This document shows positions 1 through 64,000 of a stretch of 64,000 bases of DNA, piece after piece. Under the pieces are notes generated by a model that had not been told where the DNA came from, made no database searches, and worked only from the letters and a program-made list of their open reading frames with translations. Where the stretch lies: IMG/VR virus record IMGVR_UViG_3300012667_000289, positions 7,794-71,793 of that record; one strand, 5' to 3'. The DNA comes from a virus. Its lineage: Duplodnaviria > Caudoviricetes. Within the stretch, counting starts at the first letter, position 1, and every line of letters starts with the position of its first letter. Both the position numbers and the translations under genes were made by a program.

Positions 1-164
1 AATGCTTTCTCAACGCAGGAGAGGGCACTGAAGAGGACGTGGCATTTTGGCGTGCTATTGAGTTGAAGCTGATGCAGCAATAACCCGTAAGATTGAAAGG
101 GCTTTGCAACACAGGCTCTTTCGGTGTTATAATAGAGTTATTGCAACACACACAGGAGTCTAGC

Positions 165-284
165 ATGACCGCACGCAACCGAGAGATCATTGAACTGTTC
201 AACAACGGCGTTTCTCCAGAAGAGATTGCAGCCATAATGGGATTGACTGTTGAAAAAGTTTTGGACATTGTCGAAGCTGCATAA
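165..284 (+). CDS. Small HTH-like protein (39 aa)
   Basis: ATG 165 with CAGGAG RBS at 153-158 and TGTTATAAT promoter; sequence REIIELFNNGVSPEEIAAIMGLTVEKV is HTH-like. Start moved from track position 93. Confidence 0.6.
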   Translation: MTARNREIIELFNNGVSPEEIAAIMGLTVEKVLDIVEAA

Positions 285-327
285 GATTTTGACTGTATAA
301 TACAGTTACTGAAACAAAGGAGCTGAT

Positions 328-522
328 ATGTTTACAGTTGGACAACAGGTGTTTCCAAAGTGGAGTCAACGCTTGCCCGCGTTCACAGTTACACGGGTCG
401 GCGCTGTGACAGTTACAATGGTAGACGAGTGTGGGAATCGCGAGATAATGCACAAGGATGACATTATAGCACGAGACCCCGCTGCACACTACGAGTCGCC
501 TCGCTATGAGGCATTGGGATAA
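328..522 (+). CDS. Hypothetical early protein
   Basis: AAGGAG RBS and TATAAT upstream. Confidence 0.7.
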   Translation: MFTVGQQVFPKWSQRLPAFTVTRVGAVTVTMVDECGNREIMHKDDIIARDPAAHYESPRYEALG

Positions 523-634
523 CCCTTTTAACATTGTGGAGATAAAAAAAAATCTTTGCACAGTGAAAAAAGGCGTTATAATTAAGGCATGCAGAGACAA
601 TAGTGTTGCTGCATAACACACACAGGAGCTAGAG

Positions 635-1072
635 ATGAAAAAATTTACAGTCGCTGGTCACAGCATTTTGGACGGCGTTAAAAAGACCCGTTTTGCAACT
701 ACAATGGATCGCGTCAAAGTGCTTATGCGTAACGGGCACACAGACATCGAGCTGCAGGAGTTGCCCTATGCAATGACTAAAGACGAGATTCGCGCTTTCT
801 TTGGCGAAGAAGCTAAGACAGCAAAACCCAAAGCAGTCAAAGCAGCAGCAGCAGTCGTTGAAGCAGCAGCAGCAGTTGAGACAGAAGAAGATGCAGCGCC
901 CGACACTGTTAAATGGCTGGAGGAAGGCGAACAGCCCGCAGTGGAGCCAGAAGCTATTACTTACGCGACCTTTGAAGAAGCGTTAGCAGCAGTTCCGCTC
1001 CGCAGCGACAAGGGACACTTTATTAAGAAAGAAGTGCGCGAAGCACTTGCACGCGACATGGTAGCAGCTTAA
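635..1072 (+). CDS. Hypothetical early protein (Ala/Glu-rich linker)
   Basis: CAGGAG RBS, TATAAT at 577-582, terminator downstream. Confidence 0.8.
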   Translation: MKKFTVAGHSILDGVKKTRFATTMDRVKVLMRNGHTDIELQELPYAMTKDEIRAFFGEEAKTAKPKAVKAAAAVVEAAAAVETEEDAAPDTVKWLEEGEQPAVEPEAITYATFEEALAAVPLRSDKGHFIKKEVREALARDMVAA

Positions 1073-1083
1073 CACAAAAACAA

Positions 1084-1110
1084 AGCCCTTACAACTGTAA
1101 GGGTCTTTTA
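1084..1110 (+). terminator. Intrinsic terminator
   Basis: gcccttac-aact-gtaagggt stem followed by T-run. Confidence 0.75.
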
Positions 1111-1540
1111 ACCCTACCCTGTGTAGGGTTTCTTTTTGCTGCAAAGTTCACACATCCTGCTATCTTCCGCCGCAATGCTATAACGTGTGGGCCTGCACCT
1201 GCCTACACCTGCATCGTGCGACGAGTATAACAGGGTTCACACGTTAAGATTGAGGAATCTTAGATGTTCCACGTGCGAACTAGTCTAAACTAATACTTTT
1301 GTTTTAAAAAATCCTCGCTAGCTCACACGTTAAGATTGAGGAATCTAAGATGTTCCACGTGCGGCCCTGTATTGTTCACACGTTAAGGAACGGGATCCTA
1401 AGATGTAGAACGTGCGGATCTGCACTGTTCGCACGTGCTAAGAATTGCATTCTATGCAGTCCACGTGCGGCCCTGTTGTGCGCTGTTACACTTTGTTACA
1501 ATTACTTTGCACACACTAGCGCAAATGAGCAAAACGGCGT

Positions 1541-1583
1541 TATAATACATTATGCGCTGCAATAGTGTAGCGCATAACAGGAG
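1541..1583 (+). promoter_or_regulatory. Sigma70-like -10 box, leader hairpin and CAGGAG RBS
   Basis: TATAAT 1541-1546, then ttatgcgctgca-atag-tgtagcgcataa, then caggag; near-identical copy at 2046-2087. Confidence 0.75.
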
Positions 1584-1589
1584 CAACTT

Positions 1590-2000
1590 ATGCAACACGT
1601 AACGCAACAAGACGACAGCTATACACTAGACATTACTGTTAACAAACTGTTTACAGTAGCAGGAGACGGCTTGTGGAGCAACACTGCAAAACAAGTGTTT
1701 GTTACTAACATAACAATGTACATTGGCGCAGTGGAGGAGGACGGCTACTTTGGCGACGGCGACTTGGCAGTGCACACTACAGCAGAAACGTGGAACGAGC
1801 AAGAGCTGGGTTTAATTTACACAGACAAGGCATTTATTGCAGACGTGCGTGCAGAGCTTATTGCAGCAGGCATTGACGCAGAAGTAGCAGCAGACGTTGA
1901 CTACAGCGAGCAAGGAATGCAGGACACAGGGCGTGTTAGCTGCGATGCTTATAAACTTGCAGACTATGTGCGTGCACAGATGCAGACTGTGACAGCATAA
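1590..2000 (+). CDS. Hypothetical acidic early protein, no proline
   Basis: Promoter, RBS and terminator (2006-2040) flank it; coding strand has no TC/CC. Confidence 0.85.
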   Translation: MQHVTQQDDSYTLDITVNKLFTVAGDGLWSNTAKQVFVTNITMYIGAVEEDGYFGDGDLAVHTTAETWNEQELGLIYTDKAFIADVRAELIAAGIDAEVAADVDYSEQGMQDTGRVSCDAYKLADYVRAQMQTVTA

Positions 2001-2093
2001 CATTACAGCGCACAGGGTTATTAACTGTGCGCTGCATTTTGGTGTTATAATACATTATGCGCTGCACAGTGTAGCGCATAACAGGAGCTTAAA

Positions 2094-2423
2094 ATGGAAA
2101 ACATGAAGCGTAGATTTGTTAAACTGTGCTTGTTGCAAGACATAACATACGAAGGCGACACAGAGGCAGAACGTGCTGCGTGGATTGCTAACGTAACAGG
2201 CAGCGTGGGCACAGAGGGCTACGGGCTGCAAGACGACGGCGACGACTACATAACAGCAGAGTTTAGCACAGACGAAGTTGTGTTTGCTAACGTAGAAGTA
2301 TATTGCTACATGGGCAGCGAAAACGAGCAAGAGCGTTTTTACACAAAAGAGTGTGTTGTTGTGCAGGAAAAAGCAACAGGCGACTATTACGCATACGAGA
2401 CAGAAGACTTGTACGAAGTGTAA
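2094..2423 (+). CDS. Hypothetical acidic early protein, no proline
   Basis: Same promoter/hairpin/RBS architecture; terminator 2441-2467. Confidence 0.85.
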   Translation: MENMKRRFVKLCLLQDITYEGDTEAERAAWIANVTGSVGTEGYGLQDDGDDYITAEFSTDEVVFANVEVYCYMGSENEQERFYTKECVVVQEKATGDYYAYETEDLYEV

Positions 2424-2440
2424 TTATAACACATAACACA

Positions 2441-2467
2441 AAAAGCTGCACAGTGTGCAGCTTTTTT
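2441..2467 (+). terminator. Intrinsic terminator (possibly bidirectional)
   Basis: aaaagctgcaca-g-tgtgcagctttttt. Confidence 0.75.
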
Positions 2468-2755
2468 GTGTGCAGCAGGATCGCACGTAACAACGAAGAG
2501 GTTTAGGTGTAAGCACGTGCGAGACCCCGCTACACATTATACCTAACAAACAAGTCAGTCCGCACACCTAAACACAAAAGACCCCGCTGTCGCAGAGGCT
2601 GCGTACCTGCGGTTGCACAGGCTGTGCTCACACTTTAGATATCTAAGACCTCTAAGACCTATAGGTGTGAACACACAGTCTTTACAGGAGTAGACAGTTC
2701 GCACGTGCAACAATCTAAAGCCTTTGCTGCCTACGTGCGGATTTGCAGCGCAAAT

Positions 2756-2780
2756 AAAAAGCGCATCTAGTGCGCTTTTT
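2756..2780 (-). terminator. Intrinsic terminator for 2796-3038 gene
   Basis: aaaaagcgca-tctag-tgcgcttttt, A/T runs on both sides. Confidence 0.7.
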
Positions 2781-2795
2781 GTGTTACAATGCTGT

Positions 2796-3038
2796 TTAAT
2801 GCGCCATTGCGTTATTAATAGCTATTGCTGCAAGCACTTCTGCAGGAGCTTGTGCATACATAAACGCTTGCACTTCTGCTGTTTGTGCAGCGTTAAACTT
2901 TTCAAAGTAGTTGTCTGCAATATAGTCTGCTGTGTCCCCGTCGCCGTGCAGCATTGCTGCTTTGTAAATTGTTACAATGTGCTGCATGTCGTGCGCTGCT
3001 GCTACTTTAAGCATGTTAATTTGCATTTGCAAAAGCAT
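2796..3038 (-). CDS. Hypothetical early protein
   Basis: CAGGAG RBS (complement of 3045-3050), TGTTATAAT at 3086-3094 on minus strand, terminator downstream. Confidence 0.8.
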   Translation of the reverse strand: MLLQMQINMLKVAAAHDMQHIVTIYKAAMLHGDGDTADYIADNYFEKFNAAQTAEVQAFMYAQAPAEVLAAIAINNAMAH

Positions 3039-4568
3039 TTTAAACTCCTGTTTACTGCTGTGCGTTATTGCTGTGCAGTAAGTATATTATAACATCCAAA
3101 ATAGTAAGTTGTGCGTAAGCATTGTAACAAATTGTAACAGCGCAGTTCGCACATACAAACATCTTCCTGCACAACAGTAACACGTGCGAGCTCTTATGTT
3201 AGTGTGCACATACTAACTTGCCCGCACACGCACAAATCTTCCTGCACAGCAGCAGCACGTGCGAGCGTGCATTGCTTTTGTGTTGTGCGTTTTTTGCATG
3301 TGTCTAGTTTAACACCTCTGCAACGCAGTTCGCACGTAGGCAGCACAGGTATTTTGCATCTAACGTGCGGACATAGCACAGTGTAATACTTTAGTGCACA
3401 GTTCGCACGTAGCGGCAAAATAACCAACAGCTCCTAACGTGCGAGACCCCGCTACGGATCACACGTTATGCACAAAACTCTGCTTTAGATGTTTGCAGTG
3501 CACGTGTGGACACAAACTACATTTAAAAAACAGCGTTAGTCACACGTGCGCAAATAAATCCTGTCGCTTAGGAAAACTGCACACGTGCGAGCCGCAGCGC
3601 AATAACTAAGCAGTTAGTGCACAGTTTGCACAGTTCACACGTGCGCAAATAAATCCTGTCGCTTAGGAAAACTGCACACGTGCGAGCTACACACAGCTTT
3701 AAATGTACAAAACGCAAGTTCGCACGTTAGATGTCGTTGATGTAATTTTGTACACGTGCGAACAGCAACAACATTTAACAAAACAGCGCAGTTCGCACAT
3801 TAGATGTCGTTGATGTAATTTTGTGCACGTGTGACAAGCACGTATAACAGCGCACACACAGTTAAGCTATACAAGTGCAGTAGTAGCAGCAGTAATGCGT
3901 GCAGTAGGGTTTTAGTGCGTTACAGTGTAGTTGTAGCAGCAGCGCAAGCGATAAAGTAAGCAGTAGCGTAAGCAGCAGCGTAATTATAACACAGCTCGCA
4001 CGTGCGCAACTAATTCTGCAGCACAAGAAAATACAAAAACGTGTGAGCTGTATGCATATACAGTAATACTAAATGTTTACTGTATAAAAACACAGCTCGC
4101 ATGTGCAAAAATCTTCCTGCACAGCAGCAGCACGTGCGAGCGTGCATTGCTTTTGTGTTGTGCGTTTTTTGCTGCATAAATTTATTATACTGCCGTTCGC
4201 ACGTGTGCACAAGTAGGTTGCAGGTTAAAAACGTGCGGACTTTAACACACTGTATAAAAACACAGTTCGCACGTGCACACTGCTGGTATTTTGCAGCGCA
4301 CGTGCGAACTACAAAAACAAACAAACTATGCAGTTCGCACGTGCAAACGCATTCTAAGCAGCAAAAAACGTGCGAGCTTTAACAGCACACAAGTTCGCAC
4401 GTGCAAACGCATTCTGCAAAGCAGCGCACGTGCGAGCAAGTAAAAACAAAAATAAATTGTAACAGTTGCAAAAATACAACACAAATATATTTAAATATTT
4501 AAAAAATGCGCTATAATACGTGCACTACATAAATTTATGTAGCAACGCAACTAAAGCAAAAGCACAGT

Positions 4569-4874
4569 ATGCAAAACACACAGTTAGTTTATAATTTTTT
4601 GTTGCAAAATAGCAACAAACAGCGCACAGCAGCAAATATTGCAGCGCACACGCAACTTACAACAGTGCAAGTTAGCAGCGCACTACAATGTTTGCAACGC
4701 AAAAATTTAATTGTTGTTGCTAGCAAACAACACAAAAAACAATACACTTATGTTGTAGCAACACAACACGTTGTAGCAACGCAACATGTTGCGCAAATAC
4801 AACAAAAAAATGTTGCAGCAAAGCAACAAAATATTTTACAGCGCATAGCGCAAATGTTTAAGCGTATGTTTTAA
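4569..4874 (+). CDS. Putative winged-HTH protein lacking D/E/G/P/W
   Basis: TATAAT 4512-4517, leader hairpin, terminator 4886-4915; pattern VYNFLLQ..RTAANIAAHTQLTTVQVSSALQCLQRKNLIV resembles wHTH. Confidence 0.75.
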   Translation: MQNTQLVYNFLLQNSNKQRTAANIAAHTQLTTVQVSSALQCLQRKNLIVVASKQHKKQYTYVVATQHVVATQHVAQIQQKNVAAKQQNILQRIAQMFKRMF

Positions 4875-4885
4875 ACAACACAAAG

Positions 4886-4915
4886 TAGCGCACTAAAACA
4901 GTGCGCTATTTTTTT
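4886..4915 (+). terminator. Intrinsic terminator
   Basis: tagcgcact-aaaac-agtgcgcta followed by T-run. Confidence 0.8.
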
Positions 4916-5933
4916 GTGCACATAGCTCGCACGTGCAAACGCATTCTAAGCAGCAGCGCACGTGCGGACCCCGCTGTATAGCTCGCACGTGTTTATACAC
5001 AACGCACGCACTGTGCATGTAGTTACGTGCGAGCTGCACACAAACGCAAACTTAACACACAGTTCACACGTGTTTATGCACAACGCACGCAGCGTGCATG
5101 TAGTTACGTGCGAGCTACGCACAGCTTTAAATTGTACACAACGCAAGTTCGCACGTGCACACTGCTGGTATTTTGCAGCGCACGTGCGGACACAGTAAAT
5201 TGCGCACTAACTGCTTAATAAACAGCACGCAGTTCGCACGTGCAAACGCATTCTAAGCAGCAGCGCACGTGCGAACGCAGCACAAGCAATTAAAAACACA
5301 ACGCACAAAACAAAACAAAAACACATAAAACAAACAGTACACGCAGTTCGCACGTGCAAACGCATTCTAAGCAGCAAAAAACGTGCGGACAAAGTTGCGC
5401 AACAGCAAAATGCTGTTATAATAAACACATAGCACATTAGCAGCAGCTACGCTAACGCAAATTCGCACGTGTTTATACACAACGCACGCAGCGTGCATGT
5501 AGTTACGTGCGAACTGTATACACATACAGTAGTGCGTATTTCGCACGTGCAAACGCTTTCTAAGCAGCAGCAACACGTGCGAGACTGTGCATATATACAG
5601 TAAGCATTTAGTATACGTGTGTTTTTGCTGCATAAATTTATTATACTACCAGTCCGCACGTGCGCAGCGCTGGTATTTTACAAAAAACGTGCGGACGCTC
5701 GCACGTGTTTATGCACAACGCACGCACTGTGCATGTAGTTACGTGCGAGCTGCACATTACTGTATAAAAAACACAGCTCACACGTGTGCAGTGCATAGCT
5801 GCATGTTGCACGTGCGAGCTAATAAAACAAAAAAATAAATTGTAACAGTTGCGCAAAAACAACACAATTGTGCAGTATAATAACTGCACTGCACAAATTT
5901 GTGCAGCAACGCAAAGTAACGCAAAAGTACACA

Positions 5934-6548
5934 ATGCAAAAATTAACAGCAGCGCAAGCGCAAGCAGCAATTTTGTTGCACGCAAACAACAACACAATAA
6001 CAGCAACGCAAGTACAAAACTTGCTTGCAAATGTTAGTGTTACATTTGCACAAATTACATATGTAACGCAAGTGCAGTTAGCAGCAGCACATAAAGCGCA
6101 AAACATTTTAAAAGTAACTACAGCTAATGTTATGCTTTGCAGCAACATTAAAGCGCATACAAGCGTGTACAAGCGCAAAGTACAGCGCAGTGCAGCTAAG
6201 TATGCGCAAAACAGCGCAAGCGCAGTAGCAGCGTTTACAGCGCAGCAAAACTACTTTACGCATACAGCAGTACATAGCATTGTGCACAATAATAAAAACA
6301 TTAACGCAATGTATTTGTATTGTTTTTATAACAATGCAAGCAGCGTGTATATGCACAATAATGCAGTTGTAACAAAACAACATGTTGCAGCATACTGCAC
6401 TAAAAGTGCAGCAGCTACTTTGTTGCAGCAAAACAACACTGTGCATAATGTAACACATAACATTACACATAACGTGCAAGTGCGCACTATAGCATTACAC
6501 AACATAGTTAGTATTAAAGCACGCAAACAGTTGCTAACTGTAGCATAA
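5934..6548 (+). CDS. Hypothetical 204-aa protein lacking D/E/G/P/W
   Basis: TATAAT 5876-5881 and leader hairpin favour ATG 5934 over track start 5868; terminator 6562-6592. Confidence 0.8.
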   Translation: MQKLTAAQAQAAILLHANNNTITATQVQNLLANVSVTFAQITYVTQVQLAAAHKAQNILKVTTANVMLCSNIKAHTSVYKRKVQRSAAKYAQNSASAVAAFTAQQNYFTHTAVHSIVHNNKNINAMYLYCFYNNASSVYMHNNAVVTKQHVAAYCTKSAAATLLQQNNTVHNVTHNITHNVQVRTIALHNIVSIKARKQLLTVA

Positions 6549-6561
6549 AGCACTACACACG

Positions 6562-6592
6562 CAGCGCACTAAAACAGTGCGCTGTTTTTTTT
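6562..6592 (+). terminator. Intrinsic terminator
   Basis: cagcgcact-aaaac-agtgcgctg followed by T-run; same loop as 4886 terminator. Confidence 0.8.
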
Positions 6593-6937
6593 GTGCACAT
6601 AGCTCGCACGTGCAGCAGTGCACAGCAGCATGTATACGTGCGAGCTGTATACACATACAGTAGTGTGCGCAGCACATAGCTCACACGTGCAGCAGCGCAG
6701 AAAATATTTTTGACACGTGGGGGGCATGTATATACATACAGTAATACTATATACTACGCACGCTTGCTTGTTTTTAACACCAGTGTAGTGCAATCACCAG
6801 GGGCCGAGATCTCCAAACCTTCTTATTTTTGCGCGGCAATTTTTTTGGCTACTGTATAGACCGGGGGCTGCTCCCACTGTGAATCTACTGTAAATAAACT
6901 GTGCGCCCCCATGTGGTGCCATTACTGTGGAATTATT

Positions 6938-7111
6938 ATGGAATACTATAGCATCACCGTCTCTAACGACCGAACAGCGGAATACTCACTGTTCTTGCAA
7001 CAAAACTATATCACGGAATACACAGTGGTACCAGCGAGCCGTTTCACTGTGGAATATCGCTTTAAGCGTTATGATCATTTCTCACAGTTCATTTCACGCT
7101 GGGCACTGTAA
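6938..7111 (+). CDS. Small hypothetical protein
   Basis: ORF track (6911 start); ATG 6938 gives a plausible small phage protein. Confidence 0.5.
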   Translation: MEYYSITVSNDRTAEYSLFLQQNYITEYTVVPASRFTVEYRFKRYDHFSQFISRWAL

Positions 7112-7179
7112 CTGGCCGTTGAAACAGATTTCACTGGTTTGAAAATTTTTTTACACAATTTTTTCAAACACACTATAGG

Positions 7180-7419
7180 TCAGGCCACTATGGGAGCACG
7201 TTTGATATAGTTGGGGGCCACTGTGATCTTTTGACCTTCTACAAACGGGGGACGTTTGTGTGCACTCACTGCCTTGACTATCAACAGATCAACCTTACCA
7301 CCTGCTCGAATGTTTTCAATGCGGGCCAACAGTTGTGTATACTGTGGATAGTTTTTAGTGAGATCTAATATGTTGCCCGGGTTTAGGCCGATTGATTCTA
7401 CGAGTTCTTGTATGTTCAT
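7180..7419 (-). CDS. Hypothetical protein
   Basis: ORF track; protein-like composition. Confidence 0.6.
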   Translation of the reverse strand: MNIQELVESIGLNPGNILDLTKNYPQYTQLLARIENIRAGGKVDLLIVKAVSAHKRPPFVEGQKITVAPNYIKRAPIVA

Positions 7420-7437
7420 AATGTTGGTAGTTAATGT

Positions 7438-7827
7438 TTAAATTTCTGGCGCTATGCGCTTCGCGCTGGAGTCAGGCCCTTGACCCGTTCGATTCTTCCA
7501 AAACTCCTTACCATCGGGCTGTAGGGTGGAAGATGCTATCACTGTGTTGCCCAACTCTTGTGCCCAGTCATACATTTTGGTAGCCAGGCCAATTCGACGC
7601 CAACGTTTATCCACCCATGTGTCTTGACTGCTCATGGTTTCTTCGTCGGGGTTTACTTCCAGTGTGGCATAGGCTATTAGCCCATGTTCAGGACTTTGTA
7701 TGTCTATGGTAAGATCAAACTCACCTCTTGACTGTGCGGTCCAGGTTAGTCCCATTGAATCGGTCTGTTTGTGAGTAAAAGGCTCACCTTGTTGTATTTC
7801 GGGTTGTATGATTTCTTGGATTCGCAT
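7438..7827 (-). CDS. GNAT-fold protein, late-expressed
   Basis: WVDKRWRRIGLATKMY resembles GNAT motif A; TATAAATA at 7833-7840 just upstream. Confidence 0.6.
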   Translation of the reverse strand: MRIQEIIQPEIQQGEPFTHKQTDSMGLTWTAQSRGEFDLTIDIQSPEHGLIAYATLEVNPDEETMSSQDTWVDKRWRRIGLATKMYDWAQELGNTVIASSTLQPDGKEFWKNRTGQGPDSSAKRIAPEI

Positions 7828-7832
7828 GTGCA

Positions 7833-7881
7833 TATTTATAGTTGGATTTTGAAATCCATATAGTAGACAAAAATATAAATA
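7833..7881. promoter_or_regulatory. Divergent T4-like late promoters (TATAAATA)
   Basis: Minus-strand TATAAATA 7833-7840 and plus-strand 7874-7881. TAAATA cores also precede many genes, e.g. 24000-24007 and 42574-42581. Confidence 0.75.
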
Positions 7882-7907
7882 ATGTATATTTGAGGCACTT
7901 GATACCC

Positions 7908-9959
7908 ATGAACTTATACAAATCACTATTCGAAGCTCCCATTACCGCAATGGACCCCGAAGATGAACCACAGCGACCTAAACCTACCAAAGCTAAACCT
8001 AAAAATGATCCGTTTGACTTTTTAAATGATCTAGGCGACATTGGGGGCGTTAGCAAGAACGTGCCAAGCGGACCCGTTGATTCACAAGGCGAAACTCCCA
8101 ATCAAGATCGAGGTGCAACAGGCGGTCCCGAAATGCCACGTGCCAGTGGAGACACTACTCGATCACGTATGGCAGGCCGCTCAGCCAGCGATCAGATGCG
8201 TGACATGTTGGGTCGCATTGACATGAATCAGAATGATGAAATAGATGATGCAGAAGCCGCTCGTCGTGCAGGTCTAGGTGGAGCAGAACGTCCAGCACTA
8301 GGTGGAGCAGAACGTCCAGCACTAAACAGACCACCACGCAACGAAATTGATCGAGTTCGCCCGGCAGATGTGCCAATGGTGTTGAACAATCAATTGCGTG
8401 CCGCAGGTCAGCAAATGCCAGAATGGCACACAATCAACAACTTGCCCGGATATATGCAGCGTGCTATCCGCGGTATGGGTCGTCAGATGTTTAGCATGAT
8501 GACTCGCACACCGTTAGAGCAGATCATGACCATTGCTAATGTAGATGGTCAGGGTCCAAACACAGCAGCAGAGATGCGTGCAGTGGCCAATTGGTTAATG
8601 CAAAACGGAGAAGACCTTGGTCCAGTCCGGATCGATTTTGGACGAGCAATTCCCGGATATGAGCCAGAGGTTCGTGAATACTCAGCAATGGGCCTTCGTT
8701 TCCACGTAGTGCGTGATCCAATGGGTCAGTACATTTATGCATACCCAGAACAAGATGCCCGCACACCAGGTGCCGGTGGCGGCAACAATAACCCAAGACT
8801 TAATAGAGAAAGCAGAATGATTAATAATATTAAAACTCCCGTTGCCGAAAGCGTGCAAAAATACCTAGCAGAGTCGCTAGCACTGCACAAAGAACGTGCA
8901 TTACTTGAAAGCGAAGTGCTAGAAGAGTTATCTACTCAATTGTTAAACGAAAGTACACTTAGCAAGTTAATTGGTGATCAGCCTGGCGGTCAGCCAATTG
9001 TTCGATGGATGCACGGTAGATACTTACTAAGTAATACCGCAGAGTGGTATGAGCACCAATTTAGTGACCGTGTATTCTGGACAGAGTTTAAAAATAACCC
9101 GGATCAATTTTTGATTGTTGTTGGTGCTAATGGTACTGCTGGTATTAAGCCTAGTTTAGAATCGTTTAAAAAAGGCGAAGAAAGTGCTGCCAGAAGAAAC
9201 AAAGAATACAATCCATCGAGAGATAATACAATGAAATATCAAATCATTGCGTTCCTTCGAGATCAACAAATTGATCCGGATTTGCTGCGTGCACCCGATG
9301 ACGTAGAGCGTGATGTAGATCCTACAATTATGAAAACTCGCGGAGGCATGGTCAACAAAAGAGACACTAAGGATTTCAATATTTTTGACGGGCTAAGAGA
9401 CCAAATTGGCCAACTGCACACTGTTGTTTTTAGCAAGTCAAGAGCCACTGGAATTAACAAAAGAGACGCTAAGAATTTTACAAAAGGTTATCAAGCAAAG
9501 TCCGGCGTTGTCGGAACACCTGGTGCTATCGAACGTGATAAGATTGCAACTCGCCGCCCTAACGTAGCTCCTGGAGATCAAGGCGATCACCTCGCTAAGT
9601 TTAAAAACAAGATACAGCCAATTATGAAGAAGGTATTGCAGCGTGTTGGCAATATGGCATTGATGGATGTTAGAGAAGAAGCCAGGGATGCTGAACAAGC
9701 AGGCGCTTTCAGTCGTGCGAGACAATGGTTAGATGTAGCTGAAAAAATTAATAAAATCTTAATAGCTATTAACAAGCAAGGTGATATTGATATGGCTAGA
9801 TATCCGTTGAGTAACTTAATCGATAAATCAATTCAAGATTCTGCCGGAGCCCAAGACCTTGGATTGTATCTTCAGATGTTGAACAGTACTCCAGGTACTG
9901 AAAAGTTAAAACCATTCATGAATGCGTTAAGGGCTAACTTGATTAAAGCCGGACAATAA
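7908..9959 (+). CDS. Large hypothetical late protein (possible virion/internal protein)
   Basis: Long ORF behind late promoter; start moved to ATG 7908. Confidence 0.75.
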   Translation: MNLYKSLFEAPITAMDPEDEPQRPKPTKAKPKNDPFDFLNDLGDIGGVSKNVPSGPVDSQGETPNQDRGATGGPEMPRASGDTTRSRMAGRSASDQMRDMLGRIDMNQNDEIDDAEAARRAGLGGAERPALGGAERPALNRPPRNEIDRVRPADVPMVLNNQLRAAGQQMPEWHTINNLPGYMQRAIRGMGRQMFSMMTRTPLEQIMTIANVDGQGPNTAAEMRAVANWLMQNGEDLGPVRIDFGRAIPGYEPEVREYSAMGLRFHVVRDPMGQYIYAYPEQDARTPGAGGGNNNPRLNRESRMINNIKTPVAESVQKYLAESLALHKERALLESEVLEELSTQLLNESTLSKLIGDQPGGQPIVRWMHGRYLLSNTAEWYEHQFSDRVFWTEFKNNPDQFLIVVGANGTAGIKPSLESFKKGEESAARRNKEYNPSRDNTMKYQIIAFLRDQQIDPDLLRAPDDVERDVDPTIMKTRGGMVNKRDTKDFNIFDGLRDQIGQLHTVVFSKSRATGINKRDAKNFTKGYQAKSGVVGTPGAIERDKIATRRPNVAPGDQGDHLAKFKNKIQPIMKKVLQRVGNMALMDVREEARDAEQAGAFSRARQWLDVAEKINKILIAINKQGDIDMARYPLSNLIDKSIQDSAGAQDLGLYLQMLNSTPGTEKLKPFMNALRANLIKAGQ

Positions 9960-9961
9960 GC

Positions 9962-11047
9962 ATGTTTAATTTTAGGTCATTAATTAATCTTGTGGAAAGT
10001 ATGCTGTTTGAATCAGCACTTTCCAAAGGCAGTCAACAGGTTATAAAAAGCGCCGATATGGTTGCAGGGCTAGCAAAACGTGTCCGTCGTGATTCTAGAA
10101 TGAATCCTCAAAATTTTCCGGCCGGATCATCTGCAAAGTTTGAAAAAATGCCTGATGAACAAGTAGCTGAATGGTTTTTAGATCAGATTGATCAAATTGA
10201 GCGTGCAGGATACGACGGTGTTCAATATTCACGCGACGGCGCAAACAGTCAATGGATTGCGGCCAAATATATTCTCGGAGCTCATAACTGGGAAGATATT
10301 ACAGGAACATTGAGTATGAATTTGAGTAAGTTCTATTTCCTCAAGAATAGAAATATGCTAGATGCTGCTCATACAAATATTCCGGCATTTAAAAGTATTC
10401 GCGAACTTGGTGAATACATGGTCTTCCATTATCAACAAGCTCTTGCTGATTACAATGAAAAAATGAAAGCGGCTGCAATGAAGAAAAGCGTTCGCGCTTT
10501 CTTAGTTGTAGATAACGATGATTATAAGATCTATACTACATTTAATCGTGCAGCCAACGTAGCATTAGGGCAGGGAACAACTTGGTGTACTGCCGGCGCT
10601 AGCTATGATGGTCATTATCATAATTATTCAAGAAGGGCAATGTTATTTCAACTGTTCCCTTATGACCCAGAAGAAGTTTCGTTAATAAAACGTGATGGTC
10701 GAAAAATTGAAGGAAAAGAGCGTTATCAATTTGATGCAGGATTAGACTTTATGGATATTGCAGATAACCCGCCACCTAAGCGAGATATTTTAGAAAAGTT
10801 TCCATATATATATGATGATCTTGTAAATGGATTACGGGCTAAAAAAGCAGACATAGAGGCGTATATGAAAACTGCGTCTGAAGATCCTACACTACAAACT
10901 AACGACACTAAAATCAAAGAATACAATATTGATAATGAAATTGCTAAACTACAAAATTTTGTTAGAGTAGGATGGATGACTACTAGTAAACGTCCAAAAG
11001 AAATTCCGCCTGAGGAAACTCCTGAGCTACCAGCTCCGAACGCATAA
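9962..11047 (+). CDS. Hypothetical late protein with WCTA motif
   Basis: 361-aa ORF coupled to the upstream gene. Confidence 0.75.
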   Translation: MFNFRSLINLVESMLFESALSKGSQQVIKSADMVAGLAKRVRRDSRMNPQNFPAGSSAKFEKMPDEQVAEWFLDQIDQIERAGYDGVQYSRDGANSQWIAAKYILGAHNWEDITGTLSMNLSKFYFLKNRNMLDAAHTNIPAFKSIRELGEYMVFHYQQALADYNEKMKAAAMKKSVRAFLVVDNDDYKIYTTFNRAANVALGQGTTWCTAGASYDGHYHNYSRRAMLFQLFPYDPEEVSLIKRDGRKIEGKERYQFDAGLDFMDIADNPPPKRDILEKFPYIYDDLVNGLRAKKADIEAYMKTASEDPTLQTNDTKIKEYNIDNEIAKLQNFVRVGWMTTSKRPKEIPPEETPELPAPNA

Positions 11048-11061
11048 GAAACGGGCCATGC

Positions 11062-11262
11062 ATGTTTGATTCACATACATTTAGGCCCGTTACTTTTTGG
11101 TCTCTCGGTCCACTAAAGAACCCTAAAGGATTTACTATTGCAATTGCAGAGATCGACGAGTGCTGGATAATGCGATGGAGAGAACCATGGAGCACTATCG
11201 ATCATTATGTTTACTGCAATGATTACGAACATGTAATCAGAGAAGTTAAGAAGTTATACTGA
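11062..11262 (+). CDS. Small hypothetical protein
   Basis: ORF track, follows operon. Confidence 0.5.
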   Translation: MFDSHTFRPVTFWSLGPLKNPKGFTIAIAEIDECWIMRWREPWSTIDHYVYCNDYEHVIREVKKLY

Positions 11263-11766
11263 TTCTTTATCAAACAATGCTTGCACTGCTTCGAGTGCTG
11301 AAACATAATCTAAATCGACCTTAACAGCAACCCCACCTACTCGAACCCAATTTTCACAATTATCAGGACGATCGTCAACTAGGATATCACCAGGTTGGCA
11401 ATGCTTTTGTTTGTCCTGACTAAATGGTCCAAAGTGAACAGGAATGTCCGGATATCGTTCTTGTGCCCACAACATCTTATCCCAGAATGCCCAATGGATA
11501 TCATTGTAGTGAGGAATAGCAGTGAGGAACATTAGATCGTATCCTAACTCATCACGAAACTTACGTGCAAGCGCAACCATCTCATCTGCGTGTTTCATCT
11601 TTGGCAAATCTCGAAACATTCTCATGTTGTCTCTAATTCTAACCCAATCTTCTGGTGGATAATATGCTTTGGGATCGGATAGTTCATATCCAATAATCTT
11701 TGCAGCACCTGCTACCCAATCGGCTACTACACCGTCCATATCTAAATAAAATGTTTTCTTAGTCAT
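11254..11766 (-). CDS. 5'(3')-deoxyribonucleotidase, HAD family
   Basis: FYLDMDGVVADW and ILVDDRPDNC motifs. Confidence 0.85.
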   Translation of the reverse strand: MTKKTFYLDMDGVVADWVAGAAKIIGYELSDPKAYYPPEDWVRIRDNMRMFRDLPKMKHADEMVALARKFRDELGYDLMFLTAIPHYNDIHWAFWDKMLWAQERYPDIPVHFGPFSQDKQKHCQPGDILVDDRPDNCENWVRVGGVAVKVDLDYVSALEAVQALFDKESV

Positions 11767-11785
11767 ACTATATTATAGCACCTTT

Positions 11786-13246
11786 TTAATCTTTTTCTGA
11801 ATTCATGTTTGCCAACATAGAACGAATACGACTTGAATCAGCAGTTGCTTTAACTTTTCCAACTGATACACCCTGTGCAGGATCACTGTCTCTAACTTCG
11901 CCTGTATCTGGATCAACTGTATGTGATACAGAGCTAGTCTTTTTAAACTGACTAACAATGTTTGCTGTTGTAGAACTTGTGCGTTGGCTGCTGAAGCTAG
12001 TCTCTTCTGGTTCATCTAGGTCTGAAATTCGCAGTGTATCTACATTAAACTCTAGATCAACTTTTTGTCCAACACCACTAGAACTACGTGTTTTCATAAA
12101 TTGAATTTGATAGCGTCCTCGTTCTTTCATTGCACGACTAGTAAAGATACCGATAACGTTGTCAGCTGTTTGAATCTTACTTAATCCACCTGAAATATGA
12201 CTATGATCAAACTCAATCTCTTCAACAGCACTACGGTTAAGCTGACTAGCTGTTACTACAACTGCTTGATTTTCCATAGCAAAGTTACGCAATTCTTCCG
12301 ATACATATTTGTCTTTAATAAACAGATCTGACGGTGAAACTTTGACAGAAAGTGGCATCATAAGGTCTAAGTAGTCCACTAAAATAATGTCAGGTTTTTT
12401 GCCTGTTTTGACTTCATATTCCTTCAAATACGACCTCAAATCATTACAATTCTTGCCAGAAGGGAGGTATTTTATCTGCATTCCTCCTGCCTTCTTACCA
12501 GTGAGTTTGACCTTCATTTCGACATCATCTAGCTGCTTAAAGATGTCTCTTGTAGTGATTCCGGTGACCATACTGTCAACCCGCATACCCACAAGCTCTT
12601 CAGAAAGTTCGAATGTAAAGTAAACTACATTCAATCCAGCAAGTGCAAAGTTTACACCCAAGTTAGCAAGAAACAAACTCTTACCACCACCTGATGCTGC
12701 TGCAAAAATATTCAGTTCACCACGTTTGAATCCGCCATATAACTTACGATCAACACTCGGCCATCCTGTGCTAATTTGTCCGTTGTTATCTTTAAGTTTG
12801 TTCAAGCGTGCTCTGGGATCAGCCCAATAGTCTGTGCCCATATCTTTGTTCAAACTAATCTGAATAGCTTCTTTGATTAGCTTTTCGACTGGCCCATAGT
12901 CGCCTGCATTTAATAAATCAGCTGACTTATAAATTGCACGCTCTAATGATTTATGTCTGCTAAAGTTTTCAAATTCATCCATTAGCCATTCATAGTTCTG
13001 CTTTGGTAAAGAAATAGGTTGAAAATCTATTTTGCATTGTGCATTAATGATCTGCGTCTCGGGCATTACCTTATATTGATCTACATAATCATTAAGGAAT
13101 ACTGCGGTATCTTTTAATCGTTGATCAAAGTTTTCTGCGTCAAATATACTTTGGCAGCGGCAAAATGTTTCTGCATCCGAAAGAAACATTTCTAAGTAAA
13201 GTTTTTGTATATCGTAGCTATAATCTGTATTATTGTTTTTTGTCAT
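11786..13246 (-). CDS. 41: Replicative DnaB-like helicase (T4 gp41-like)
   Basis: Walker A AASGGGKS, IILVDYLDLM, TASQLNR motifs. Confidence 0.92.
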   Translation of the reverse strand: MTKNNNTDYSYDIQKLYLEMFLSDAETFCRCQSIFDAENFDQRLKDTAVFLNDYVDQYKVMPETQIINAQCKIDFQPISLPKQNYEWLMDEFENFSRHKSLERAIYKSADLLNAGDYGPVEKLIKEAIQISLNKDMGTDYWADPRARLNKLKDNNGQISTGWPSVDRKLYGGFKRGELNIFAAASGGGKSLFLANLGVNFALAGLNVVYFTFELSEELVGMRVDSMVTGITTRDIFKQLDDVEMKVKLTGKKAGGMQIKYLPSGKNCNDLRSYLKEYEVKTGKKPDIILVDYLDLMMPLSVKVSPSDLFIKDKYVSEELRNFAMENQAVVVTASQLNRSAVEEIEFDHSHISGGLSKIQTADNVIGIFTSRAMKERGRYQIQFMKTRSSSGVGQKVDLEFNVDTLRISDLDEPEETSFSSQRTSSTTANIVSQFKKTSSVSHTVDPDTGEVRDSDPAQGVSVGKVKATADSSRIRSMLANMNSEKD

Positions 13247-14231
13247 TCAGTTTCTCTAATTCTTTCTTCTTTAATTCTATTTTTATCTTATTAGATTCCC
13301 GATAGTGTAAGATCGTGGCTAGTGTATATGCTCGGCCATATACTTCAACTGCCTTTGCTACGTCCTTGATATCATCGCCCCAAGGTGGTAAACTCATACT
13401 CCATCCGTTGTCGATTGCAGCTTGCAACATCTTTGCGCCCGCTTTATCTCTATCGGGCACAACAATAACTTCTCGGGCTAGTTGGTTAATTCTAAAGCAT
13501 TGTGCAGCGTTTGGTTCATTGTGCATAATGGCAACACCTTCTGATGCAATAGCATCAAACTGACCTTCGACGACGATTACAAATTTTTTATCAAATGTTT
13601 GAGCATCAATATTAAACACATATCCATTTTGCGAATGTGTTAAGTATCGAGGATTGCCGTCTGTAATCTTTCTGCCTGTCCATCCTACTACTTTTTTATC
13701 TTGATAAAATGGAATAATGACCCTGTCTTTATATCCAGTAGCTGCTGACCAGTGCCAGTTATAATCATCTAATGTCAAGTTGCGGCCAAGAATGTATTCT
13801 ATACAAGCAACCATTTTAGGTTCTTCACAGCCTTCTTTGATCCAATTTACTATTGGTAAACAGTCTTCCGGCAAGGGCATCTCTTGCAGTTCGAGTGTGA
13901 ATAGTTTTTCAGGAACTGGTATTGCATCTTTTTCACGCATTGCTTCGAGAGATAACTTGTTAAGTTCATCTTCGGGCAAGCCCATCCACTTAAATAAGTC
14001 TTTAGTATTTTTACTAAACAGTTTACCTGGTTGCCATCCTGCGCCAAATCCGCAGTTAAAACAGGAATAAACAAACCCATCTTCTTTAAAAAGTATGCCG
14101 CCACGCTTTTTCTTATCAACGCTTTCACCTCTGTGAGAGCAACACACCGCATTAAAACTAAGCCAGCCGCCGCTTGTTGTTTTTCTATTTGTGGGTAATA
14201 TGTTTTGTAAACTTGCCTGTATGAGATTCAT
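13230..14231 (-). CDS. 61: DNA primase (T4 gp61-like)
   Basis: Zn-binding CCSH...CFNC, TOPRIM VVEGQFDA and VPDRDKAG. Confidence 0.88.
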   Translation of the reverse strand: MNLIQASLQNILPTNRKTTSGGWLSFNAVCCSHRGESVDKKKRGGILFKEDGFVYSCFNCGFGAGWQPGKLFSKNTKDLFKWMGLPEDELNKLSLEAMREKDAIPVPEKLFTLELQEMPLPEDCLPIVNWIKEGCEEPKMVACIEYILGRNLTLDDYNWHWSAATGYKDRVIIPFYQDKKVVGWTGRKITDGNPRYLTHSQNGYVFNIDAQTFDKKFVIVVEGQFDAIASEGVAIMHNEPNAAQCFRINQLAREVIVVPDRDKAGAKMLQAAIDNGWSMSLPPWGDDIKDVAKAVEVYGRAYTLATILHYRESNKIKIELKKKELEKLNDKKQ

Positions 14232-14240
14232 ACATACATG

Positions 14241-15077
14241 TTAACTTCTATACAACACCTTGTCTACAGTTCCGGCATATACGGTGTTATTATTCTGCTG
14301 ACTAACAGGTTCTTTTGCGGGAATGTAACGCACACGGATTTTAGAAAATACTCCGTTGAAGTTATAATAATCTATACCAGTAAATCCCGTATATGTAGTA
14401 TCTTTAATAATTGCATAATGCCCAAATGAACCTGGATTACTTTCCAATGTACCTTCTACAATAACCTTACCCGTATAGCGAGTCATATAGATTGCCGCAG
14501 TATGCAATGCAGCATTACCTTTAAACTCCGGGTGTGCATTTAAGTTACCAGTGTAGTATTCGTATTGCATTGCATTTTGATCTGCATTATAGTAAGTGCT
14601 AAACTTTGTAGTTTCTTGGCTGGGCACTAGAGTTGGATAAAGATCGTGACGCACTTCAATCGTTGCACCAACACCGTAATATGTATTAGCAAATGTAGGA
14701 GTATAGCTTCCGTCTGTATCCACAGCCTTCACGCCCATTTTATAGTAAGTGCTGTCACATGCCTGTAGATCACTTTCGGTGAATACCACTTCACCTAATC
14801 CCCGCAATGCTCGCGTAGTGCCGTCGTCTAAGATAGTTACATCTTTTTCGATGAGATTTCGTTGGTTGACGGTATCGAACAATACAAACACAAAACTGCT
14901 GGTAGAAACATCTACAAATTTCTGATCGCTGTTTTTGAACTGAATTTGCACCTTGTTCTTGACACCTTTTTGTAATTTTAGGTCGCGTTGATACATAACT
15001 TGGTTAATCCTGTTGTTATTGTCCAGATCCAATATTACTTCGAACAAATTGGTATATAAATAGACTGGTAATTTCAT
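14241..15077 (-). CDS. Hypothetical protein, beta-rich, possibly structural
   Basis: 278-aa ORF with TAAATA upstream. Confidence 0.65.
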   Translation of the reverse strand: MKLPVYLYTNLFEVILDLDNNNRINQVMYQRDLKLQKGVKNKVQIQFKNSDQKFVDVSTSSFVFVLFDTVNQRNLIEKDVTILDDGTTRALRGLGEVVFTESDLQACDSTYYKMGVKAVDTDGSYTPTFANTYYGVGATIEVRHDLYPTLVPSQETTKFSTYYNADQNAMQYEYYTGNLNAHPEFKGNAALHTAAIYMTRYTGKVIVEGTLESNPGSFGHYAIIKDTTYTGFTGIDYYNFNGVFSKIRVRYIPAKEPVSQQNNNTVYAGTVDKVLYRS

Positions 15078-15098
15078 AATATGTATTTATCGGAATCC

Positions 15099-15482
15099 AT
15101 GACAACAAAAAACAGCTTTCAAAAGAATTTTCCATTTATGACCTGCATCAAATCAAATGATATTGAATATGTGGGCATTCTCATCAATTTAGATAATAAT
15201 GTAACAAGTCTTTACGACTATTCAATTATTCGAACTGAGGACGAAAAACAACGATTTATAGAATTTGGAGAAATATGGTGGTGGGAAAGCAACCGTAAAA
15301 TTCCAATTAGTATTTTTCTAAAACCCGATATGATACAGTTTAGAGATTACATCAAAACTTTCAATTCTAAAGATATTGAAATTGTGTTTGGACCAGTTGT
15401 CAGTCTGAGTGAAATTGCAGAAAAAAGAGTTAAACGTAAGAGTATACAGTTGGTTAGAAACGTTAAGAAAATCCGTAGCTAA
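15099..15482 (+). CDS. Hypothetical protein
   Basis: ORF track (15081); ATG 15099 likely. Confidence 0.65.
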   Translation: MTTKNSFQKNFPFMTCIKSNDIEYVGILINLDNNVTSLYDYSIIRTEDEKQRFIEFGEIWWWESNRKIPISIFLKPDMIQFRDYIKTFNSKDIEIVFGPVVSLSEIAEKRVKRKSIQLVRNVKKIRS

Positions 15483-16059
15483 TACGTTCGCATATTAAAT
15501 TTAACTGCATAACAATAACGTGAGCATACCCAATAGCATGACTCTTCTTAAAACTATAGCCTTCGTCAGTTTTAATCCAGACTTCGTCCTGGATTGCTTG
15601 GAAACCTTTTTCAACACATACTGGGACCAAGTGTTTCTTACCGGGTCTAATCAAAGCAAGAACTGTGGCTAATTCTAAAATACTTGTGGGCTTTAGCTGG
15701 GCTAACAAGTTATGATAACCGTTGACATGAAACAGCTGATCACACACGTCTTTTTCATACATTAGGTCCCACAGTGGCTCTACACTTAGCAACTGTTTAA
15801 TGTGTTCTTCATTTTTAACTCCTTGATATGCGTTGACATTCAAGAAGTCTATCTTAAAATATCCTCGTTGTTCAGCAGTTTCATAATCGATAGTTGCTAA
15901 TCCGTTAAGTGGGTTAACTGGCATGTTCTGTAGATACACACCAGTATTATGATGCTTATATTCTCCGCGATCAATACGCCCCGCAACTACGTGAGGAATC
16001 TTTGATAAAATATCTTCTCTGTTAGCAAAGTCAATATCGATGTCGCATTGTATCTTCAT
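15463..16059 (-). CDS. Miniature DnaE (Pol III alpha)-like protein
   Basis: DIDIDF, GYFKIDFL, ALIRPG and YSFKKSHAIGYA match family-C polymerase motifs. Confidence 0.8.
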   Translation of the reverse strand: MKIQCDIDIDFANREDILSKIPHVVAGRIDRGEYKHHNTGVYLQNMPVNPLNGLATIDYETAEQRGYFKIDFLNVNAYQGVKNEEHIKQLLSVEPLWDLMYEKDVCDQLFHVNGYHNLLAQLKPTSILELATVLALIRPGKKHLVPVCVEKGFQAIQDEVWIKTDEGYSFKKSHAIGYAHVIVMQLNLICERISYGFS

Positions 16060-16232
16060 TTTGAACCCCACCTTAACATAAAGAGTGTACCGTCTCGTTC
16101 ATTATGAAATTCAACATCTCGAACAATACTTCCGATAGGTTCGCTACAAGACCAACGACCTGGCATATTTTCTAGTAACCAAGACTCCATCTCTTTCCAT
16201 CTGTGTTTGCCGGTTGTGATTTCTATTATCAT
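16056..16232 (-). CDS. Small hypothetical protein
   Basis: ORF overlaps both neighbours by 4 nt. Confidence 0.55.
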   Translation of the reverse strand: MIIEITTGKHRWKEMESWLLENMPGRWSCSEPIGSIVRDVEFHNERDGTLFMLRWGSK

Positions 16233-16924
16233 TCTATTCCCGCTTCTTTGCAAATCTCTTTTACCAATGCAACATCTGCTGGATTCTTTTTAAAATGTTT
16301 TGTCCAGAACTGTAGATCAAATGCAGGTGCAATAAGATCTAAATGATCGTCATTAAACTTTGAAACCATTTCTTTACCACTTTTACAGTTTAGCAACAAC
16401 CATAACGACATCTTACCGTTACGAATATCATTAACTGCACGATTATGATTGACATAGTTAAAGTAGTGATTAAACTGTGCTTGGCTTGTATCACCCCATT
16501 CCATCATAGTTTGAAGACTACGTTGCACAGCGGACTCAACTGGTTCTACTTTAAGCATCTCGTAGAGATACTTTTCATACAGTTCATCTCTGCACCAGTG
16601 ATCTAACTTTACACCACTTTTAATAACATAGTCAATAAACTTATCTGGATAAAGAGGATTAACATTGGTTACAAAAGATCCAAATTTAACAAAGGCATTA
16701 TAGTAAGAGCTTTTACAAAACTCTTCATAAGTTTTATTCTTCTTACCATTTTGCGTAAGTTGATAGAATCGATTGTAAGCAAACATTCCAGCCACAACTC
16801 GCTTTTCATCTTTTTGCAAAGCACGTCTTTTGTTTTCGCACATGTGAGCAACAAGAGTCTTTTCTTTCATAAAGCTCTTGCCGCAATGCACACATTTATA
16901 AGGCTGATCCACTAGGTCTATCAT
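16229..16924 (-). CDS. Hypothetical protein with N-terminal Zn finger
   Basis: YKCVHCGKSFMKEKTLVAHMC motif. Confidence 0.7.
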   Translation of the reverse strand: MIDLVDQPYKCVHCGKSFMKEKTLVAHMCENKRRALQKDEKRVVAGMFAYNRFYQLTQNGKKNKTYEEFCKSSYYNAFVKFGSFVTNVNPLYPDKFIDYVIKSGVKLDHWCRDELYEKYLYEMLKVEPVESAVQRSLQTMMEWGDTSQAQFNHYFNYVNHNRAVNDIRNGKMSLWLLLNCKSGKEMVSKFNDDHLDLIAPAFDLQFWTKHFKKNPADVALVKEICKEAGIE

Positions 16925-17385
16925 TCGTATTCTTTTCGTTGCTTCTTGTCAAATCCCAAACCATCGAACAACTCGTCAATGTCTTTCTTTGACATCATAC
17001 CGGCTAACATTTTTACTTCATTTAGTTTCATTGTAGGATTTAATTCTGCAATTAACTTTTCAATCTTGTTAACTTTTTCTTTCTTACCTGCCGCTAAGTA
17101 TGGATGAAAGCACTTAACACCTACGCCTGTTCCGGCATATAATTTCCACAGTAGTGCTTTGTGATTTTTGCTAAGTGTCCAATGATCTTTATTCACAAGC
17201 TCGTTAGTCATTTCAATAAACCACTCTTGTGTATCTCTGTCACCTTGCACATTGCTGGTAAATCGCATTAGCACAAACGGACTAAATGCTTTTTGTTCTT
17301 CAGCTGTGAGCTTTTCATAGAAGCTGTAGTTGCGTGTATCAACTGCTTCTAGTTCTCGTTTAATATCAAGTTTTGCTGTTGCCAT
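16921..17385 (-). CDS. Putative clamp loader small subunit (gp62-like)
   Basis: AFSPFVLMRF segment, size and replication context. Confidence 0.5.
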   Translation of the reverse strand: MATAKLDIKRELEAVDTRNYSFYEKLTAEEQKAFSPFVLMRFTSNVQGDRDTQEWFIEMTNELVNKDHWTLSKNHKALLWKLYAGTGVGVKCFHPYLAAGKKEKVNKIEKLIAELNPTMKLNEVKMLAGMMSKKDIDELFDGLGFDKKQRKEYE

Positions 17386-17596
17386 GATCTTTACTTAGGT
17401 TATATGTGATCTTAACTCGATCAATTGCTTTCTTCAAAGCAGCGTTAGTTTCGGCTGCTCGAACAATCTCTTGCCATTCTTTTAGAAACTTAGCTTCAGA
17501 TGAAGAAATATATTCCTCATCGTCGACGTCTTCAAGATCTTCTTCATAGAGGTCCCACTCGTTGTCTGCCGAACACTTATATGTTGTTATTTTCAT
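17366..17596 (-). CDS. Hypothetical protein
   Basis: ORF track; shares C-terminal motif with the adjacent 17593-17880 gene. Confidence 0.7.
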   Translation of the reverse strand: MKITTYKCSADNEWDLYEEDLEDVDDEEYISSSEAKFLKEWQEIVRAAETNAALKKAIDRVKITYNLSKDHGNSKT

Positions 17597-17880
17597 ACCG
17601 GATGATGTTGCACGACATCTTTCTTGTCGTGTGTTAGATAATACATTACTTTAACACGGTCAAGTGCTTCTTGCAACTTATTGTCAGTCATTGCTGCACG
17701 TCTAATATCGTGCCACAGTTGACTTTCATTTGGGTCACTCATATAGTTTCTGTGATCTAACGGATCTCGTTTGTAATTATATCCCACTACTGTCCTTTCA
17801 GTTTCACCCTCAATTCGAGAGTAAACAGTATCGCCCACACGCTCGTAAATTAGTTTACCATTTGGAGTAAGCGATCCCAT
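17593..17880 (-). CDS. Hypothetical protein
   Basis: ATG 17880 abuts previous stop. Confidence 0.7.
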   Translation of the reverse strand: MGSLTPNGKLIYERVGDTVYSRIEGETERTVVGYNYKRDPLDHRNYMSDPNESQLWHDIRRAAMTDNKLQEALDRVKVMYYLTHDKKDVVQHHPV

Positions 17881-17881
17881 A

Positions 17882-18385
17882 TTACCAGCACTTTGTAAAA
17901 TCAACAATCTCACTTTGACGACTAACTTCTTTAACAAAGTAAGCACAAGTGGGTTTATCTCCCGGATGCAAAGGAGTAGATAGTAGTTGTCCTGCCTTCA
18001 TTTTTGGAAAATACCACTTAACATCTTGATAGACATTAATGATGTCAATCTCATGAAACTCAGGTCTAAAAGAGCTCAACGGATTAAAGCAGAATGTTTT
18101 AAACCCGCGATCGTTTAGACTTGTTAACGGCAGCACTTCCATATCAGGTCCTTCGGGGTCGCCTACAATAGTGCACCAATCTAATGGCATTGTAAGTTCG
18201 TAAGGTCCAACTTTTAATACAGCAGCAGGGCAAGTAAATGATTCTAAAAAGATTAAAGGAATGAAAAAGTAATCAGGATTTTGTGGATCACTATTGTCCA
18301 TAACTGCAAATCGCATGTCGTCGTCAACTTCTTCAGGAAGGTCGTTGAGATAATATGTTTTGTTTTCTAAGGTTAAAATTTGCAT
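17882..18385 (-). CDS. Hypothetical protein
   Basis: 167-aa ORF coupled to UvsW. Confidence 0.75.
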   Translation of the reverse strand: MQILTLENKTYYLNDLPEEVDDDMRFAVMDNSDPQNPDYFFIPLIFLESFTCPAAVLKVGPYELTMPLDWCTIVGDPEGPDMEVLPLTSLNDRGFKTFCFNPLSSFRPEFHEIDIINVYQDVKWYFPKMKAGQLLSTPLHPGDKPTCAYFVKEVSRQSEIVDFTKCW

Positions 18386-19869
18386 TATTGATATTTCACT
18401 TTGTCTATTGTAAACGGATATTTTGCGTCTTTATAATATTTTTTACGCTCCGTTAAGTGCCGCTTGGCATATTTTGTGCTTGCAGTAAAGTCCCATATTT
18501 GAACAAAATCTTTGTCATCTGCTTTACGAATACCACGTCCAATTGACTGGATAACTCTAACAAAAGATTTACCAGGTTCAATAAGAACCATATTAAAAAT
18601 TCGAGGAATATTAATACCCACTGCCGCTACACCGTAAGTTGCAATAATAATTTTATTGCTTGCTGTTTTAACTTCGTCATATTCTTCTTTGCGATCTTTT
18701 GTTTTTACTTCGCCTGAAATAAATGCAACTTCAGGTTTATCTGATAATAAACTAAACAAATCGCTTAGGTAAACTTGCAGCATCTTACCACATTCAATGC
18801 GATCAACTAACACAAGGGTGTTGCCAGAGTCTGCAATTGATTCAATCATCTTTGCCATAAACTCTACACGTTCTTTATTTGTAACCAAATATTTTAACTC
18901 TTCAGCGTAGCTACCAAACTCTTTCCATTCAGCAGTTTGAACAATGTTAACGTGACAGGTACTCAATACTCCTTTCTCTTGCAACTCGTGAGCTTTAACT
19001 TGGTGAACAACTTCACCTAATGCCGCACGAATATTTTGAAAGTCAATATCTGCTTTGGGAATAGTGCCAGTTAGGCCCCAACGAATAGGAGCATTAGCAG
19101 TATGTTGTGTCAACAGCTTCTTCAATACATCAGCTTTAGCCATGTGAACTTCGTCAACCATAACACAGTTAACGCCATCTAAGAACTCAGCAAGTGACAT
19201 TAGATCATTATCATCAACGTTCTTTTTGTCCATGATGTTAAGACTTTGCCAAGTGCAAATAGTATGTGTCTTTCCTAAATTTTTACGATCGCCGTAGTAA
19301 ACTCCCACATCTAATTGGCAGTTTAAAAAGTCTTCTTCTGTTTGTTCAACAAGTGATTTGTTAGGAACAATAGTGATAGTGCGTCCATATTTTTCACAAA
19401 TCTTAGCCAATGTAGCAGTAGTGATTGTCTTACCAAAACCGGTAGCAATCTCTTGAATGCATTGTGGATTTTCTAAAAACTTATTAACTACTTCAACTTG
19501 ATCATCTCTCAGTCTAATAGGTTGTCCAGCAAACCTATGTCCATCTGGCCAACATAGATCACCCCAAAATTCTTCAGTAACTTTTTCAAATTCTAATGCA
19601 GGGCTTGTTCGCAAATCTTCTACTTCGATGTAATAGTTTTTATTCTCTAACTCTTCTAATACTTGTCCTAGCATTGATAGATATGTAGTTCCGCCTAGAC
19701 CAAAGAAGCTGACGCTGCCATCCCAGCGTCCTAGTTTATATGATGGACGATAGCGTGCAGTAGGATCTTCATATTTGAATTTCTTAACTAACGCTTTACG
19801 AGTATCTAAATCTAAATTTTCTATCTTTACATTTACTTCGTCTTTAATAATTATCTTGCAGCTTGGCAA
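18385..19869 (-). CDS. uvsW: UvsW-like SF2 DNA helicase
   Basis: ATGFGKT, VMVDEVH, GLTGT and QSIGRGIR motifs. Confidence 0.9.
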   Translation of the reverse strand: MPSCKIIIKDEVNVKIENLDLDTRKALVKKFKYEDPTARYRPSYKLGRWDGSVSFFGLGGTTYLSMLGQVLEELENKNYYIEVEDLRTSPALEFEKVTEEFWGDLCWPDGHRFAGQPIRLRDDQVEVVNKFLENPQCIQEIATGFGKTITTATLAKICEKYGRTITIVPNKSLVEQTEEDFLNCQLDVGVYYGDRKNLGKTHTICTWQSLNIMDKKNVDDNDLMSLAEFLDGVNCVMVDEVHMAKADVLKKLLTQHTANAPIRWGLTGTIPKADIDFQNIRAALGEVVHQVKAHELQEKGVLSTCHVNIVQTAEWKEFGSYAEELKYLVTNKERVEFMAKMIESIADSGNTLVLVDRIECGKMLQVYLSDLFSLLSDKPEVAFISGEVKTKDRKEEYDEVKTASNKIIIATYGVAAVGINIPRIFNMVLIEPGKSFVRVIQSIGRGIRKADDKDFVQIWDFTASTKYAKRHLTERKKYYKDAKYPFTIDKVKYQ

Positions 19870-21058
19870 ATCTTAACTCCTTATTCTTATTATCTAGATT
19901 CATACTAACAACATTATGATGATTCTTAATATAGTTTTTTAATGTGTAATGTGCAGAGTTTGTTCCGAAGTGAACTACTAAATCAAACTGTTTTCCAGAT
20001 TCGATCAACGGCTTTGGAATCTTTCCACTAACACACACAAACTTAATATTGTCGCTTACTTGACTGTTCAAGTTGTTTTCTTTGATATAATCATTGCACA
20101 TTTTTCCAGAGCTACTGTCAAGTCTAAACATAACAGTCATTTGCTCATTTGGAATATTATTGTCTTTAAGATATTGATGCACGGTCTGTAGATGCATTAA
20201 TTCAGTGCCTCCTGGAATTACAAACAACACATTGTTTGAATAATTCAAAAGTTCAGTAAGGTCATCAAGATCTCTAACATCCAGCACAACTGGATTGCAA
20301 GACGTATTCTTTAACAATGCACAAGCAGCCGGAGTGACTAACGATATAGCTGCGTCAATTGATTCATCCCAGCAACTAATGCCGTATCTACGAGCATCTA
20401 ACAACACTTCAGTTAAGTTTGTAGAAGTAGGTTGTGGTATTTTATCAACTGTATTTTTGTAATAATACTTACCATCTTGAACAACAACCATAGGAACATA
20501 CTGTTCAATGTTGTGCTCAATTTCTTTTATTTCGTCAGCAGCATCGATAAATGTTTGATCAAATATAAAGTCACTGCCTAACAGTTTAGACAGAAAAGAA
20601 ACATTTGGTTCAGTAAATGGAAATACCCAGGCGCTGTCATCAGCGTTCCAACTAATTTCCATTAGATCAAATCTAGGCAATGTTTGTTTATACTCTCTAA
20701 AAGCAGTAATAGTTCCTTCGTTATAAGGAAACTTAACCAGCATTCTCTTATGCCCATTTTCAAGTGTGTTTACTTCGACTGATTTAGTTCCGCTCAATTT
20801 ACGCACCGGGTATTTAAAAGTAGGAGTTACAAGATCGACATTGACGTCGTAGTTAAGTGCAATAGACAATACGTTAGCATATTTTGTCACTAATCGTATA
20901 GTAAGAGCACGTTGCTTTTCAGTAAATCCGTTGCCTCGCTGCAATTGCTCTGATAGGCTATGTGTAATAGTATAATCAGTTTTATGCAATGGAATAGTAG
21001 GAGCAAACATATATTTTCCGTTGCTGGCAAGACGATCAATTAGTTCTTCAATATTCAT
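19844..21058 (-). CDS. Hypothetical protein
   Basis: 404-aa ORF in recombination operon. Confidence 0.75.
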   Translation of the reverse strand: MNIEELIDRLASNGKYMFAPTIPLHKTDYTITHSLSEQLQRGNGFTEKQRALTIRLVTKYANVLSIALNYDVNVDLVTPTFKYPVRKLSGTKSVEVNTLENGHKRMLVKFPYNEGTITAFREYKQTLPRFDLMEISWNADDSAWVFPFTEPNVSFLSKLLGSDFIFDQTFIDAADEIKEIEHNIEQYVPMVVVQDGKYYYKNTVDKIPQPTSTNLTEVLLDARRYGISCWDESIDAAISLVTPAACALLKNTSCNPVVLDVRDLDDLTELLNYSNNVLFVIPGGTELMHLQTVHQYLKDNNIPNEQMTVMFRLDSSSGKMCNDYIKENNLNSQVSDNIKFVCVSGKIPKPLIESGKQFDLVVHFGTNSAHYTLKNYIKNHHNVVSMNLDNKNKELRFAKLQDNY

Positions 21059-21102
21059 AAAATTAGTATACAGAAAAAATAAGAGCTTGTCAAGCTCCTA
21101 TT

Positions 21103-21561
21103 TTAAACACTTACATCTTCTAAGCCTGCTGTGCGCAACTTAACGATGTTTGTTATTTGCCATTGCTTTTGATCAATAGCTTTGATAATACCTAGCCATT
21201 GATTTCTTAACAATGCAAACTCATTAATAATCTTTTCCATATCGACTACATCTGCTTCGCCGTCGACATATTTTTCTACATCTCTTGAGCTAAGTGCTCT
21301 TTGATAGTTTTCGAGATATTTCTTAAATGCTTTAGATCTAATACGGCGCAGTTCGATATTCAAGTATTCTAACACAGCCTCAAGTTCTTGAAGCTGGTTA
21401 AAACGCTGTTCTACAATGCCAGGCAGTGCGGCGGAAGCCTTTTCTAAGTTGCCGTAGATTTTAACTTCTCTCTTGGCACTGTCTAACTCATTGTAATAAT
21501 AGTCAATACAGGCAGGCAGGTGAGAAATATCTTTGCTCACCTTAGCATACCAGTGTGCCAT
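21103..21561 (-). CDS. uvsY: UvsY-like recombination mediator
   Basis: Helical 152-aa protein with KYVDGEAD and KAIDQKQWQITNIVKLR, near uvsX. Confidence 0.75.
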   Translation of the reverse strand: MAHWYAKVSKDISHLPACIDYYYNELDSAKREVKIYGNLEKASAALPGIVEQRFNQLQELEAVLEYLNIELRRIRSKAFKKYLENYQRALSSRDVEKYVDGEADVVDMEKIINEFALLRNQWLGIIKAIDQKQWQITNIVKLRTAGLEDVSV

Positions 21562-21809
21562 TAATAGTCCTCGTCTTCTTCGTAATAACCGGTATCATCG
21601 TCGCCATCTAAAGCGTTAGCTTCGTCAACGACGTTTTTAATTGCATCGTCGAGATGAGGGTCATAACCTATAAATCCTTCAAGAACTGCAACCTCAATGT
21701 CCTTACCTAGTAGGTAATCGACATATTGATTAGCTGCGGTATCTTTGTGTTTCTCAGGGATATATTCACGGAACGTATCCCAGATTTCCATAATCAGACT
21801 TTCATCCAT
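21561..21809 (-). CDS. Hypothetical acidic protein
   Basis: ORF between uvsX and uvsY. Confidence 0.75.
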   Translation of the reverse strand: MDESLIMEIWDTFREYIPEKHKDTAANQYVDYLLGKDIEVAVLEGFIGYDPHLDDAIKNVVDEANALDGDDDTGYYEEDEDY

Positions 21810-21811
21810 TA

Positions 21812-22876
21812 TTATTCTCCTGTGTCCTCTGCTGCAACAAGTGCAGAAGTTGCTTCACCAAACTCAGTAATGTCTTCCATCACTTTTGTAAGACCGTCTT
21901 TCTCATTACGCTCCCATGCCTTGCGGAATTGTTTGATAATTTCGCCGTCTTTGGTTGTGTAAACAAGGCTGTTGCCTTCTTTCTTCAGCAAGTCTTTTGC
22001 TTCAAACAAATCAACTAAACCACTGTGCGGACTCATACCTGTTGTGTATGGAATCTCAACTTGAACAGCTTCGAACGGTTTAGCATAGCGTGTTTTCATA
22101 ATCTTACAAGCACTACGAATACCGTTAACTGTTGTAGTTTTATTACCGTCAGCATCTGTTTTCAACTTCAACTTACGCATAGCTACAACAATAGAGCTTG
22201 CATAAATGAAACCTTGTCCACCTGAAATTTTGTCATCTGGATCAAACATATCTTGCGATGCATAAGTGTGATTTGTGCAAACCATACCTACATTGTATGA
22301 ACCAAACATATTAACACAGTTACGAACAAGACTTGTAAGTGCCTTAGGTTTGCGACCCATGTCACCTTTCATTTCACCTGCTTCAAACTGATTAACGTCA
22401 GTAGGAGTCAACAACATACCTAACGAATCGATAACAAACAAAACTTTCATTCTGTCTTCTTGTGGCATAGCTTTATACTCTTTCATAAATTCTGAAATAG
22501 TCTTTGCCACATCGTCGATCATAGCCATGTTAAGTTTCAGTAACTTATCTTCGCTTGTATCAACACCTAATGCGTGCAACCACGCTTCATCAAGTGCGTT
22601 TTCGCTATCAACAAGGATAACAAAAATACCTTGTTCTTGTGCCGCCTTAACGATGTTTCCTGAACAGATATATGATTTACCTGCGCCTGATTCACCCGCG
22701 AACACTGTGACCTTACCCATCGGAACACCTTTGTTAAAGTTTCCACTGATAAGATAGTTTAGTGCATAGTTCCCTGTGCTGATCCAGTCTGTAGGATCAT
22801 TGAAGCCTATACCAAGTCCGTCAATAGACTTAGTGATAGACTTACGGAACTTGCTTATATCAAAAGCCTTTCCCAT
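21812..22876 (-). CDS. uvsX: UvsX/RecA-like recombinase
   Basis: GESGAGKS, FVIDSLG and ISGGQGFIYASS motifs. Confidence 0.93.
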   Translation of the reverse strand: MGKAFDISKFRKSITKSIDGLGIGFNDPTDWISTGNYALNYLISGNFNKGVPMGKVTVFAGESGAGKSYICSGNIVKAAQEQGIFVILVDSENALDEAWLHALGVDTSEDKLLKLNMAMIDDVAKTISEFMKEYKAMPQEDRMKVLFVIDSLGMLLTPTDVNQFEAGEMKGDMGRKPKALTSLVRNCVNMFGSYNVGMVCTNHTYASQDMFDPDDKISGGQGFIYASSIVVAMRKLKLKTDADGNKTTTVNGIRSACKIMKTRYAKPFEAVQVEIPYTTGMSPHSGLVDLFEAKDLLKKEGNSLVYTTKDGEIIKQFRKAWERNEKDGLTKVMEDITEFGEATSALVAAEDTGE

Positions 22877-22890
22877 AGTCTATCTCCTAA

Positions 22891-23904
22891 TTACTTGTTA
22901 CGATTACGAATCGCTGCCAAGATGTCTTGAGCACGTGAGCTTGCGCTATCGGCAGCAGGTGCTGCAACTGGTGCTGCGGCTGGTGCAGAGAATGATTCCT
23001 CTGCGGCTGCAACATCATCTTCCCAAGGTGCTTTTTCTTCAGCAACTGGCGCTGGTGCAGGACGAGCTGCTGGTGCTGCGGCTGGTTTAGCTGCTCCACC
23101 TTCTGCATTGTCACGACCACCATAACCTGCTGGCTTGAAGTATTGACCCCAACGTTCCATATCAAATGCTTCACCGTCGACTGACGCTTCGAACATTTCT
23201 TTCATCACTTTGAGTTCAACTTCGCCTGGCTTCTTAGGCAAGAAGTCTTTCAAGTTGAATGGACCGTGATCTTTAATCGCTGTCAATTCTGCTTCTTCCA
23301 AAGCACGTTCACGACGAGCCCAGTTAGAAGTAGAGTAGTCGGCATATCCGCCTTTACTTGTCTTGACAATTTTAAAGTCAGTGCCACGGACATAGTCTGT
23401 TGGCAACTCTGAAAAGTCTGGATCAAGCAATGCTGCTTTGATAATGTTAAAGATTTGTGAGCCCATGATGAATCTACGGATTGGATTCTCAGGAGTGCGA
23501 TCTTCTTTGTGCTGGCTATCAACCACAAAACCTTGGAACAAGTAAGACTTCTTCTTCCAATACTTGCGACCCATATCTTCCAAAGACTTGTCTTTGAACC
23601 AAGGACGAACCTCAGTAAGAATTGGGCAGGTCTCACCCCACATTTCCATACAAGGAACTTGCACAGTAACTGGCTTGGAATTGGTTTCACCCTTCACACC
23701 CGCAAACGGCAATTTGATCATTGCACGTTCAATCCAGAAGAATGTGTTGTTTGGATCAGCATCAGGAACGAAACGAAGCGTTGCTGTTTGACCTTCTGCG
23801 ATATTCCAATGGGGGTAAATTGCGTTGTCTCCACCGGCCGAGCCGCCGCTGTTTTGTTGAGATGATGCTTGAAGTTTTGCTCTAATTTCTGCTAATGTTG
23901 CCAT
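22891..23904 (-). CDS. 32: ssDNA-binding protein (T4 gp32-like)
   Basis: ATLRFVPD, CMEMWGETCP, acidic Ala/Pro-rich tail, position next to uvsX. Confidence 0.85.
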   Translation of the reverse strand: MATLAEIRAKLQASSQQNSGGSAGGDNAIYPHWNIAEGQTATLRFVPDADPNNTFFWIERAMIKLPFAGVKGETNSKPVTVQVPCMEMWGETCPILTEVRPWFKDKSLEDMGRKYWKKKSYLFQGFVVDSQHKEDRTPENPIRRFIMGSQIFNIIKAALLDPDFSELPTDYVRGTDFKIVKTSKGGYADYSTSNWARRERALEEAELTAIKDHGPFNLKDFLPKKPGEVELKVMKEMFEASVDGEAFDMERWGQYFKPAGYGGRDNAEGGAAKPAAAPAARPAPAPVAEEKAPWEDDVAAAEESFSAPAAAPVAAPAADSASSRAQDILAAIRNRNK

Positions 23905-24026
23905 AATGATTTTCCTTAATAAATGTTATATTATGCCTCTTCTTTAAAGCCTACTGACTAAAAAGAAAAACTGTGCATACGATTAAGTATACACAGTCTT
24001 ATTTATATCTACAAGTGATTATAGAT

Positions 24027-26249
24027 TTATTTTTGTCTGATTAGCCCAGATAATCTTTTTATATCATCTAAACTTTCTCTCATACGATCTGGATTTCCCA
24101 TTTCGCCTTGACGCATAGTGTAGTCGGTAAAATCATCTTCTTCCTCTTCGTCGGCACCACCTTGACTATAAAATTCGTCGTATGCTTTATTAAAGTCCCT
24201 TGCAAATTCAGCTGTGCGTGAATAAGAATCGGGAACTTGTTTAGCTACCATCATTTGGTAATCTTCTCGAGTTCCGCCCTGTGGATGAATATCACCGATG
24301 ATTTGTTTTAAGAAACCAACTTGATCGTATCCACCTTGTCCTTCATTTTCTGCTCTATCCCAATATCCGTATGGATCATAACCTTCTGCTGGACGTTCAG
24401 CTGCATCGTTAGCAAATTGTTTCTTAGTAGCTTTAACAATACCACTGAACCGTTTGTCAGCTTTGGCTGTATCTTCTGGACGACCTGTTTGATCTAACTT
24501 GCCAGCTTGAGCTGCGGCAGCAGTTTTATATTGACCTAACTTTGTATTTGATAGTTCAGTTACTGGCTCATCTCCATTGTTTTTAGGTCCAATGGCAGAA
24601 TAATGATCAACTAACTTGCCCGCAAGTTCTCCGGCCCACTCGCCCATTTCTTTTGTAACTTTAGTAACAATACCTTGCTTACCTAATGGAAATGGTCCTA
24701 GCCCTTCTTCCATATGATGTTTGTTATAGAATGATCTAACCATTTCTGCAACTGAGGAAATAGTAGGCTTGCCTGGATCTTTATAGCTATCTTTACCATC
24801 TTTTTCTTCTGCAGGAACTTCTTCTCCAGCAGGTGGTTCTTCAGGGACTTCTTCACCGTCGGGAGGTTCTTCTGAAGAAGGTTGTTGCATCCCTGCTAAT
24901 TCTTGTGAAGCGGTAGGGTCTGCTTGCTGTAACCATACAGTAATAACTTCTTTAGGATCGCCAGTTCCGTCAGTTTCACTAGCCAATTGTGTTAATTGAT
25001 TTTCTAAATCGCTGTCTTTAATACCAATATTTTGCAATGCAGAGATAGTAGCAGTAGCATCAGTTCCTACTTCTTTAAATGCTTCATTGTTTAATAAATC
25101 CGAAAGAGCTTCGACATCGATATTGCCCATTCCTTCTACAATTGAGTCTGCCCAGTTGGCAAAATCTGCAAATTCTTTTACATCTTTTTCAGCGTCGCAC
25201 TCACATTTTTCCATAACTTGGTCGCAAGATTCGCAATGTTCTTCTTCAGATTCACTAACGTATTCATCTAAATTAACTTCGCCGGTTTCTTGCATAATCT
25301 TATGGATCAATGGAAAGAACTGTGCTAAGTCTTCTTTAAATGTGCTAACGGTAAACTTAGATTTATAGTCTTCCATTGTAATATCATCCATTACAAATTC
25401 ATCCATTGTTCCCGGAACAAATGCTTCTTTCCAAGCTTCGTAATGATGTTGTTTAGAAAGACTAGACATTTGATTACGTAGTTCGTCGAGTTTCATGCAG
25501 GCTCGTTCGAGGATAGTATTAGCATCTCCGTTTAAACTGTCGTGGCCGCCGACTTGCTTTTTGAATGCATGTAGCTTGGCAATTTCAGTAGCCATTTCAA
25601 TAATTTTCTTACCGCAGTCATCGTGAGGATATCCACCGTTAGCTACATGTCGAGCCATAGCTTCTGCTGCACGCACACTTGTTATTGGCATTTTCCAACG
25701 TTCGCCTTCTTCATTTTGAATAAAGATAGATTTAATATTTCTAGTGCGAGATCCGCGGCTTTCCGCATCAATTGGACTTAGGTGTCTAATGATAACTTTA
25801 GACTTTGAAATGGGGCGATAGCTAGTTAAACTGCTACCATATGTTTTGCTTTCTGACATATTATTTTCCTTTGAGCCAGTTTGGGCTAGGTATTTAAAAT
25901 CGTTTTTGTCCAAGTTGGACTTAGTAATATCCCTTGTGTCAAATCGTAGTAATCTACGTTTGGCAAAGTTACGCATTTCTTTTAAGAAATTAAACCATAA
26001 TTTTTGAGCAACCGGATCAATTCCTTCTAATATGCCCTGACTATAGAATATCTTTAATGCGCCGCGTTCGTTAATACTAATACTAACACGACCTAGATTA
26101 TCGCCTTCTAAAATAAAGTCAAAATCAAAAAATCGTGCAGTTCTAGGGTCTGATGTTACAATGCCGTCTTCGTCGCCCATTTCTAGGTTACTATAACGGC
26201 TTCGTACTTTATCGAATAAGTCTTGTGAAATGAGTTCAATTGCGTTCAT
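24027..26249 (-). CDS. Large acidic hypothetical protein, probably head-associated
   Basis: 740-aa ORF after terminase with TAAATA upstream. Confidence 0.7.
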   Translation of the reverse strand: MNAIELISQDLFDKVRSRYSNLEMGDEDGIVTSDPRTARFFDFDFILEGDNLGRVSISINERGALKIFYSQGILEGIDPVAQKLWFNFLKEMRNFAKRRLLRFDTRDITKSNLDKNDFKYLAQTGSKENNMSESKTYGSSLTSYRPISKSKVIIRHLSPIDAESRGSRTRNIKSIFIQNEEGERWKMPITSVRAAEAMARHVANGGYPHDDCGKKIIEMATEIAKLHAFKKQVGGHDSLNGDANTILERACMKLDELRNQMSSLSKQHHYEAWKEAFVPGTMDEFVMDDITMEDYKSKFTVSTFKEDLAQFFPLIHKIMQETGEVNLDEYVSESEEEHCESCDQVMEKCECDAEKDVKEFADFANWADSIVEGMGNIDVEALSDLLNNEAFKEVGTDATATISALQNIGIKDSDLENQLTQLASETDGTGDPKEVITVWLQQADPTASQELAGMQQPSSEEPPDGEEVPEEPPAGEEVPAEEKDGKDSYKDPGKPTISSVAEMVRSFYNKHHMEEGLGPFPLGKQGIVTKVTKEMGEWAGELAGKLVDHYSAIGPKNNGDEPVTELSNTKLGQYKTAAAAQAGKLDQTGRPEDTAKADKRFSGIVKATKKQFANDAAERPAEGYDPYGYWDRAENEGQGGYDQVGFLKQIIGDIHPQGGTREDYQMMVAKQVPDSYSRTAEFARDFNKAYDEFYSQGGADEEEEDDFTDYTMRQGEMGNPDRMRESLDDIKRLSGLIRQK

Positions 26250-26262
26250 AATGTGTATTTAG

Positions 26263-27852
26263 TTAATAAGAACTCATAAAGATGGGCAGAGGGAGGTCGT
26301 GCTCTTCCATTCCAGTATGATCGCGCATTTTATCATAGATAGTAGGATCCCAATCTTGTAACAGCATAATCATTCTAATGGCCAACAATAAACTGGCAAC
26401 TAAGTCATCATGCTGTCCTGTTTTGGCTTTAAATGTAATGCCCTGTGCTACGAATGTTTTAAGTTCACTAATAAGTGTTTTACTGTTAATTTTAAGTTGT
26501 CTACTTTCTACCAGCTGTTTTAATTTGGCACAAGCAGATATCTTAGCAGCGTGCGTTGTGTTAAATCCCTTGCGGAAACGGCGAACGTGTCCTTTCTTAA
26601 TGGGCTCACTTAGAAACAATCCTGGAAATGTTTCTTCACCTAATTCATTAATTGCAACTAGCGCACTTTCACCTAATGTGTTGTTTTCTACACTGTAATA
26701 AATGCTGGGAGTTGCGCCGGCCAAGTGACATTTTTCTTCAATATGTTTTAACAAATCTCTTAAAATACGAGCCTGTGCTTGAACAGGTGTCATATTATGA
26801 TGCCATTCTCCTACTTGATCCAAGCTGGGTAATTCAATGATTTCAATAGCAGCATAGTCGCCGCCGGTGCCTAAGCTGGGATCTAAACTAACAATATACG
26901 TGCTAGCAGGATTGATCTTTTTATACCATCGTGCTTGACCCATTTTCATAATAGGTTCTCTACCGTCCATATCTGCAAGACTAATACTGTTGATCAATGT
27001 TTCGTCAAAAATCAAAAACTTACATTCGTGTTCACGTTCAAAGCGCTCAACACCTACTCGACTGCGTTCTTCGTTAGCCCACTTTTCGTCACGATCTGGA
27101 TGCTCTGACCAAATGGCCAAACAAGGATAAAATCCGTTTTTGCCTAGTTCGGTTTCATTACCGTATTCGTCAAATCTCTTGTTAGCTTCGCTCCAAATTT
27201 GCGCAAATTGATCTTCGTCCGAGTTCGGAGTTGAGGTAATAATAGCTTTACCGCCAGTGGCCAATGTAGGCGAAATTGAAGTCCAGAATTCAACAGCAAT
27301 GTTAGGTTCAACATAGGCAAACTCGTCACAATATAACAGCGAGACAGACATACCTCGACCAGTTGTTTCAGTAGTAGTCTGTGCAACAATACGTGATCCG
27401 TTATCAAACTCTAAACTTTGTTTGTTATAACTGGTAACACCTGCACGAATAAAATCTGGACAAGTTTCGTATGCATATCGCAAACGCTGCATAATTTCTT
27501 GAGCACCTGTATACTTGTGTGCAGATATTAGAATGGTACTATCCGGAACAAACATTGCATACCATAATAAGTATCCAACCGCAGTAGTTGTCTTACCCAT
27601 TTGGCGTCCCAACATGTTAACACTAAATCGATGACCGTGATAGCTGTCTAACAATCGTTCTTGATAATCAAATGCTTTATACTGAATCTTACCTTTTGTA
27701 GGATGCTGAATAAAGAAAAAGTTATCTAAAAAATATCTCGGGCCAGTTTCTTGGTCCGAACATTTTAACATATGCTCAATATCTTCTTCGGTCCATCGTT
27801 GTGTAACGTGGGCCTTTTTAACTAAATTGCTTTCTAAGTTTTTACTTGCCAT
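26263..27852 (-). CDS. 17: Terminase large subunit (T4 gp17-like)
   Basis: LGRQMGKTT, LLYCDEFA, ITSTPN and C-terminal HDDLV motifs. Confidence 0.93.
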   Translation of the reverse strand: MASKNLESNLVKKAHVTQRWTEEDIEHMLKCSDQETGPRYFLDNFFFIQHPTKGKIQYKAFDYQERLLDSYHGHRFSVNMLGRQMGKTTTAVGYLLWYAMFVPDSTILISAHKYTGAQEIMQRLRYAYETCPDFIRAGVTSYNKQSLEFDNGSRIVAQTTTETTGRGMSVSLLYCDEFAYVEPNIAVEFWTSISPTLATGGKAIITSTPNSDEDQFAQIWSEANKRFDEYGNETELGKNGFYPCLAIWSEHPDRDEKWANEERSRVGVERFEREHECKFLIFDETLINSISLADMDGREPIMKMGQARWYKKINPASTYIVSLDPSLGTGGDYAAIEIIELPSLDQVGEWHHNMTPVQAQARILRDLLKHIEEKCHLAGATPSIYYSVENNTLGESALVAINELGEETFPGLFLSEPIKKGHVRRFRKGFNTTHAAKISACAKLKQLVESRQLKINSKTLISELKTFVAQGITFKAKTGQHDDLVASLLLAIRMIMLLQDWDPTIYDKMRDHTGMEEHDLPLPIFMSSY

Positions 27853-27868
27853 ATTATTATTTACTGAT

Positions 27869-27890
27869 AAAAAAGCCCCCGAAGGGGCTA
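27869..27890 (-). terminator. Intrinsic terminator with TTCG loop
   Basis: Minus strand tagcccc-ttcg-ggggctttttt. Confidence 0.8.
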
Positions 27891-27911
27891 ATTGATCATA
27901 CCATTAAGGTG

Positions 27912-29084
27912 TTATTTTTTTGCTTGATTTTTCCACATTGCTGCGGCTGCAATCTTTTTGCCTTTTTCGCCGCCACCTGCTTTGGCTGCTACTTTATTAA
28001 AGCTCTTACCTGGCTTGCCAATATCTTTACCAGCAACTGCTTTCTTAGCTACAGAAGACTTTTCTTTTGCAGTCATTCCTGCACTTGGTTTTGCTTCCGA
28101 TACTGGCTTTTCTTTTTTAGCAGATAATTCTTTTCTCGCTTCTGCTTTAGTCATACCGTATTTCTTCTTGAAATCTGCATCGCTCATAGTTTTATCTTTA
28201 AGAGCAGCATCAAGTTCCTTTACTGCACCTTCGGATGTGCGCTTACTAGACCAAACTTTAGCACCTGCGTTTGCATTTTTTGCATCAACTGAATCTTGTG
28301 CATTTGATTGACCTGGACGCTTTTGTTTGCGGAGGTATGCAGGAACATCAACTTCTTTTGGGCCTTTGGCCTGCATAGTTGCGCCTTCTGCAATAAACTG
28401 CTCGTAATCGGCCATTAACTGTTTGAAAGTTGTTTCCATTGGTTTAGCAATTGGAAGACCTGCTTGGCGCTGGCGGTGATCACCGCTGTTGATATCGCCG
28501 AACTGTGCCATCGGATCTCCCATAACTTTTTCGTCTGGGCTCGAGTCATACATACGGTTATTGTCTTCTCCCATTTTTTCTTCATCGCCTTCACCGTCTG
28601 GTTCACCCGAATTCATAGAATCTCGATCTTGATCCGGCTCGCCAACAATAGCCATTAACTTGTGCATTTCCACATTTGGATCCATCTTGTGTCCCATTGC
28701 GCCACCCATAGGAGGTGCAGAAATCACAGTGCTAGGGCCAGCATCTGGACTGTCAACAGGCATATGATGAGGCTCAACTTTGCTTACCCCTGCAAGATTC
28801 ATAATGTCTTTTAACATACCTGTAAGTTCTTGACCACTGCCAGCAGTGATATTAATACTAGCAGACTGACCTCCGCCCATCATACCGCATTCGGCAATAG
28901 TATTTTTAAGGCCAGACAAATAGCGTAGGCTTTCTAAGTTTAAATTTTCCATAGTTTTCTCTTTCTGTTGACCACCGCGAATGGGGCTTGTTTTTTCTTT
29001 TTTAGATTTGTTTGTTTCGTTAACTACATTCGGGTTAACTGCATCAAGATCTGCTAATCGTTGCATCACATTGATCATTTTCAT
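27912..29084 (-). CDS. Hypothetical protein with basic Lys/Ala-rich C-terminus
   Basis: 390-aa ORF in head gene block. Confidence 0.7.
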   Translation of the reverse strand: MKMINVMQRLADLDAVNPNVVNETNKSKKEKTSPIRGGQQKEKTMENLNLESLRYLSGLKNTIAECGMMGGGQSASINITAGSGQELTGMLKDIMNLAGVSKVEPHHMPVDSPDAGPSTVISAPPMGGAMGHKMDPNVEMHKLMAIVGEPDQDRDSMNSGEPDGEGDEEKMGEDNNRMYDSSPDEKVMGDPMAQFGDINSGDHRQRQAGLPIAKPMETTFKQLMADYEQFIAEGATMQAKGPKEVDVPAYLRKQKRPGQSNAQDSVDAKNANAGAKVWSSKRTSEGAVKELDAALKDKTMSDADFKKKYGMTKAEARKELSAKKEKPVSEAKPSAGMTAKEKSSVAKKAVAGKDIGKPGKSFNKVAAKAGGGEKGKKIAAAAMWKNQAKK

Positions 29085-29668
29085 TTTTTGTTCCTAGTAG
29101 CTGGTTTTAACATAGTTGCTGTTCCAGCAGGACTGTCTGTATTAAATTTTGCAGCAGTAGTTTCTGGGATTTCTTCACCACGTTCTTTACGTTGAAGTTT
29201 TAAAATATCATTAAGTTCTTTGACAAATCCAGTATTATACTTGTCGCCATAAAAGTCTTCAAACTTTGCATTTGGGCTTTCTTTGTATTCGCTGTCAGTT
29301 AACAACGGTTCTGTGCGTTCTTCGACTGCTTCTTGTTGCGTCTCAGATGGTTCTCCTGGACGACGAACAACCAATGCGTCTTTGCTAATGCCCATATTAG
29401 AGCTTAGGTATTCGTGTAACTCCCAAGAAGTTGCAGGGTAATCTAGTGTTGTTTCGTAAATGCAAACTTCTGCATTTTTAATTTTTGGAAAATCTAACGG
29501 TAATTCTTGAATAGGGGTCTTGCCCGCTGATTTGAATCCCGATACTTGGAATTTTCCTAATAGTGCTTTCATAGTGTTTGCTTGCTCGGCTGTAAATTCT
29601 CCAGCAACTTTAATACGAAAATCGTATTTCTTTGCACTTTCTGAAAGATAATCTTTAAACTGTTTCAT
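29081..29668 (-). CDS. Hypothetical protein
   Basis: 195-aa ORF with late-promoter core upstream. Confidence 0.75.
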   Translation of the reverse strand: MKQFKDYLSESAKKYDFRIKVAGEFTAEQANTMKALLGKFQVSGFKSAGKTPIQELPLDFPKIKNAEVCIYETTLDYPATSWELHEYLSSNMGISKDALVVRRPGEPSETQQEAVEERTEPLLTDSEYKESPNAKFEDFYGDKYNTGFVKELNDILKLQRKERGEEIPETTAAKFNTDSPAGTATMLKPATRNKK

Positions 29669-29691
29669 GGTGGTGTTGTCCTATCTTTTAT

Positions 29692-30168
29692 TTATTTGAT
29701 ATTCTTAAGTTTTTCAAGAATGCTGTTACGATCTGTTAGAATGTAACCTTCTCCCTGAACTGCATCATTTCCGTCTTCTTGCCCGTGCTTTTTATCAATA
29801 GCCAGTTTCTTAAGTTGTAAGTCAACCATTTTAAGTTTCTTATCAATTTTATTAGTCTTGGCCTGTATAGCAGCACTTAACATAGTTGCTGCAACTTCAA
29901 ACATTCGAGCACCATAACGAGCTTCGACATTCATACCTAGATCCATTAGATCGTCATATGCCTGTTCTGCCTTAGCTGCAAGTCCATCTAATTCAACATC
30001 GCTCATATCGCCTAGCCCTTTTACACGGGGCAATGCTGCTGATATTTTATCAAACTCTTCTAATTTTTCTTGTAGATCAATAGTAGGAACACTAGTTGTT
30101 GCATCTGGAGCAATAACTGTTTCTTCTTTAATATCAATGTTTAGTATTTCTTCTAGACGCTTTGTCAT
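29692..30168 (-). CDS. Putative terminase small subunit
   Basis: Helical protein with ARMFEVAATML resembling T4-like gp16; near gp17 and gp4. Confidence 0.45.
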   Translation of the reverse strand: MTKRLEEILNIDIKEETVIAPDATTSVPTIDLQEKLEEFDKISAALPRVKGLGDMSDVELDGLAAKAEQAYDDLMDLGMNVEARYGARMFEVAATMLSAAIQAKTNKIDKKLKMVDLQLKKLAIDKKHGQEDGNDAVQGEGYILTDRNSILEKLKNIK

Positions 30169-30605
30169 TTCTTTTTACCTGTGTGATATAGTTCGTTTTC
30201 TGTAATGATTCTAAAGTTTATATTGTTCTGCTTGCACCAATTTTGTGCTGATGCCCATTTTACCATATTTCGAACATACTGTGCTTGATCATACTTATTT
30301 TTTCCAACACTTTCTTTAAATGCTTGTTTGGCGGGCTTTACTTCCCAAAGCTCTGCACGTTTTCTTTTATTATTGTCCACAAATATCACTAAAAAATCTG
30401 GAACATATACAGTTTGTTTTCCAGTTAAAGGATCTTTGTATGGTATTTTGATGCTTTCGCTTGCCCATTGATGAATGGCAGGATTGTTATCGCACATGGT
30501 CATTACACTTAATTCCCAACTCGATCTATATTTAGGTTTGCCGACACCTACATATTTGTCGGGGTTCTGTACTTCATAAAAACCTTGACTATATTTTAAA
30601 CTCAT
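30165..30605 (-). CDS. 4: Head completion nuclease (T4 gp4-like)
   Basis: NPDKYVG..KYRSSWE, YVPDF and EVKP PD-(D/E)xK motifs. Confidence 0.85.
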   Translation of the reverse strand: MSLKYSQGFYEVQNPDKYVGVGKPKYRSSWELSVMTMCDNNPAIHQWASESIKIPYKDPLTGKQTVYVPDFLVIFVDNNKRKRAELWEVKPAKQAFKESVGKNKYDQAQYVRNMVKWASAQNWCKQNNINFRIITENELYHTGKKK

Positions 30606-30973
30606 GGTAATATATTTCTCACAACGTCGTCTGCAGGGGAATATAATTGACTAATTCCTAAACTGCTGGTTTTAAAACGATTATAATTTAAAATTTCTGC
30701 AACTAATCCGCTTATTTCTACATTGCTGAGTCCAGTTAATGTATCCATTATTTGCATAGGATTATAATTATCTTTCTTAGCTTGTTTAAGAATAACAAGG
30801 GCAGTTGATTCGGCAGAATCTTTGTCAAAACCTCGATTTTCAAAAAAACCAACCATAGCAATTAATTCATTATTATTAAGATCAATAGGTGCTTGAAAAT
30901 ATTGATCAAATACCTTTACCGTAAGATCAGAATTTGATTCGGCCCTAGTTTGAGGTATATTATTGTAAGACAT
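30602..30973 (-). CDS. Hypothetical protein
   Basis: ORF track, operon position. Confidence 0.7.
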   Translation of the reverse strand: MSYNNIPQTRAESNSDLTVKVFDQYFQAPIDLNNNELIAMVGFFENRGFDKDSAESTALVILKQAKKDNYNPMQIMDTLTGLSNVEISGLVAEILNYNRFKTSSLGISQLYSPADDVVRNILP

Positions 30974-30974
30974 G

Positions 30975-32189
30975 TTAGCCTCCTAATTTTTTAGCAACTG
31001 CAAATACAGTGTTAGAAACACTGGTATTACTTCCGTTAAATAAATTTATCCCTGCTGGACTAACTACCTGGTTTAATCCGGACATTACTCCTTGATAAAC
31101 TTTACTTGTAGCAGATGGAGTAGAAGATATAGAACCGTCAACATTTTGAATTGTGCTCGGAGCAGAAGCAACATTAGCTAATGTGCTATTTAAAATGCTG
31201 TATCCTTCTGCCTTGATACTAGCCGCCGAAACATTCTTGACATTCTTAACTAAATTAGCCCCTTTGATTGCAGTATTTAAAATATCTAAAGGACTAGCAG
31301 TTCCGCTAGCAATGCTTGCTAAATTACCAAAGACTTCGCCTGCGCCATTTATAATTCCACCTTCACCAAAAATACTGTTATTACCTTTTCCGCCGATACG
31401 CAACGGACTTGGAGTATTATCGTAATGGTGCGTAGTAAATCCAGGATTTTGTTTAGTAACTCGATTAGTTGCATCGGTGTTGTAAACAACAGTTTCGTAA
31501 TCTACTGTCATTTTACTAGTCAGCATTTTATTACCCTGTGTTTGATCCAATTGATCATGTGCCCATTCTTTAATTACAGGATTAACTAATTTAAATGATG
31601 TAAATCTTTGTTTATGCAATTGATAAACATCAATTGATGTGAAAAAAGGAATGCGTGTTTTTTGCCCATTACTTAACCCATAAAAACTATTATTAGGGTC
31701 TACGTAGTCTTTATATTTGGTATCTTGGTATTTTGCATCTACATTTGTTTTACTAACACTGTCTGCAATATTATATTGATAGTAATATTTCCACATATCA
31801 GTTGTAGCATTAGCCATATCGTCGTGAAATGTGATAGCTACAGGAGAATACGTAAGTTGTTTTTGAACTACTACCTTTCTATTATACTGATTTAAAATTT
31901 CAGTCTGCATTGTAAATTTTGGAAGATCTACCTGTTTGGCTAAGAGCCCAACAGTTCCTTTATATTTCGTAATCCAAGATTGAAAGTTTTTTCGAAACGT
32001 AGTATCTGAAATAGCATCTGTGGTTAGTAGTGCTGGATTTACATTTAATACAACATAATAAATCCAACCAGCTTTAGGAGCAAGTTCGTAAAAATTACTA
32101 ACATAAAGTCTAGAAGCGTGTTGGTAATCTCGTAGATCACCTGAGCCGTCTAAGACGCCGCCGAGGAAGTTTGAAAATGCATTTGACAT
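30975..32189 (-). CDS. Tail tube initiator/baseplate protein (gp48/gp54-like)
   Basis: VDLPKF..LNQYNRK..ITFHDD tube-like motif, directly after tail tube. Confidence 0.65.
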   Translation of the reverse strand: MSNAFSNFLGGVLDGSGDLRDYQHASRLYVSNFYELAPKAGWIYYVVLNVNPALLTTDAISDTTFRKNFQSWITKYKGTVGLLAKQVDLPKFTMQTEILNQYNRKVVVQKQLTYSPVAITFHDDMANATTDMWKYYYQYNIADSVSKTNVDAKYQDTKYKDYVDPNNSFYGLSNGQKTRIPFFTSIDVYQLHKQRFTSFKLVNPVIKEWAHDQLDQTQGNKMLTSKMTVDYETVVYNTDATNRVTKQNPGFTTHHYDNTPSPLRIGGKGNNSIFGEGGIINGAGEVFGNLASIASGTASPLDILNTAIKGANLVKNVKNVSAASIKAEGYSILNSTLANVASAPSTIQNVDGSISSTPSATSKVYQGVMSGLNQVVSPAGINLFNGSNTSVSNTVFAVAKKLGG

Positions 32190-32206
32190 AGCATTATTTA
32201 GTCGTT

Positions 32207-32231
32207 AAAAAAGGGCGTATAAAACGCCCTT
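32207..32231 (-). terminator. Intrinsic terminator after tail tube gene
   Basis: Minus strand aagggcgt-tttat-acgccctttttt. Confidence 0.75.
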
Positions 32232-32248
32232 GTTTGTAGTTAAATTGA

Positions 32249-32875
32249 TTAACCGGTTGCCAATGTACGAATTGTACGACCAACTGATGCACCAATACCA
32301 GTAGGTGTACCTGCTGCATTGACTTGGATAGCGTTGTCATAACGAATGTTCATTGTAATAGTTAATGGATCACTCTTAGAATAATCTGTTCCCATGTATT
32401 CGCTCTTTTGTAAGTAGCAACCATACATTTCCCAAGATTCAAGAACTACTGGCTCATACGCACCGTTGCCGCCGTCGAGCAATTCAACTTTTGTAGTAAA
32501 CTTGTAATCAATACCACTAGCAGCAGAACTTTGTTCAAAGAAATCAAACTGTTTCTGAACTTGTTCGCCAACTAGTTTGCTTACTGCACCAGTTACATCG
32601 TCACGCACAACGACACTGATATCATTCCACTTTGGTTTACCAGCCATTTTAATACGGCTGTTATAAACATCTAATGTAATGTCATCAAATTCAACAGATG
32701 GGCGTCCAGCTGTTACAACTTGTTTTGTTAGCTCAGTTGTTGGTTTGCTGACACCAAGATTCTCAAATAATACTCTGAAGCGATATGATAGCTTCGGCAT
32801 TAACAAGCCTTGGTTGCCTGCACTTTGGTCCCCTTGTAGGGGAACCCCTAATTTACTTAAACTGGAAATTGCCAT
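32249..32875 (-). CDS. 19: Tail tube protein (gp19-like)
   Basis: MPKLSYRFRV, AGKPKWNDI..RDD and ITMNIRYDNA; follows sheath. Confidence 0.85.
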   Translation of the reverse strand: MAISSLSKLGVPLQGDQSAGNQGLLMPKLSYRFRVLFENLGVSKPTTELTKQVVTAGRPSVEFDDITLDVYNSRIKMAGKPKWNDISVVVRDDVTGAVSKLVGEQVQKQFDFFEQSSAASGIDYKFTTKVELLDGGNGAYEPVVLESWEMYGCYLQKSEYMGTDYSKSDPLTITMNIRYDNAIQVNAAGTPTGIGASVGRTIRTLATG

Positions 32876-32908
32876 CTAAGTGCTCCTTATTCTTTATAAT
32901 ATTTACCA

Positions 32909-35900
32909 TTATAGACCGGCCTTGATATCACCAGTATTTTTCAAGCGTAGTGGAATGTAAATGAATTCCACAGCCTTAACTGGCTCAATAGCAATATCCA
33001 TCCATAGTTCGCTGCGATCAATTCTAGCGTTAGTGTTGTTAGACTCGTCACATACAACAATAAAGTCATACAATGCACGTTGTCCTACTAGTTCTAACAT
33101 TAGGCTTTCTGCTGCTGCCTTGATTTCGTTACGAGTGATTCTGTCGTTTGGTTCAAATAAGAACGGACGAGCAAGAATAGTCAACTGTCTACGTAGATAA
33201 ACTACTAAACGAGCAACGTTCATTCTATCCAATGCACTTGCATTTCTAGCGCGAGTATAGTTACCAAAGTTAACTAAACCTACACCAGGGAATGTTGCAA
33301 TTGGGTTAACTTTAACACCTGCTAGAACGTCACGAAGACCTTCATGAAGTGCAACTGTTTTGAATTCACCATTTAGCAAATATCCAACGCTAGTAGCGTT
33401 ATCAACACCACCGCGACGTGTGCCTGCTGGAGCAAACCATTGGTAGCTCTTAGCATCACTGTTGGCAATTGTGCGCATCATCATGTGACTTGCTGGAACA
33501 ACAATACTATTTCCAGTGTTGTCGTTTGTAAAACCACTTGGGTAGAACATTGCCATATATTCATCGCTACTTACTGCACCATCATCACCGTTGTCAAATG
33601 CTAGTGCATTGTTATTGCCCCAGTTTGATAATTCAGTACCAGTAGGTGCTAAACGGAACGGTGTATCACCTAATACAAAAGCAGTTTGTCCACGATCTGC
33701 ATTAAATGCAATCATGTTCTGAATGGCTTCAGGGTATCCAGGTGTAGCAATCAAGTTGAATACTAATGTATCAGTATCGCGAATTGCTTGATTTGTATCA
33801 ATAACTGCCTTAAATGCCGATACAACAAATCTACGTTGTGCGTGACGACCGAAGCTACCTGCACCAGTTTCTTGATTAGGACTTACTGTGATCCAACGAT
33901 CTGCAACATATTCGTTGCCAACAGTATTCATCACTTCGTCGTTATAACGAGTATTTTTACCGTCATTAGCATAGATGTTAATATGATCAACTACATACTT
34001 CTTGACGTTAAATCCGCTACGGCGTAGGTTCCATAGGCGCATACCTTGTGGATATAATGCTGGATCAGGAGCATCTGGGTCTAAATAATTACTTGCTAAC
34101 AATGCTTTGATTGTGCTAGGCTCAGTTGCTTGACCACTGGTTGCCCAACGTGCATCAGCAAATAACCATCCATCAGGAGTAGTTTGATCAGTAGCATCTT
34201 GAGCAATCCACTTTAGTGTAGTTGCATTCCAAACATAGATGCGTTCTCCATATTGCTCAATGTCAGCTGTGCTAATCCAAATATCTCCATCTACTAGAGC
34301 AAAGTCGCCACCGTGTCCGCCAACTTGTTGAGTTGGAGCAAGTGCGCTAACAATAGGACCGTTAGAGTCGCTGTTAGGGAATGCCGTTGCATCTCTGTAG
34401 CCAACCCAAGTAGTGCCATTGTGATACATGACATCAACTTCGTCAACTACTGAACTATACCAAAGTTGGCCGTCAGCCGGATTTGTGTATGGTGCAGAAG
34501 CTTTTGCTTCGTATACCAATGGCTTCCAATTACTTGCACGTAATGTGAATCCGTCAGCTTCGTAATCGCCGGTTGCATACAAGTTTGCAGTACCAGTCTT
34601 AGTGCTCATATTATAAGCAGTAAATCCTAGTGTTGCGATAGTGCCAGTAGTAACATCGACCATCTTGAAGTCTCCGCCTAACTTGTGGCTTAGACTAAAC
34701 GAATTTGTTGTTGCATCATAGCTGGCAACAATATTAGTTCCTGCTGATGCACTAACTGCCGAAACTACATCAACCATAGTGCTTCCACCTGGAATAGTAA
34801 CGCTAAATGCAGTACCAAATGCAGTATCTCCTGCTAAAGTTTCTTTAATTTGGAAAGTTGCATTGGTGTTAGTGCTTAAAGTTCCTGGAGTTCCAGTAAT
34901 AGTTGTGGCTCCAGTTGCAGTGCGACGATATAATTTAAATTCTGCTAATTTAACAGAAGAAGTCGATGCACCAGTTCCGCGATCGTAATTACTGTCAACA
35001 AATAATGTACCAGCAGCAATACTCTTACCGCCCGATTTGTCTAGATCATAGATGGCAGCTTCTGATCCTGCGTAGATCGGAGTAGTAACTGTTCCCCAGC
35101 TTTGTGTAGAACCATTGTAGAATTTAACTAACCAATTGGCACCACTGTTAGGTGTTGTTGTCTTAACATAAACACTACCCGATGCATTGCCATTTGTAGA
35201 ATATTGAGGGAATCGAGTGTGAGTATCAATAGTTAATGCTACACTACCAAATGTGCCCACTGTTAGACCCAACGATGCAATAACTCCAGAACTTACGTCT
35301 GCTAATGTGATTTTACCATCTTCAGCAGCTCCGTCTGATTTTGCACTTGCATCAGCGTAGAGTGCTAATTTGCCATTAACGACTCTTGCACCAACTCCCT
35401 TGTTATACATAACAGTGTTGATGCTGGTTGCAACACCAGCTGCTGATACATCTGTGCCTAATGTAATAATGTTATCATTAATAGATAACTGAACACTTGC
35501 TGTAGATACTGCGTTGAATCCAGTGCTGGCTACAACTGGCCAGCTAGTTTGCCAGCAAGAACTTGCAAATGTCGAAACGCCTGAAGAAAAGTTAGCTTCA
35601 CTATTAGATCCAACTACTACCCAAACGCTGTCGCTGTTTTTAAACCATAGTTGGTTAGTATTTTCACTGGTTACAGTAATAGCGTAGTCACCTTTGGTAC
35701 CAAAACTAGCCTTAGGAGACCATGTGTCTGCGTCTAAGTCAGCAACGGTAGTTTTGTTATCGTTATCGATAACTAATGGGGTTTTATTAACAAATACTTT
35801 GTTAACTTTATCCCACTCACCGACGCCGTATAAGCTATCGTTAGTGTCAACCCAATAAGTGCCACTCATTGGCATACCGGTTGGTGTAGAAGCAGCTGGT

Positions 35901-36262
35901 ACTAATTGTGCTAGATCAACATCTGCACGAGTAATGTATGCTTTAGAGCTAACGCCCAATAAGCTATATGCTGCTTGTAGACCATACTCGTTTAATTCTC
36001 CACCGTGCACTGGATTACCACTAGCATCTGTATAGAATACTGGTGTACCAAATGTGTCGGTTAGATCACGTTGACTTGTAATAGTCCAAACTTTACCTGC
36101 ATTAGCTGCAAGTGTGCCCGGTGCTGTACCGGTGCCGCTTGCATTAGATTTGTCAGCAGCAGATGCTACAAAAATTAAAGGAACTGTTCCTGGGGCAGCG
36201 GGTGTATAGAAGGATTCATCTATTACTGTTACGCTTACGCCTGGTGAATTTAGTGTTGCCAT
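32909..36262 (-). CDS. 18: Tail sheath protein (gp18-like) with large insertion
   Basis: SPGVSVTVIDES N-terminus; WFAPAGTRRG, RMNVARL and FEPND..TR C-terminus. Confidence 0.93.
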   Translation of the reverse strand: MATLNSPGVSVTVIDESFYTPAAPGTVPLIFVASAADKSNASGTGTAPGTLAANAGKVWTITSQRDLTDTFGTPVFYTDASGNPVHGGELNEYGLQAAYSLLGVSSKAYITRADVDLAQLVPAASTPTGMPMSGTYWVDTNDSLYGVGEWDKVNKVFVNKTPLVIDNDNKTTVADLDADTWSPKASFGTKGDYAITVTSENTNQLWFKNSDSVWVVVGSNSEANFSSGVSTFASSCWQTSWPVVASTGFNAVSTASVQLSINDNIITLGTDVSAAGVATSINTVMYNKGVGARVVNGKLALYADASAKSDGAAEDGKITLADVSSGVIASLGLTVGTFGSVALTIDTHTRFPQYSTNGNASGSVYVKTTTPNSGANWLVKFYNGSTQSWGTVTTPIYAGSEAAIYDLDKSGGKSIAAGTLFVDSNYDRGTGASTSSVKLAEFKLYRRTATGATTITGTPGTLSTNTNATFQIKETLAGDTAFGTAFSVTIPGGSTMVDVVSAVSASAGTNIVASYDATTNSFSLSHKLGGDFKMVDVTTGTIATLGFTAYNMSTKTGTANLYATGDYEADGFTLRASNWKPLVYEAKASAPYTNPADGQLWYSSVVDEVDVMYHNGTTWVGYRDATAFPNSDSNGPIVSALAPTQQVGGHGGDFALVDGDIWISTADIEQYGERIYVWNATTLKWIAQDATDQTTPDGWLFADARWATSGQATEPSTIKALLASNYLDPDAPDPALYPQGMRLWNLRRSGFNVKKYVVDHINIYANDGKNTRYNDEVMNTVGNEYVADRWITVSPNQETGAGSFGRHAQRRFVVSAFKAVIDTNQAIRDTDTLVFNLIATPGYPEAIQNMIAFNADRGQTAFVLGDTPFRLAPTGTELSNWGNNNALAFDNGDDGAVSSDEYMAMFYPSGFTNDNTGNSIVVPASHMMMRTIANSDAKSYQWFAPAGTRRGGVDNATSVGYLLNGEFKTVALHEGLRDVLAGVKVNPIATFPGVGLVNFGNYTRARNASALDRMNVARLVVYLRRQLTILARPFLFEPNDRITRNEIKAAAESLMLELVGQRALYDFIVVCDESNNTNARIDRSELWMDIAIEPVKAVEFIYIPLRLKNTGDIKAGL

Positions 36263-36367
36263 TTATCAATCTCCTCAATGGATTACTTGTTTTTATTTAG
36301 TGACAACCCCGGTTTTTTACCAAGTTAACTACCACACAAAGGGCACTTAAAAGGGCGTAAATACAGT

Positions 36368-36703
36368 ATGAGAAAACTTTGTAAGACGTGCAGTTCAAGA
36401 CCAGTAGCAATAAACTACTATAAAGAAGGCAAACCTCACTATAGATCACAGTGCGATCATTGCTCTCGAACTGCTAAAGAGGGAATCCCGCGTTGGGCAA
36501 AGACGGGATATAAAAAGAAAGATAAATGCGATCGTTGTGGATATTTGAGCAAACACCCACAACAATTTAATGTCTATCATATTGACGGCAATTTAAACAA
36601 CTGCCGTTATAATAATCTCAAGACAGTTTGTGCCAATTGCCAACGGCTACTTCATACGCTACATCTACCGTGGCGCCAGGGTGATTTATCACCAGATTTT
36701 TAA
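36368..36703 (+). CDS. Zn-binding HNH endonuclease-like protein
   Basis: CDRCG, HIDGNLNNCRYNNLKTVCANC. Confidence 0.75.
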   Translation: MRKLCKTCSSRPVAINYYKEGKPHYRSQCDHCSRTAKEGIPRWAKTGYKKKDKCDRCGYLSKHPQQFNVYHIDGNLNNCRYNNLKTVCANCQRLLHTLHLPWRQGDLSPDF

Positions 36704-37316
36704 TTTGATCAAATAGTTCGTCGATAGTACCGTCATTAGAAATAACGTGATCAATATCTCCGCCGACCCAACTAGTTTCGCTTGCGTGAATCTTTAAATG
36801 TTCTAATTTAGATTTACTCAAACTCCATGTAGGATTTGAAACAGGACCTTTGTTATTGCTAATAGCTGCTTCAAACCATTCGGGTTCGTCGCCTCGTTTA
36901 ACTCTAACAACTATTCCGCCTGCATTATGAATAGCAGTAATTTCGTTTGGAAAACGCACATCGCTAATAACAATATTATCCTTAGTTTTACGCATTTTAT
37001 TTTCTAAACTTGCAATCCAAATATCGTCATGAAATCCCACACGACATACTTCCGTGCCCCATAGTTGCAACATCAGTCGCGGTGTTAGTTTAGGCATATT
37101 CAATCGTTCTGCCCACCACGGATCAACTTGCTCTCTCCACTCTCGTGCTTCTTTTGTGCGCCCCTCCAGCAGAACGCGGTCCCAACCAAATACAGCTGAA
37201 ACCGCGTCTTTTAATGTGTTGGCAAATGAATCTCTCCGGAAGCCGTGAAAGTTAACCAAATAATCAGCAGCAGTATCTTTTCCAGCGCCGATTAAACCTA
37301 CAAAACCTACAATCAT
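36618..37316 (-). CDS. 1: Deoxynucleoside monophosphate kinase (T4 gp1-like)
   Basis: GLIGAGKDT, SFANTLKD, LQLWGTE, ISDVRFPNE and HASE motifs. Confidence 0.9.
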   Translation of the reverse strand: MIVGFVGLIGAGKDTAADYLVNFHGFRRDSFANTLKDAVSAVFGWDRVLLEGRTKEAREWREQVDPWWAERLNMPKLTPRLMLQLWGTEVCRVGFHDDIWIASLENKMRKTKDNIVISDVRFPNEITAIHNAGGIVVRVKRGDEPEWFEAAISNNKGPVSNPTWSLSKSKLEHLKIHASETSWVGGDIDHVISNDGTIDELFDQIKNLVINHPGATVDVAYEVAVGNWHKLS

Positions 37317-37371
37317 AGTATTTCTCCAATACTATAATTTATTACATTTATGTTACTGTGTCAATATTATT

Positions 37372-38130
37372 TTAGCCAATTACAAATGTCATAGGTTGCT
37401 GATTATCGTAGTTTGTGGACAATTCTAAATCAAGTTTTTCAATCATTGCTACACCTTCTGCTTTCATTGCGGTGCCATTCATTGTAGTAGGTCCCTGTGG
37501 GCCGACTACGCTACCAAACTTTTCACGAGCTTCGCCTAACATAATCTTGCATTGTGCCAGTGCATAATCTTTAACCCAAATTCCGCCGTAAGTATCTTGA
37601 AATAGGCTAAAATCTGGACGATAATTATACATCCATAATACAACACTTTCTTCTGTTCGAGGACGTTGGCTAATACGTAGTTTCTTACTAGTTGGGTTAA
37701 AGTCAAAGTTGATAAAACTACCAAACATTTTACCCACTAAGTTTTGATAACTGGCAAATGCCATGTAAGTTGCTAGTCCGCCCATGTTGCTGCTAGATAA
37801 CAAATAAGTGTTAGTGTATGCCAAGTTGAACGGTTCAAACAATGATCCACCGTCGCCGCCGCCTGATCTACTACCAATGCTGCGTCTAAAAATCTGACGA
37901 ACTCCCATAACTTCTTTAGGAAGAATGTAGTCGTTTTGATCAACTTGCAGTGTCATAAATCCAAAACTTTCTTCCGTAGAATTTTGACTGCGTTGTCGAT
38001 ATCTAGCAAGTGCTTTATCAATAGCAGTATTATAGTGGATCGGATCTAATTCCACATCTATCATACCGGATCCTAACATCGCACTGATGTAATCAATGAC
38101 TTTTTGGCGTTCGTTTTCTAGTTCATTCAT
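37372..38130 (-). CDS. 13: Neck protein (gp13-like)
   Basis: LGSGMIDVELD, WVKDYALAQCK..GEAREKF; start moved to ATG 38130. Confidence 0.8.
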   Translation of the reverse strand: MNELENERQKVIDYISAMLGSGMIDVELDPIHYNTAIDKALARYRQRSQNSTEESFGFMTLQVDQNDYILPKEVMGVRQIFRRSIGSRSGGGDGGSLFEPFNLAYTNTYLLSSSNMGGLATYMAFASYQNLVGKMFGSFINFDFNPTSKKLRISQRPRTEESVVLWMYNYRPDFSLFQDTYGGIWVKDYALAQCKIMLGEAREKFGSVVGPQGPTTMNGTAMKAEGVAMIEKLDLELSTNYDNQQPMTFVIG

Positions 38131-38158
38131 ACTGATATTTAGCCATAAATAGTAGACT

Positions 38159-39352
38159 ATGCCAAGACTATCTTTATACCGCCCAGAAAAGGGCAACGAT
38201 TTTAAGTTCATTGATCGTGCAATCAACGAACAGTTTCAAGTGGGCGGAACTGACTGTATGGTTCACAAATATCTAGGTCCAATAGATCCAACAGCAGGCG
38301 ACAGCACTCCTGGCACTCCTGTTAATACAAATCCTATTCCAGAATTAGGAATACAAGATTTGATTTTAATGGAAAACCGAGACAGGCATTACGATCAAGA
38401 CATTTACAGGTTGCGCGGTGCTTACACAATGTTAGACAACGTGTTTAATCTAGCACAGTTTGGATTATTTCTAAACAACGATGAAATTATGATACATTTT
38501 CATCTGCGTAGCACCGTAGAAGCATTGGGCAGAAAGTTAATAGCAGGCGATGTTATTGAACTTCCGCATCAAAAGGACGAATATGCATTAGATGATTCGA
38601 TGGTTGCGTTGAAGAGATTTTATGTAATTTCCGAAGTCACTCGACCTAGCACTGGTTATAGCGTTACGTGGTATCCTCACTTGTTGCGTGCCAAATGCCA
38701 ACCCCTAGTTGATAGTCAAGAATACAAAGAAATTCTTGATGCAGCATCCGGCGATGGTGACAGAAGTCTTAGAGATATCATTAGTACATATAACAAAAAT
38801 ATCGAAATTAACGAAGCTATCATTGCACAGGCCGAAGCAGATGCACCAAAAAGTGGTTACGATACTCGTAGCTTCTATGTTATTCCTACTCGAGAATCCG
38901 GAATTGTTGACACAGCAGACGCAAGCGATAACATTAATACTGTAGACAGCGAAACTGCTGCACTTGATGCCAGTATGATTTTAAATAGCCCTAATAGAGA
39001 TTTTTATATTGGATATCTAACAGGAGATGGTGTTCCTCCGAACGGAGCTGCATTTACACAAGGCATCGAGTTTCCAACTCCGGGTGCTGTTGGCCAGTTT
39101 CACTTACGAACAGATTACTTCCCTAATAGACTGTTTCGATGGAATGGAAAACATTGGACAAAGTTCGAAGACAATGTTCGTATGACAATGACCAATAAAC
39201 CTAAAGATGGATATCCGGCAAATCGAGATCAAACAAGACAAACGCAAAAAACTGGATTTATCAATAACAATACTACTGCAACAATTGCGGGAGAAGTTGT
39301 TCCAGAACGCCAAGCACTAAGCAAGGCATTACGACCAAAGGCTGATAATTAA
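38159..39352 (+). CDS. Neck/head closure protein (gp14-like)
   Basis: DLILMENRDRHYD, LAQFGLF and GDVIELPH; divergent from gp13. Confidence 0.65.
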   Translation: MPRLSLYRPEKGNDFKFIDRAINEQFQVGGTDCMVHKYLGPIDPTAGDSTPGTPVNTNPIPELGIQDLILMENRDRHYDQDIYRLRGAYTMLDNVFNLAQFGLFLNNDEIMIHFHLRSTVEALGRKLIAGDVIELPHQKDEYALDDSMVALKRFYVISEVTRPSTGYSVTWYPHLLRAKCQPLVDSQEYKEILDAASGDGDRSLRDIISTYNKNIEINEAIIAQAEADAPKSGYDTRSFYVIPTRESGIVDTADASDNINTVDSETAALDASMILNSPNRDFYIGYLTGDGVPPNGAAFTQGIEFPTPGAVGQFHLRTDYFPNRLFRWNGKHWTKFEDNVRMTMTNKPKDGYPANRDQTRQTQKTGFINNNTTATIAGEVVPERQALSKALRPKADN

Positions 39353-39353
39353 T

Positions 39354-40778
39354 ATGGAATTCTTCTATGATGGGCAAATCAAACGTTACTTAACGCAGTT
39401 CATGCGTGCCATGAGTAATTTTTGTTATCAAGATTCAAAAGGGCAGTTAGTGCAAGTGCCCGTTAGATATGGCGACATGACAAGGCAAGTGGGCGCTATC
39501 TTAAATAAAAACTCTGAAAATATTTTACAGAGTGCACCGTTTATTGCCTGCTATATCAAAGATCTAAAATTTGATCGTAGTCGATTGCAAGATCCTACAT
39601 ATGTCAATAAAATGCACATACGAGAGCGTGCATACGACGAACAGGGTAATATGTATTTGAACACACAAGGTTCAAATTATACCGTTGAGCGATTAATGCC
39701 TACTCCATATCTGTTTACATTTAATGCAGACATATGGACTACAAACACTGATCAAAAGTTTCAATTATGGGAACAGATTACCATGCTGTTTAATCCCAGC
39801 TTGGAATTACAGATGACCGACAATTATCTCGACTGGACAAGTTTAAGTGTATTAGAATTGACTGAAGGTAGTGTTTTTGAATCTCGTGCCGTTCCTCAAG
39901 GATTAGGTAACGATATCAGCATCGCCACACTGCAATTTACTGCGCCTGCTTGGATTACTCCGCCTGCCAAAGTTAAAAAGTTAGGTATTATTACTAAGAT
40001 TATTACCAACGTATTTGCAGAAGCACCGGGATTTAGTAAAGATTCAGCCTCTGATATTGCAAACGGTGCTGATATATTTGGAGGTTTCAAACCTGATGCT
40101 AGGATAGTAGTAACACCCGGAGATTATGACTTATTGGTATTAAATAATACCGCAGTATTAGTACCGGGAGGTGCTGAAAATGTCGGAGAAGGCTGGGTTA
40201 ATACTGATAGTGTTGCCAATAAACCATCATGGTTAAACTTGTTAGATCAGTATCCAGGAAAGTTTACATCGGGATTAAGTCAAATAAGATTACAAAAACC
40301 AGATGGGCGAGAAATCGTATCCTATATTAGTCTAAATCCATTAGACGAAACACTGATGAATTTAACATTTGATCAAGATACTGTGCCCGCTAATACATTA
40401 ATTCCAGACTATTATAATGCGTTTAATAGGGGAACAATTGATGCAATTATTAATCCGTTAACATTTAATCCCCAATCAGTTGAAGGACAAAATGTTGATA
40501 GGCGATATTTAATATTAGAAGATGTAATTATTAATCAACAGGCAATCGATGGCCCAGATGGATGGAAAGGCCGAGAAGGCGAAACAATGGCGCACGCCAA
40601 TGATATTATTCAATGGGACGGAGTTCGCTGGTGGGTAATATTCGATTCCGCTAATGTTACAGAAACGACTTACATAACTAATGCTTATACAGGTATACAA
40701 TACAAATGGGATGGCACACAGTGGACCAAATCGTTCGAAGGTGTATACACTAATGAAAAGTGGCGTTTAATGTTATGA
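39354..40778 (+). CDS. Tail sheath stabiliser/terminator (gp15-like)
   Basis: FFYDGQIKRY, VPVRYG and QITMLFNPSL. Confidence 0.7.
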   Translation: MEFFYDGQIKRYLTQFMRAMSNFCYQDSKGQLVQVPVRYGDMTRQVGAILNKNSENILQSAPFIACYIKDLKFDRSRLQDPTYVNKMHIRERAYDEQGNMYLNTQGSNYTVERLMPTPYLFTFNADIWTTNTDQKFQLWEQITMLFNPSLELQMTDNYLDWTSLSVLELTEGSVFESRAVPQGLGNDISIATLQFTAPAWITPPAKVKKLGIITKIITNVFAEAPGFSKDSASDIANGADIFGGFKPDARIVVTPGDYDLLVLNNTAVLVPGGAENVGEGWVNTDSVANKPSWLNLLDQYPGKFTSGLSQIRLQKPDGREIVSYISLNPLDETLMNLTFDQDTVPANTLIPDYYNAFNRGTIDAIINPLTFNPQSVEGQNVDRRYLILEDVIINQQAIDGPDGWKGREGETMAHANDIIQWDGVRWWVIFDSANVTETTYITNAYTGIQYKWDGTQWTKSFEGVYTNEKWRLML

Positions 40779-41200
40779 AAGAAATAGTGTGTTCGGGAGG
40801 ATTATTTTTAGCTCGAGATACTGGTAGATTTTTGTTGTTGTGTAGAACACAGGCAAAAACTGCCGGCAATTGGGGCTTAGTCGGTGGCAAAAAAGAGCCA
40901 CACGACTTAACACCTTACGACACACTAATGAGAGAAGTTTCAGAAGAAGTTGGAAAAACTCCCACAATTAAAAAAGTTATCCCACTTGAATTATTCACAA
41001 GCAACGATCAATTATTTCAATATAACACCTATGTGTTATTAGTTGATCGCGAATTTATACCTACACTCAACAATGAGCATAGTGGTTATTCTTGGTGCGA
41101 ATTAGGAGCTTGGCCTAAGCCGTTGCACAGGGGTGTGCGGACTAGTCTTACAAATAGAATTATCAAGACTAAATTAGAAATTTTGTTAGAATTAATCTAA
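40775..41200 (+). CDS. NUDIX hydrolase
   Basis: GG.KE......TLMREVSEEVG Nudix box. Confidence 0.85.
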   Translation: MKEIVCSGGLFLARDTGRFLLLCRTQAKTAGNWGLVGGKKEPHDLTPYDTLMREVSEEVGKTPTIKKVIPLELFTSNDQLFQYNTYVLLVDREFIPTLNNEHSGYSWCELGAWPKPLHRGVRTSLTNRIIKTKLEILLELI

Positions 41201-41398
41201 CTTACCCCATTTGGTTTTATTCCATAATCGCTCATGTAAGTAATAGAGCAGTGTATTAGCGGTCAGTTGGATAACTGCAATTGTTCCAGCCATTGATAAG
41301 TTGTTTGATATCAAATAAGAAATCAAAAAAGTAGCACCCGACCCAGTAATACGCCAGGATACAGTTTTAACTATACTCCTGGCATTAGACTCACTCAA
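41192..41398 (-). CDS. DUF2061-like small membrane protein
   Basis: RSIVKTVSWR...YYLHERLW; TTG start overlapping the upstream stop. Confidence 0.7.
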   Translation of the reverse strand: MSESNARSIVKTVSWRITGSGATFLISYLISNNLSMAGTIAVIQLTANTLLYYLHERLWNKTKWGKLD

Positions 41399-42242
41399 TT
41401 CCCAGTTCCTTGCGAATCTTAGTAGCGCTGATAGAATGCGTTGCTTCGTCAAATACTTCTTTTTCAATTTTGTAGCCAACATCTCTGCCATATGTAATAT
41501 TAACAATATTAGGTACTACTTGAATTTCGTATTGGCCTTGATACAACGGATCTAAATCTCTGCGAATTAAATTTTTAACTTGATCGACTGCAAATGGATT
41601 ACTGTTGTTCCATCCTTGGCAGTCTCGAATTTGAATAACAACTTGTCCAGTTTTTGCAATAGCACGATCAAACAATGCTCTATGACCAGCATGCCAAGGT
41701 TGCCAACGGCCCAGCATCTGCACAGTTTCTTTCTGCCAATTAAATCTCGGGCGACGACGATTTTCTAAAATATGTGTGCCAATAAACTCAGCCCACTTGT
41801 CTGCATTTTGTTCAGTGACTCTAAAATCATAAACTTCAGGTGGAACAAATGCCTTGTTAGTGTCTTCAAATCTACCTTCGTCGATTGTGTCTACCCAGAT
41901 AGTCCAATCTGCTTTGAAGTTATTTCGTTGTTCTACTAAGGGTGCAACAAAATCGCAGATGACAAAATCTCCTGTGCATTTTAGTGCAAATTCTGCCATC
42001 CGCAAACTTTGACGAATACGGCCTTCTCTACTAAAATCCCAATCATTAAATCGCTTACGAATTTCGTCGGCATTGAACCAGTCTACTTTTGCTTGCCAAG
42101 AAGTCGGCGGCAGTTCCATATGTAGTAATTGTTCCATTGGCATGTGATTGGCATTAGAAAAATCTTCTAAATATTTCTTTAGTGCAGTTGCCAAATAAGT
42201 TTTACCCGAGCCAGGCAGGCCCATGATTAAGATTTTTTGCAT
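41391..42242 (-). CDS. Adenylylsulfate kinase-like domain fused to HxGH nucleotidyltransferase domain
   Basis: GLPGSGKT, FNADEIR and DFVAP (CysC-like); C-terminal GRWQPWHAGH. Confidence 0.8.
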   Translation of the reverse strand: MQKILIMGLPGSGKTYLATALKKYLEDFSNANHMPMEQLLHMELPPTSWQAKVDWFNADEIRKRFNDWDFSREGRIRQSLRMAEFALKCTGDFVICDFVAPLVEQRNNFKADWTIWVDTIDEGRFEDTNKAFVPPEVYDFRVTEQNADKWAEFIGTHILENRRRPRFNWQKETVQMLGRWQPWHAGHRALFDRAIAKTGQVVIQIRDCQGWNNSNPFAVDQVKNLIRRDLDPLYQGQYEIQVVPNIVNITYGRDVGYKIEKEVFDEATHSISATKIRKELGIE

Positions 42243-42244
42243 TT

Positions 42245-42541
42245 TTATCCGTTTAACAATTCTGTAACTCTTGCAATCAAGTCGGCATTATGCCATGTAT
42301 CGCGAACTGCATCATATGCATCGCCTTCCCAAACAGTAACTCCACGACGTCCAGAGCCTCGCGTTTCTGTGCGACCGTCTGGATATGTTTCGGTAGTAAA
42401 TGGACCTAATTCAATTTCTACTTGAACTCTGCGATTGCGAAGATCTTCTTGAATTTGCTGAATTGTGAATTCAGTTGTTACTCGGCGCTCGCTTAAAACG
42501 ATTTCAGTGTTTAACGATAATGTATCTACAATAGTTGTCAT
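42245..42541 (-). CDS. Hypothetical protein
   Basis: AAGGAG RBS, late promoter upstream. Confidence 0.75.
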   Translation of the reverse strand: MTTIVDTLSLNTEIVLSERRVTTEFTIQQIQEDLRNRRVQVEIELGPFTTETYPDGRTETRGSGRRGVTVWEGDAYDAVRDTWHNADLIARVTELLNG

Positions 42542-42576
42542 GTTTTTCTCCTTAATGAATACTATAACCTAATTAT

Positions 42577-43446
42577 TTATAGCTGTCTAGATAACACAGG
42601 TATTGATTTTTTAATAGAACTACCAGTAATCCATGTTAACTTATGTCGTTGATCAAAGTTTTGTTTCCAAAAACTCATAGGACTGTATCGATCCCATAAT
42701 TCTCCGGGCAATATACTACGACGATCTTGATATTCTACTTTTCTACGAACTGTATGCAATCCGGTAATCTTAGCTTGATTATCAAATTCGTCGTAACTGT
42801 CTTCTACATTGTCAAAATCGTGTTCGTACCAGGGTTCTTCTAAGAACTGATAAATCTGTTGCATCGCTGCCCTAGGATTTGCCACCAATGTGTCATATTC
42901 TACATAACAAATATGACCAATCTCATTCGAGAACATGCTTTGTTGCACATTGATTAATGGTCCATGAACATACCCACCAAAGTTAGGCATTTCGCCCATT
43001 AGTATTCTGCAACGATCATGCACATTGCCCAATTCTTGATGATGATACAGCGGTTTAATTGTGTAAGGATTTTTAGCATTTAATTGCTCAAAGCTATCTA
43101 AAATCCAAGGCACATCTCTAAGACAAACAATCATCTTAAAGTTAGAGAACAAATCCTTTAACAAACTTGTATCAGATGCCCAACCGCGATTAGTGTTAAA
43201 ACAAACTTCTCGATCATTTTTGTAAAAGCTATCGAACATATCTTTAATAAGTTCACGACGCTTTTCAATAGGAACCGCAGCATCCATACCTACAGCAGTA
43301 TTTGTATCGCGAATAATGCTGTGTGCATATGAGTGCAACGGATCACTAATTCCAGAAGTGAATCTAGGATTTTGTTTCAAGATAGAACTTAACAAGGTTG
43401 AGCCCGATCTCGGTAATCCTGAAATAAAATGATACGTTTTACTCAT
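42577..43446 (-). CDS. Sulfotransferase family protein
   Basis: FISGLPRSGSTLL PAPS-binding loop; CLRDV..ILDS. Confidence 0.8.
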   Translation of the reverse strand: MSKTYHFISGLPRSGSTLLSSILKQNPRFTSGISDPLHSYAHSIIRDTNTAVGMDAAVPIEKRRELIKDMFDSFYKNDREVCFNTNRGWASDTSLLKDLFSNFKMIVCLRDVPWILDSFEQLNAKNPYTIKPLYHHQELGNVHDRCRILMGEMPNFGGYVHGPLINVQQSMFSNEIGHICYVEYDTLVANPRAAMQQIYQFLEEPWYEHDFDNVEDSYDEFDNQAKITGLHTVRRKVEYQDRRSILPGELWDRYSPMSFWKQNFDQRHKLTWITGSSIKKSIPVLSRQL

Positions 43447-45140
43447 TAGTGCTTCTTAACAAGTTTACCAACTTCGGGCAAATACAAATATCGAATGTCA
43501 CTGTTAAACAGTGTAATCAAAGCATCAATTACAGACTCGACTAATGGTTGTCCAGCTAAGTTAAAACTTGTGTTGAACACTAACGGAACACCAGTTAGCT
43601 TATAAAACTCTTGAATCAAGTTATAGTAGTGTTCATTTTGTGTTGCATTGACCGTTTGAACTCTGCAGGTGTTATCTACATGAGTAACTGCCGGAATCTG
43701 TGCGATTTTGTCTGAACGAACATCTACCGCATACATCATAAAAGGACTTGACTCCATGCCTGCCATATCAAACCATTCATTTGCGTGTTCTTCTAAACAA
43801 GATCCTGCAAACGGACGGAACCATTCGCGCTGTTTGACACGATTAACAAAGTCTTTACCGTCAGGTCTACGAGGATCAAATAAAATACTTCGATTTCCCA
43901 ATGCACGCGGACCACCTTCTGCACGACCTTGAAACAATGATACAATGTTACCCTGTTCTATAAGTTGTGCAACATCTGCGGCTGTTACATCAACAATATC
44001 TGCATTTAGTTTTTGTTGTTTGATAAGAGATAACTGATTATAATCAGGTAGTGAACTTAGATAAACAGTTGTTAGTGGTGCAGGAGTGGTGTCTTGTGAA
44101 TACTGAAACCATGCATATCTTGCAAGACCAATAGCAGTACCACCATCGTGTGCAATCGGATCAATATAGAACTTTAAGTTAGGAAAACGCTTCACAAACT
44201 TGTAATTTGCCACACAATTTAGGCCAAAACCGCCTGAAATGACCACATTTGTTTCACCGGTAATATCAACAGCCTTTTGTATTAGATCATACATTTGTTC
44301 TTCGACAGCAGCTTGAACATGATATGCAAGATTCTTATCTACATCACGCACTAGATTAAAATCATTGTGCCATTCTTTAGGTTCAGTAAAACGTTTTAGA
44401 TAAGGATTACGATTTTCGTCAATTTTTGCACCGGCAGGATAAAGAGGCATCAACAGATTTTTATTGCCTTTGCCATTGATAAAAAATTCTGGAATATTTT
44501 CATCATACGATCCATAAGGTGCAAGCCCCATAGTTTTGCCAGCTTCGATGTATCCAAAACCTAAGTAGTCGCTAACTGCTTCATATGCTTTGGTAATAGT
44601 AACACTGTTGTCAAACTCTTGAATACCGTTATCATAATAGGCAGCATTGCCGTCTGCATAACGTTTGTAGACTGCATTAAACTCATGCGGATAATTGCAC
44701 TGATAGATTGTTTCAGTTTCAAATCCGCCTACGGTAAATTGATCATTTACTTGTTCTTGATGAAAAGCGCCGGCACCGTCTACAATAACAGCCACTGCTG
44801 TGTCAAATCCTGAACCGTAAAATGTGCTGGCTGCATGACCAAAGTGATGCAAGTGCCCCATCTTAGTAACTTTAACATTAGGATTGAATTTACGTGCAAG
44901 TGCAGTATATGCATCTTCTCCTGTCCAAGGCAATTGTGAAAGCTGATTAGTTGTTCCGCCAATAACAAGTTCGTCAACAACATGATTAATTAATACATGC
45001 AACATTGCACGGAAAGGATTACCGTCATATTTCATACGGCTCAGTCGTTCTTCTTCGGAGTAGTAGATAATTTCGCCGTCTACTACTAGTGCTGCCGAGC
45101 CGTTGTGGCCCGGATTAATTGCTAAAATGCTGTATGCCAT
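43446..45140 (-). CDS. Carbamoyltransferase (NodU/CmcH family)
   Basis: GHNGSA..EEERLSR.K, SGGFGLNCVAN, GPRALGNRS, KQREWFRPFA and NTSFNLAG. Confidence 0.92.
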   Translation of the reverse strand: MAYSILAINPGHNGSAALVVDGEIIYYSEEERLSRMKYDGNPFRAMLHVLINHVVDELVIGGTTNQLSQLPWTGEDAYTALARKFNPNVKVTKMGHLHHFGHAASTFYGSGFDTAVAVIVDGAGAFHQEQVNDQFTVGGFETETIYQCNYPHEFNAVYKRYADGNAAYYDNGIQEFDNSVTITKAYEAVSDYLGFGYIEAGKTMGLAPYGSYDENIPEFFINGKGNKNLLMPLYPAGAKIDENRNPYLKRFTEPKEWHNDFNLVRDVDKNLAYHVQAAVEEQMYDLIQKAVDITGETNVVISGGFGLNCVANYKFVKRFPNLKFYIDPIAHDGGTAIGLARYAWFQYSQDTTPAPLTTVYLSSLPDYNQLSLIKQQKLNADIVDVTAADVAQLIEQGNIVSLFQGRAEGGPRALGNRSILFDPRRPDGKDFVNRVKQREWFRPFAGSCLEEHANEWFDMAGMESSPFMMYAVDVRSDKIAQIPAVTHVDNTCRVQTVNATQNEHYYNLIQEFYKLTGVPLVFNTSFNLAGQPLVESVIDALITLFNSDIRYLYLPEVGKLVKKH

Positions 45141-46069
45141 TATTTTGTTTTTCTTTCAATATCTGCTACGATACTATTATAGATAGTATTCAATTCTACA
45201 TCACTAAAGTTCATTGCATTTTCGTTTAATCTGTTTGACAAGCTAACATCTAAGCCTGCAATTCGAATAGGACTGTATTTTCTAATCTTGCCCATATCAA
45301 TACAGTTAAAGTAATCTGGATAACTTGTGTTAATAGGGAATGTTGATCCAAAAATAACAGAACCAGGAGTGCCTACTGCACGAGCCAAGTGTTGTCCAAC
45401 TGAGTCACAACCAACAAAATAATCAGCTTCGGCTATCAATGCGCCCCATTGACGTAGATCACATGTGTATTTTTGAGCATACGTATCTTGTTTTAATTGA
45501 AATTCAGGTTCACCGAAGAATATCATATTGTATTTTTGCGACAACTTACGAACTAAAAACAGGTAATCTTTTTGTCCAAGACTGCGGCTTTCTTCGTCAA
45601 TAACTTGATCTCTGTCTAACTTTGCACCACGACCAAATGGTTGAAAGATAACAGTTTTTGGACGCTTCTGTATATTCTTCAAATCATTGATTGTATTTTC
45701 TGCAACCAGTTGTTCTTGTCTATTAAAAATCATAGACGGAACACCGAGATCGCTATGGTCTGTAGTATTGTTGATCTCGCGATCAAATGCCTGCACTAAA
45801 CTAATCTCTTGACGGAAATATGCCGGATTGCGATATGGTTCGGGTGTAATAATTACATCAGCATTCTTAACTACGTTGTCGAACACACCCTTAGTGTCCA
45901 AATTGTATGCACGATCTTGTAATTCAGGAATACCCCAAAGCAAAAAGTCCCATGCTCCGATTAATACTGCCCAATCTGTGTTAGGGTTTAATCTGTTGTA
46001 TTTGAGTAATGCTGGGATTGCTGCAACTACTCTACCGGCTCCGCCGTCGATCCAAAATATTTTTTTCAT
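45140..46069 (-). CDS. GT9-like glycosyltransferase
   Basis: FVGCDSVGQHLARAVGTPGSVIFGST. Confidence 0.7.
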   Translation of the reverse strand: MKKIFWIDGGAGRVVAAIPALLKYNRLNPNTDWAVLIGAWDFLLWGIPELQDRAYNLDTKGVFDNVVKNADVIITPEPYRNPAYFRQEISLVQAFDREINNTTDHSDLGVPSMIFNRQEQLVAENTINDLKNIQKRPKTVIFQPFGRGAKLDRDQVIDEESRSLGQKDYLFLVRKLSQKYNMIFFGEPEFQLKQDTYAQKYTCDLRQWGALIAEADYFVGCDSVGQHLARAVGTPGSVIFGSTFPINTSYPDYFNCIDMGKIRKYSPIRIAGLDVSLSNRLNENAMNFSDVELNTIYNSIVADIERKTK

Positions 46070-46128
46070 AAGTGTCCTCTGCTGATATTTAACTGCTACT
46101 TTAATGGTGTCGTTAATATATTGACTTA

Positions 46129-47019
46129 CTATAACACACTACTTCTGATTTGTAAAACTTTTTTAATTAAATCAGTGTAATTATTTTTAATAAAGTATTC
46201 TTGTAGACTATACTTTTCTATTACGGGTATAGCATTTCCGCCTGATAGCAATAAGTTTGCCCATTCTTCTCCCCACTTGTTTGAAAAATGTTGAAAGTAT
46301 TGCTGGTCTCTTGCCTGTGTTTGTTGCTGAGTTTCTGCACCATCCCAGGTTGACTTGCCGTGATAATGTAGTAGGTAAGATTGACTTGCATACTTTACAG
46401 AAAATCCTGCTGCGACAGCACGCATTCTATAGTCAACATCTTCGCCGCCGCCTGGGCCGTATTCTTCGTCAAATACGCCAACTTTGTCAATAATTGCCGC
46501 AGGAATTCTAAATGCATAAAAAGGCATTAGATGTTGTTCAAAAAATCCCACACGAGATTGTTGCCTATGTTGTCTTACACAGTCAGCTAATGCCAAATGG
46601 TTATTATTGTAATCAGTAAGATACATTGATCTTTCTAACTTTAATGATTTGTCAGTGCTTGTATACAAATGCGTTTGATTACAAGATGGCAATAAAATCA
46701 AGTTGTTATATTGTTTAAGCGGCTCACTCCATCCTGCCGTAAATTCGATATCATTACTCAGTATGACAATATCTCGACCCTGTGCGTATGCAATAGCATC
46801 ATTAATATTTTTTGCAAAACTTTGAGGTGTTGCATTTTCAATAACATGCAACGGTTTGCCTATATGATTACCGGTATGATCATTGTCGATTAACAATGCA
46901 TTATCATGTATTCCTAATTTGGTATGTTTTAAAAAACTTTCAATTGCAGGACTAGTATAATGATCAGAAGCAGACGACGAAATCATCGCATACAATGTCC
47001 CGCTCACTTTTTTCTCCAA
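46129..47019 (-). CDS. GT2-like glycosyltransferase
   Basis: LSNDIEF, VGVFDEEY..GEDVDY..R; start uncertain. Confidence 0.75.
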   Translation of the reverse strand: MEKKVSGTLYAMISSSASDHYTSPAIESFLKHTKLGIHDNALLIDNDHTGNHIGKPLHVIENATPQSFAKNINDAIAYAQGRDIVILSNDIEFTAGWSEPLKQYNNLILLPSCNQTHLYTSTDKSLKLERSMYLTDYNNNHLALADCVRQHRQQSRVGFFEQHLMPFYAFRIPAAIIDKVGVFDEEYGPGGGEDVDYRMRAVAAGFSVKYASQSYLLHYHGKSTWDGAETQQQTQARDQQYFQHFSNKWGEEWANLLLSGGNAIPVIEKYSLQEYFIKNNYTDLIKKVLQIRSSVL

Positions 47020-47804
47020 AATTCGAGATGCATATTTCTATATAAATTAGTCAGTTCTCTGCCAATAACTTCTTCAGGGGGAGGACTTGCTTTTTTCAGG
47101 GTAGGTCTAACATCATGCAGCCCAACAAGTCCGCCGTGGAATCCGTCGTTTTCGTCCATCGGCTGCAAGTTATTTGTATTCAACGTAAAACTATCAATGC
47201 CAATAAAATTGCAAATTTTATCAATTGTAGCCTGTCCATTGCCTACAATATCAGTGTATTCTAAAAACAACATATCAACATTGCCTGCATTAATACCGAT
47301 ACGCAAACTATTGTAAGGATGTGTAATATATTTTTCCCACAAGATCTTACAGCGATTTTTTGTATTGATGGGTAATCCTAAATCAATTAAGTCTTGATCA
47401 ATGTAAGTAACTCTGTCATTATTTTTTTCAATCAGCAAACAATAAGATGCCAAAATATCAGGGATACTGCGAACAGTGCAAATAATTCTAGGATTAAACC
47501 CAAATGCCTGCTGTGCAATATCACCATATCGCGGCCATAGTCTATTTTTATCAACAATAGTAGACTTGTCGATGTGTTTGTAAGCACCATCTATTGTGCC
47601 CAATAGGATATTACTATATTGCTTAGGATCGGGATCAATCAATGCTCGACTAAGGTTAGGCCATTGTTCTCCAATAAGACCTACTAAATCAGCAACTGGA
47701 CTTGTTGTAGATGCATAGATATCCGGATGTTGATTTAACATCGAGCTTAATACTTGACTTCCGGATCTAGGAAGTCCAGAAAGCATTACAAAGTTCTTAT
47801 TCAT
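47004..47804 (-). CDS. Sulfotransferase family protein (second copy)
   Basis: LSGLPRSGSQVL motif; paralogous to 42577-43446. Confidence 0.8.
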   Translation of the reverse strand: MNKNFVMLSGLPRSGSQVLSSMLNQHPDIYASTTSPVADLVGLIGEQWPNLSRALIDPDPKQYSNILLGTIDGAYKHIDKSTIVDKNRLWPRYGDIAQQAFGFNPRIICTVRSIPDILASYCLLIEKNNDRVTYIDQDLIDLGLPINTKNRCKILWEKYITHPYNSLRIGINAGNVDMLFLEYTDIVGNGQATIDKICNFIGIDSFTLNTNNLQPMDENDGFHGGLVGLHDVRPTLKKASPPPEEVIGRELTNLYRNMHLEFWRKK

Positions 47805-48529
47805 AGTTGTCTACGAGGTAGTGTTGGAATACGAGCAGCAGCCGGAGGTACAATTGCAGGAGCACCAACTGTTAATTTCATACCATTTTTATACCAAGCA
47901 GAGAAGTCGCCCTGAAACTTGTAAGGGCCAATATGACTGCATGTCATAGAAGGATCTAACCAAATTTTAAATCCACCGTCGATAAGTTTTTGTAATGCAT
48001 AAATGTCTTCGCTCATTAGGTCATTGTCCGTGATAATAACATCAAATATCATTCTGCGTTCTTTGTTATCTTTCTTATCAATATAAGATTTGCTAGTATC
48101 CCAAAGATATTGCATTGCCTTACGATTCATACGCAAAAATCCGGTACCTAACCCTTGAACTTCGACGAGGCCTGTAGAGGGATCTGTATTATTTTTAGTC
48201 AATTGTCGAATAACATATTCTTCTCGATCGCCTTTTTTTCGATAAGTTCCGCCCACAACATCAACTGGATGATCGAGTAGTTTAAAGAACCATTCAGGTT
48301 GCCACTCGATATCACTGTCGATCCAAATAAGATCGTCAAATCCACCTTCTAATGCTAACTGAATAGTGTCATTGCGTGCACGTTGAATTAGTGCATCGAA
48401 GCTAACCCACATCGGTGTAATTTCTACATCGTGTGTGTAGCTCAGTTTAACAGTGTTAATTAAACTGTTAGTATACCAAACATCTAATCTGCCGTCGTAA
48501 CACGGCGTTCCTATTATTACTTTACGCAT
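47801..48529 (-). CDS. GT-A-like glycosyltransferase
   Basis: IGTPCY, WIDSDIEW, GTGFL and SEDIY. Confidence 0.7.
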   Translation of the reverse strand: MRKVIIGTPCYDGRLDVWYTNSLINTVKLSYTHDVEITPMWVSFDALIQRARNDTIQLALEGGFDDLIWIDSDIEWQPEWFFKLLDHPVDVVGGTYRKKGDREEYVIRQLTKNNTDPSTGLVEVQGLGTGFLRMNRKAMQYLWDTSKSYIDKKDNKERRMIFDVIITDNDLMSEDIYALQKLIDGGFKIWLDPSMTCSHIGPYKFQGDFSAWYKNGMKLTVGAPAIVPPAAARIPTLPRRQL

Positions 48530-49431
48530 ATTTTATTAAAAAATTCTAACCATTCTTTTGCTCTATGATTCCAAGAGTAGTAATCATTAAACCAATTACT
48601 TTGAGCTTTTATATTATAACTGGTTTCTTTGTAATGGTCAATTTCATAATTTAATGTCTGGGCAAATCTTTCTGCCAATAGATCTAAGTCATCACCGTAT
48701 TGATAGTCAACATACGTAGCCCAACTATCACATGTTTCTGGCAATGCACCTAAATTTGTTGTTACTATCTTGCATCCGGCAGCACCTGCTTCAATTGCAG
48801 CAAGGCAACTGGTTTCTTCGTAGATGCAGGGATATGCTAAAATATGACTAGATTGCAGCGCCAGACGAACTGCCTTATTCATTGCATATCCACGATATGT
48901 AATGCCCGGAGTTGTTCGACATTGATGAAATAAATGATCGTGCGTGCCAGCAAGCTGATTGCTATATCCCTTACCATAGATAATATTACTGGAAAAAACA
49001 GTAAGTTCTACATCACTTCTGTTGAGTATCTTAAATGCCTTCAACAATACTTCTAATCCGCGATTAGGTGTCGAAGTATAGATCAATTTGATTTTATCAG
49101 TAGACTTTTCTTTAAACTCAATAGGTTCAATGGCGTTTTTAATTATGTGGGTTTCACTCAGATTCGTTGCAAATCTCTGTGCAAATTGTTGTCTTTGCCA
49201 ATCGCTAACATAGACAAAATGATCAATAGCCTGTATAAAATTATTATCAGCCATTCCCTGTATTGCACCTTGATCGTAGGCAAGATGTTGCCAAATTACA
49301 TTGATTCGATTGGGATCAATATATCTAGGATCACAAACACTTAGGACAAGATTGACTGTTTTTTGCCAATCTTGTCCAGTGTATTTTAATAAATTGTTTT
49401 GAAGTATTTCAGAGCCGCCGAGTGGTCGCAT
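48517..49431 (-). CDS. GT4-like (GT-B) glycosyltransferase
   Basis: YTSTPNRGL, EETSCLAAIEAGAAG..TTNLGALPET. Confidence 0.8.
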   Translation of the reverse strand: MRPLGGSEILQNNLLKYTGQDWQKTVNLVLSVCDPRYIDPNRINVIWQHLAYDQGAIQGMADNNFIQAIDHFVYVSDWQRQQFAQRFATNLSETHIIKNAIEPIEFKEKSTDKIKLIYTSTPNRGLEVLLKAFKILNRSDVELTVFSSNIIYGKGYSNQLAGTHDHLFHQCRTTPGITYRGYAMNKAVRLALQSSHILAYPCIYEETSCLAAIEAGAAGCKIVTTNLGALPETCDSWATYVDYQYGDDLDLLAERFAQTLNYEIDHYKETSYNIKAQSNWFNDYYSWNHRAKEWLEFFNKICVK

Positions 49432-49457
49432 ATAGTAGCACAGTTAAGTGCTACTAT

Positions 49458-52400
49458 TTACTTGTTCTCTAAAGCAGTAATTCTATTCTTGAGAATTGTA
49501 TTTTCTTCTGCCAACTCTTGAATAGCACGCACTATAACTGGAACCAATCTACCAGGATCTGCCATCAATTCTTCTGGATTCGAATCGCTTGCTAGTTTTA
49601 ACCAATCATTTGCATTGTACTTGTTTGCCGTTTCTAATAGTTCCTGGGCAATAAAACCACTGTCCGGCATACCATAACGTGAATGAGATTCATCCGTATT
49701 ACGAATATTCCATGTAAATCTTACTGGTCGAATTTCTTTAAGAAAATCTAAACCCAGTGTTATAGTTTCTATATCAGTTTTATCTCTACCATCAGATAAA
49801 GATGTCCAAGTGGCACTAGGAGCACGCTGACAGGTAAATGTTGTTGTACCAAGGGTAATCTGATTACACGAAGTTGCTGTGCTCGGCTGAGATTGAAAAC
49901 CTATAACAATATTATTACATCCAGTATTGTGGAATCGGCCTGCTAAATTTCCTATATAAATGTTTTGATTTCCGCAAACAAAACTGCAACCAGAACAACA
50001 GCCGATAGCAATAGTTCCGTAACCTCCGGAAGACAACGTTATAGCACAAGCACCTATAGCAATTTGCCTGCAACCGGAATTTGCTCCAGCCATTGCGTTC
50101 ATTCCTATTGCAATATTTTGATATCCTACAGTATTAGCACACATTGCTCGGAAGCCTACAGCAATATTACCGTATCCCGTAGTGTTATTTTGCAATGTTT
50201 GGTATCCTTGAGCAAAATTACACGAACCGGTGGTATTACATCGAAGTGCATTACACCCACTAGCTATATTATTGATGCCGACAGTATTACATTGTAGAAC
50301 ACCTCCGCCTATGGCTACATTACCGCGACCACTTGTGTTAGCACTTAAAGAACATTGTCCTATTGCAATATTGTTAGAACCAGATGTGTTAGTACATAAA
50401 GCACAAAGTCCTATTGCAATATTATGGCAACCTTGTGTATTAGAGCGCAATGCTCCTTCATTGACTGCAAAGTTGAAACCACCGATAGTATTATTTCTTA
50501 ATGTAAAAGTTCCAATGCCAACGTTCGAAACTCCGACGGTATTACAGTATAGAGATTCTGCACCGAGTGCAAAGTTAAAGCTGCCGGTAGTATTTAAAGC
50601 CAGCGCACAAGCACCGATTGCAGTGTTAAAACATCCACTAGTATTACTAAGCAGCGCACAAACGCCCTGAGCAATGTTGTTACACCCTGATGTATTTGCA
50701 CCAAGGGCCTTATATCCTTGGGCGTTGTTTTGAGATCCGGTAATATTGCTACACAATGCCTGTCTGCCTATAGCAATGTTAGAAACTCCGGAAGTATTAC
50801 ATACCAATGCACTTTCTCCAGCTGCAAAGTTGAAGCTTCCGATAGTATTTTTATTTAAAGCAAGAGATCCCAAAGCAATGTTAGCACCGCCAGTTGTGTT
50901 GCATTGTAGTGCCGAACTTCCGATTGCAATATTTCCAATACCAATAGTGTTAGCACATAGTGCCCCACCGCCTACTGCAATATTTCCAGAACCGGTCACA
51001 TTGGCCTGTAATGATCTCCAACCTATAGCTATATTAAAGCAAGCCGAAGTGTTGTTATAAAGAGTGCATAACCCAATTGCAACGTTAGAACTTCCACTAG
51101 TATTACAGACTAGTGCCTTATAACCTTGGGCAACGTTATTTTCACCAATTGTGTTATTATAAAGAGCGCAATATCCTTGAGCAAAGTTATTACTACCAAT
51201 TGAGTTAGAATTAAGTGAAAACAGTCCAAAAGCAGTATTATTACAACCGGCAGTATTGCAGTATAGCGCATTTCTAGAAATAGCAAGGTTGTTGCTACCA
51301 GTAGTGTTAGCACGCAGAGCACCACACCCGATAGCAACGTTATTAACACCCCCCGTGTTGGAGAAAAGTGCACCATATCCTATAGCAACGTTGCACATCC
51401 CAGTGGTATTACAGAAAAGTGCACAGCAACCAATAGCAGTGTTGCTAATACCAGTTGTGTTGCTAGCAAGGGCACGATATCCTATGGCAATATTATTGCC
51501 GCCGGTCTGTGTAGTATTACCAGCACAGCAACCTAAACTAGAATTTCCGTTAGTAGTTGTATAACCAAATACAGTACCTAATGCAGTAGGTGTAGCTGAT
51601 GAGCCTCCGCCGCCGCCGACAAATAATGCACCATTAACATATAGTCCAATGTTATCTACTTTAATACGCTCGCAAGTACCGGCACCTAACAATAGTGTGC
51701 ATACACATCCAGCTGCTGCCGGTAATGATCCAATAATGGTGTTGTTAATACCAGTAGTAATCGAAAGGCCAGCGCCGCAACCGATAGCAATATTAAAACA
51801 GCCTACGGTGTTGGAAGAAAGTGCATTATATCCCTGTGCAATATTATGACACCCGACTGTTAGCACCCCTAAAGATTTATAACCTTGAGCAATATTGTGT
51901 CTACCACCTAAATTTGCAGGAAGAGCGCACGAACCAATTGCAATATTATAACATCCAGATGTATTGCAAGCTAGGGCACAACATCCAATGGCTGTATTTC
52001 CGTATCCGCAAGTATTACTGGTAAGACTTCGTATGCCAATTGCTATGTTACTGATTCCACATATGTTATTGCCAAGTGCAAGAGTACCAACTGCAATGTT
52101 GTCACTGCCAGCTATATTTCTAGCAAGTGTGCAAAATCCCTGTGCAAAGTTGCTGCTGCCGCAGGTATTACAGCACATTGCCTTGTATCCAATTGCAACG
52201 TTACCAGTCCCAATAGTATTGGCAGTTAGTGCAAGATAGCCTTGAGCAAAATGATCACTCCCCGTAGTGTTACGATAAAGAGCCTGAGCCCCTTGAGCAA
52301 AGTTATTAGAACCGGTGGTGTTGCATCGAAGTGCAAGACATCCGACTGCAAAATTGTTGCATCCAGTAGTATTATTTCCCAATGCATTCACTCCAGAGGC

Positions 52401-53426
52401 AAAATTGTTGCATCCAGTAGTATTTAGGCAAAGTGCATTATAACCTTGGGCAAAGTTGTTGCAGCCAGTAGTATTAATTTTAAGTGAATTACAGCCTACA
52501 GCAAAGTTATTTGCACCAGTCTGTGTTAGATTGCCAGCACAGCAACCAATTGAGACGTTTCCATTACCTGTAGTATAACCAAACACAGTGCCTAATGCAA
52601 TAGGTGTGGCTGCTGATCCGCCTCCGCCACCACTTAACAGCACGTTATTGACATATAATCCACTATTATCAACACGAATACGTTCGCAAGTGCCAGCACC
52701 AATCAATACAGTGCAGACACAGCCTGCGGCAGCAGGCAATGAGCCAATGACAGTATTGTTAACACCTGTAGTTATTAAACATCCAGAGCAGATTCCGATA
52801 GCAATATTTGCAGATCCAGTTGTATTGCAGAGCAAGGCAGCTGCTCCAAATGCAATATTACAGGAACCAATAGAATTGTTAGTTAGTGAAAATGAACCAA
52901 GTCCAATATTATAAATGCCCGAAGTATTATTTTTTAATGCTTCGTCAGATACTGCAATATTAAAATTGCCGGTACTGTTACAAAATAGCGCAAAGTATCC
53001 AATTGCAGTGTTACTGCATCCACTGATATTACATTGTAAAGAAAAATAGCCAATAGCGGTGTTGCGGCAACCTATGGTATTACTACCTAATGAAAAATAT
53101 CCTAATGCAGTGTTATTACTCCCAGTAGTATTTTTGTAAAGAGCATTACGGCCAACTGCAATGTTACTAAAACCAAATGTATTACATTGCAGTGCTGCAC
53201 ATCCAATAGCTACATTGTCAGTACCTGTTGTATTACATAATAAAGAGTTAAGTCCTATAGCAACGTTATTAAAACCAGTAGTATTCGCAATTAATGAATT
53301 GCAACCGATTGCTATGTTATTAGAACCAGTCTGTGTAAGGTTGCCCGCACATCCTCCCAAATTAACGTTTCCGGTGGTAAGAGGCGTGTTTAATTTTGCA
53401 AACGATAATTGACTAGACAGACTCAT
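49458..53426 (-). CDS. Cys-rich repeat tail fibre with C-terminal intramolecular chaperone (S74-like)
   Basis: Many N-x-A-[IV]-G-x-x-AL-x-x-NTTG repeats; C-terminal SDGRDKTDI...GFIAQE...RAIQEL. Confidence 0.85.
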   Translation of the reverse strand: MSLSSQLSFAKLNTPLTTGNVNLGGCAGNLTQTGSNNIAIGCNSLIANTTGFNNVAIGLNSLLCNTTGTDNVAIGCAALQCNTFGFSNIAVGRNALYKNTTGSNNTALGYFSLGSNTIGCRNTAIGYFSLQCNISGCSNTAIGYFALFCNSTGNFNIAVSDEALKNNTSGIYNIGLGSFSLTNNSIGSCNIAFGAAALLCNTTGSANIAIGICSGCLITTGVNNTVIGSLPAAAGCVCTVLIGAGTCERIRVDNSGLYVNNVLLSGGGGGSAATPIALGTVFGYTTGNGNVSIGCCAGNLTQTGANNFAVGCNSLKINTTGCNNFAQGYNALCLNTTGCNNFASGVNALGNNTTGCNNFAVGCLALRCNTTGSNNFAQGAQALYRNTTGSDHFAQGYLALTANTIGTGNVAIGYKAMCCNTCGSSNFAQGFCTLARNIAGSDNIAVGTLALGNNICGISNIAIGIRSLTSNTCGYGNTAIGCCALACNTSGCYNIAIGSCALPANLGGRHNIAQGYKSLGVLTVGCHNIAQGYNALSSNTVGCFNIAIGCGAGLSITTGINNTIIGSLPAAAGCVCTLLLGAGTCERIKVDNIGLYVNGALFVGGGGGSSATPTALGTVFGYTTTNGNSSLGCCAGNTTQTGGNNIAIGYRALASNTTGISNTAIGCCALFCNTTGMCNVAIGYGALFSNTGGVNNVAIGCGALRANTTGSNNLAISRNALYCNTAGCNNTAFGLFSLNSNSIGSNNFAQGYCALYNNTIGENNVAQGYKALVCNTSGSSNVAIGLCTLYNNTSACFNIAIGWRSLQANVTGSGNIAVGGGALCANTIGIGNIAIGSSALQCNTTGGANIALGSLALNKNTIGSFNFAAGESALVCNTSGVSNIAIGRQALCSNITGSQNNAQGYKALGANTSGCNNIAQGVCALLSNTSGCFNTAIGACALALNTTGSFNFALGAESLYCNTVGVSNVGIGTFTLRNNTIGGFNFAVNEGALRSNTQGCHNIAIGLCALCTNTSGSNNIAIGQCSLSANTSGRGNVAIGGGVLQCNTVGINNIASGCNALRCNTTGSCNFAQGYQTLQNNTTGYGNIAVGFRAMCANTVGYQNIAIGMNAMAGANSGCRQIAIGACAITLSSGGYGTIAIGCCSGCSFVCGNQNIYIGNLAGRFHNTGCNNIVIGFQSQPSTATSCNQITLGTTTFTCQRAPSATWTSLSDGRDKTDIETITLGLDFLKEIRPVRFTWNIRNTDESHSRYGMPDSGFIAQELLETANKYNANDWLKLASDSNPEELMADPGRLVPVIVRAIQELAEENTILKNRITALENK

Positions 53427-53463
53427 GTTTTATTCCCAATTTCATATATTTACCAGTATACGA

Positions 53464-56370
53464 TTATGCTTGCGCTTCGCCCCAACGTAGTAATACGGAT
53501 GCTGCGGAAGTGCCTGCAATGGTTCTAACGTTGATTGCTAAAATGTCAGGTCCGTTAGGATATGCACCAACACCTCCAAATGGACTGTTAGTAAGTTCTT
53601 TCAATTCAGTAAGGTCCAGTCTAGCATCGCTGTTTGGCGTAGCGGCAAACGCAAATACCTGTTCTCCCGGAACTGCAAATGTACCGGCTGTCCAAGTAAC
53701 CGCCGTTGCTACCTGTGCCAAACTTGGTTGTCCTCCTTGACTTTCTAAGTTCAATGTGTTCCAAGTTGCATTACTGAAGTTTTTAGGATTCAACACACCC
53801 TCAACAATAACAGATCCTTGAGCTGCGGCAGGAGCGTTACCGTATATCTGAATACCTACAGAGTCCAACAGTAGTTGCGAACGATTTAGCAATTCTTTAG
53901 AACCTAAGTCGCCTACCGCAGCGTTTGAAACACTTGGCGCCAACCTAATCAGGAATGCTGTTACCGCAGTAGTTCCGATTGCTAATCCAGTTCGTTGATA
54001 GTTGAAAATATATCCACGATCTTCATCAAACCCGCCGTCGCAAATTAACGCACTACCCCAGTGACTTAGTGTAGGAGTTGCTGTGTTAGACACTAGTACA
54101 ACTCCGGTTCCAACTGCGTGAGCAGCAGCAGCTCCTGCTGTTCCAGAACGGCTTGCTCCTTGAACCCATTGTGTTAATGTTGCGGCTCGAGTACATCCAG
54201 TGAATGTGGTTGTTCCACCTTTACCAGTGTAACTGATCATTTCGTTATCAATATACAATGTTCCTGCTGTTGGGAAATATGTATTATCATTAACTGTTAA
54301 AGTTGTTCCACCTGAGCCTGGATCTGCGGTCAAATATGCAGTTGCAGGGCTACCGTCGTTGTCAACACTATAACGAACAGGTAAGTTACCTGTACGCATG
54401 TGCGCTTCTGTGTTAACGTTGTTGTTTTTAATACGATGTGCAAATACCCAATTTCCGTCTCCACCACGCACCATATAATCAATAAATCCAGCACCGTACC
54501 AGGTATACTGTATTCCTACCATTTGCATCTTGCTTGCGTCGAATACAAATCCACTTGGACCAGTACCATCTATTTTATCAATGTTAAACTGACTCTGTGT
54601 AACACGAGTTTCTTGAACTAGGCTGGACTTAACTCCAGTTATGTTAGTTGTCCCTCGATAATCGGGGGTAACTGTCATTGCAGTATTGCTGGAAACTTGT
54701 GTGACATAATGTGTCATACCACGAATAACGATTTTATCACCTGCACGGACCTGCTGAGTAAATCTAGTATTAGTCCCAGTAACAGCATTAGAGTTAGAGT
54801 TAATTGCAATAGTTCCAGTTAGCTGTTGGGTAGCATTACGACGAACAATATTCAACCGTTGTCCATCAAATTCCCAGAACATACCGTTTTGATCATCAAA
54901 GCAGCCTGCACGAACAATTGCACCATGCCAAGAATTTAGTCCAACCCTGGCAGCAATATCCATAACCGCTGTAGTTGCACCTAGCGCACTAGTTGCTAAG
55001 AATGTAAATGTATAATCATCAGTAATACCGTTTACTGTATATGTTCCGTTGTATCCCGAAGTTAGCACTCCACTTAATGTTACACTGGCACCAATTTGCA
55101 ATCCGTGATCAATATCATCAACTTTACAAGTCACAGTGGAACCAACTGTTGTTCCAGATGCAGTTAATGTCTGTATATCGTAACTTGGCTTGAACATAGT
55201 ACCGGTGGACCATAACAGCCCTTTACCAGATTGATAACGGAAGTATTTTTTACTTACACGAACTACTGATGCACCAAATGTTGGAGTTTTACAAGTTAAA
55301 ATAACGCCGCCGTCAAACGGTCTATGTGTTACACTACTATTAGTCAATGCATAAAGTGTAGGGGTACCTGGAGTAACAACCGCACCTGTTCTAGCAACAA
55401 ATGTAATACTGGTTAAACTCGGAACAGTGGCTACAATGAATTGGCCCGTTGCGTTCAATGGGTTTGTACCGCCTGCCATTGAACAATAAATTGGACAGTT
55501 TGGAACTAGGCCGTGATTACTACTGAAGTTAACTGTGATAACAGTGGGGTTTGCTCCGTTACCTGATGCTGTAGTTGTGGCCAATGCTGCGCCGGTATAC
55601 AAGTTACCCTTCTTTAGCAAGGTAGTGTCAGTTTTCAAACTTTGTCCACTAGCTGTGCCAACTACACCATTGGCGAAATATCGCAAGGTAGTTGTGTTAG
55701 GAATATCATAAATGATATAGTTTCCATCTGCTCGACTGAAACCAGTAATAGCCGGATTTAAGCTAGTAACGTTAACTGCTTGACCCGCTAATAATCCATG
55801 TACCGCAGTAGTCGTAACTGTGATCAAGCTATTACTTGCACTGGTGGTTGTAAAGTCTGTGGTAATAGTATTAATAGTTAAATCAACTCCGGGAAATTCA
55901 TACACTGACGGGTAACCGCGCATTGTGCCGTATCCTGCCCACTTAGTTGGCTGTAGGCCGTATTCAAAGTCAGCGTCAATCATAGAACGCGGATTACTTA
56001 CACGCATACGTTCAATTGAGTCAGTGCCAAATGCCCAAGGACGAATTCTTACGCCATTCTCACTTTCTTCAAATAAAATCTGTAATTTATCAGCAGCCAA
56101 TTGTCCAGTTGTATTTGCTGCTAGTGTAATAATCGTATAACCGCCTTCTCTTTGACTAATTTTAGGAAAGTTAGTAGCATCATCACCGCTAGTAAACACG
56201 GCAGTAGTGCCCGAAAATGCAGCATCTGCAAAGTTGTATATGATTTGATTTTTTGATGTGTTTGTTATCAACAATAATTGTTCTAAACTGATCCTACCAG
56301 GGACTCTAATAGTTCCAGCACCTGCGCCGCCTGGTGCAAACACGTATTGTCTAACTAAATTCTTTGCCAT
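53464..56370 (-). CDS. Large beta-rich tail/baseplate-associated protein
   Basis: Thr/Gly-rich; paralogous to 61028-64000; start moved to ATG 56370. Confidence 0.75.
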   Translation of the reverse strand: MAKNLVRQYVFAPGGAGAGTIRVPGRISLEQLLLITNTSKNQIIYNFADAAFSGTTAVFTSGDDATNFPKISQREGGYTIITLAANTTGQLAADKLQILFEESENGVRIRPWAFGTDSIERMRVSNPRSMIDADFEYGLQPTKWAGYGTMRGYPSVYEFPGVDLTINTITTDFTTTSASNSLITVTTTAVHGLLAGQAVNVTSLNPAITGFSRADGNYIIYDIPNTTTLRYFANGVVGTASGQSLKTDTTLLKKGNLYTGAALATTTASGNGANPTVITVNFSSNHGLVPNCPIYCSMAGGTNPLNATGQFIVATVPSLTSITFVARTGAVVTPGTPTLYALTNSSVTHRPFDGGVILTCKTPTFGASVVRVSKKYFRYQSGKGLLWSTGTMFKPSYDIQTLTASGTTVGSTVTCKVDDIDHGLQIGASVTLSGVLTSGYNGTYTVNGITDDYTFTFLATSALGATTAVMDIAARVGLNSWHGAIVRAGCFDDQNGMFWEFDGQRLNIVRRNATQQLTGTIAINSNSNAVTGTNTRFTQQVRAGDKIVIRGMTHYVTQVSSNTAMTVTPDYRGTTNITGVKSSLVQETRVTQSQFNIDKIDGTGPSGFVFDASKMQMVGIQYTWYGAGFIDYMVRGGDGNWVFAHRIKNNNVNTEAHMRTGNLPVRYSVDNDGSPATAYLTADPGSGGTTLTVNDNTYFPTAGTLYIDNEMISYTGKGGTTTFTGCTRAATLTQWVQGASRSGTAGAAAAHAVGTGVVLVSNTATPTLSHWGSALICDGGFDEDRGYIFNYQRTGLAIGTTAVTAFLIRLAPSVSNAAVGDLGSKELLNRSQLLLDSVGIQIYGNAPAAAQGSVIVEGVLNPKNFSNATWNTLNLESQGGQPSLAQVATAVTWTAGTFAVPGEQVFAFAATPNSDARLDLTELKELTNSPFGGVGAYPNGPDILAINVRTIAGTSAASVLLRWGEAQA

Positions 56371-56398
56371 ATATTTTACCTTGTTTATTTTAAATGAG

Positions 56399-59300
56399 TT
56401 ACATTGCCATAGCAACACTCATTGCTACTGAGAAATTCTGTATGTTATTTACGGCATTAGTCGATCCGCCTGAAATAATCCTAATAATATCTCCTGTATT
56501 TCTAGCTTCGTTTACTACTACAGTAGTACCGTTTGATGCTGTGAAGTCTCCACTGCCTAAGTTGGCACCGTTAGCAAACACTTGAACAGTGCCAACAGTA
56601 TAGCCGCCAGTTACTGTGAATGTTGTTTGAGCATTTGTAGCAGTAAATTCTTGGATATTTAACGATGCACCACCGCCTCCGGTGAGTAATGTGTTGTTTA
56701 CATACAATCCACTATCGTCAACACGAATACGTTCACAAGTGCCAGCACCTAATAATAATGTGCACACACAGCCTGCGGCAGCAGGTAACGAACCGATAAC
56801 TGTGTTGTTGACACCTGTTGTGATGTTAAATCCAGCACAACATCCGATCGCTATGTTTCTATTTCCGATTGTGTTGCACCGTAATGTACCGTATCCTATT
56901 GCAACGTTATCGCGGCCAGTTATGTTTAATCCTAGTGAAAAGTAGCCAATAGCCACATTGTTCGATCCTGTAGTATTGTTGCATAGTGCGCTGCATCCAA
57001 TAGCAGTATTATTATCACCGAATGTATTTCCGCACAATGCAAAAAATCCAATTGCTGTATTGTTTACACCTGTGGTATTATTATTAAGGGCAAGATTACC
57101 AATTGCGGTATTGTGATTACCGGTGGTATTGCTGCTGAGTGTTAGACATCCTGCTGCAAAATTACTGCATCCTATAGTATTAGAACGAAGTGCACTAAAT
57201 CCTTGAGCAAAATTATTATTGCCAGTAGTGTTACTACAAAGTGCACAATATCCTTGAGCAAAATTATTATTGCCAGTAGTATTCTTATTTAATGCTAGAA
57301 CACCAACAGCAACGTTATTACATCCAGAAGTGTTGCAACCCAATGCCGCATATCCAGCAGCAAAGTTATTAGATCCCCCAGTATTACTGCACATTGCATA
57401 TGGACCTAGTGCAACGTTATAGCAACCTGCATGAGCTCCACTTAATGCACCAAGACCGACACCTACGTTATATCCGCCAGTGGCGTTAGCACACATTGCA
57501 GAATCACCAATTGCAGTGTTAGCTACTCCAGTGGTGTTATTACATAATGTACCTACACCAATTGCAACGTTGCCAGTGCCAGTTGTATTCTTTCTTAATG
57601 CAAGACTTCCTATGCCGATGTTTTGACAACCAATTGTGTTACATTGAAGTGCGTTACATCCTTGGGCAATATTGTTGGAGCCGCCAGTATTACAACGTAG
57701 TGTATTTTGTCCTATACCAATGTTATCCGAACCAGTAAGATTTCCAAGTAGTGACAGTGATCCAATTGCAGTGTTACTAACACCCCACGCATTGCATCGT
57801 AGTGCGCTACATCCAATAGCTGTGTTATTATTGCCAGTAGTATTGCCGTATAGTGCTTGGAAACCTACAGCAAAGTTATTTGCACCAGTCTGTGTTGTAT
57901 TACCGCTACAGCACCCTAAGCTGGTGTTTCCATTAGCGGTTGTATAACCTAAAACAGTTCCTAAACTTGTGGGAGTAGCGGCACTTGCCCCAGCAGTATT
58001 AACTAACGTATTATTGACATACAAACCGCTGTTATCAACACGAATACGCTCGCAAGTGCCAGCACCTAACAATAGCGTGCAAACACACCCGGCGGCTGCT
58101 GGCAAGTTTCCAATAACAGTGTTATTATTACCAGTAGTGATATTGCATCCGGCACTAAATCCAATGCCAATGTTGTTAGTTCCAGTAGTATTTCCAGCTA
58201 AGGCACACGCTCCAAAAGCAGTATTAGTACCGCCGATGTCATTATTAGTTAATGCTGCAATTCCCACAGCAGTGTTATTGCAACCAGTAGTATTAAAATA
58301 TAATGCCGAAACACCTATCGCTATATTTTGCCTTCCTGTTGTGTTTCTATAAAGTGCCGTATATCCTTGTGCAATATTGTTATTTCCAATCGTGTTGCAA
58401 TATAAAACACTGTTACCTATAGCAATATTATTACTACCAGTGGTATTGTTAAAGAGAGCTGCATTGCCTGCTGCAAAGTTATCACACCCGATAGTATTGC
58501 AAGCAAGTGAGGATCGACCTATAGCTGTATTATTATTTCCAGTAATATTGTTACATAGAGCGTTGTATCCCTGAGCAAAGTTATTACTACCAGCTGTGTT
58601 ACAAGATAATGCACGGAAGCCTATAGCTGTGTTATTACAACCAGTCCTGTTACCGGACGATGCATTATATCCTTGTGCAAAGTTATTACAACCGGTGGTA
58701 TTCAATAAAAGTGCTCGATAACCTTGAGCAAAGTTATTGTTACCACTAGTATTATTTCGAAGTGCGGCATAACCCTGGGCAAAGTTACGATTACCGGAAC
58801 AATTAAATTCAAGTGCACCGCATCCTACGGCAAAGTTATTACTACCAGTAGTATTAATTTGAAGTGCACCGCATCCTACGGCAAAGTTATTACTACCAGT
58901 AGTGTTGCAAAGCAGTGCAACAATACCGATAGCTACATTATTACTGCCGATAGTATTACTACAAAGTGCTCTATAACCTTGAGCAAAGTTATTACTACCA
59001 GTAGTGTTGCAAAGCAGTGCTCGGCATCCTACAGCAAAGTTATTTGCACCAGTCTGTGTTGTATTACCGCTACAGCACCCTAAGCTGGTGTTTCCATTAG
59101 CGGTTGTATAACCAAACACACTACCAAGTGATGTAGGAGTAGCCGGAGTATTTGCAGCACTGCTACCTACAAATCCAGTTACACCTTGAATGCCTTGTGA
59201 TCCAGTAAATCCAATTGATCCAGTAAATCCAGTTACACCTCCACTGCCTTGACTTCCAACAAATCCAGTTATACCCTGAATTCCCTGACTACCAGTAAAC

Positions 59301-61012
59301 CCAGTTACACCTCCACTGCCTTGACTACCTGTAAATCCACGTGATCCATCAAACCCAGTAAATCCACGTGATCCGTCAAAACCACGACTTCCGACAAATC
59401 CAGTTACGCCGCCACTTCCTTGACTTCCAACAAATCCGGTTATACCCTGAATGCCTTGACTACCTGTAAATCCAGTAATGCCTTGAATGCCTTGACTACC
59501 AGTAAACCCGGTTGCGCCACCACCACCCGGAAGTCCTTGGCTACCTGTAAATCCAATTGATCCAGTAAATCCACGTGATCCATCAAACCCAGTAAATCCA
59601 CGTGATCCGTCAAAACCACGACTTCCTACAAATCCAGTTGCGCCACCTCCGCCCGGTAGTCCTTGTGATCCGACAAATCCAGTAATACCTTGAATGCCTC
59701 GACTTCCAACAAATCCGGTTATACCCTGAATGCCTTGACTACCAACAAATCCAGTTACGCCACCACTTCCTTGTGATCCAGTAAATCCAGTAATACCTTG
59801 AATGCCTTGACTACCAGTAAATCCACGTGATCCATCAAAACCAGTAAATCCGCGTGATCCGTCAAACCCACGACTTCCCACAAATCCAGTTACACCACCA
59901 CTTCCTTGACTACCAGTAAACCCAGTTATGCCTTGAATGCCTTGACTACCAGTAAACCCAGTTATGCCTTGAATGCCTTGACTACCAGTAAATCCACGTG
60001 ATCCATCAAAACCAGTAAATCCGCGTGATCCGTCAAAACCACGACTTCCCACAAATCCAGTAATGCCTTGTGATCCAGTAAATCCAGCAATGCCTTGAAT
60101 GCCTTGTGATCCAACAAAACCAGTTATGCCTTGAATGCCTTGACTACCAGTAAATCCGCGTGAACCATCAAACCCAGTAAATCCACGACTTCCATCAAAA
60201 CCACGACTTCCCACAAAACCAGTTATGCCTTGACTTCCAACAAAACCAGTAATGCCTTGAATGCCTTGGCTACCAGTAAATCCAGTTACACCAGTTGCTC
60301 CAGTTGCCCAAGACATAAGTCCTGTTCCTGAATAGTAAGTGCCGCTGGCAGCAGGAAAGTTGATCTGTCCAGGAAGCCATTTTACATGTCCGTCAGTTGT
60401 ATCGCTGTTTCTTGCTGCTATCAACACCCAGCCAAATCCAGGAGCCCATCTAGTGCTGGCATAATCAACAACTCTGAATCTTGAAGGATCGGTCGTAGAT
60501 GCTTGATTTGGCCCAATTTGATACCACAGAGATTGCCAATCTCCCAAAGGAATTCCGTTGGCGTCACAGGTCACTGTAGATACAGTATTGCCGGACGCAT
60601 AATACAGTATTGTACCACTAGTAGGGCACAAAATATCTGCGTAACCTTGATTAGACAACTCTGGATTTTTTATTGGAATTGCAATAACTCTCGCACTCCA
60701 CTTAATCCTGCTGCCGTTCCAAACAACAGTTCCGCCGCCACTCAATGCATACTGTGCCGACGAAGTATTATAATCTAGAATCGAAGAAGGATTCAGCAAT
60801 GTAACGGTGCCAGTAGATGTTAGTGCTAAAACCTGTGTGCTGGTCGTGCTGGTAGTTGGCATTATACCAACGTTGGCCCATACTACAGCGCCGTTTATTA
60901 CAGTTCTTTTGTAAAGTAAATTAGTCGCACTATTGAGCCACTCGTCACCGATTGCTGCACCCACGGGTTCAGTCGCAGACACTATCTGTTGTATACTGGT
61001 CCTTGATGACAT
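56399..61012 (-). CDS. Tail fibre with collagen-like and Cys-rich repeat domains
   Basis: Gly-X-Y run followed by the same repeats as the 49458-53426 gene. Confidence 0.85.
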   Translation of the reverse strand: MSSRTSIQQIVSATEPVGAAIGDEWLNSATNLLYKRTVINGAVVWANVGIMPTTSTTSTQVLALTSTGTVTLLNPSSILDYNTSSAQYALSGGGTVVWNGSRIKWSARVIAIPIKNPELSNQGYADILCPTSGTILYYASGNTVSTVTCDANGIPLGDWQSLWYQIGPNQASTTDPSRFRVVDYASTRWAPGFGWVLIAARNSDTTDGHVKWLPGQINFPAASGTYYSGTGLMSWATGATGVTGFTGSQGIQGITGFVGSQGITGFVGSRGFDGSRGFTGFDGSRGFTGSQGIQGITGFVGSQGIQGIAGFTGSQGITGFVGSRGFDGSRGFTGFDGSRGFTGSQGIQGITGFTGSQGIQGITGFTGSQGSGGVTGFVGSRGFDGSRGFTGFDGSRGFTGSQGIQGITGFTGSQGSGGVTGFVGSQGIQGITGFVGSRGIQGITGFVGSQGLPGGGGATGFVGSRGFDGSRGFTGFDGSRGFTGSIGFTGSQGLPGGGGATGFTGSQGIQGITGFTGSQGIQGITGFVGSQGSGGVTGFVGSRGFDGSRGFTGFDGSRGFTGSQGSGGVTGFTGSQGIQGITGFVGSQGSGGVTGFTGSIGFTGSQGIQGVTGFVGSSAANTPATPTSLGSVFGYTTANGNTSLGCCSGNTTQTGANNFAVGCRALLCNTTGSNNFAQGYRALCSNTIGSNNVAIGIVALLCNTTGSNNFAVGCGALQINTTGSNNFAVGCGALEFNCSGNRNFAQGYAALRNNTSGNNNFAQGYRALLLNTTGCNNFAQGYNASSGNRTGCNNTAIGFRALSCNTAGSNNFAQGYNALCNNITGNNNTAIGRSSLACNTIGCDNFAAGNAALFNNTTGSNNIAIGNSVLYCNTIGNNNIAQGYTALYRNTTGRQNIAIGVSALYFNTTGCNNTAVGIAALTNNDIGGTNTAFGACALAGNTTGTNNIGIGFSAGCNITTGNNNTVIGNLPAAAGCVCTLLLGAGTCERIRVDNSGLYVNNTLVNTAGASAATPTSLGTVLGYTTANGNTSLGCCSGNTTQTGANNFAVGFQALYGNTTGNNNTAIGCSALRCNAWGVSNTAIGSLSLLGNLTGSDNIGIGQNTLRCNTGGSNNIAQGCNALQCNTIGCQNIGIGSLALRKNTTGTGNVAIGVGTLCNNTTGVANTAIGDSAMCANATGGYNVGVGLGALSGAHAGCYNVALGPYAMCSNTGGSNNFAAGYAALGCNTSGCNNVAVGVLALNKNTTGNNNFAQGYCALCSNTTGNNNFAQGFSALRSNTIGCSNFAAGCLTLSSNTTGNHNTAIGNLALNNNTTGVNNTAIGFFALCGNTFGDNNTAIGCSALCNNTTGSNNVAIGYFSLGLNITGRDNVAIGYGTLRCNTIGNRNIAIGCCAGFNITTGVNNTVIGSLPAAAGCVCTLLLGAGTCERIRVDDSGLYVNNTLLTGGGGASLNIQEFTATNAQTTFTVTGGYTVGTVQVFANGANLGSGDFTASNGTTVVVNEARNTGDIIRIISGGSTNAVNNIQNFSVAMSVAMAM
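59163..60302 (-). repeat. Collagen-like Gly-X-Y repeat without Pro-rich triplets
   Basis: GFT-GSQ-GIQ-GIT-GFV-GSR-GFD units over about 380 aa. Confidence 0.9.
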
Positions 61013-61027
61013 TCTAACTTCCTAAAA

Positions 61028-64000
61028 TTAAGCCTGAGCTTCTGTCCAACCGATACGACACGCCAAGTTCTTAGTACCACTTGCTTCAAGCAATGTTGCA
61101 GTGATAACTAAAACATCAGGTGCGTTAGGATAGGCAGGTGCTGTCGGTGTTCCGTTTCCGCTTTGAATACTTGTTCCTAAATCTCGAACTTTTTCCAAGT
61201 TAACAGTAGTTGCAGAAAAGTTAGTTCCGCCTGCGTTTTCAGTGTAGAAACCAAAGATACGGTCACCGCCAACAACTGCACCTGATGCTGCTACTGCTGT
61301 GGTTGCATACGCTCCTGTACCGTCGAAGTAGAATACTTGTGCCAATGATCCTGATCCCACTGATCCCGGAGTAGTGTCCCAACTTGTGGGAATTGTTAAT
61401 CCAGTTCCACTAATCGAAGTCGGATTTAAAATTCCCTGTATCAAGAACTGCCCCTGACTATACACACCCATAGTGGCCAATGTTAACTGCATACGGTTAA
61501 CAATTTCTCTAACGCCAAAATTTCGTCCAGAACCGGAGTCGACACTGGGAGCGATACGAATCATAAGCAGAGGGCGAGTTGCACCTGCGGCCACAGTCAT
61601 ATATCTCAACATACCAGCTGTAAAAATAAAGCTCTTGTCTTCGTCATATCGACCGTCCATAATTACCGAAACGCCCCAGTGGCTACTGATAGGTGCGGCA
61701 GTAACTTTTAATTCGTTAATGCTGACCTGTGCAGTGCCTGCACCGCCAACTGATGCATCTGGTGTAAATGTTACTGAACTTGCAGTACCAGTTAATGTAT
61801 ATGCAGATGCTGCAAATGTTCCCGATACGTTTACGCCAGCAATTGCATAAGATGCTCGACGGGTGACACCAGTTAATGGATATCCTCCAGCAGTTGCATT
61901 ATAAGCACCGATACCAGTATATGTAATAACTTCGGAGTTTGTGCTATCTCGAATTAATGCAACTCCTGGATCTCCTGCGGTTACTGGTCTCCAGTAAAGG
62001 GCATCTTCGACATAGATAGTAGTGTCTCCTGATCCAACAGAGGCACCACGAACTCCGGTTGCACCAGCAGTCACTTTACTAAAATATCCATAATTTTCAA
62101 TTTCAAAACGTGCTGGCAAGTTTCCCGAACGTTGATATGCAGAGTATCCGGTATTGTTATTTGGCATTCTGTGGCAATAGACAATTTCACCGTTAACTCC
62201 CCTAAATCCAAATCGTATAAATCCTGCACCGTACCAAGTATAGTCAATGTAGGCCATTTGCATTTTGCTAACATCTAAGTTGTATCCGCTTGGACCAGTT
62301 CCGTCCATTTTGTCAATATTCCATTGACTTTGCGGTACTCTAAAAGTTTCACTTCTTAAATATCTGGAACCGCTAATTGTAACACCCCTATAAGCAGGAG
62401 TAATATTCAGTGCAGTATCGCTGTCAATTTTAGAGACTTCGTATACTTGTCCTTTGATAATAATCTTATCACCAGCTAACAACTGTCTCCTAAATCTTGT
62501 ACCAACTCCAGTAACTGCATATGCTCCAGCAGTTACCGAAACTCTTCCAAACATTTCTTTAATAGACTGTCGGCGTGATGCAAACATTTGATTTCCGTCA
62601 TACTCAAACATAAATCCATTTTGGTCATCGTATAATCCTACACGAGTAGTTGCACCTTTCCATTTAGTTGCTGTTACAAATCCACTACCTACAGGTGTAG
62701 TATCGGTAGGAGTTGCAGTCATTGTATATGTAAATGTTTTTGTTCCTGTAACACTGACTACTGTAAATGTTCCGTTGTATGTATTAGTTCCAGTGATTAC
62801 AGTCATTCCGTCTATTAATACAGTAGCACCAATTTGAAAATTGTGATCCTGTTGAGTAGTAACAGTAGCTGTTGCACCAGATGCAGTAATACTATCAATA
62901 TCGTGTGTAGGTGTGAACTTAGCACCTGTAGAAAATTGCATTGCTTTACCAGATTGGTAGCGGAAATATCTACGAGTTTGACGAATTGCTTGAACACCTT
63001 CATAGTTACCGGCCGGAGAAATAGACACACCACCGTCAGTTGATCTATGCTGCACATATGCTTCCGGACTAACTGTTAGCCTTGCAGATCCTAATGTTGC
63101 AGCACCAGATAATGCAACAGGAACTTGGAATGTAAATGCAGTCGGACTAGTAACGCTGGTAATTACCCAAGTTCCGTTAATTTGTGTAGTAGTTGCGTTG
63201 ATAATTTGTATAGGCATCCCTGGAGTAAAATTATGAGGGTTAGTAGTTGCCGCAGTAATCACCGAAGGAGTAGCACCGTTTCCAGATGCTGACGCTAATG
63301 CAATTGTTGCTCCGTCAAATAACCCGCCACCATAGGCCAATGTAATACCAGTATCTAATACTGATCCGTTAACTACACCCTTACATACATAGGAAAATTG
63401 TGTAGCATTTATAAGGGTAACTGCAAATGTACCGTCTGCTAATTGGTTTGTAGTTTCTTGAACAGATACAATATCGCCAGTTGCTAATCCGTGTGCAACT
63501 GCGGTAGTGACAGTAATTGTGGAACGGGGACTTTGGTTTCCGCCAGAAATTGCAGTAATGACAAAACTGTTTCCGCCAGTGCCTTTGCTAAAGAAACTTG
63601 GATAATTTCGAACTAATGGTAAAAACTCCCATTTACTCGGCTGAACAGAATATTCAAAGTCTGTATCAATCATACTCTGAGGTGCGCTAATGCGGAGCTT
63701 CTGAACCGGATCTGTAAATGTTTCACTAGGCGTAAATGTCTCACTAAATTCTTCTATAATGATCTGCAACTTATCTGTAGAACTCATTGCCGCAGTATTA
63801 TAGTTAAGAATAATAGTGGTAGTTTGCGGAGTAACCCCTTGGGGGACGTTTACGCTATTTGTTGTATAACTGGTTGCTTTAAGATCAGGATCACTGAAAT
63901 TATAAATTACTGTTCCTGCTGTTACGTTTGTAATCAACATTAGACTTTCTTGTCTAATAAATCTATTGGTAATCGTTACCGTGCGAGTTGCAGGGTTAAA
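61028..64000 (-). CDS. Large beta-rich tail/baseplate-associated protein (5' end outside window)
   Basis: Frame is open to the window edge; shares SMIDxDFEY, YFRYQSGK and R[TS]GNLP[VA]R motifs with 53464-56370. Confidence 0.75.
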   Translation of the reverse strand, partial: FNPATRTVTITNRFIRQESLMLITNVTAGTVIYNFSDPDLKATSYTTNSVNVPQGVTPQTTTIILNYNTAAMSSTDKLQIIIEEFSETFTPSETFTDPVQKLRISAPQSMIDTDFEYSVQPSKWEFLPLVRNYPSFFSKGTGGNSFVITAISGGNQSPRSTITVTTAVAHGLATGDIVSVQETTNQLADGTFAVTLINATQFSYVCKGVVNGSVLDTGITLAYGGGLFDGATIALASASGNGATPSVITAATTNPHNFTPGMPIQIINATTTQINGTWVITSVTSPTAFTFQVPVALSGAATLGSARLTVSPEAYVQHRSTDGGVSISPAGNYEGVQAIRQTRRYFRYQSGKAMQFSTGAKFTPTHDIDSITASGATATVTTQQDHNFQIGATVLIDGMTVITGTNTYNGTFTVVSVTGTKTFTYTMTATPTDTTPVGSGFVTATKWKGATTRVGLYDDQNGFMFEYDGNQMFASRRQSIKEMFGRVSVTAGAYAVTGVGTRFRRQLLAGDKIIIKGQVYEVSKIDSDTALNITPAYRGVTISGSRYLRSETFRVPQSQWNIDKMDGTGPSGYNLDVSKMQMAYIDYTWYGAGFIRFGFRGVNGEIVYCHRMPNNNTGYSAYQRSGNLPARFEIENYGYFSKVTAGATGVRGASVGSGDTTIYVEDALYWRPVTAGDPGVALIRDSTNSEVITYTGIGAYNATAGGYPLTGVTRRASYAIAGVNVSGTFAASAYTLTGTASSVTFTPDASVGGAGTAQVSINELKVTAAPISSHWGVSVIMDGRYDEDKSFIFTAGMLRYMTVAAGATRPLLMIRIAPSVDSGSGRNFGVREIVNRMQLTLATMGVYSQGQFLIQGILNPTSISGTGLTIPTSWDTTPGSVGSGSLAQVFYFDGTGAYATTAVAASGAVVGGDRIFGFYTENAGGTNFSATTVNLEKVRDLGTSIQSGNGTPTAPAYPNAPDVLVITATLLEASGTKNLACRIGWTEAQA

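What the first reader, a model, noticed from the sequence alone, without database searches (positions are those of the whole stretch)
1474..6780. A 5 kb island purged of one dinucleotide class (GR/YC)
Seen: 4436-4927 (~490 nt) and 5818-6604 (~790 nt) contain no GA, GG, TC or CC, while TT, CT, AG, AA and CG remain common. The four missing dinucleotides are one motif, 5'-GR-3' and its complement 5'-YC-3'. The rest of the window uses them normally. Known: 7-deazaguanine insertion in phage CAjan occurs at GA and GGC, and YC is the context of UV-type and APOBEC-type C-to-T change. Inference: this block must stay free of a GR/YC-directed chemistry. That could be the phage's own base hypermodification, which might block host RNA polymerase on early genes, or a host modification/cleavage system acting on first-entering DNA.
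Basis: partly seen in the sequence, partly recalled or inferred. Interest (0 to 1): 0.95.

Follow-up and report, generated by a model that had tools for sequence, protein, structure and literature searches.

The report
Early phage genes banning YC/GR dinucleotides
A block of first-expressed genes in an uncultured giant phage has been rewritten by selection, proteins included, so that the message strand never contains TC or CC (and in two genes no GA or GG either). This points to something in the infected cell that reads those two-letter words during early transcription, but I could not identify it.

Summary
Window 4435-4927 and 5817-6604 contain no GA, GG, TC or CC. The longest such run elsewhere is 45-46 nt, in 66 kb of this contig and in a 322-kb relative.

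It is not an artefact. An independent assembly, 92-93% identical over this stretch, carries the same island. Two copies of the 204-aa gene differ at 147 of 609 bases yet both stay clean (P about 1e-45).

The ban is not one duplex motif. Its core is strand-specific and follows transcription. Every island gene lacks YC on its sense strand, which means GR on its template strand. This flips with gene orientation and holds in all codon phases. Sense-strand GR is either untouched (acidic genes 1590-2423) or reduced to the coding minimum (4569-4874, 5934-6548). A 270-nt stretch between two convergent terminators is normal.

The trait recurs across a large metagenomic clade related to Pseudomonas phage PA5oct, but it is absent from PA5oct itself and from two complete relatives.

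The mechanism is unresolved:
- RNA-level escape (Rho's YC-specific site, or CmdT-like enzymes acting on mRNA): about 0.4.
- Avoiding the phage's own GR-directed guanine modification on template strands: about 0.25.

This scan has reported the same phenomenon eight times before, on other DNA.

The parts
1148..1470 (.). Five inverted-repeat elements upstream of the first cassette. Dinucleotide use here is normal.
   Evidence: elements at 1148, 1237, 1323, 1376 and 1429; 29 GR and 36 YC in 325 nt.
1473..2481 (+). Two class A cassettes (promoter, leader hairpin, CAGGAG ribosome site, ORF, terminator). No YC on the sense strand for 1009 nt; GR is normal.
   Evidence: (run at genome 9266-10274).
1590..2000 (+). 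Class A gene A1, an acidic 136-aa protein with no Pro. Sense YC 0 (expected 14). GR 50 (minimum 36-38, expected 48-50).
   Evidence: A homolog in G007 has normal YC.
2094..2423 (+). Class A gene A2, an acidic 109-aa protein with no Pro. YC 0 (expected 9). GR 45 (expected 48).
2482..2750 (.). Gap between the terminator of A2 and the terminator of the minus-strand gene. Probably not transcribed. Dinucleotide use is normal.
   Evidence: 21 GR and 23 YC in 278 nt. Terminators.
2750..3188 (-). Class A cassette on the minus strand (ORF 2796-3038, 80 aa, own TATAAT box, leader hairpin and CAGGAG). The ban flips: GR is absent on the + strand, that is YC on its sense strand.
   Evidence: sense YC 2, minimum 1, expected 10; GR-free run 2847-3188.
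3100..4436 (.). Array 1: 14 inverted-repeat elements with promoter-like and terminator-like spacers. The spacers are purged of both classes.
   Evidence: 700 unmasked nt hold 7 GR and 14 YC (3%, against 17% in the genome).
4437..4925 (+). Class B cassette: TATAAT promoter, leader hairpin, no Shine-Dalgarno site, ORF 4569-4874 (P0002, 101 aa, winged-helix-like, no D/E/G/P/W), terminator. Free of GR and YC.
   Evidence: (MarR/wHTH families below threshold).
4926..5818 (.). Array 2: 11 elements. The spacers are purged of both classes.
   Evidence: 394 unmasked nt hold 1 GR and 4 YC.
5819..6603 (+). Class B cassette: ORF 5934-6548 (P0001, 204 aa, no D/E/G/P/W), with its own promoter, leader hairpin and terminator. 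Free of GR and YC.
6604..6780 (.). Last element (6604-6643) and the right edge, where normal dinucleotide use resumes.

Best explanation
The island is a set of first-expressed mini-cassettes of an uncultured jumbo myovirus related to PA5oct. Each cassette has a sigma-70-type promoter, a leader hairpin, a small ORF and an intrinsic terminator.

Selection has recoded them under one rule that follows transcription: the message strand must not contain 5'-YC-3'. This is the same as saying that the template strand must not contain 5'-GR-3'. In a second, sharply separate class of cassettes (P0002, P0001), and in the promoter-bearing spacers of two repeat arrays, GR is also removed from the message strand down to the coding minimum.

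Shown here: the rule, its strand specificity, its independence of reading frame, its maintenance by purifying selection, and its recurrence in a large clade.

Inferred: the purpose. I favour escape of the earliest transcripts from an activity that reads these dinucleotides in single-stranded RNA, before the phage has neutralised it. Rho's primary binding site is the only known reader of YC. CmdT-type mRNA ADP-ribosyltransferases are known readers of GA. A comparable but undescribed YC-directed enzyme acting on mRNA fits the zero tolerance better than Rho does.
For: 1. Strand specificity that flips with gene orientation: + genes 1590 and 2094 have sense YC 0; the minus gene 2796-3038 has + strand GR about 0; convergent genes in L121 each have sense YC 0.
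2. The ban acts on dinucleotides, not codons. In class A, 0-1 codons ending in C or T precede a codon starting with C (64 of 65 C-starting codons follow A or G). In class B, no codon ending in G precedes A or G.
3. Selection: W and L004 differ at 147 of 609 nt and both are clean, while only 49% of single substitutions keep the gene clean, giving P about 1e-45. There are 244+ homologs carrying 0-20 D+E+G+P+W residues out of about 203.
4. The only normal DNA inside the island (2482-2750) lies between two convergent terminators.
5. Sense-strand GR is bimodal. Either 100% of avoidable GR is removed, even where a few D/E codons remain, or none is removed and sometimes there is an excess (z about +3). 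That fits a second, separate reader or time window rather than one duplex motif.
6. Known readers exist: Rho's primary site binds 5'-YC (PMC12360218); avoiding Rho shapes sense-strand composition (PMC13323073); CmdT modifies GA in single-stranded RNA and not in double-stranded RNA (PMC11618068).
7. Two phages reported as G-modified (PA5oct, CAjan) show no purge. This weakens the main DNA-level rival.
Against: - The ban also holds in terminator and leader stems, and for about 70-100 nt upstream of the -10 boxes, which is probably untranscribed DNA. A reader of single-stranded RNA does not predict either.
- The spacers of the arrays are purged on both strands. This needs transcription of both strands; promoter-like boxes exist there but I did not show that they work.
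- Against Rho specifically: tolerance is zero, although isolated YC should be harmless; residual YC in near-clean homologs is not concentrated at 3' ends (28 of 41 lie in the first half); the cassettes are short and carry their own terminators; Rho does not explain the GR ban.
- No enzyme that acts on YC in RNA is known.
- The arms of the elements, which carry the surviving YC and GR, do not covary. So there is no evidence that they survive because they are hidden in RNA stems.
- PA5oct's reported modification context (GA and/or GG) matches the banned template motif, which would be a coincidence under this model.
Confidence: 0.4

Rival explanations
1. Template-strand avoidance of the phage's own guanine modification. 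Virion DNA carries a 7-deazaguanine-type base at 5'-GR-3'. Only the earliest genes are read by host RNA polymerase from this incoming modified DNA, so their template strands, and in regulatory DNA and class B cassettes both strands, are kept free of GR.
For: - The banned template motif equals the context inferred for PA5oct: its DNA resists EcoRI, BmrI, XbaI and BsaI, and QueE and QueD are present (PMC12191111).
- QueD (PF01242) is present in the three large relatives G001, G008 and G009.
- The ban covers stems, promoter modules and non-coding spacers, as a DNA-level cause predicts.
- It is restricted to cassettes with sigma-70 promoters.
- The untranscribed gap 2482-2750 is exempt.
Against: - PA5oct itself has no purge; its longest runs are 244-311 nt in 33% GC DNA.
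- CAjan, which encodes TGT, FolE, QueC, QueD and QueE, has none either; its maximum run is 112 nt.
- G001 and G008 have QueD but no purge.
- No TGT, QueC, QueD or FolE was found in five purge-bearing fragments totalling 406 kb. These are fragments, and PF01702 also misses PA5oct, so the TGT negative is uninformative.
- Sense-strand GR in class A is not minimised at all, so modified G on the non-template strand would have to be harmless there yet intolerable in class B.
- ApaLI (GTGCAC, no GR) also failed to cut PA5oct DNA.
- From general knowledge, not tested here: bacterial RNA polymerase reads heavily modified templates such as T4 DNA.
Confidence: 0.25
2. Attack on the displaced non-template DNA strand. 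A YC-specific deaminase or nuclease acting on single-stranded DNA (in the manner of APOBEC3 at TC/CC, or of T4 endonuclease IV at TC) hits the sense strand that heavy early transcription exposes, and selection removes its targets.
For: The ban is specific to the sense strand, linked to transcription, allows no exceptions, acts at the DNA level (so stems are included), and reaches a little beyond the transcription unit.
Against: - There is no signature of the products. CT is rare and the sense strand is rich in A, not T (A 39%, T 23%).
- Ser is recoded to AGY, and Ala and Thr to codons ending in A or G, rather than to T.
- No such bacterial defence is known.
- Class B would need both strands to be exposed.
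- Damage to the non-template strand does not stop transcription.
Confidence: 0.12
3. Symmetric avoidance on double-stranded DNA of a GR/YC-containing target: restriction sites, CRISPR PAMs such as CC, GG or TTC, or a modification-dependent nuclease, on DNA that enters the cell first.
For: - Class B cassettes and array spacers are symmetric.
- The island lies within 15 kb of a contig end in five assemblies (G000, G004, G006, L117, L157).
- PA5oct has a 39-kb terminal repeat, so this clade has fixed genome ends.
Against: - Class A genes keep 45-56 GR on one strand and 0 YC on the other, which gives no benefit under a symmetric target.
- The ban flips with gene orientation.
- The island is 3-9 times enriched in ACGT, GCGC and TGCA, with 35 CACGTG sites.
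- A cut anywhere else in the genome would be just as lethal.
Confidence: 0.05
4. Assembly or base-calling artefact, or neutral mutational bias.
For: None found.
Against: - Independent assemblies from JGI, ENA and Logan samples show the same property at 60-98% protein identity.
- ORFs are intact, and the AlphaFold2 model of P0001 is confident (pLDDT 90).
- 56 codons differ synonymously between two clean copies.
Confidence: 0.01

Closest known systems
Rho utilisation sites and Rho-avoiding sense-strand composition (Rho primary binding site specific for 5'-YC; purine bias under runaway transcription, PMC12360218 and PMC13323073)
   Same: The constraint is on the message strand, follows the direction of transcription, involves the same dinucleotide (YC), and affects genes read by host RNA polymerase. 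Several class A genes even carry excess GR, that is, purine-rich sense strands.
   Different: Here the ban is absolute rather than quantitative, and it removes proline altogether. It applies to short cassettes that have their own terminators, and also to stems and promoter modules. Residual YC is not concentrated at 3' ends. A second class of genes also bans GR, which Rho does not read.
CmdTAC defence: CmdT ADP-ribosylates adenine in GA dinucleotides of single-stranded mRNA (PMC11618068)
   Same: It shows that a two-letter word in single-stranded mRNA can be the target of an anti-phage effector, with each site counting. That matches both the zero tolerance and the GR-minimised class B genes.
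   Different: CmdT reads GA, with only faint activity on other purine pairs. Here GG is banned equally, and the universal ban is on YC, for which no enzyme is known. CmdT is triggered late, by capsid protein, whereas these genes are early. No cmdT-like gene was examined here.
Motif-specific 7-deazaguanine DNA modification of phages (CAjan GA/GGC; PA5oct modified G in GA and/or GG, PMC12191111)
   Same: The same dinucleotide class on DNA, in the closest cultured relative's family. It would explain why only genes read from incoming virion DNA are affected.
   Different: Neither PA5oct nor CAjan shows any purge. No pathway genes were found in the purge-bearing fragments. The ban is strand-specific, whereas the modification is not.
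APOBEC3 footprint (TC depletion) in genomes of animal DNA viruses
   Same: Depletion of YC in a virus, ascribed to an enzyme that reads that context in single-stranded DNA.
   Different: Those footprints are partial and mutational, and they leave an excess of the T products. Here depletion is total, selected, without excess product, and confined to a few early cassettes.

Membership tests
Phage 7-deazaguanine (Que/DpdA) DNA modification system | DNA transglycosylase of the TGT/DpdA family encoded by the phage | tested here: inconclusive
   PF01702 finds nothing in G000, G004, G006, G007, G011, G012, G001, G008 or G009. It also finds nothing in PA5oct at E<=1, so the model does not detect this clade's enzyme, if one exists.
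Phage 7-deazaguanine (Que/DpdA) DNA modification system | preQ0 synthesis genes (FolE, QueD, QueE, QueC) in the same genome | tested here: inconclusive
   QueD, QueC and FolE are absent from the 71.8-kb record and from four other purge-bearing fragments. QueD is present in the large relatives G001, G008 and G009. The purge-bearing records are 13-36% complete.
Phage 7-deazaguanine (Que/DpdA) DNA modification system | Modified G in virion DNA at GR | not testable with these tools
   This needs LC-MS or modification-aware sequencing.
Rho-avoiding transcript composition | Message strand depleted of YC, following gene orientation | tested here: met
Rho-avoiding transcript composition | Graded, density-dependent effect: isolated or 3'-terminal YC tolerated | tested here: not met
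   Observed YC is 0 against 9-34 expected in more than 20 genes. Residual YC in near-clean homologs shows no 3' bias.
Evasion of CmdT-type GA-directed mRNA ADP-ribosylation | GA removed from single-stranded mRNA while GG and other words are left alone | tested here: not met
   GA and GG are both 0 in class B. Class A keeps GA at the expected level.
Restriction-site (palindrome) avoidance | Short palindromes under-represented in the protected DNA | tested here: not met
   Per kb, island against rest: ACGT 15.6 vs 2.2, GCGC 11.7 vs 1.3, TGCA 23.9 vs 8.4. There are 35 CACGTG sites in 3.6 kb.
Deaminase (APOBEC-like) mutational footprint | Excess of the product dinucleotides (YT) on the depleted strand | tested here: not met
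   CT counts are 10-23 and TT 43-55, against AA 87-122. The sense strand is 39% A and 23% T.
First-step-transfer or terminal early region (T5-like) | Location at the physical genome end that enters first | tested here: inconclusive
   The island lies within 15 kb of a contig end in five assemblies, and PA5oct has a 39-kb terminal repeat. No terminus was mapped here, and in L119 the island lies about 46 kb from the end.

The most novel reading that the evidence does not exclude
The hosts of these phages, or the phages themselves, have an undescribed activity that acts on 5'-YC-3' in single-stranded RNA or transcribed DNA. It would be analogous to CmdT at GA, and a second activity would act on GR. 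The phage's first-expressed genes, presumably its antidotes, have evolved to be invisible to these activities, to the point of encoding folded proteins in 15-19 amino acids.
Probability: 0.3. Interest if true: 0.9.

Novelty: new variant of a known kind. Interest (0 to 1): 0.8.

Why it matters
Motif avoidance is well known: restriction sites, CpG and ZAP, APOBEC footprints, Rho-driven purine bias. I found no published case of an absolute, strand-specific ban on a dinucleotide that removes one to five amino acids from functional proteins and persists across hundreds of diverged gene copies.

It matters for three reasons:
- It marks, from sequence alone, the genes a jumbo phage must express first, and so candidate anti-defence genes.
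- It implies a reader of YC and GR that works with near single-site sensitivity.
- It provides natural proteins (P0001, modelled at pLDDT 90) that fold without Asp, Glu, Gly, Pro or Trp, which is of interest for work on reduced amino-acid alphabets.

Tried and rejected
An independent assembly was used instead.
- DNA similarity search against cultured phages: no match. P0001 has no tblastn match in cultured phages. A1 gives only weak hits in two Xanthomonas phages.
- Searches for TGT, C5-methyltransferase, QueC, QueD and FolE in purge-bearing fragments: all negative. The TGT search is uninformative, because it also misses PA5oct.
- Test of whether GR-free palindromes are avoided more than GR-containing ones in the bulk genome, as an indirect sign of GR modification: inconsistent. 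G000 4-mers give p=0.013, G000 6-mers are not significant, G004 shows the opposite pattern of k, and the positive control PA5oct shows nothing.
- RNA-hairpin reading of the 33 elements: the arms do not covary beyond what shuffling gives (108 vs 104.9 +/- 1.9, P=0.13). They look like paired DNA half-sites.
- HEPN-like R-x4-H in P0001: not conserved in L004 (read).
- Fold of P0001: no Foldseek match in the PDB. VIA-align gives at best Z 5.1 to Sm/Hfq/WYL/YaeO-type small barrels, which is below significance.
- Codon or tRNA-level explanation: rejected by the codon-junction table.
- Scans for the purge in PA5oct, CAjan, G001 and G008: none found.
- Literature searches for a published description: none found. 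The Matilda preprint was irrelevant.


Full report
WHAT THE WINDOW IS
The window is bases 7794-71793 of a 71.8-kb IMG/VR record that CheckV rates about 20% complete. It encodes a DnaB-like helicase, further helicases, a large terminase, an 1117-aa tail sheath and large fibre proteins. Its terminase is 53% identical to that of the Pseudomonas jumbo phage PA5oct, with Agrobacterium and Sinorhizobium jumbo phages next. It is therefore a fragment of an uncultured jumbo myovirus of roughly 320-370 kb. Related metagenomic contigs of 322-375 kb exist.

CHECK OF THE OBSERVATION
The maximal clean runs are 493 and 788 nt. Outside the island the longest such run is 45 nt in the other 65.9 kb of this record and 46 nt in a complete 322-kb relative.

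A 232.6-kb scaffold from another sample (L157) carries the same island at 92-93% identity over window 4332-6864 (87-96% over the longer matches). It has clean runs of 490 and 782 nt and the same 33 repeat elements. The sequence is real.

ANATOMY OF THE ISLAND
The island is built from small cassettes. Each has a TATAAT-type promoter, a leader hairpin, a small ORF and an intrinsic terminator. Between them lie 33 copies of an inverted-repeat element: half-site about RGYYCGCACGTG, arms 24-27 or 34-35 nt apart. This element occurs nowhere else in the record.

The genes are:
- A1 (1590-2000, +)
- A2 (2094-2423, +)
- A3 (2796-3038, -)
- P0002 (4569-4874, +)
- P0001 (5934-6548, +)

THE BAN IS STRAND-SPECIFIC
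The decisive result is that the ban does not behave as one duplex motif.

On their sense strands A1, A2 and A3 have 0, 0 and 2 YC, against 14, 9 and 10 expected from their amino acids and the phage's codon usage. Their GR counts (50, 45, 13) equal expectation (48, 48, 16) and are well above the possible minima (36, 38, 11). For the minus-strand gene A3 the pattern flips on the + strand.

The same holds in relatives. In L121, convergent genes each lack YC on their own sense strand (for example 0 GR and 51 YC per 300 nt on the + strand across minus-strand genes). Across eight loci, 31 genes have sense YC of 0-1.

The ban is independent of reading frame. In class A, 64 of 65 codons starting with C follow a codon ending in A or G. 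In class B, no codon ending in G is followed by A or G, whereas 149 are followed by C or T. A codon-level or tRNA-level cause is therefore excluded.

TWO CLASSES FOR SENSE-STRAND GR
I re-computed the expected GR under the condition that the gene stays YC-free. The result is bimodal.
- Either all avoidable GR is gone (P0001, P0002 and their relatives). This includes copies that keep two to five Asp/Glu codons, where observed GR equals the coding minimum or exceeds it by one.
- Or none is gone, and in five genes there is a significant excess.

The second ban removes Asp, Glu, Gly and Trp. The first removes Pro.

SELECTION, NOT MUTATIONAL DRIFT
P0001 belongs to a family of at least 244 metagenomic proteins. 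The 120 best hits carry 0-20 D+E+G+P+W residues in about 203, and 58 of them carry at most 2.

The window's gene and its L004 homolog differ at 147 of 609 nucleotides (56 codons differ synonymously, 45 non-synonymously), and both are clean. Only 49% of possible single substitutions keep the gene clean, so neutrality gives about 1e-45.

The protein is real. With 55 homologs AlphaFold2 gives pLDDT 90 and pTM 0.84. No convincing relative exists in the PDB.

The degree of purge varies by lineage:
- complete in G000, L157, L004, L117 and L130;
- near-complete in L005, L119, L127 and L128;
- partial in G007 and L121;
- absent in L120, L125 (G008) and L134.

The A1 homolog in G007 has normal YC and contains Pro. 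The genes were therefore recoded within this clade.

WHERE THE BAN STARTS AND STOPS
Aggregated over 31 genes, sense YC is about 0 from roughly -25 of the ATG to the stop codon. It stays low from about -100 and returns gradually within 50-150 nt after the stop. In class B both classes are about 0 from about -125 to +50.

In the window, the only normally composed DNA inside the island is 2482-2750, which lies between the convergent terminators of A2 and A3. This ties the ban to transcription units.

Two further facts need explaining. Stems of terminators and leaders obey the ban. The array spacers, which carry -10-like boxes on both strands, are purged on both strands (3% and 1.3% against 17%).

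The surviving YC and GR sit in the element half-sites. The two arms of an element do not covary, so they look like paired protein-binding sites on DNA rather than selected RNA stems.

WEIGHING THE MECHANISMS

(a) A reader at the RNA level.
- Rho's primary site is specific for 5'-YC, and avoiding Rho is known to shape sense strands.
- Against Rho: a few isolated YC should be harmless, yet tolerance is zero. Residual YC shows no 3' bias. The cassettes are short, and Rho does not read GR.
- CmdT shows that a defence enzyme can read a dinucleotide (GA) in single-stranded mRNA. An analogous YC-directed enzyme would fit the zero tolerance, and the two classes would reflect two readers. No such enzyme is known.
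- The RNA-level models do not explain the purge of promoter modules and spacers, unless these are transcribed.

(b) Template-strand avoidance of the phage's own guanine modification.
- PA5oct DNA resists several GA- or GG-containing restriction enzymes, and the phage encodes QueE and QueD. QueD is present in three large relatives. The banned template motif (GR) is exactly that context.
- This model explains why only genes read from incoming DNA are affected, and why stems and promoters are included.
- Against it: PA5oct has no purge. CAjan, which carries a full Que/TGT set, has none either. G001 and G008 have QueD but no purge. No pathway gene is present in 406 kb of purge-bearing fragments. 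Class A leaves sense-strand GR completely unselected.

(c) Attack on the displaced non-template DNA strand fits the strand logic, but the expected product signature is missing.

(d) Symmetric models on double-stranded DNA (restriction, PAMs, first-entering DNA) fail on class A and on the strong enrichment of palindromes in the island.

My weights are 0.40, 0.25, 0.12 and 0.05, with 0.01 for artefact or neutral bias. About 0.17 is left for something I have not thought of.

POSITION IN THE GENOME
The island lies within 15 kb of a contig end in five independent assemblies (G000, G004, G006, L117, L157). PA5oct has a 39-kb terminal repeat. A position near a physical end or a repeat boundary is therefore plausible, but it is not shown here.

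RELATION TO EARLIER WORK IN THIS SCAN
The scan has noted the same phenomenon eight times on other genomes. Those follow-ups were divided between Rho, CmdT-like enzymes and guanine modification. I checked the papers they named.

- the bimodality of sense-strand GR;
- the normal composition of the gap between convergent terminators;
- the lack of arm covariation in the elements;
- the absence of any purge in PA5oct and CAjan;
- the lack of 3' bias of residual YC.

I found no published description of the phenomenon.

Noticed in passing
window 1148-6643: 33 elements made of two inverted half-sites (about RGYYCGCACGTG), spaced 24-27 or 34-35 nt apart. ACGTGCG occurs nowhere else in the 71.8-kb record. 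The arms do not covary, so they look like paired DNA-binding sites. The winged-helix-like P0002, encoded between the two arrays, is a candidate binder. The close relative L157 has 33 as well. L004 has different arms (GTTCGYGC type), and L117 has almost none.
   Followed up: partly
window 5934-6548 (P0001): A 204-aa protein without Asp, Glu, Gly, Pro or Trp that AlphaFold2 models confidently (pLDDT 90) as an alpha/beta fold. Foldseek finds no PDB match. The best VIA-align scores, Z 4-5, are to Sm/Hfq/WYL/YaeO-type small barrels and are not significant.
   Followed up: partly
window 4184-4189 and about 5636 (minus strand); 4086-4091, 4253-4258 and about 5763 (plus strand): TATAAT or TATAAA boxes inside the array spacers on both strands. 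Some lie 7 nt before an element. This suggests many short transcripts in both directions across the arrays.
   Followed up: no
window 7180-7419 (-) against L157:9655-10305 (-): In the close relative L157, the minus-strand gene next to the island encodes a 216-aa protein with a sigma-70 region 4 domain. The window lacks about 430 nt here and keeps only a 79-aa ORF. This may be a truncated sigma-like factor.
   Followed up: no
window 2517, 2581, 3445, 4969: A short motif, GACCCCGCT, recurs directly beside some elements. It accounts for several of the few YC and GR outside the elements.
   Followed up: no
rest of G000 (outside the island): GTAC (72 observed, 208 expected) and CATG (106 observed, 216 expected) are strongly under-represented in the bulk genome. 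In G004, AATT (273 vs 759) and CTAG (124 vs 328) are. This probably reflects restriction avoidance unrelated to the island.
   Followed up: partly
window 43446-45140 (-), 56399-61012 (-): A NodU/Nol-type carbamoyltransferase lies among the tail genes. A carbamoyltransferase also lies near the early region in L120. Separately, a 1537-aa protein carries collagen triple-helix repeats.
   Followed up: no
G004 6-8 kb; L005 2-7 kb; L119 11.4-14 kb: Long runs of small + strand genes next to the islands of relatives show a milder sense-strand YC depletion (GR:YC about 3-10:1 per 300 nt). The ban may therefore grade into a weaker, wider bias across early genes.
   Followed up: partly

Follow-up and report, generated by a model that had tools for sequence, protein, structure and literature searches.

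Organization of the locus

The window analyzed here is a DNA stretch of 64,000 nucleotides, taken from a fragmentary contig (20% complete) of an uncultured giant phage. Three of its genes are considered below: gA (positions 1590–2000, plus strand), gB (2094–2423, plus strand) and gC (2796–3038, minus strand). The dinucleotides TC and CC are referred to collectively as YC, and GA and GG as GR. The plus strand contains no TC and no CC between positions 1473 and 2480 (1,008 nt; flanking YC at 1472 and 2481), confirming the absence given for 1474–2480 in a preliminary description of this DNA. Between positions 7000 and 64000 of the window, YC gaps reach at most 79 nt and GR gaps at most 137 nt. 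No comparable YC absence was seen in the ordinary genes of the contig, which carry 34–158 YC/kb on their coding strand. By contrast with YC, GR is present at normal levels in the plus strand of 1473–2480 (106 copies), and the 250-nt bins across 1501–2500 contain 55–75 G and 43–52 C.

The YC-free stretch corresponds to the complete gA and gB transcription units and has paired CACGTG repeat units on both sides. The last of these (YCRCACGT...ACGTGYGR) to the left of the gA unit, at 1429–1470, holds the leftmost flanking YC. The gA promoter has a −10 hexamer, TATAAT, at 1541–1546 on the plus strand; a 5' stem-loop and a GGAG ribosome-binding site come after it. gA encodes an acidic protein of 136 amino acids (23 Asp plus Glu) and contains 50 GR. 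Downstream from gA, a plus-strand hairpin with a T-run (2007–2040), which has the appearance of an intrinsic terminator by eye and was absent from the terminator scan, overlaps the promoter region of gB, the −10 hexamer of which (also TATAAT) lies at 2046–2051 on the plus strand. gB encodes an acidic protein of 109 amino acids (25 Asp plus Glu) and contains 45 GR. The terminator-like hairpin 3' of gB (2440–2466) was assigned to the minus strand by the scan; it has a T-run on the plus strand too, and the YC at 2481 lies just past it.

The plus- and minus-strand units are separated by a region (2481–2740) comprising two paired repeat units (2481–2522 and 2699–2740) with DNA of ordinary YC and GR content between them. 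A repeat-bounded zone then follows (2741–3187) in which the minus strand is free of YC, equivalent to an absence of GA and GG from the plus strand, with a single break, at the gC proline codon (2845–2847). It holds the gC unit, which has its own −10 element (3091–3086), a GGAG site and, at about 2757–2780, a terminator hairpin. gC encodes 80 amino acids and contains 13 GR and two YC, both located in GCT-CCT, at its single proline codon. The earlier statements that the gA and gB proteins lack proline and that gC mirrors them on the minus strand are borne out. A DNA pattern scan of viral contigs for the paired CACGTG repeat yielded six single matches.

No family was found for gA, gB or gC in Pfam and PHROGs. 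The AlphaFold models of gA and gB are confident (pLDDT 91 and 89, respectively), and neither had a match in the PDB at E ≤ 0.001 with Foldseek. The best VIA-align Z scores were 4.4 for gA and 3.1 for gB, with no fold assigned and no resemblance to Rof or Psu apparent at these scores. A near-identity DNA search with positions 1–7000 of the window gave no match among cultured phages; in tblastn comparisons with cultured phages, gA had matches in two Xanthomonas phages only (32–33% identity) and gB had no match.

Selection against YC on the sense strand

Synonymous resampling with the protein sequence held fixed gave an expectation of 9–27 YC per gene, and the observed values were significantly lower under all codon-usage nulls (P ≤ 0.0012). 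In the codon-aware shuffling proposed in the preliminary description, performed here with synonymous codons within each gene, one out-of-frame (codon-junction) YC was observed, for 8.2 expected. The untranslated regions and terminators are likewise free of YC. Codon- or tRNA-level bias, such as escape from an anticodon nuclease or codon optimization, was rejected, because junctions and untranslated parts have been purged too. At residues invariant between the window copy and its relatives, AGC, ATT and TTT are used in the former, and TCN, ATC and TTC in the latter. These synonymous switches support the view, already put forward from the window alone, that the absence of YC results from selection rather than from strand-blind mutation. 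The ban lies on the coding strand, whichever its orientation.

A mutational or expression-related origin could take the form of C-to-T deamination coupled to transcription and targeting YC on the exposed non-template strand, or of codon optimization. In favor of such an origin, the promoters of the units are strong, two-fold codons tend to end in C, like those of highly expressed genes, and APOBEC-type deaminases favor TC and CC on single-stranded DNA. Nevertheless, serine has been kept as AGC, with no decay to Leu or Phe, and TTC, ATC and ACC have been abandoned; YC is absent from junctions and untranslated parts, beyond the reach of codon optimization; YC content is normal in the cistrons farther along the same transcripts; and the count is exactly zero in 6.7 kb of diverged DNA (see below). 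We consider this origin extremely improbable. None of the 11 listed gA and gB variants, from contigs of four DNA runs, creates a YC, whereas under neutrality 24% of changes would be expected to do so, but this is a weak test (P about 0.05–0.3 among the 11 variants listed).

The preference for GAC over GAT at aspartate codons, noted previously as 28 of 29 codons, was recovered here (14, 9 and 5 GAC in gA, gB and gC, respectively, versus one GAT). It tracks YC loss in the gA family (rho −0.49) and is also found in the gB family (GAC:GAT 172:32), but GAC accounts for 73% of aspartate codons in unconstrained neighboring genes as well. The bias is real and tied to YC loss, but the YC ban itself leaves it unexplained.

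Onset at the promoter and specificity for transcription units

We summed YC counts over 14 promoters, aligned on the −10 element. The four 20-nt bins from −120 to −41 contained 14, 23, 18 and 20 YC, whereas the −35 region contained none and the spacer seven; no YC was then found for at least 440 nt past the −10 element, with the sole exception of one YC at position +99 in the related contig L066. YC content is normal farther upstream, and the ban begins at the −10 element or at the start of transcription. In agreement with this, YC is present between a terminator and the next promoter in the related contig L045; against it, the 75 nt located 5' of the gA promoter in the window also lack YC.

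The dinucleotides concerned are exactly TC and CC, on the sense strand in either gene orientation. This sense-strand ban was observed in three minus-strand genes: gC and two genes of L053, containing 2 and 0 YC for 46 and 12 GR, respectively. Adjacent early transcripts with similar promoters escape it: in L066, the unit at 9166–9380 is rich in YC, whereas the next unit, with an identical promoter type, has a single YC up to the gB stop codon. In addition, the related contig L040 is a mosaic, in which ordinary YC-rich genes are interleaved with purged ones. A promoter consensus scan gave no more matches than expected by chance.

Hairpin stems within the purged units also lack YC, an observation that speaks against a reader of single-stranded RNA.

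An absolute ban in gB and a lineage-dependent ban in gA

The metagenome scan retrieved 26 gB relatives (47–98% identity), corresponding to 22 distinct sequences (6,741 nt; median pairwise nucleotide identity 0.65). All 26 contain 0 TC and 0 CC, against about 392 expected. Over the family, TC was found 0 times for 254 expected and CC 0 times for 138 expected, the other 14 dinucleotides remaining at 0.70–1.45 of their expectation. In the 22 distinct sequences, the YC count is exactly zero up to the stop codon and past it. Such an exact zero across 6.7 kb of diverged gB sequence requires purifying selection. Most of these relatives lie in ordinary DNA, with no doubly depleted DNA nearby. In gB, the ban is ancient, has no exceptions and belongs to the gene itself. 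gB is absent from the large relatives G006–G010.

By contrast, the gA family, which has more than 30 members, ranges in YC content from normal down to zero. Its values were 0–9 YC/kb in the 13 loci also holding gB and 11–80 YC/kb in the 32 loci without gB; the ban in gA depends on lineage. In the partly purged gA relatives, the residual YC are distributed over successive fifths of the ORF as 5, 9, 18, 4 and 7, forming a mid-ORF cluster with no 3' bias. The gA genes of L065 and L068 have three YC left, in mid-ORF, reading Asp-Pro at the edge of a YC-free run; the window gA has Lys at this point. The preliminary description had proposed that cheap sites were removed first and costly ones kept, and for YC this pattern agrees with that proposal.

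These distributions bear on escape from the termination factor Rho, according to which a nascent RNA without YC would offer no hold to the primary site of Rho, in units finished before any phage anti-termination exists. The ligands of the Rho primary binding site in nascent RNA are 5'-YC dimers, and termination is counteracted by G-rich RNA (PMC6144790). The likeness to rut sites extends to the dinucleotide class, to its location on nascent RNA and the sense strand, and to the 5' polarity; G-rich sequence is protective, and the genes studied here keep GA and GG. The ban is restricted to the sense strand, starts with the transcript and is relaxed in downstream cistrons; the gA and gB units contain no YC, with G not below C, as in a rut-free sequence. 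Rho is also described as a known barrier to phage gene expression (PMC3526286). However, Rho binds several spaced YC cooperatively, and a few YC, or YC at 3' ends, should be nearly neutral; an absolute ban including 3' ends is not predicted, yet almost every unit has a YC count of exactly zero, even over the final 80 nt ahead of stop codons and terminators. The graded tolerance expected of rut-free genes was not observed, gB being exactly at zero and the residual YC of gA relatives showing no 3' bias. Furthermore, short, well-translated units with strong ribosome-binding sites should need little protection, and the added loss of GA and GG in neighboring units is left unexplained. Rho alone is unlikely to be the factor concerned. 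In the literature searched, no natural phage genes that are rut-free by design have been described.

GA/GG loss as a separate layer

On the sense strand, GR density falls rightward from 122–136/kb in gA and gB to 53/kb in gC and then to zero. The preliminary description viewed the three genes as a graded onset under selection with a positional gradient. The corresponding model is a strand-symmetric reader of GR/YC on duplex DNA, acting for example at the first-entering end of the genome, with retention of the costly GA and GG that are needed in ribosome sites and in Asp, Glu, Gly and Trp codons. Some pressure on GR does exist: junction GR is at 0.59 of its expectation, versus 0.83 in late genes and 0.83–0.96 in controls, and the noncoding GR left in the units lies largely in GGAG sites and in GGYG directly 5' of the −10 element. 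GA and GG are, moreover, exactly complementary to TC and CC, and the phage PA5oct is inferred to be modified at GA/GG. Nevertheless, total GR observed/expected ratios are 0.80 for gA and 0.74 for gB, the level of ordinary genes. YC depletion among 30 gA relatives (0 to 1.08) is not correlated with the loss of synonymously removable GR (rho −0.03), and the window gA keeps 54% of its removable GR, a typical value for the family; the idea that GA and GG were kept solely on account of their cost is not upheld.

No gradient was found at the left edge of the YC depletion, which is a step without slope. The genes to the left of position 1100 have codon-aware YC observed/expected ratios of 0.67–0.93 (0.38 for one 54-amino acid gene), matching those of late genes (0.62–0.83), and are unconstrained, as previously stated. 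The onset occurs at the −10 element of each unit rather than at a genomic position. The 26 YC-free gB relatives, mostly without an island, and the mosaic structure of L040 also contradict the graded model, as does the consideration that a double-strand cut anywhere would be lethal, making the clearing of single genes useless. Finally, a dependence on distance from the genome end, as for a T5-like leading end, was not observed, the ban tracking units and gene families in many contexts. We consider this model very unlikely.

The gene at 5934–6548 is free of YC and normal for GR in L053; L042 and L041 have intermediate versions of it, and it has lost both in the window and in L040. Together with the gA family, it shows that YC loss is independent of GA/GG loss. 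As read from these comparisons, the ban is specific to certain transcription units, and GA/GG loss is a later, lineage-specific addition. The apparent gradient results from gene order, the YC-only gA, gB and gC adjoining units that are also free of GA and GG (4569–4874 and 5934–6548), a trait of the sub-lineage. The 5-kb island free of all four dinucleotides consists of two separable layers, which alters how it should be read.

A single chemistry covering both the one-strand and the two-strand classes would be guanine modification, in which incoming DNA would be modified at GA/GG, with disturbance of transcription when the modification is on the template strand; early units would keep this strand free of GR, and the sub-lineage would clear both strands in some of them. 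Modification by DpdA with 7-deazaguanine has been reported at GA and GGC in phage CAjan (PMC7544227) and at GA in phage iggy (PMC10484667), and modified G at GA and/or GG has been inferred for PA5oct (PMC12191111), which, with 53% terminase identity, is the closest cultured relative, albeit a distant one. The motif set is an exact match, GA/GG being the complement of the banned TC/CC, and single-hit, polar and lineage-dependent behavior is predicted. Bulky major-groove 7-deazapurine groups can block bacterial RNA polymerase, but small 7-deazaguanine groups are tolerated by it and the inhibition apparently occurs at initiation, not elongation (PMC4838386). Phage guanine modification affects both duplex strands, whereas here only the template strand has been cleared, from the promoter onward, and the joint absence from both strands expected of a DpdA-type target was not observed, given the 106 sense-strand GA/GG of 1473–2480 and the ordinary total GR. 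The same promoters serve other early genes rich in template GR. Related fragments totaling about 337 kb, themselves only 11–36% complete, yielded no gene of the deazaguanine pathway: TGT/DpdA was not detected in the contig itself or in 10 related records (the island-bearing ones being 8–36% complete), QueC was not detected in the contig, and PTPS was not detected in the contig or in four related island-bearing records, all incomplete fragments. PA5oct has no such island in its first 50 kb, which include the early region, and no long YC- or GR-free run was found at positions 1–50000. Guanine modification seems an improbable reader.

Palindromic restriction-site avoidance was rejected as overkill and on the basis of the onset at the promoter, CRISPR PAM avoidance because local clearing cannot protect the genome, and DarT because it modifies T, leaving CC uncovered.

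A putative reader of pyrimidine-C

The interpretation that we favor, with a probability of roughly 0.7, is a YC ban specific to transcription units and escaping a YC reader in the infected cell. gA, gB and gC would be members of an immediate-early class of transcription units, the RNA of which must be free of 5'-YC-3' or, equivalently, the template strand of which must lack 5'-GR-3', over the whole unit starting from the −10 element. Some factor present during infection would recognize pyrimidine-C in the transcript, whether nascent or mature, or else the complementary dinucleotide on the template while it is being transcribed, and a single YC match would suffice to inactivate the message. The earliest messages, which probably encode counter-defence proteins, would be composed so as to be immune.

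By analogy with known systems, the reader could be a YC-specific enzyme cleaving or modifying RNA, in the way that CmdT acts on GA. We put this forward only tentatively, below even odds, but as the likeliest single candidate, ahead of Rho and guanine modification, which we rate equally; what probability is not taken up by this enzyme, Rho and guanine modification goes to other causes. CmdT, of the CmdTAC defence, ADP-ribosylates the A of GA in single-stranded mRNA (PMC11618068). The likeness lies in a bacterial immune enzyme that recognizes an mRNA dinucleotide and blocks translation, a single hit plausibly disabling the message. The GA motif of CmdT itself is, however, fully kept in gA, gB and gC (30, 29 and 8 copies, respectively), and it is on the neighboring units free of GA/GG that such an activity could bear. 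To our knowledge, no YC-specific counterpart of CmdT has been described.

ACA-less mRNAs survive the MazF endoribonuclease. Here too, a message without any copy of the target, untranslated parts included, would stay usable while others are destroyed, but the MazF target is a trinucleotide, the toxin is known and the messages are mostly engineered, whereas a dinucleotide class is concerned here, for which we know of no enzyme. CpG is suppressed in vertebrate RNA viruses, in which the CpG-binding protein ZAP is antiviral. In both cases, viral transcripts suppress a dinucleotide that a host factor reads on RNA; CpG suppression belongs to an animal system and is partial and genome-wide, whereas the YC ban is absolute, and only a few early phage units show it. 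Strand-asymmetric or region-limited avoidance of targets in the earliest-acting phage DNA is also known from T7, which has EcoP15I sites in one orientation, and from T5, the first-step-transfer DNA of which is free of restriction sites; those cases involve duplex sites of 5–6 bp avoided by genome position, rather than a dinucleotide class avoided per transcript.

A new enzyme cutting or chemically marking single RNA molecules at pyrimidine-C, a YC counterpart of CmdT, might be encoded by these freshwater giant phages or by their bacterial hosts; gB and its co-purged neighbors would then be antidotes carried on untouchable messages, and a second reader, of GA/GG, would explain the units free of all four dinucleotides. 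We offer this extension as a conjecture, somewhat against the odds. The listed public sequencing runs holding this phage were DNA runs, from 7 studies, with no RNA run among them.

A ban on two dinucleotides, switched on at the promoter in a few first-expressed genes, would be the footprint of a reader that nobody has described. Such a footprint would define the reader by its specificity for pyrimidine-C, by its action on the transcript or on the strand being transcribed, by kinetics in which a single hit counts and by the set of genes forced to evade it, and would turn a vague motif avoidance into a testable search. The exact complementarity of GA/GG to YC, which hints at a reader of duplex DNA, would be a coincidence under a purely RNA-level model.

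Absence or near-absence of YC from the sense strand of three early genes

The source contig (71.8 kb, IMG/VR), approximately 20% of a genome, carries genes for a tail sheath and for a terminase sharing 53% identity with its counterpart in Pseudomonas phage PA5oct, and was assigned to a giant myovirus on this basis. Positions 1-7000 of the window form an early region. Its genes are small; each is preceded by a sigma-70-type promoter, a 5' stem-loop and a GGAG site and followed by an intrinsic terminator. GA, GG, TC and CC are rare to absent across about 1473-6720 (hereafter referred to as the island), the left part of which is occupied by gA (1590-2000, plus strand, 136 aa), gB (2094-2423, plus strand, 109 aa) and gC (2796-3038, minus strand, 80 aa). 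As reported in the preliminary description, the plus strand of 1473-2480 (1008 nt) contains neither TC nor CC (together, YC), and retains 106 GA or GG (GR); the largest YC gap in the remaining 57 kb of the window is 79 nt. gC mirrors this pattern, with only two own-strand YC, both at its sole proline codon; the YC-free minus-strand zone around it spans 2741-3187. The gA and gB products lack proline and are acidic. Synonymous resampling with fixed proteins predicted 9-27 YC per gene (P≤0.0012 with every codon-usage null), and mutation or expression bias is a very improbable source of the pattern. In a within-gene synonymous shuffle, the three genes had one codon-junction YC versus 8.2 expected, the corresponding ratio for late genes being 0.95. 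Junction YC are thus avoided too, and avoidance therefore acts on nucleotides, not codons. Genes to the left of 1100 had codon-aware YC ratios of 0.67-0.93, versus 0.62-0.83 for late genes, consistent with their previous description as unconstrained, and the left edge of YC loss is a step rather than a slope.

It had been suggested that selection with a positional gradient removed cheap sites first, leaving GA and GG largely where their loss was costly. However, gA and gB contain 95 GR, with a minimum of 77 given their proteins and the YC ban, and expectations of 100, 115 and 130 under late-gene, neighboring early-gene and uniform codon usage, respectively. Total GR ratios (0.80 and 0.74 for gA and gB) are at the level of ordinary genes, with junction GR somewhat low (0.59; late genes, 0.83; other early genes, 0.90-0.96). 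YC removal is complete, whereas there has been little removal of GR that could freely be lost, a pattern not predicted by a strand-symmetric pressure limited only by coding cost; we consider a symmetric-gradient model improbable.

Asp codons are GAC rather than GAT in 28:1 cases in the three genes and 172:32 in the gB family, a skew exceeding that for Asn (49:37) and Tyr (107:63), and within the gA family GAC preference accompanies YC loss (rho −0.49, P 0.009). The ratio is also 30:11 in unconstrained neighbors, whereas late genes favor GAT (231:425). The YC ban does not create this bias, because both codons are equally legal. The GAC preference is real.

Relatives of gB and gA

The protein search identified 15 gB homologues, none with proline, and a metagenome scan 26 gB loci (47-98% identity), all with zero sense-strand YC and 24-53 GR each. 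The 22 distinct sequences among them total 6741 nt, at a median nucleotide identity of 0.65, and contain no TC or CC, versus 254 and 138 expected, respectively; the remaining dinucleotides were all at 0.70-1.45 of expectation. Most of these loci are flanked on either side by ordinary DNA, the flanks examined containing no doubly depleted segment. The ban is therefore an old property of gB, maintained by purifying selection, rather than the edge of the island.

The gA relatives, encoded by 32 viral loci (32-48% identity), displayed a continuous range of observed/expected YC, from 1.08 down to 0.17, with 0 in the window's gA, which retains a family-typical 54% of removable GR. At invariant residues, the relatives use TCN (23-42%), ATC (14/26) and TTC (about 45%), and the window's gA AGC, ATT and TTT. 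Leftover YC in partly purged relatives are concentrated mid-ORF; two (L065 and L068) have three, all mid-ORF, with an Asp-Pro at the border of the YC-free run, where the window's gA has Lys. These swaps and residual sites indicate that selection rewrote gA, cheap YC sites going first. The proposed order of loss is thus upheld for YC, but not for GA/GG, as YC content and retained removable GR were uncorrelated (Spearman −0.03). YC density in gA was 0-9 per kb in 13 loci also holding gB, versus 11-80 in 32 loci without it, and gB is missing from five large relatives in which gA is ordinary. YC loss in gA thus depends on lineage.

No Pfam or PHROGs match was obtained for gA, gB or gC, and no solved-structure relative was found for the confident gA and gB models (AlphaFold; Foldseek against PDB, VIA-align). 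The three proteins are small, and gA and gB strongly acidic, properties compatible with a putative counter-defense role early in infection.

Start, end and unit of the ban

Fourteen promoters heading YC-free units were aligned on the −10 hexamer and YC counted per 20-nt bin. Upstream of −41, counts were normal (14-23 per bin). The conserved −35 region contained none and the spacer seven (in five promoters, 12-17 nt before the hexamer end). From the hexamer onwards, the only YC within at least 440 nt was one at +99 in L066. The first YC lies directly past the gB terminator in the window and in the near-identical relative L045, in which YC is also present between a terminator and the next promoter. 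In gB loci with further cistrons, YC resumes 51-662 nt downstream, and YC content is ordinary in an overlapping downstream gene for a membrane protein. A neighboring early unit in L066 shares the promoter type and is rich in YC. Promoter onset and spared neighbors thus indicate that the constraint applies to the transcription unit, and to some units only. The absolute, family-wide ban in gB, its onset exactly at the promoter, its independence of GA/GG loss and its lineage dependence in gA are findings of the present analysis.

Whatever reads YC would be specific for pyrimidine-C, act on sense RNA (equivalently, template-strand GR) from the transcript start, behave as though one site matters, and be important to only some units and lineages. 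Rho, an RNA-directed immune enzyme and a modified guanine are each consistent in part. To our knowledge, Rho is the only known factor reading 5'-YC on nascent RNA. G-rich RNA opposes this reading (PMC6144790), and Rho is described as a barrier to phage expression (PMC3526286), but its cooperative binding predicts neither an exact zero nor purged 3' ends, making it an unlikely reader. We favor, with a probability of roughly 0.35, a YC-specific RNA-directed immune enzyme, which, as an analogue of CmdT, would fit both the one-hit behavior and a need for immune antidote messages. We know of no such YC-specific analogue. CmdT itself marks GA on single-stranded mRNA (PMC11618068) and provides a precedent for such enzymes, although with a motif differing from the YC of the candidate reader.

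In relatives, the −35 hexamer TTGACA is part of a conserved hairpin (AGCACAC...GTGTGCT), of which it occupies the loop and the 3' arm extends into the −10 (L046 2170-2215; L058 3375-3418; L032 7040-7075 and 7720-7755); the arrangement resembles a terminator and a promoter joined in one element. DnaA-box-like words (TTATCCACA, TTATTCACA, TGTGGATAA) are clustered in the related phage L032 (6470-6600), directly 5' of its first early unit poor in YC. In L045 (98% identical), a short, GC-rich element resembling a palindrome (GGGGTTAGGGCCCC or GGGGTTAGGACCCC) lies between terminators and promoters (1180-1201, 1670-1700); its sites in the window hold paired CACGTG repeats or nothing. A tRNA-like 3' end (GGTTCGAGTCC...CCA) directly precedes a 1.3-kb YC-free block in L067 (2590-2633).

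YC loss and GA/GG loss

Two minus-strand genes of L053 have few or no own-strand YC (YC 2/GR 46 and YC 0/GR 12). None of the four dinucleotides occurs in the 204-aa gene (5934-6548), either in the window or in L040. Its relative in L053 (3214-3780) is GR-normal (YC 2, GR 40), and those in L042 (10001-10609) and L041 (826-1437) are intermediate, probably forming an evolutionary series from a one-strand to a two-strand ban. The window protein lacks five amino acids; the L053 copy, with YC already gone, keeps Asp, Glu, Gly and Trp. In L040, YC-rich ordinary genes are interspersed among purged genes. The series and this mosaic indicate two layers, with YC loss older and more widespread, and GA/GG loss added later within a sub-lineage. 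The apparent gradient thus reflects which genes happen to be neighbors; with a stepwise onset and interleaved genes, a positional gradient finds no support.

A modified guanine, as inferred at GA/GG in PA5oct (PMC12191111), would cover the one-strand and two-strand classes with one chemistry, and bulky major-groove groups are able to stop bacterial RNA polymerase (PMC4838386). However, searches of the available fragments yielded no pathway gene, other early genes rich in template GR use the same promoters, and the first 50 kb of PA5oct contain no such island; we regard this cause as unlikely, to the same degree as Rho.

TGTAACA/TGTTACA repeats, which may be binding sites of a regulator, lie directly 5' of early promoters of purged units in the window (1474-1500, 3121-3140, 4451-4466, 5841-5856) and in L040 (1168-1200, 2489-2515, 2861-2930, 4630-4700, 4996-5020). 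A 39-aa early protein (165-284) gave weak, sub-threshold matches to HTH families and to sigma-70 region 4, the best of them (E 1.5e-4) falling short of the Pfam cut-off. Positions 3840-3990 consist of 150 nt of GCAGTAG/GCAGCAG-like words, without YC and with little GR; neither an ORF nor a repeat pair is obvious there. Left of the island, a 54-aa acidic early gene (window −81 to 83; contig 7712-7876) with three YC (observed/expected 0.38) and no proline may be a partly purged unit.

Follow-up and report, generated by a model that had tools for sequence, protein, structure and literature searches.

Among the winged helix-turn-helix (wHTH) regulators, the MarR proteins, e.g. ZitR/AdcR, MepR, ST1710 and SlyA, measure ~140–150 aa and dimerize through N- and C-terminal helices, and the PadR-like proteins of subfamily-2 measure ~100–110 aa and are composed of a wHTH with one C-terminal dimerizing helix. 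In the case of the lambda O protein and ori-lambda, the gene for the initiator itself contains the iterons. A further arrangement is that of the PeSL composite terminator/promoter cassettes of T4-type phages, in which each small ORF of a variable region is enclosed between an early-type promoter and a conserved terminator stem-loop (PMC2839356, PMC4122927). In the present study we compare with these systems a 101-aa phage gene and the DNA that surrounds it.

The stretch of DNA analysed, referred to here as the window, has a length of 64 kb and comprises bases 7794–71793 of a 71.8-kb IMG/VR virus record, for which CheckV gives a completeness of ~20%. It encodes a 1117-aa tail sheath (32909–36262), the nearest relatives of which, at 40–45% identity, are found in the jumbo myoviruses Sinorhizobium phage Phosso (469 kb), Agrobacterium phage Atu_ph07 (490 kb) and Pseudomonas phage PA5oct (287 kb), a kinship that agrees with the CheckV value; the virus carrying the 101-aa gene is a jumbo myovirus. 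A DnaB-like helicase and a Nol-like carbamoyltransferase are also encoded in the window. Rfam gave no match over threshold in window positions 1–9000, a tRNA search found none, and blastn/tblastn comparison with 50,697 phage records returned no match for the dinucleotide-depleted island described below, for the 101-aa protein or for the 204-aa protein encoded next to it. In the literature we found no relevant report of a dinucleotide-depleted island in jumbo phages or of repeats in Atu_ph07 or PA5oct.

An earlier note on this DNA had described a basic 101-aa protein devoid of Asp, Glu, Gly, Pro and Trp, with its own promoter and terminator, with repeat elements on both flanks and with a tandem duplication of the peptide VVATQH, and each of these observations was reproduced: the ORF at 4569–4874 encodes a protein of pI 10.9, the promoter and terminator lie at 4490–4517 and 4886–4915, a half-site scan recovered the elements at 4395–4435 and 4927–4967, and the duplicated units occupy 4752–4769 and 4770–4787. 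The features of the locus are as follows.

4395..4435, unstranded: upstream paired element, with TCGCACGTG at 4395 and CACGTGCGA at 4427 (half-site scan)
4465..4480, unstranded: GTTG-N8-CAAC site GTTGCAAAAATACAAC, upstream of the promoter of the 101-aa gene, 104 nt before its ATG
4490..4517, plus strand: sigma-70-like promoter TTTAAA-16-TATAAT, 10/12 matches
4525..4542, plus strand: 18-nt palindrome CTACATAAATTTATGTAG, starting ~7 nt after the -10 box (dG -6.1, z -3.8)
4543..4568, plus strand: conserved leader CAACGCAAC..AAAGCACAGT, with no Shine-Dalgarno sequence
4569..4874, plus strand: gene for the 101-aa winged-helix protein, ATG start (wHTH at residues ~1–65, linker 66–86, C-terminal helix to residue 100)
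4601..4616, unstranded: intragenic GTTG-N8-CAAC, frame 2, aa 11; kept in L012, L013, L016, L020 and L024
4716..4731, unstranded: intragenic GTTG-N8-CAAC, frame 0, aa 50
4752..4827, unstranded: four tandem GTTG-N8-CAAC copies starting at 4752, 4770, 4788 and 4812 (spacing 18, 18 and 24 bp)
4886..4915, plus strand: intrinsic terminator TAGCGCACT-AAAA-CAGTGCGCTA followed by T7 (stem 4886–4908; dG -19.5 kcal/mol, z -5.8)
4927..4967, unstranded: downstream paired element, with TCGCACGTG at 4927 and CACGTGCGG at 4959 (half-site scan)
5848..5863, unstranded: GTTG-N8-CAAC, overlapping the -35 position of the 204-aa gene's promoter, with 12 nt between the site and the TATAAT downstream of it
5876..5906, plus strand: TATAAT (5876–5881) and 5' hairpin CTGCACAAATTTGTGCAG (5889–5906) of the 204-aa gene
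5934..6548, plus strand: 204-aa gene, ATG start, co-conserved with the 101-aa gene; three GTTG-N8-CAAC sites
5975, 6366 and 6422 (starts), unstranded: GTTG-N8-CAAC copies inside the 204-aa gene
6561..6593, plus strand: terminator of the 204-aa gene

The gene lies in an island (~3000–6700) almost without the dinucleotides CC, GG, GA and TC, all four of which are absent throughout 4440–4926. As codons for Asp, Glu, Gly, Pro and Trp require one of these dinucleotides, none of the five residues occurs in the 101-aa protein (in which there are 8 Lys, 4 Arg and 4 His), and the neighbouring 204-aa protein shows the same bias and alphabet; the odd composition is a property of the locus and not an independent signature of the 101-aa protein. 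The absence of GG and GA likewise means that no Shine-Dalgarno sequence is possible in the leaders. The right edge of the island is itself conserved, CATGTATATACATACAGTAAYACTATATACTACGCACGCTTGCTTGTTTTTA..CCAGTGTAGT.CAATCACCAG being common to the window (6716–6800) and the related locus L010 (11430–11520), although the arrays of the two differ.

The 101-aa protein has ~17 homologues with 42–93% identity. Ten of these (51–92% identity) came from a search of 5.8 billion proteins, and seven more distant ones of ~100 aa from a profile search in which 1.84 billion cluster representatives were covered; the ten and the seven have the composition of the 101-aa protein in common, the same five residues being absent or nearly so in the seven. 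That profile search also gave weak matches to wHTH proteins of normal composition. A family-profile scan of IMG/VR found no relatives beyond the window's own record, and a metagenome scan contributed two additional short loci. We compared 13 gene-bearing loci, namely the window, L010–L012, L015–L018 and L020–L024. On fetched contigs, dN/dS for the gene was 0.16 against the L015 orthologue and 0.19 against that of L010, and third codon positions hold 13/19 and 24/42 of the differences respectively. Residues ~17–47, which include the recognition helix, are near-invariant in the family and the C-terminal half drifts. Across lineages near synonymous saturation (pS up to ~0.7) the family stays without Asp, Glu, Gly, Pro and Trp, and the winged-helix fold can apparently be maintained under a hard nucleotide-level constraint, in what is a natural reduced-alphabet protein of 15 amino-acid types.

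These data bear directly on the reading in which 4569–4874 is non-coding and stayed open by chance, in an island poor in stop codons and of odd composition. Frames do stay open longer here, since TGA cannot form without GA, and in relatives long ORFs are called on the antisense strand of the island (420 aa at L022:2717–3979 and 187 aa at L012:7165–7728, both on the minus strand), which are probably artefacts of this scarcity of stop codons. A chance frame is, however, at odds with the low dN/dS values, with a family kept to ~42% identity with a near-invariant HTH, with a conserved promoter, leader and terminator and with a recognizable predicted fold, and for 4569–4874 we regard this reading as effectively refuted, its remaining probability being negligible. 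The ORF is an expressed gene under selection; it encodes a MarR-like, DNA-binding winged-helix protein that is small and very basic, and we are highly confident that it is a real wHTH gene.

The fold assignment comes from convergent lines of evidence. In Pfam the protein gave many sub-threshold but convergent wHTH matches over residues 7–65 and none over a gathering threshold; MarR_2 (PF12802) scored 18.2 bits (cutoff 27), TrmB (PF01978) scored 15.9 bits (cutoff 25.6), and neither the MarR models (PF01047/PF12802) nor TrmB can formally claim the protein. Across the family, TrmB was matched by 17/19 members (E<0.01, best 3.9e-7) and MarR_2 by 14/19 (E<0.01, best 6.9e-6). PHROG 2030, annotated 'transcriptional regulator', was matched with an E value of 1.8e-4, and in a profile search of PDB sequences the leading matches were all chains of MarR type (ZitR, TM0816 and MepR, E ~0.002), with matches that span the wHTH part alone. 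Structure prediction, which the earlier note had proposed as a check, gave a wHTH topology with moderate confidence. AlphaFold2 performed poorly with the single sequence (pLDDT 51), and the final model, built from an alignment of 19 sequences, has a mean pLDDT of 58.7, with values of ~66–72 over residues 1–50. It comprises helix 2–13, strand 19–20, helices 21–28 and 32–44, strands 48–53 and 59–64 and helix 70–100, i.e. the H-b-H-H-b-b order of the wHTH superfamily with helix 3 as the recognition helix, followed by a long C-terminal helix; residues 66–86 form a low-confidence linker that AlphaFold2 did not place. The top Foldseek matches were all MarR-family proteins, some of them DNA-bound, or isolated winged-helix domains, the latter fitting the model at an rmsd of 1.4–2.0 Å over 64–65 residues. 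As far as computation goes, the protein is predicted to be a winged helix and not a canonical MarR protein.

The earlier note had gone further and suggested that this wHTH protein is the cognate binder of the repeat, i.e. that it binds the flanking TCGCACGTG..CACGTGCGA pairs sequence-specifically. The setting invites such a reading, as the gene lies within the array with an element directly on each side, the wHTH protein is basic and L015, the closest array-bearing relative, also has the gene. Co-occurrence in relatives, a check named in the same note, nevertheless speaks against it. CACGTG arrays are confined to the window and L015 among the 13 gene-bearing loci, the other 11 having no arm-like site; ten of these (L022, L023, L010/L011, L020/L021, L012, L016, L017 and L024) contain no CACGTG up to 6 kb on either side, and L018 has a single CACGTG. 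L022 is particularly informative. Its protein is 93% identical with that of the window, its helix-turn-helix differs at Q29K alone and its recognition helix is identical, and on either side of its gene stand elements that agree with those of the window in length (41–42 nt) and position, one of which has a spacer almost identical with the window's, CACACTGCTGGT(TA)ATTTTGCAGC, yet the arms are TCCCAA..TTGGGA instead of TCGCACGTG..CACGTGCGA. The recognition helix consequently does not co-vary with the arm sequence, and arms that are swapped wholesale while it stays unchanged are not operators of the 101-aa protein. Arms also change by lineage, with CGCACGTG in the window and L015, CCCCAC-type arms in L012 and L018 and CGGGGAC/GTCCCCG in L010, and in staying mutually complementary they have the character of stems, or of sites for factors particular to a lineage, and not that of operators of a conserved protein.

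The gene is thus uncoupled from the CACGTG arms, and of the earlier proposal the wHTH part is upheld (by Pfam, the PDB profile search and AlphaFold/Foldseek) and the cognate-binder part is not. We consider it very unlikely that the protein is the sequence-specific reader of the flanking pairs, and hold with high confidence that it does not read the CACGTG arms; the flanking elements are context and not a likely target. For the paired elements themselves the sequence comparison makes a stem-loop, or a reader that differs between lineages, more likely than an operator for a conserved protein. Folded as RNA, the element at 4395–4435 forms a 12-bp stem (dG -23.9). Comparison of elements from the window (4262–4314 and 5144–5196) and L022 (2072–2126, 2799–2852 and 2908–2962) shows that the length of ~41–42 nt, the position and even the spacer are kept between lineages when the arms are exchanged, and this swapping at constant geometry argues that the array elements function either as stem-loops or as binding sites for factors peculiar to each lineage.

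Two further observations concern the array. A second repeat type, CTGTAyAyrCATACAGTA, occurs with a 32-nt periodicity in L010 (7909–8051 and 9320–9453), as scattered copies in the window (4048–4068, 5513–5534 and 6644–6665) and, in L022, in tandem beyond the terminator of the wHTH gene. In addition, the window contains further TATAAT/TATACT boxes at 4170–4200, 5410–5460 and 5626–5650, which are followed by no ORF and point into the runs of paired elements, so that the array may be transcribed as non-coding RNA.

A different sequence accompanies the gene much more faithfully. The motif GTTG-N8-CAAC, with the dyad-symmetric extended consensus T-GTTG-Y-N6-R-CAAC-A and exemplified by the 18-bp sequence TGTTGCGCAAATACAACA, has 11 copies in the 71.8-kb record; every one of them falls between 4465 and 6437, and the motif is absent from the rest of the 64-kb window and from the 7.8 kb upstream of the window. 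Dinucleotide-preserving shuffles predict 0.34 copies in the island as against the 11 observed, and 0/300 shuffles contained as many; GTTG and CAAC at spacings of N6, N7, N9 or N10 do not occur in the island at all. Six copies lie inside the 101-aa gene (4601, 4716, 4752, 4770, 4788 and 4812), and the four tandem ones encode residues 62–87, overlapping the linker (66–86); the VVATQH duplication is the product of two adjacent copies of the 18-bp motif unit (4752 and 4770). The motif is present at homologous positions in 13/13 loci, down to ~42% protein identity, although orthologous sites share ancestry and counts across loci therefore overstate independence. The upstream position (4465–4480) is also occupied in L010, L012/L013, L017, L018 and L023 and, with one mismatch, in L015 and L022, and L016 has lost the upstream copy and retains one intragenic copy. 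The motif is thus exclusive to the two-gene module and conserved with it.

The motif is found in non-coding DNA as well as in coding sequence, where its copies occupy two different reading frames. Where it is read in frame as the hexapeptide V-(G..)-x-x-Q-(C..), GTT and CAA are used in 27/27 cases, whereas in the same genes as background Val before G is encoded by GTT and GTA at 19:22 and Gln before C by CAA and CAG at 35:49, which indicates that the synonymous positions are fixed by a nucleic-acid motif. This codon evidence, together with the frame-2 and non-coding copies, led us to reject a VxxxQH peptide motif as the source of the DNA motif. An RNA hairpin appears unlikely as well, as consistent pairing is limited to 4 bp, C and A are frequent at positions 4 and 11, and the two decayed copies are altered on one side only. 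The 101-aa gene carries a second, overlapping code, in which a 16-bp dyad fixes synonymous positions and generates a peptide repeat, and is a clear case of putative regulatory DNA written through coding sequence. The near-invariant recognition helix of the family parallels the invariant motif, and GTTG-N8-CAAC is a better candidate target of the 101-aa protein than the CACGTG pairs, and its most likely one.

The other candidate for an operator is the 18-bp palindrome CTACATAAATTTATGTAG at the transcription start, through which the protein would exert classical autorepression at +1. A perfect 9+9 palindrome follows directly after the -10 box in both the 101-aa and the 204-aa genes, and its position is kept in 14 aligned leaders from 10 loci, in which the TATAAT is invariant. 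Against an operator stands the manner in which the palindrome varies. The 14 leaders contain six variants in which pairing is retained (96% of cells paired), with compensatory changes at three pairs; 0/500 shuffles paired as well and slid controls collapse. Within a single genome the variant of the 101-aa gene is not that of its neighbour (CTACAT.. and CTGCAC.. in the window, CTGTAT.. and CTGCAC.. in L022), proteins that are 92–93% identical are accompanied by differing variants, and in L016 the sequence measures 17 nt, the central 5 nt of which are not palindromic and would form a loop. Compensatory changes and variants that differ within a genome point to a 5' RNA stem-loop, not an operator; an operator here is distinctly unlikely in our view, and the sequence at 4525–4542 is most likely a 5'-terminal RNA stem-loop. 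Such 5' hairpin leaders were observed at window 4525–4542 and 5889–5906 and in L010, L012, L013, L015–L018, L020 and L024.

The leaders of both genes end in ..AAAGYACAnn-ATG-CAA. The same terminator module is found 3' of the 204-aa gene and of the orthologues, and 29 nt are identical behind the two genes (4909–4937 and 6586–6614). The 101-aa gene is thus a monocistronic cassette made up of a TATAAT promoter, a 5' stem-loop, a leader devoid of a Shine-Dalgarno sequence, the coding sequence and an intrinsic terminator. For the neighbouring gene, the listed 226-aa ORF from the TTG at 5868 (5868–6548) begins inside the conserved leader, and the real start is the ATG at 5934. This gene follows the wHTH gene in L010, L013, L018, L020 and L022; its 204-aa product has no relative in Pfam, PHROG or the phage database, and the ESM Atlas gave only sub-0.85 leads.

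We propose that the 101-aa protein would bind TGTTGY-N6-RCAACA, probably as a dimer held together by the C-terminal helix, and would thereby autoregulate the two-gene module. The site upstream of its own sigma-70-like promoter would serve autoregulation of the 101-aa gene, and the site over the missing -35 of the 204-aa promoter would allow either activation or repression; the intragenic clusters could add co-operative occupancy, or could act in an iteron-like manner as in lambda O/ori. The link between protein and motif is inferred from co-location and conservation, and we judge the explanation as a whole, i.e. a wHTH gene whose product binds GTTG-N8-CAAC and autoregulates the module, to be moderately probable on this sequence evidence.

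The motif could also serve another factor, be it the 204-aa protein, a protein of the host or one encoded in the phage genome outside the recovered 20%, or could act in RNA, and the winged helix could have some other role, as a binder of RNA, as a binder of the hairpin or cruciform of the paired elements whatever their arms, or as a protein adaptor. Winged-helix domains are found to bind RNA, Z-DNA and proteins, the small domains that fit the model best include the Z-alpha domain of PKZ and the RPC6 winged helix, the link between motif and protein is correlative, and the 204-aa partner belongs to no known family. On the other hand, the sequence and profile matches are overwhelmingly to DNA-binding transcription regulators, and a dyad-symmetric site of 16–18 bp at the gene's own promoter is a textbook MarR-like arrangement. 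In Z-alpha proteins in particular, helix 3 carries conserved Tyr/Asn and the wing conserved Pro/Trp, and the latter two are impossible here, there being no Pro or Trp in the protein; Pfam z-alpha was touched by 1/19 family members (E 0.0048) and the PKZ match is that of a generic winged helix. We regard these other roles of the winged helix as rather unlikely, and retain binding of GTTG-N8-CAAC by the 101-aa protein as the preferred reading.

How does this locus compare with the described systems? MarR regulators (ZitR/AdcR, MepR, ST1710 and SlyA) have the same order of wHTH elements and provide the best profile and structure matches, and the 16–18-bp dyad at the gene's own promoter, as a candidate target, would be a MarR-like trait. 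Unlike MarR proteins, however, the 101-aa protein has one helix before the HTH and a single long helix after the wing in place of the N- and C-terminal helical dimerization domain, falls below the Pfam thresholds, is devoid of Asp, Glu, Gly, Pro and Trp, and has candidate sites inside its coding sequence as well. In size and layout it matches the PadR-like subfamily-2 proteins, and the Foldseek matches include the 98-residue Listeria transcription factor 6abt, which we take to be a member of the PadR-like group; nevertheless, Pfam PadR was touched by only 1/19 family members (E 0.0099), so that homology beyond the HTH clan is unsupported. As in the PeSL cassettes of T4-type phages (PMC2839356, PMC4122927), small ORFs lie between an early-type promoter and a terminator stem-loop that is conserved, and modules are repeated near-identically (29 nt). 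The 5' RNA hairpin, the leader devoid of a Shine-Dalgarno sequence, the GTTG-N8-CAAC motif and the dinucleotide ban set the present cassettes apart from PeSL, and the phage itself is closer to jumbo phages of the Atu_ph07/PA5oct type than to T4.

The comparison with lambda O leads to a reading of the GTTG-N8-CAAC copies as iterons, with the 101-aa protein as an organizer that would bind tandem sites in its own and its neighbour's gene. Were this analogy to hold, the resulting nucleoprotein complex would be, for example, a replication origin, a partition/anchoring site or a silencing patch, and would be located in the leading island of a jumbo phage, from which the dinucleotides have been purged. 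We consider this unlikely. Unlike lambda O, the protein has no sequence relation to Phage_rep_O, with no match to that Pfam family, and measures only 101 aa; there is no clear AT-rich unwinding element, GC skew shows no origin signal or inflection at the site of the gene, and sites occur in promoters and in the neighbouring gene as well. The likeness to lambda O is one of site arrangement only, in that the coding sequence for a poorly structured linker, following an N-terminal winged helix, contains four tandem dyad sites.

Follow-up and report, generated by a model that had tools for sequence, protein, structure and literature searches.

The purged transcription unit and its source genome

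The window, by which we mean the whole 64,000-nucleotide stretch of DNA under analysis, spans bases 7794–71793 of a 71.8-kb IMG/VR virus record. Within it, a 788-bp stretch at positions 5817–6604 contains zero GA, GG, TC and CC on both strands and is flanked by paired inverted-repeat elements, one per side (5778–5817 and 6604–6643). On the plus strand there are 0 TC and 0 CC over 5779–6604, and elsewhere in the window the four dinucleotides occur at 0.8–1.0 of expectation. The purged stretch corresponds to one complete transcription unit, composed of a promoter, a leader, an open reading frame (ORF) and a terminator.

The plus-strand promoter is of the sigma-70 type and contains a TATAAT −10 box (5876–5881) and, approximately 30 nt upstream of it, a TGTAACA motif (5841–5847). 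No TTGACA-type −35 element is found in the unit because TTGACA itself contains GA, and the TGTAACA/TGTTACA motif recurs upstream of a neighboring early promoter (approximately 1485–1500) and of the promoters of homologs. A perfect 18-nt palindrome, CTGCACAAATTTGTGCAG, is positioned on the plus strand at the transcript start (5889–5906), where it may form a 5′ leader hairpin or may serve as an operator, either being possible. The ORF (5934–6548, plus strand) runs for 204 codons from ATG to TAA and is preceded by AAAAG (5923–5927), a Shine-Dalgarno (SD) remnant that ends 6 nt before the ATG and is the longest SD fragment permitted by the ban. The unit closes with an intrinsic terminator at 6561–6592, composed of a 10-bp stem, a 5-nt loop and a T8 tract, with a folding z of −3.4. 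The original prediction, made from sequence alone, had claimed that a TATAAT box, leader hairpin and terminator were kept, and all three are confirmed at these positions. It had also claimed that the CAGGAG ribosome-binding site of the neighboring early genes was missing, and this held as well: genes 635, 1590, 2094 and 2796 (the last on the minus strand) each have aCAGGAGc some 7 nt ahead of the start codon, and the gene at 5934 does not. The further claim that the SD had been removed held only in part, with AAAG remaining at canonical spacing.

Short palindromes are enriched in 5817–6604, with GCGC observed 14 times against 1.1 expected and TGCA 22 times against 2.5 expected; among 6-nt palindromes there are two copies of GTGCAC and three of TGCGCA. 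TT is also enriched in the purged DNA.

The IMG/VR record is estimated by CheckV to be about 20% complete, with a whole genome of approximately 350 kb. Its gene products include a T4-type terminase, a tail sheath, large fiber proteins and proteins resembling gp32 and RecA. The nearest match to the terminase is that of the Pseudomonas jumbo phage PA5oct, at 53% identity. The source is very likely an uncultured T4-like giant phage from a lake. A tblastn search with the 204-aa protein and one of its homologs of ordinary composition against 50,697 phage records returned no match, as did a megablast search with the DNA of the purged region.

Composition of the ORF and tests against chance

The complete absence of Asp, Glu, Gly, Pro and Trp that had been claimed for the 204-aa protein held, leaving a 15-letter amino-acid alphabet (A35, N24, V22, T21, Q18, L14, K12, H12, I11, S11, Y9, M4, F4, R4, C3). 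The protein has a pI of 10.1 and a net charge of +16. Long open frames are common in purged DNA because TGA cannot occur there, and the opposite strand of the purged stretch has open frames of 119–129 codons. As a chance model, 2000 first-order Markov sequences trained on purged DNA were generated; the observed open frame is 240 codons in length, compared with a mean of 97 and a maximum of 212 for the longest frame in the simulations.

When the protein was back-translated with the genome's own codon usage in 5000 trials, 44.6 ± 5.8 forbidden dinucleotides were produced (minimum 24), versus zero observed. The constraint is also visible at codon junctions: each of the 35 G-ending codons has C or T as its next base, and the next base is never C after the 92 codons that end in T or C. 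The rule spans codon boundaries, the untranslated leader, the promoter and the terminator, and therefore the ban acts on nucleic acid and not on codons or tRNAs. A cause at the tRNA or codon level was considered and dropped on the same grounds.

Neighboring genes of the early island

A second fully purged unit (4435–4927) surrounds gene 4569–4874, which lies on the plus strand and encodes a 101-aa winged-helix-like protein. It too has the AAAG remnant, and in both fully purged genes this remnant ends 6 nt before the ATG. Two further plus-strand genes, 1590–2000 and 2094–2423, are half purged: across the region 1473–2481 the message strand is without TC or CC, while GA and GG are unconstrained. 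Gene 2796–3038, on the minus strand, mirrors this half-purging, its message strand also being without TC or CC. The number of pyrimidine-C (YC) steps on the message strand is thus zero in all five island genes, and the ban tracks gene orientation.

One candidate explanation for the asymmetry of the neighbors is that it is a by-product of acidic proteins needing GA and GG codons, that is, a symmetric ban limited by coding. This was rejected, since avoidable GA/GG at codon boundaries have not been removed (12 in the half-purged gene 1590 versus 16 in control gene 635). Avoidable GA/GG are as frequent as in controls, and the asymmetry therefore has a genuine strand-specific component that follows the direction of transcription.

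Homologs and recoding of the 204-aa protein

A word-indexed search identified 244 homologs at 98–60% identity, nearly all of them 203 aa in length, with E-values of 1e-112 to 1e-61 for at least 120 of them. An exhaustive search at E ≤ 1e-3 yielded 162 cluster representatives extending down to 27% identity, of which 121 are at E ≤ 1e-10. Some of the close homologs lie on contigs of 232–375 kb, and in long assemblies the gene is often located 0.7–10 kb from the contig end. Both the gene and the ban are missing from G005, a complete relative of 322 kb.

Close relatives have a D/E/G/P/W content of 0–10%, versus 13–23% in representatives of ordinary composition, which are near-neutral in charge. 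Since the distant homologs are ordinary in composition, the 204-aa gene is very likely a recoded member of an ordinary-composition family. The window protein retains every residue that is near-invariant in the family (A51, K60, Y79, V83, H110, T156, S158 and H179), a set that includes no D, E, G, P or W.

Comparison of the window gene with three orthologs on viral contigs gave dN/dS of 0.12–0.27 at dS of 1.0–2.8, indicating strong purifying selection. The window gene and its ortholog L001 each have zero forbidden dinucleotides despite saturated synonymous sites, and the ban is therefore actively maintained. To characterize the replacements, we inspected the 20 alignment columns in which ordinary members mostly carry a banned residue. 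D is replaced by N, Q, A or S; E by Q, T, H, A or S; G by N or K; P by K or Q; and W by Y. These are mostly transversions or multi-step changes, D to N being found in 2 of the 20 columns and E to K in none. The spectrum indicates selection, and not decay of the G-to-A type expected of a deaminase or of UV.

The original prediction had inferred that a functional protein was recoded under a DNA-level constraint, and this is supported by the homologs, the dN/dS values, the predicted fold (pLDDT of 96.4) and the ban at the nucleotide level. It was to be refuted by a lack of homologs, of transcription or translation and of purifying selection; homologs and purifying selection were both found, with hundreds of homologs of which the distant ones are ordinary in composition, and a replacement pattern that is that of selection. 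We consider it very likely that 5934–6548 is a stand-alone immediate-early gene, rewritten by selection with both strands purged, a reading for which there is no RNA or read-level evidence. The ban very likely accounts for the 15-letter alphabet, the very basic charge of the protein, the lack of a TTGACA element and the reduction of the SD to AAAG.

Extent, recurrence and flavors of the ban

At homologous loci with enough flanking DNA, the clean run begins 13–185 nt upstream of the −10 box or ATG, usually takes in the whole promoter and stops 8–30 nt past the terminator. In several independent loci the promoter DNA is purged for 60–100 bp upstream of the −10 box. In four loci (L001, L002, L013 and L016) the ban is limited to the homologous gene and one or two small neighbors, with normal DNA in between. 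Among partly purged orthologs there is no consistent strand priority.

A maximum-likelihood tree of 143 sequences was constructed and midpoint-rooted, without examination of branch support. Members with 0–2% banned residues fall into at least five separate clades of this tree. The same four dinucleotides are banned in three other purged clades, represented by L024, L025 and L026. A different flavor is found in another three separate clades (L005, L130 and L131), which have essentially no GG or CC, the single GG being in L131, and which keep 22–42 GA and 20–45 TC per gene. In L130 this GG/CC-only ban extends over a 3.8-kb early island. An MvaI/BcnI-type nuclease adjoins the homolog in L027; a functional link was considered and rejected, as the arrangement is found in one record only.

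The SD of the family forms a graded series. It is GGAG in the ordinary homologs L006 and L027, AAAGG in the partly purged L007, L012 and L017, AAAG in fully purged homologs and GAGAG in the GG/CC-only homologs. In the independently purged L024, a GGAG SD is the sole exception to the ban. From the graded series and the GGAG retained in L024 we conclude that the SD was trimmed as collateral damage of the rule and was not its target. With respect to the promoter, a TATAAT-like box is found 40–65 nt before the ATG in most homologous loci. Ordinary members, as seen in L005 and L027, match the TTGACA-17-TATAAT consensus perfectly; in L130, TTGACA is paired with a weaker −10 box. The fully purged members share TGTAACA/TGTTACA upstream of the −10 box in place of TTGACA.

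Predicted structure of the protein

The window protein and 10 ordinary homologs were unmatched in Pfam, PHROG and NCBIfam, with weak hits far below thresholds. Profile searching against PDB sequences turned up a single match, attributable to chance (E of 0.12), Foldseek found nothing in the PDB at E ≤ 1e-3, a BFVD structure search returned only uncharacterized phage proteins, an ESM Atlas feature search gave no usable match, and a cluster look-up for the homologs provided no names. The AlphaFold2 model, built with a 143-sequence alignment, has a pLDDT of 96.4 and a pTM of 0.90. It predicts two N-terminal helices, a long β-hairpin and a small C-terminal barrel. The protein very likely belongs to a large unnamed phage early-protein family of approximately 200 aa, with a confidently predicted α/β fold and a small β-barrel core that may be Sm/WYL-like.

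The best structural match is the Rho inhibitor YaeO/Rof (6jie_A, Z of 6.3, rmsd of 2.5 over 69 aa), and it is weak. Further weak matches are to the WYL domains of PafBC, BrxR and CapW (Z of 4.5–5.6) and to Hfq (Z of approximately 5); VIA, in a second structural look, gave Z ≤ 4.5. The matches cover only about 60–80 residues, and scores of this size are commonly seen between small barrels that are unrelated. Conservation of Lys, Tyr, His, Thr, Ser and Arg, together with the dispensability of acidic residues, argues against metal-dependent catalysis and would be compatible with nucleic-acid or protein binding, an inference made without binding data. Our guess, which remains no more than a possibility in the absence of functional data, is that the protein may be a nucleic-acid-binding or host-takeover/anti-defense factor for the first minutes of infection. 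That a barrel possibly like that of a Rho inhibitor is encoded in a YC-free gene is a lead and not a finding.

Possible causes of the ban

The ban implies that a reader of exactly these two-letter steps is present in the infected cell. The original prediction named no agent imposing the constraint. The agent has not been identified here either, and the cause remains unproven; we rank our guesses as guanine modification, then Rho, then a YC-directed deaminase or nuclease.

In the leading model, which we put ahead of the alternatives while judging it less likely than not, the purged unit avoids a motif-specific guanine modification made by the phage itself. The phage would modify its own DNA at the guanine of 5′-GA/GG, and the ban would trace where the host RNA polymerase travels on newly injected DNA. 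The motif-free units, being the first expressed, would remain unmodified, such that the unmodified host polymerase and regulators could bind and read them immediately, and modification-dependent nucleases could neither sense nor cut them. The half-purged neighbors would have cleared the template strand only, the most critical units would have cleared both strands, and lineages with an enzyme that reads GG only would ban only GG/CC.

Several published observations bear on this model. The resistance of PA5oct DNA to enzymes is of a kind that suggests modification of G in GA and/or GG, and PA5oct carries QueE- and PTPS-like genes; modification-dependent END nucleases act early in infection on such phages (PMC12191111). 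The DpdA motif, at which 7-deazaguanine is introduced, is GA in phage iggy (PMC10484667), and two distinct motifs are found in CAjan (PMC7544227); among DpdA phages, both GA and GA+GGC motifs are on record. The flavors of the ban parallel this known variety of DpdA motifs, and PA5oct, with its suggested modified G, is the closest terminase match; both points favor the model. The guanine modification of the DpdA/PA5oct kind resembles the ban in having a dinucleotide-scale reader, in having a G-purine motif that, read on both strands, is the banned set, and in having a motif that differs between phages as the ban does. It is unlike the ban in that CAjan and the examined part of PA5oct have no purged genes: in the whole genome of CAjan and the first 50 kb of PA5oct, we found no run free of GA, GG, TC and CC longer than 105 nt. 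Since CAjan, in which modification is established, and PA5oct, in which it is only suggested, are unpurged, guanine modification alone does not force the ban. Genes for DpdA/TGT, QueC, PTPS, radical-SAM, C5-methylase, ThyA-like and TET proteins were not found in G000–G003, records that are 11–36% complete, and the complete relative G005 lacks a TGT gene and, having neither gene nor ban, is uninformative for the modification reading. The lack of a consistent strand priority among partly purged orthologs also counts against the model. To our knowledge there is no evidence that 7-deazaguanine blocks RNA polymerase, and no report of motif-free early genes was found in the literature searched.

The next alternative, which we regard as possible, is evasion of the host terminator Rho, which grips YC on naked nascent RNA and silences foreign DNA: a message free of UC and CC cannot load Rho, and early messages, especially weakly translated ones, would on this account lack YC. 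The primary binding clefts of Rho bind 5′-YC (PMC12360218), and composition-based avoidance of Rho, in the form of purine bias, has been documented in bacterial genes (PMC13323073). The message strand of all five island genes has zero YC in a pattern that follows orientation, and the best, if weak, structural match is the Rho inhibitor YaeO/Rof; both are as this reading would have it. Known Rho avoidance is similar to the present case in that the composition of the coding strand is selected so that the nascent RNA escapes a grip at pyrimidine-C, and differs from it in that the ban here is absolute rather than a bias, also removes GA/GG and extends into promoter DNA. Three points count against it: in several independent loci the purged promoter DNA reaches 60–100 bp upstream of the −10 box, the three GG/CC-only clades retain 20–45 UC per message, and the YaeO/Rof match is within the chance range for small barrels. 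The GA/GG ban, to which the protein of 5934–6548 owes its lack of D, E, G and W, is also left unexplained and would need a second cause. Less likely still, and in our view improbable, is a YC-directed enzyme acting on opened DNA, either an APOBEC/DddA-like deaminase preferring TC or CC or a T4 endonuclease IV-like nuclease, which cuts 5′ of C, encoded by the host or a phage. Where early genes are heavily transcribed, the non-template strand is displaced and would be the most exposed, and the most-used units would protect both strands. In its favor, the half-purged genes prioritize the non-template strand and the ban tracks promoter-to-terminator units. GA/GG with TC/CC is the classic editing context of APOBEC3 G/F in retroviruses, and deaminases differ in their preference for TC versus CC, which resembles the CC/GG-only and TC+CC flavors. 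APOBEC3 footprints in animal viruses consist of TC/CC depletion and G-to-A change in GA/GG; they share with the ban the identical four dinucleotides and an exposed single strand as the target, but are a genome-wide statistical depletion with a mutational signature, in contrast to a complete, selected ban that is limited to units and has a non-transition spectrum of replacements, and no bacterial counterpart is known to us. Nor do we know of any such DNA cytosine deaminase or YC nuclease directed against phages, and none was found in the literature searched, though the searches were not aimed at one. The remainder of the genome is not depleted, and there is no C-to-T/G-to-A footprint among the replacements, which counts only against passive mutation and not against selection for avoidance. 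Avoidance of UV (6-4) photoproducts was considered and rejected: TT is enriched, and it is the non-template strand that has been cleared in the half-purged genes, the wrong strand for that model.

The remaining explanations fare worse. RNA-level signals would account for the ban through avoidance of SD- and anti-SD-like words (GGAG/GAGG, CCUC/CUCC), of a RegB-like endoribonuclease acting at GGAG, or of CsrA GGA sites. The banned words are exactly those that compose the SD and anti-SD, and 5934–6548 is without a full SD; the CAGGAG sites of the neighbors resemble targets of T4 RegB. We consider this very unlikely, because dodging words of 4–5 nt needs no total dinucleotide ban, promoter DNA is also purged, L024 retains its GGAG SD while banning everything else, and the half-purged neighbors retain many GG and GA. 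DNA-targeting immunity, to which we give scarcely more weight, would have the unit avoid CRISPR PAMs (GG/CC for types II-A and I-F, TTC/YYC for type I-C) or restriction sites, sparing the first-entering DNA so that early anti-defense proteins precede the remaining DNA. Removal of PAMs would need a two-letter ban on both strands, a GG/CC-only flavor exists, and the gene often lies near a contig end in long assemblies, as described above. Against this, the remaining genome is left wholly open to targeting, the ban applies unit by unit with ordinary DNA separating one purged unit from the next, half-purged genes retain GG on one strand, and short palindromic sites (GCGC, TGCA) are enriched and not avoided. 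That the ORF is a compositional by-product, either a chance open frame or a dead gene decayed by G-to-A/C-to-T change, is all but excluded. The 119–129-codon frames on the opposite strand of the purged stretch speak for it; the frame exceeds those of all 2000 simulations, there are hundreds of length-conserved homologs, dN/dS is 0.12–0.27, pLDDT is 96, and the replacements are not transition-driven. A bolder reading, which we leave as a possibility, is that bacteria or phages possess an unknown transcription-coupled system with dinucleotide resolution, reading 5′-YC/5′-GR or, in some lineages, only CC/GG, for example a DNA-editing or nicking immunity that strikes any DNA opened by the polymerase. 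Against such a system the 204-aa protein would be the earliest countermeasure to be made, and for this reason its own gene would be written in an immune alphabet.

Comparison with known systems and significance

No published description of such a dinucleotide ban was found in the literature searched, and we know of no motif avoidance as strong as a four-dinucleotide ban that covers whole units and costs five amino acids. Restriction sites are avoided in early T7 DNA and in the first-step-transfer DNA of T5, and ACA-less messages resist MazF. In these cases, as here, a critical early gene is shaped such that a sequence-specific attacker finds no hold. They differ in that the words avoided are 3–6 nt in length and the cost to the protein is small, whereas in the purged unit a dinucleotide class is banned, five amino acids are lost and palindromic sites are enriched. 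Engineered reduced-alphabet proteins, which fold with about 13–15 amino-acid types, are also comparable in being folded proteins made from a reduced alphabet; the window protein differs from them in being natural and repeatedly evolved, in being without acidic residues, Gly and Pro, and in having full-alphabet homologs for comparison.

The family thus provides a natural series, from full-alphabet to 15-letter versions of one fold, that is relevant to minimal amino-acid alphabets and to proteins without acidic residues, glycine or proline. It would amount to a reduced-alphabet experiment repeated in at least five clades, in which one predicted fold survives the loss of all Asp, Glu, Gly, Pro and Trp. 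For the biology of giant phages, the ban implies that something reads DNA or RNA two letters at a time and matters in the first minutes of infection. This reader could be base modification by the phage itself, Rho or an immunity not yet discovered, and the purged and ordinary versions of the gene constitute a ready-made assay for identifying that reader.

A GG/CC-only form of the dinucleotide ban

GG and CC are essentially absent, and GA and TC plentiful, in the early islands of three other clades of the early-protein family (L130:1-3792, L131:22-1048 and L005:657-1440), the sole exception noted being one GG in the L131 gene. These GG/CC-only islands represent a second flavour of dinucleotide ban within the family. 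The L130 protein contains no Gly, Pro or Trp, while Asp and Glu are numerous. The L005 promoter is a perfect TTGACA-17-TATAAT and that of L130 combines TTGACA with a weaker -10; both loci carry a GAGAG-type ribosome site.

In the tree built from the family alignment (A1), for which branch support was not examined, the family protein P0121 (15% D/E/G/P/W) is nested within the purged clade, and may represent a reversal to the full alphabet. The complete relative G005 (loci L111–L127; 322.5 kb, direct terminal repeats, 48% G+C) has a terminase with 80% identity, and it contains no purged run, no member of the ~200-aa early-protein family and no TGT-family gene.

Genomic surroundings

In long assemblies (L002, L007, L013, L015, L020, L001 and L004), the family gene often lies 0.7–10 kb from the contig end. 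A physical genome end could lie nearby, or the assemblies could have been broken by surrounding repeat elements; either is possible. Immediately upstream of the ordinary-composition homologue in L027, and seen in that record only, is an MvaI/BcnI-family restriction endonuclease gene (L027:4221-4931; E 7e-23; CCWGG/CCSGG-type sites). A NUMOD3 homing-endonuclease-like gene (L027:2588-3229, minus strand) was likewise seen in no other record. Among the tail genes of the window, a NodU-type carbamoyltransferase is encoded at 43446-45140, within a cluster (41391-49431) that the original prediction inferred, from sequence alone, also to hold glycosyl- and sulfotransferases; its target may be virion proteins or DNA.

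Half-purged genes, paired elements and early promoters

The three half-purged genes of the window (1590-2423, plus strand, and 2796-3038, minus strand), which lack only TC and CC on the message strand, use GAC for 28 of their 29 Asp codons, whereas late genes favour GAT (21 GAT versus 6 GAC in gene 9962). This preference is not accounted for by the TC/CC ban. Both plus-strand proteins are strongly acidic, and are possibly DNA-mimic-type early proteins.

Across 1237-6643 are 29 paired elements, YCRCACGT-N24-35-ACGTGYGR, whose arms hold 41 of the 86 forbidden dinucleotides remaining in 3700-6790; many of the other leftovers there fall within the repeated spacer words GCATTCTAAGCA and TGCTGGTATTTT. 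Some elements at 1237-1470 look promoter-like (TTCACA-18-TAAGAT).

The early promoters carry TGTAACA/TGTTACA (window 1485-1500 and 5841-5847, and homologous loci), often repeated or inverted, 30–60 nt upstream of the -10 box, and they lack a -35 hexamer. The motif may be the site for an activator, or for the winged-helix-like protein encoded at 4569-4874.
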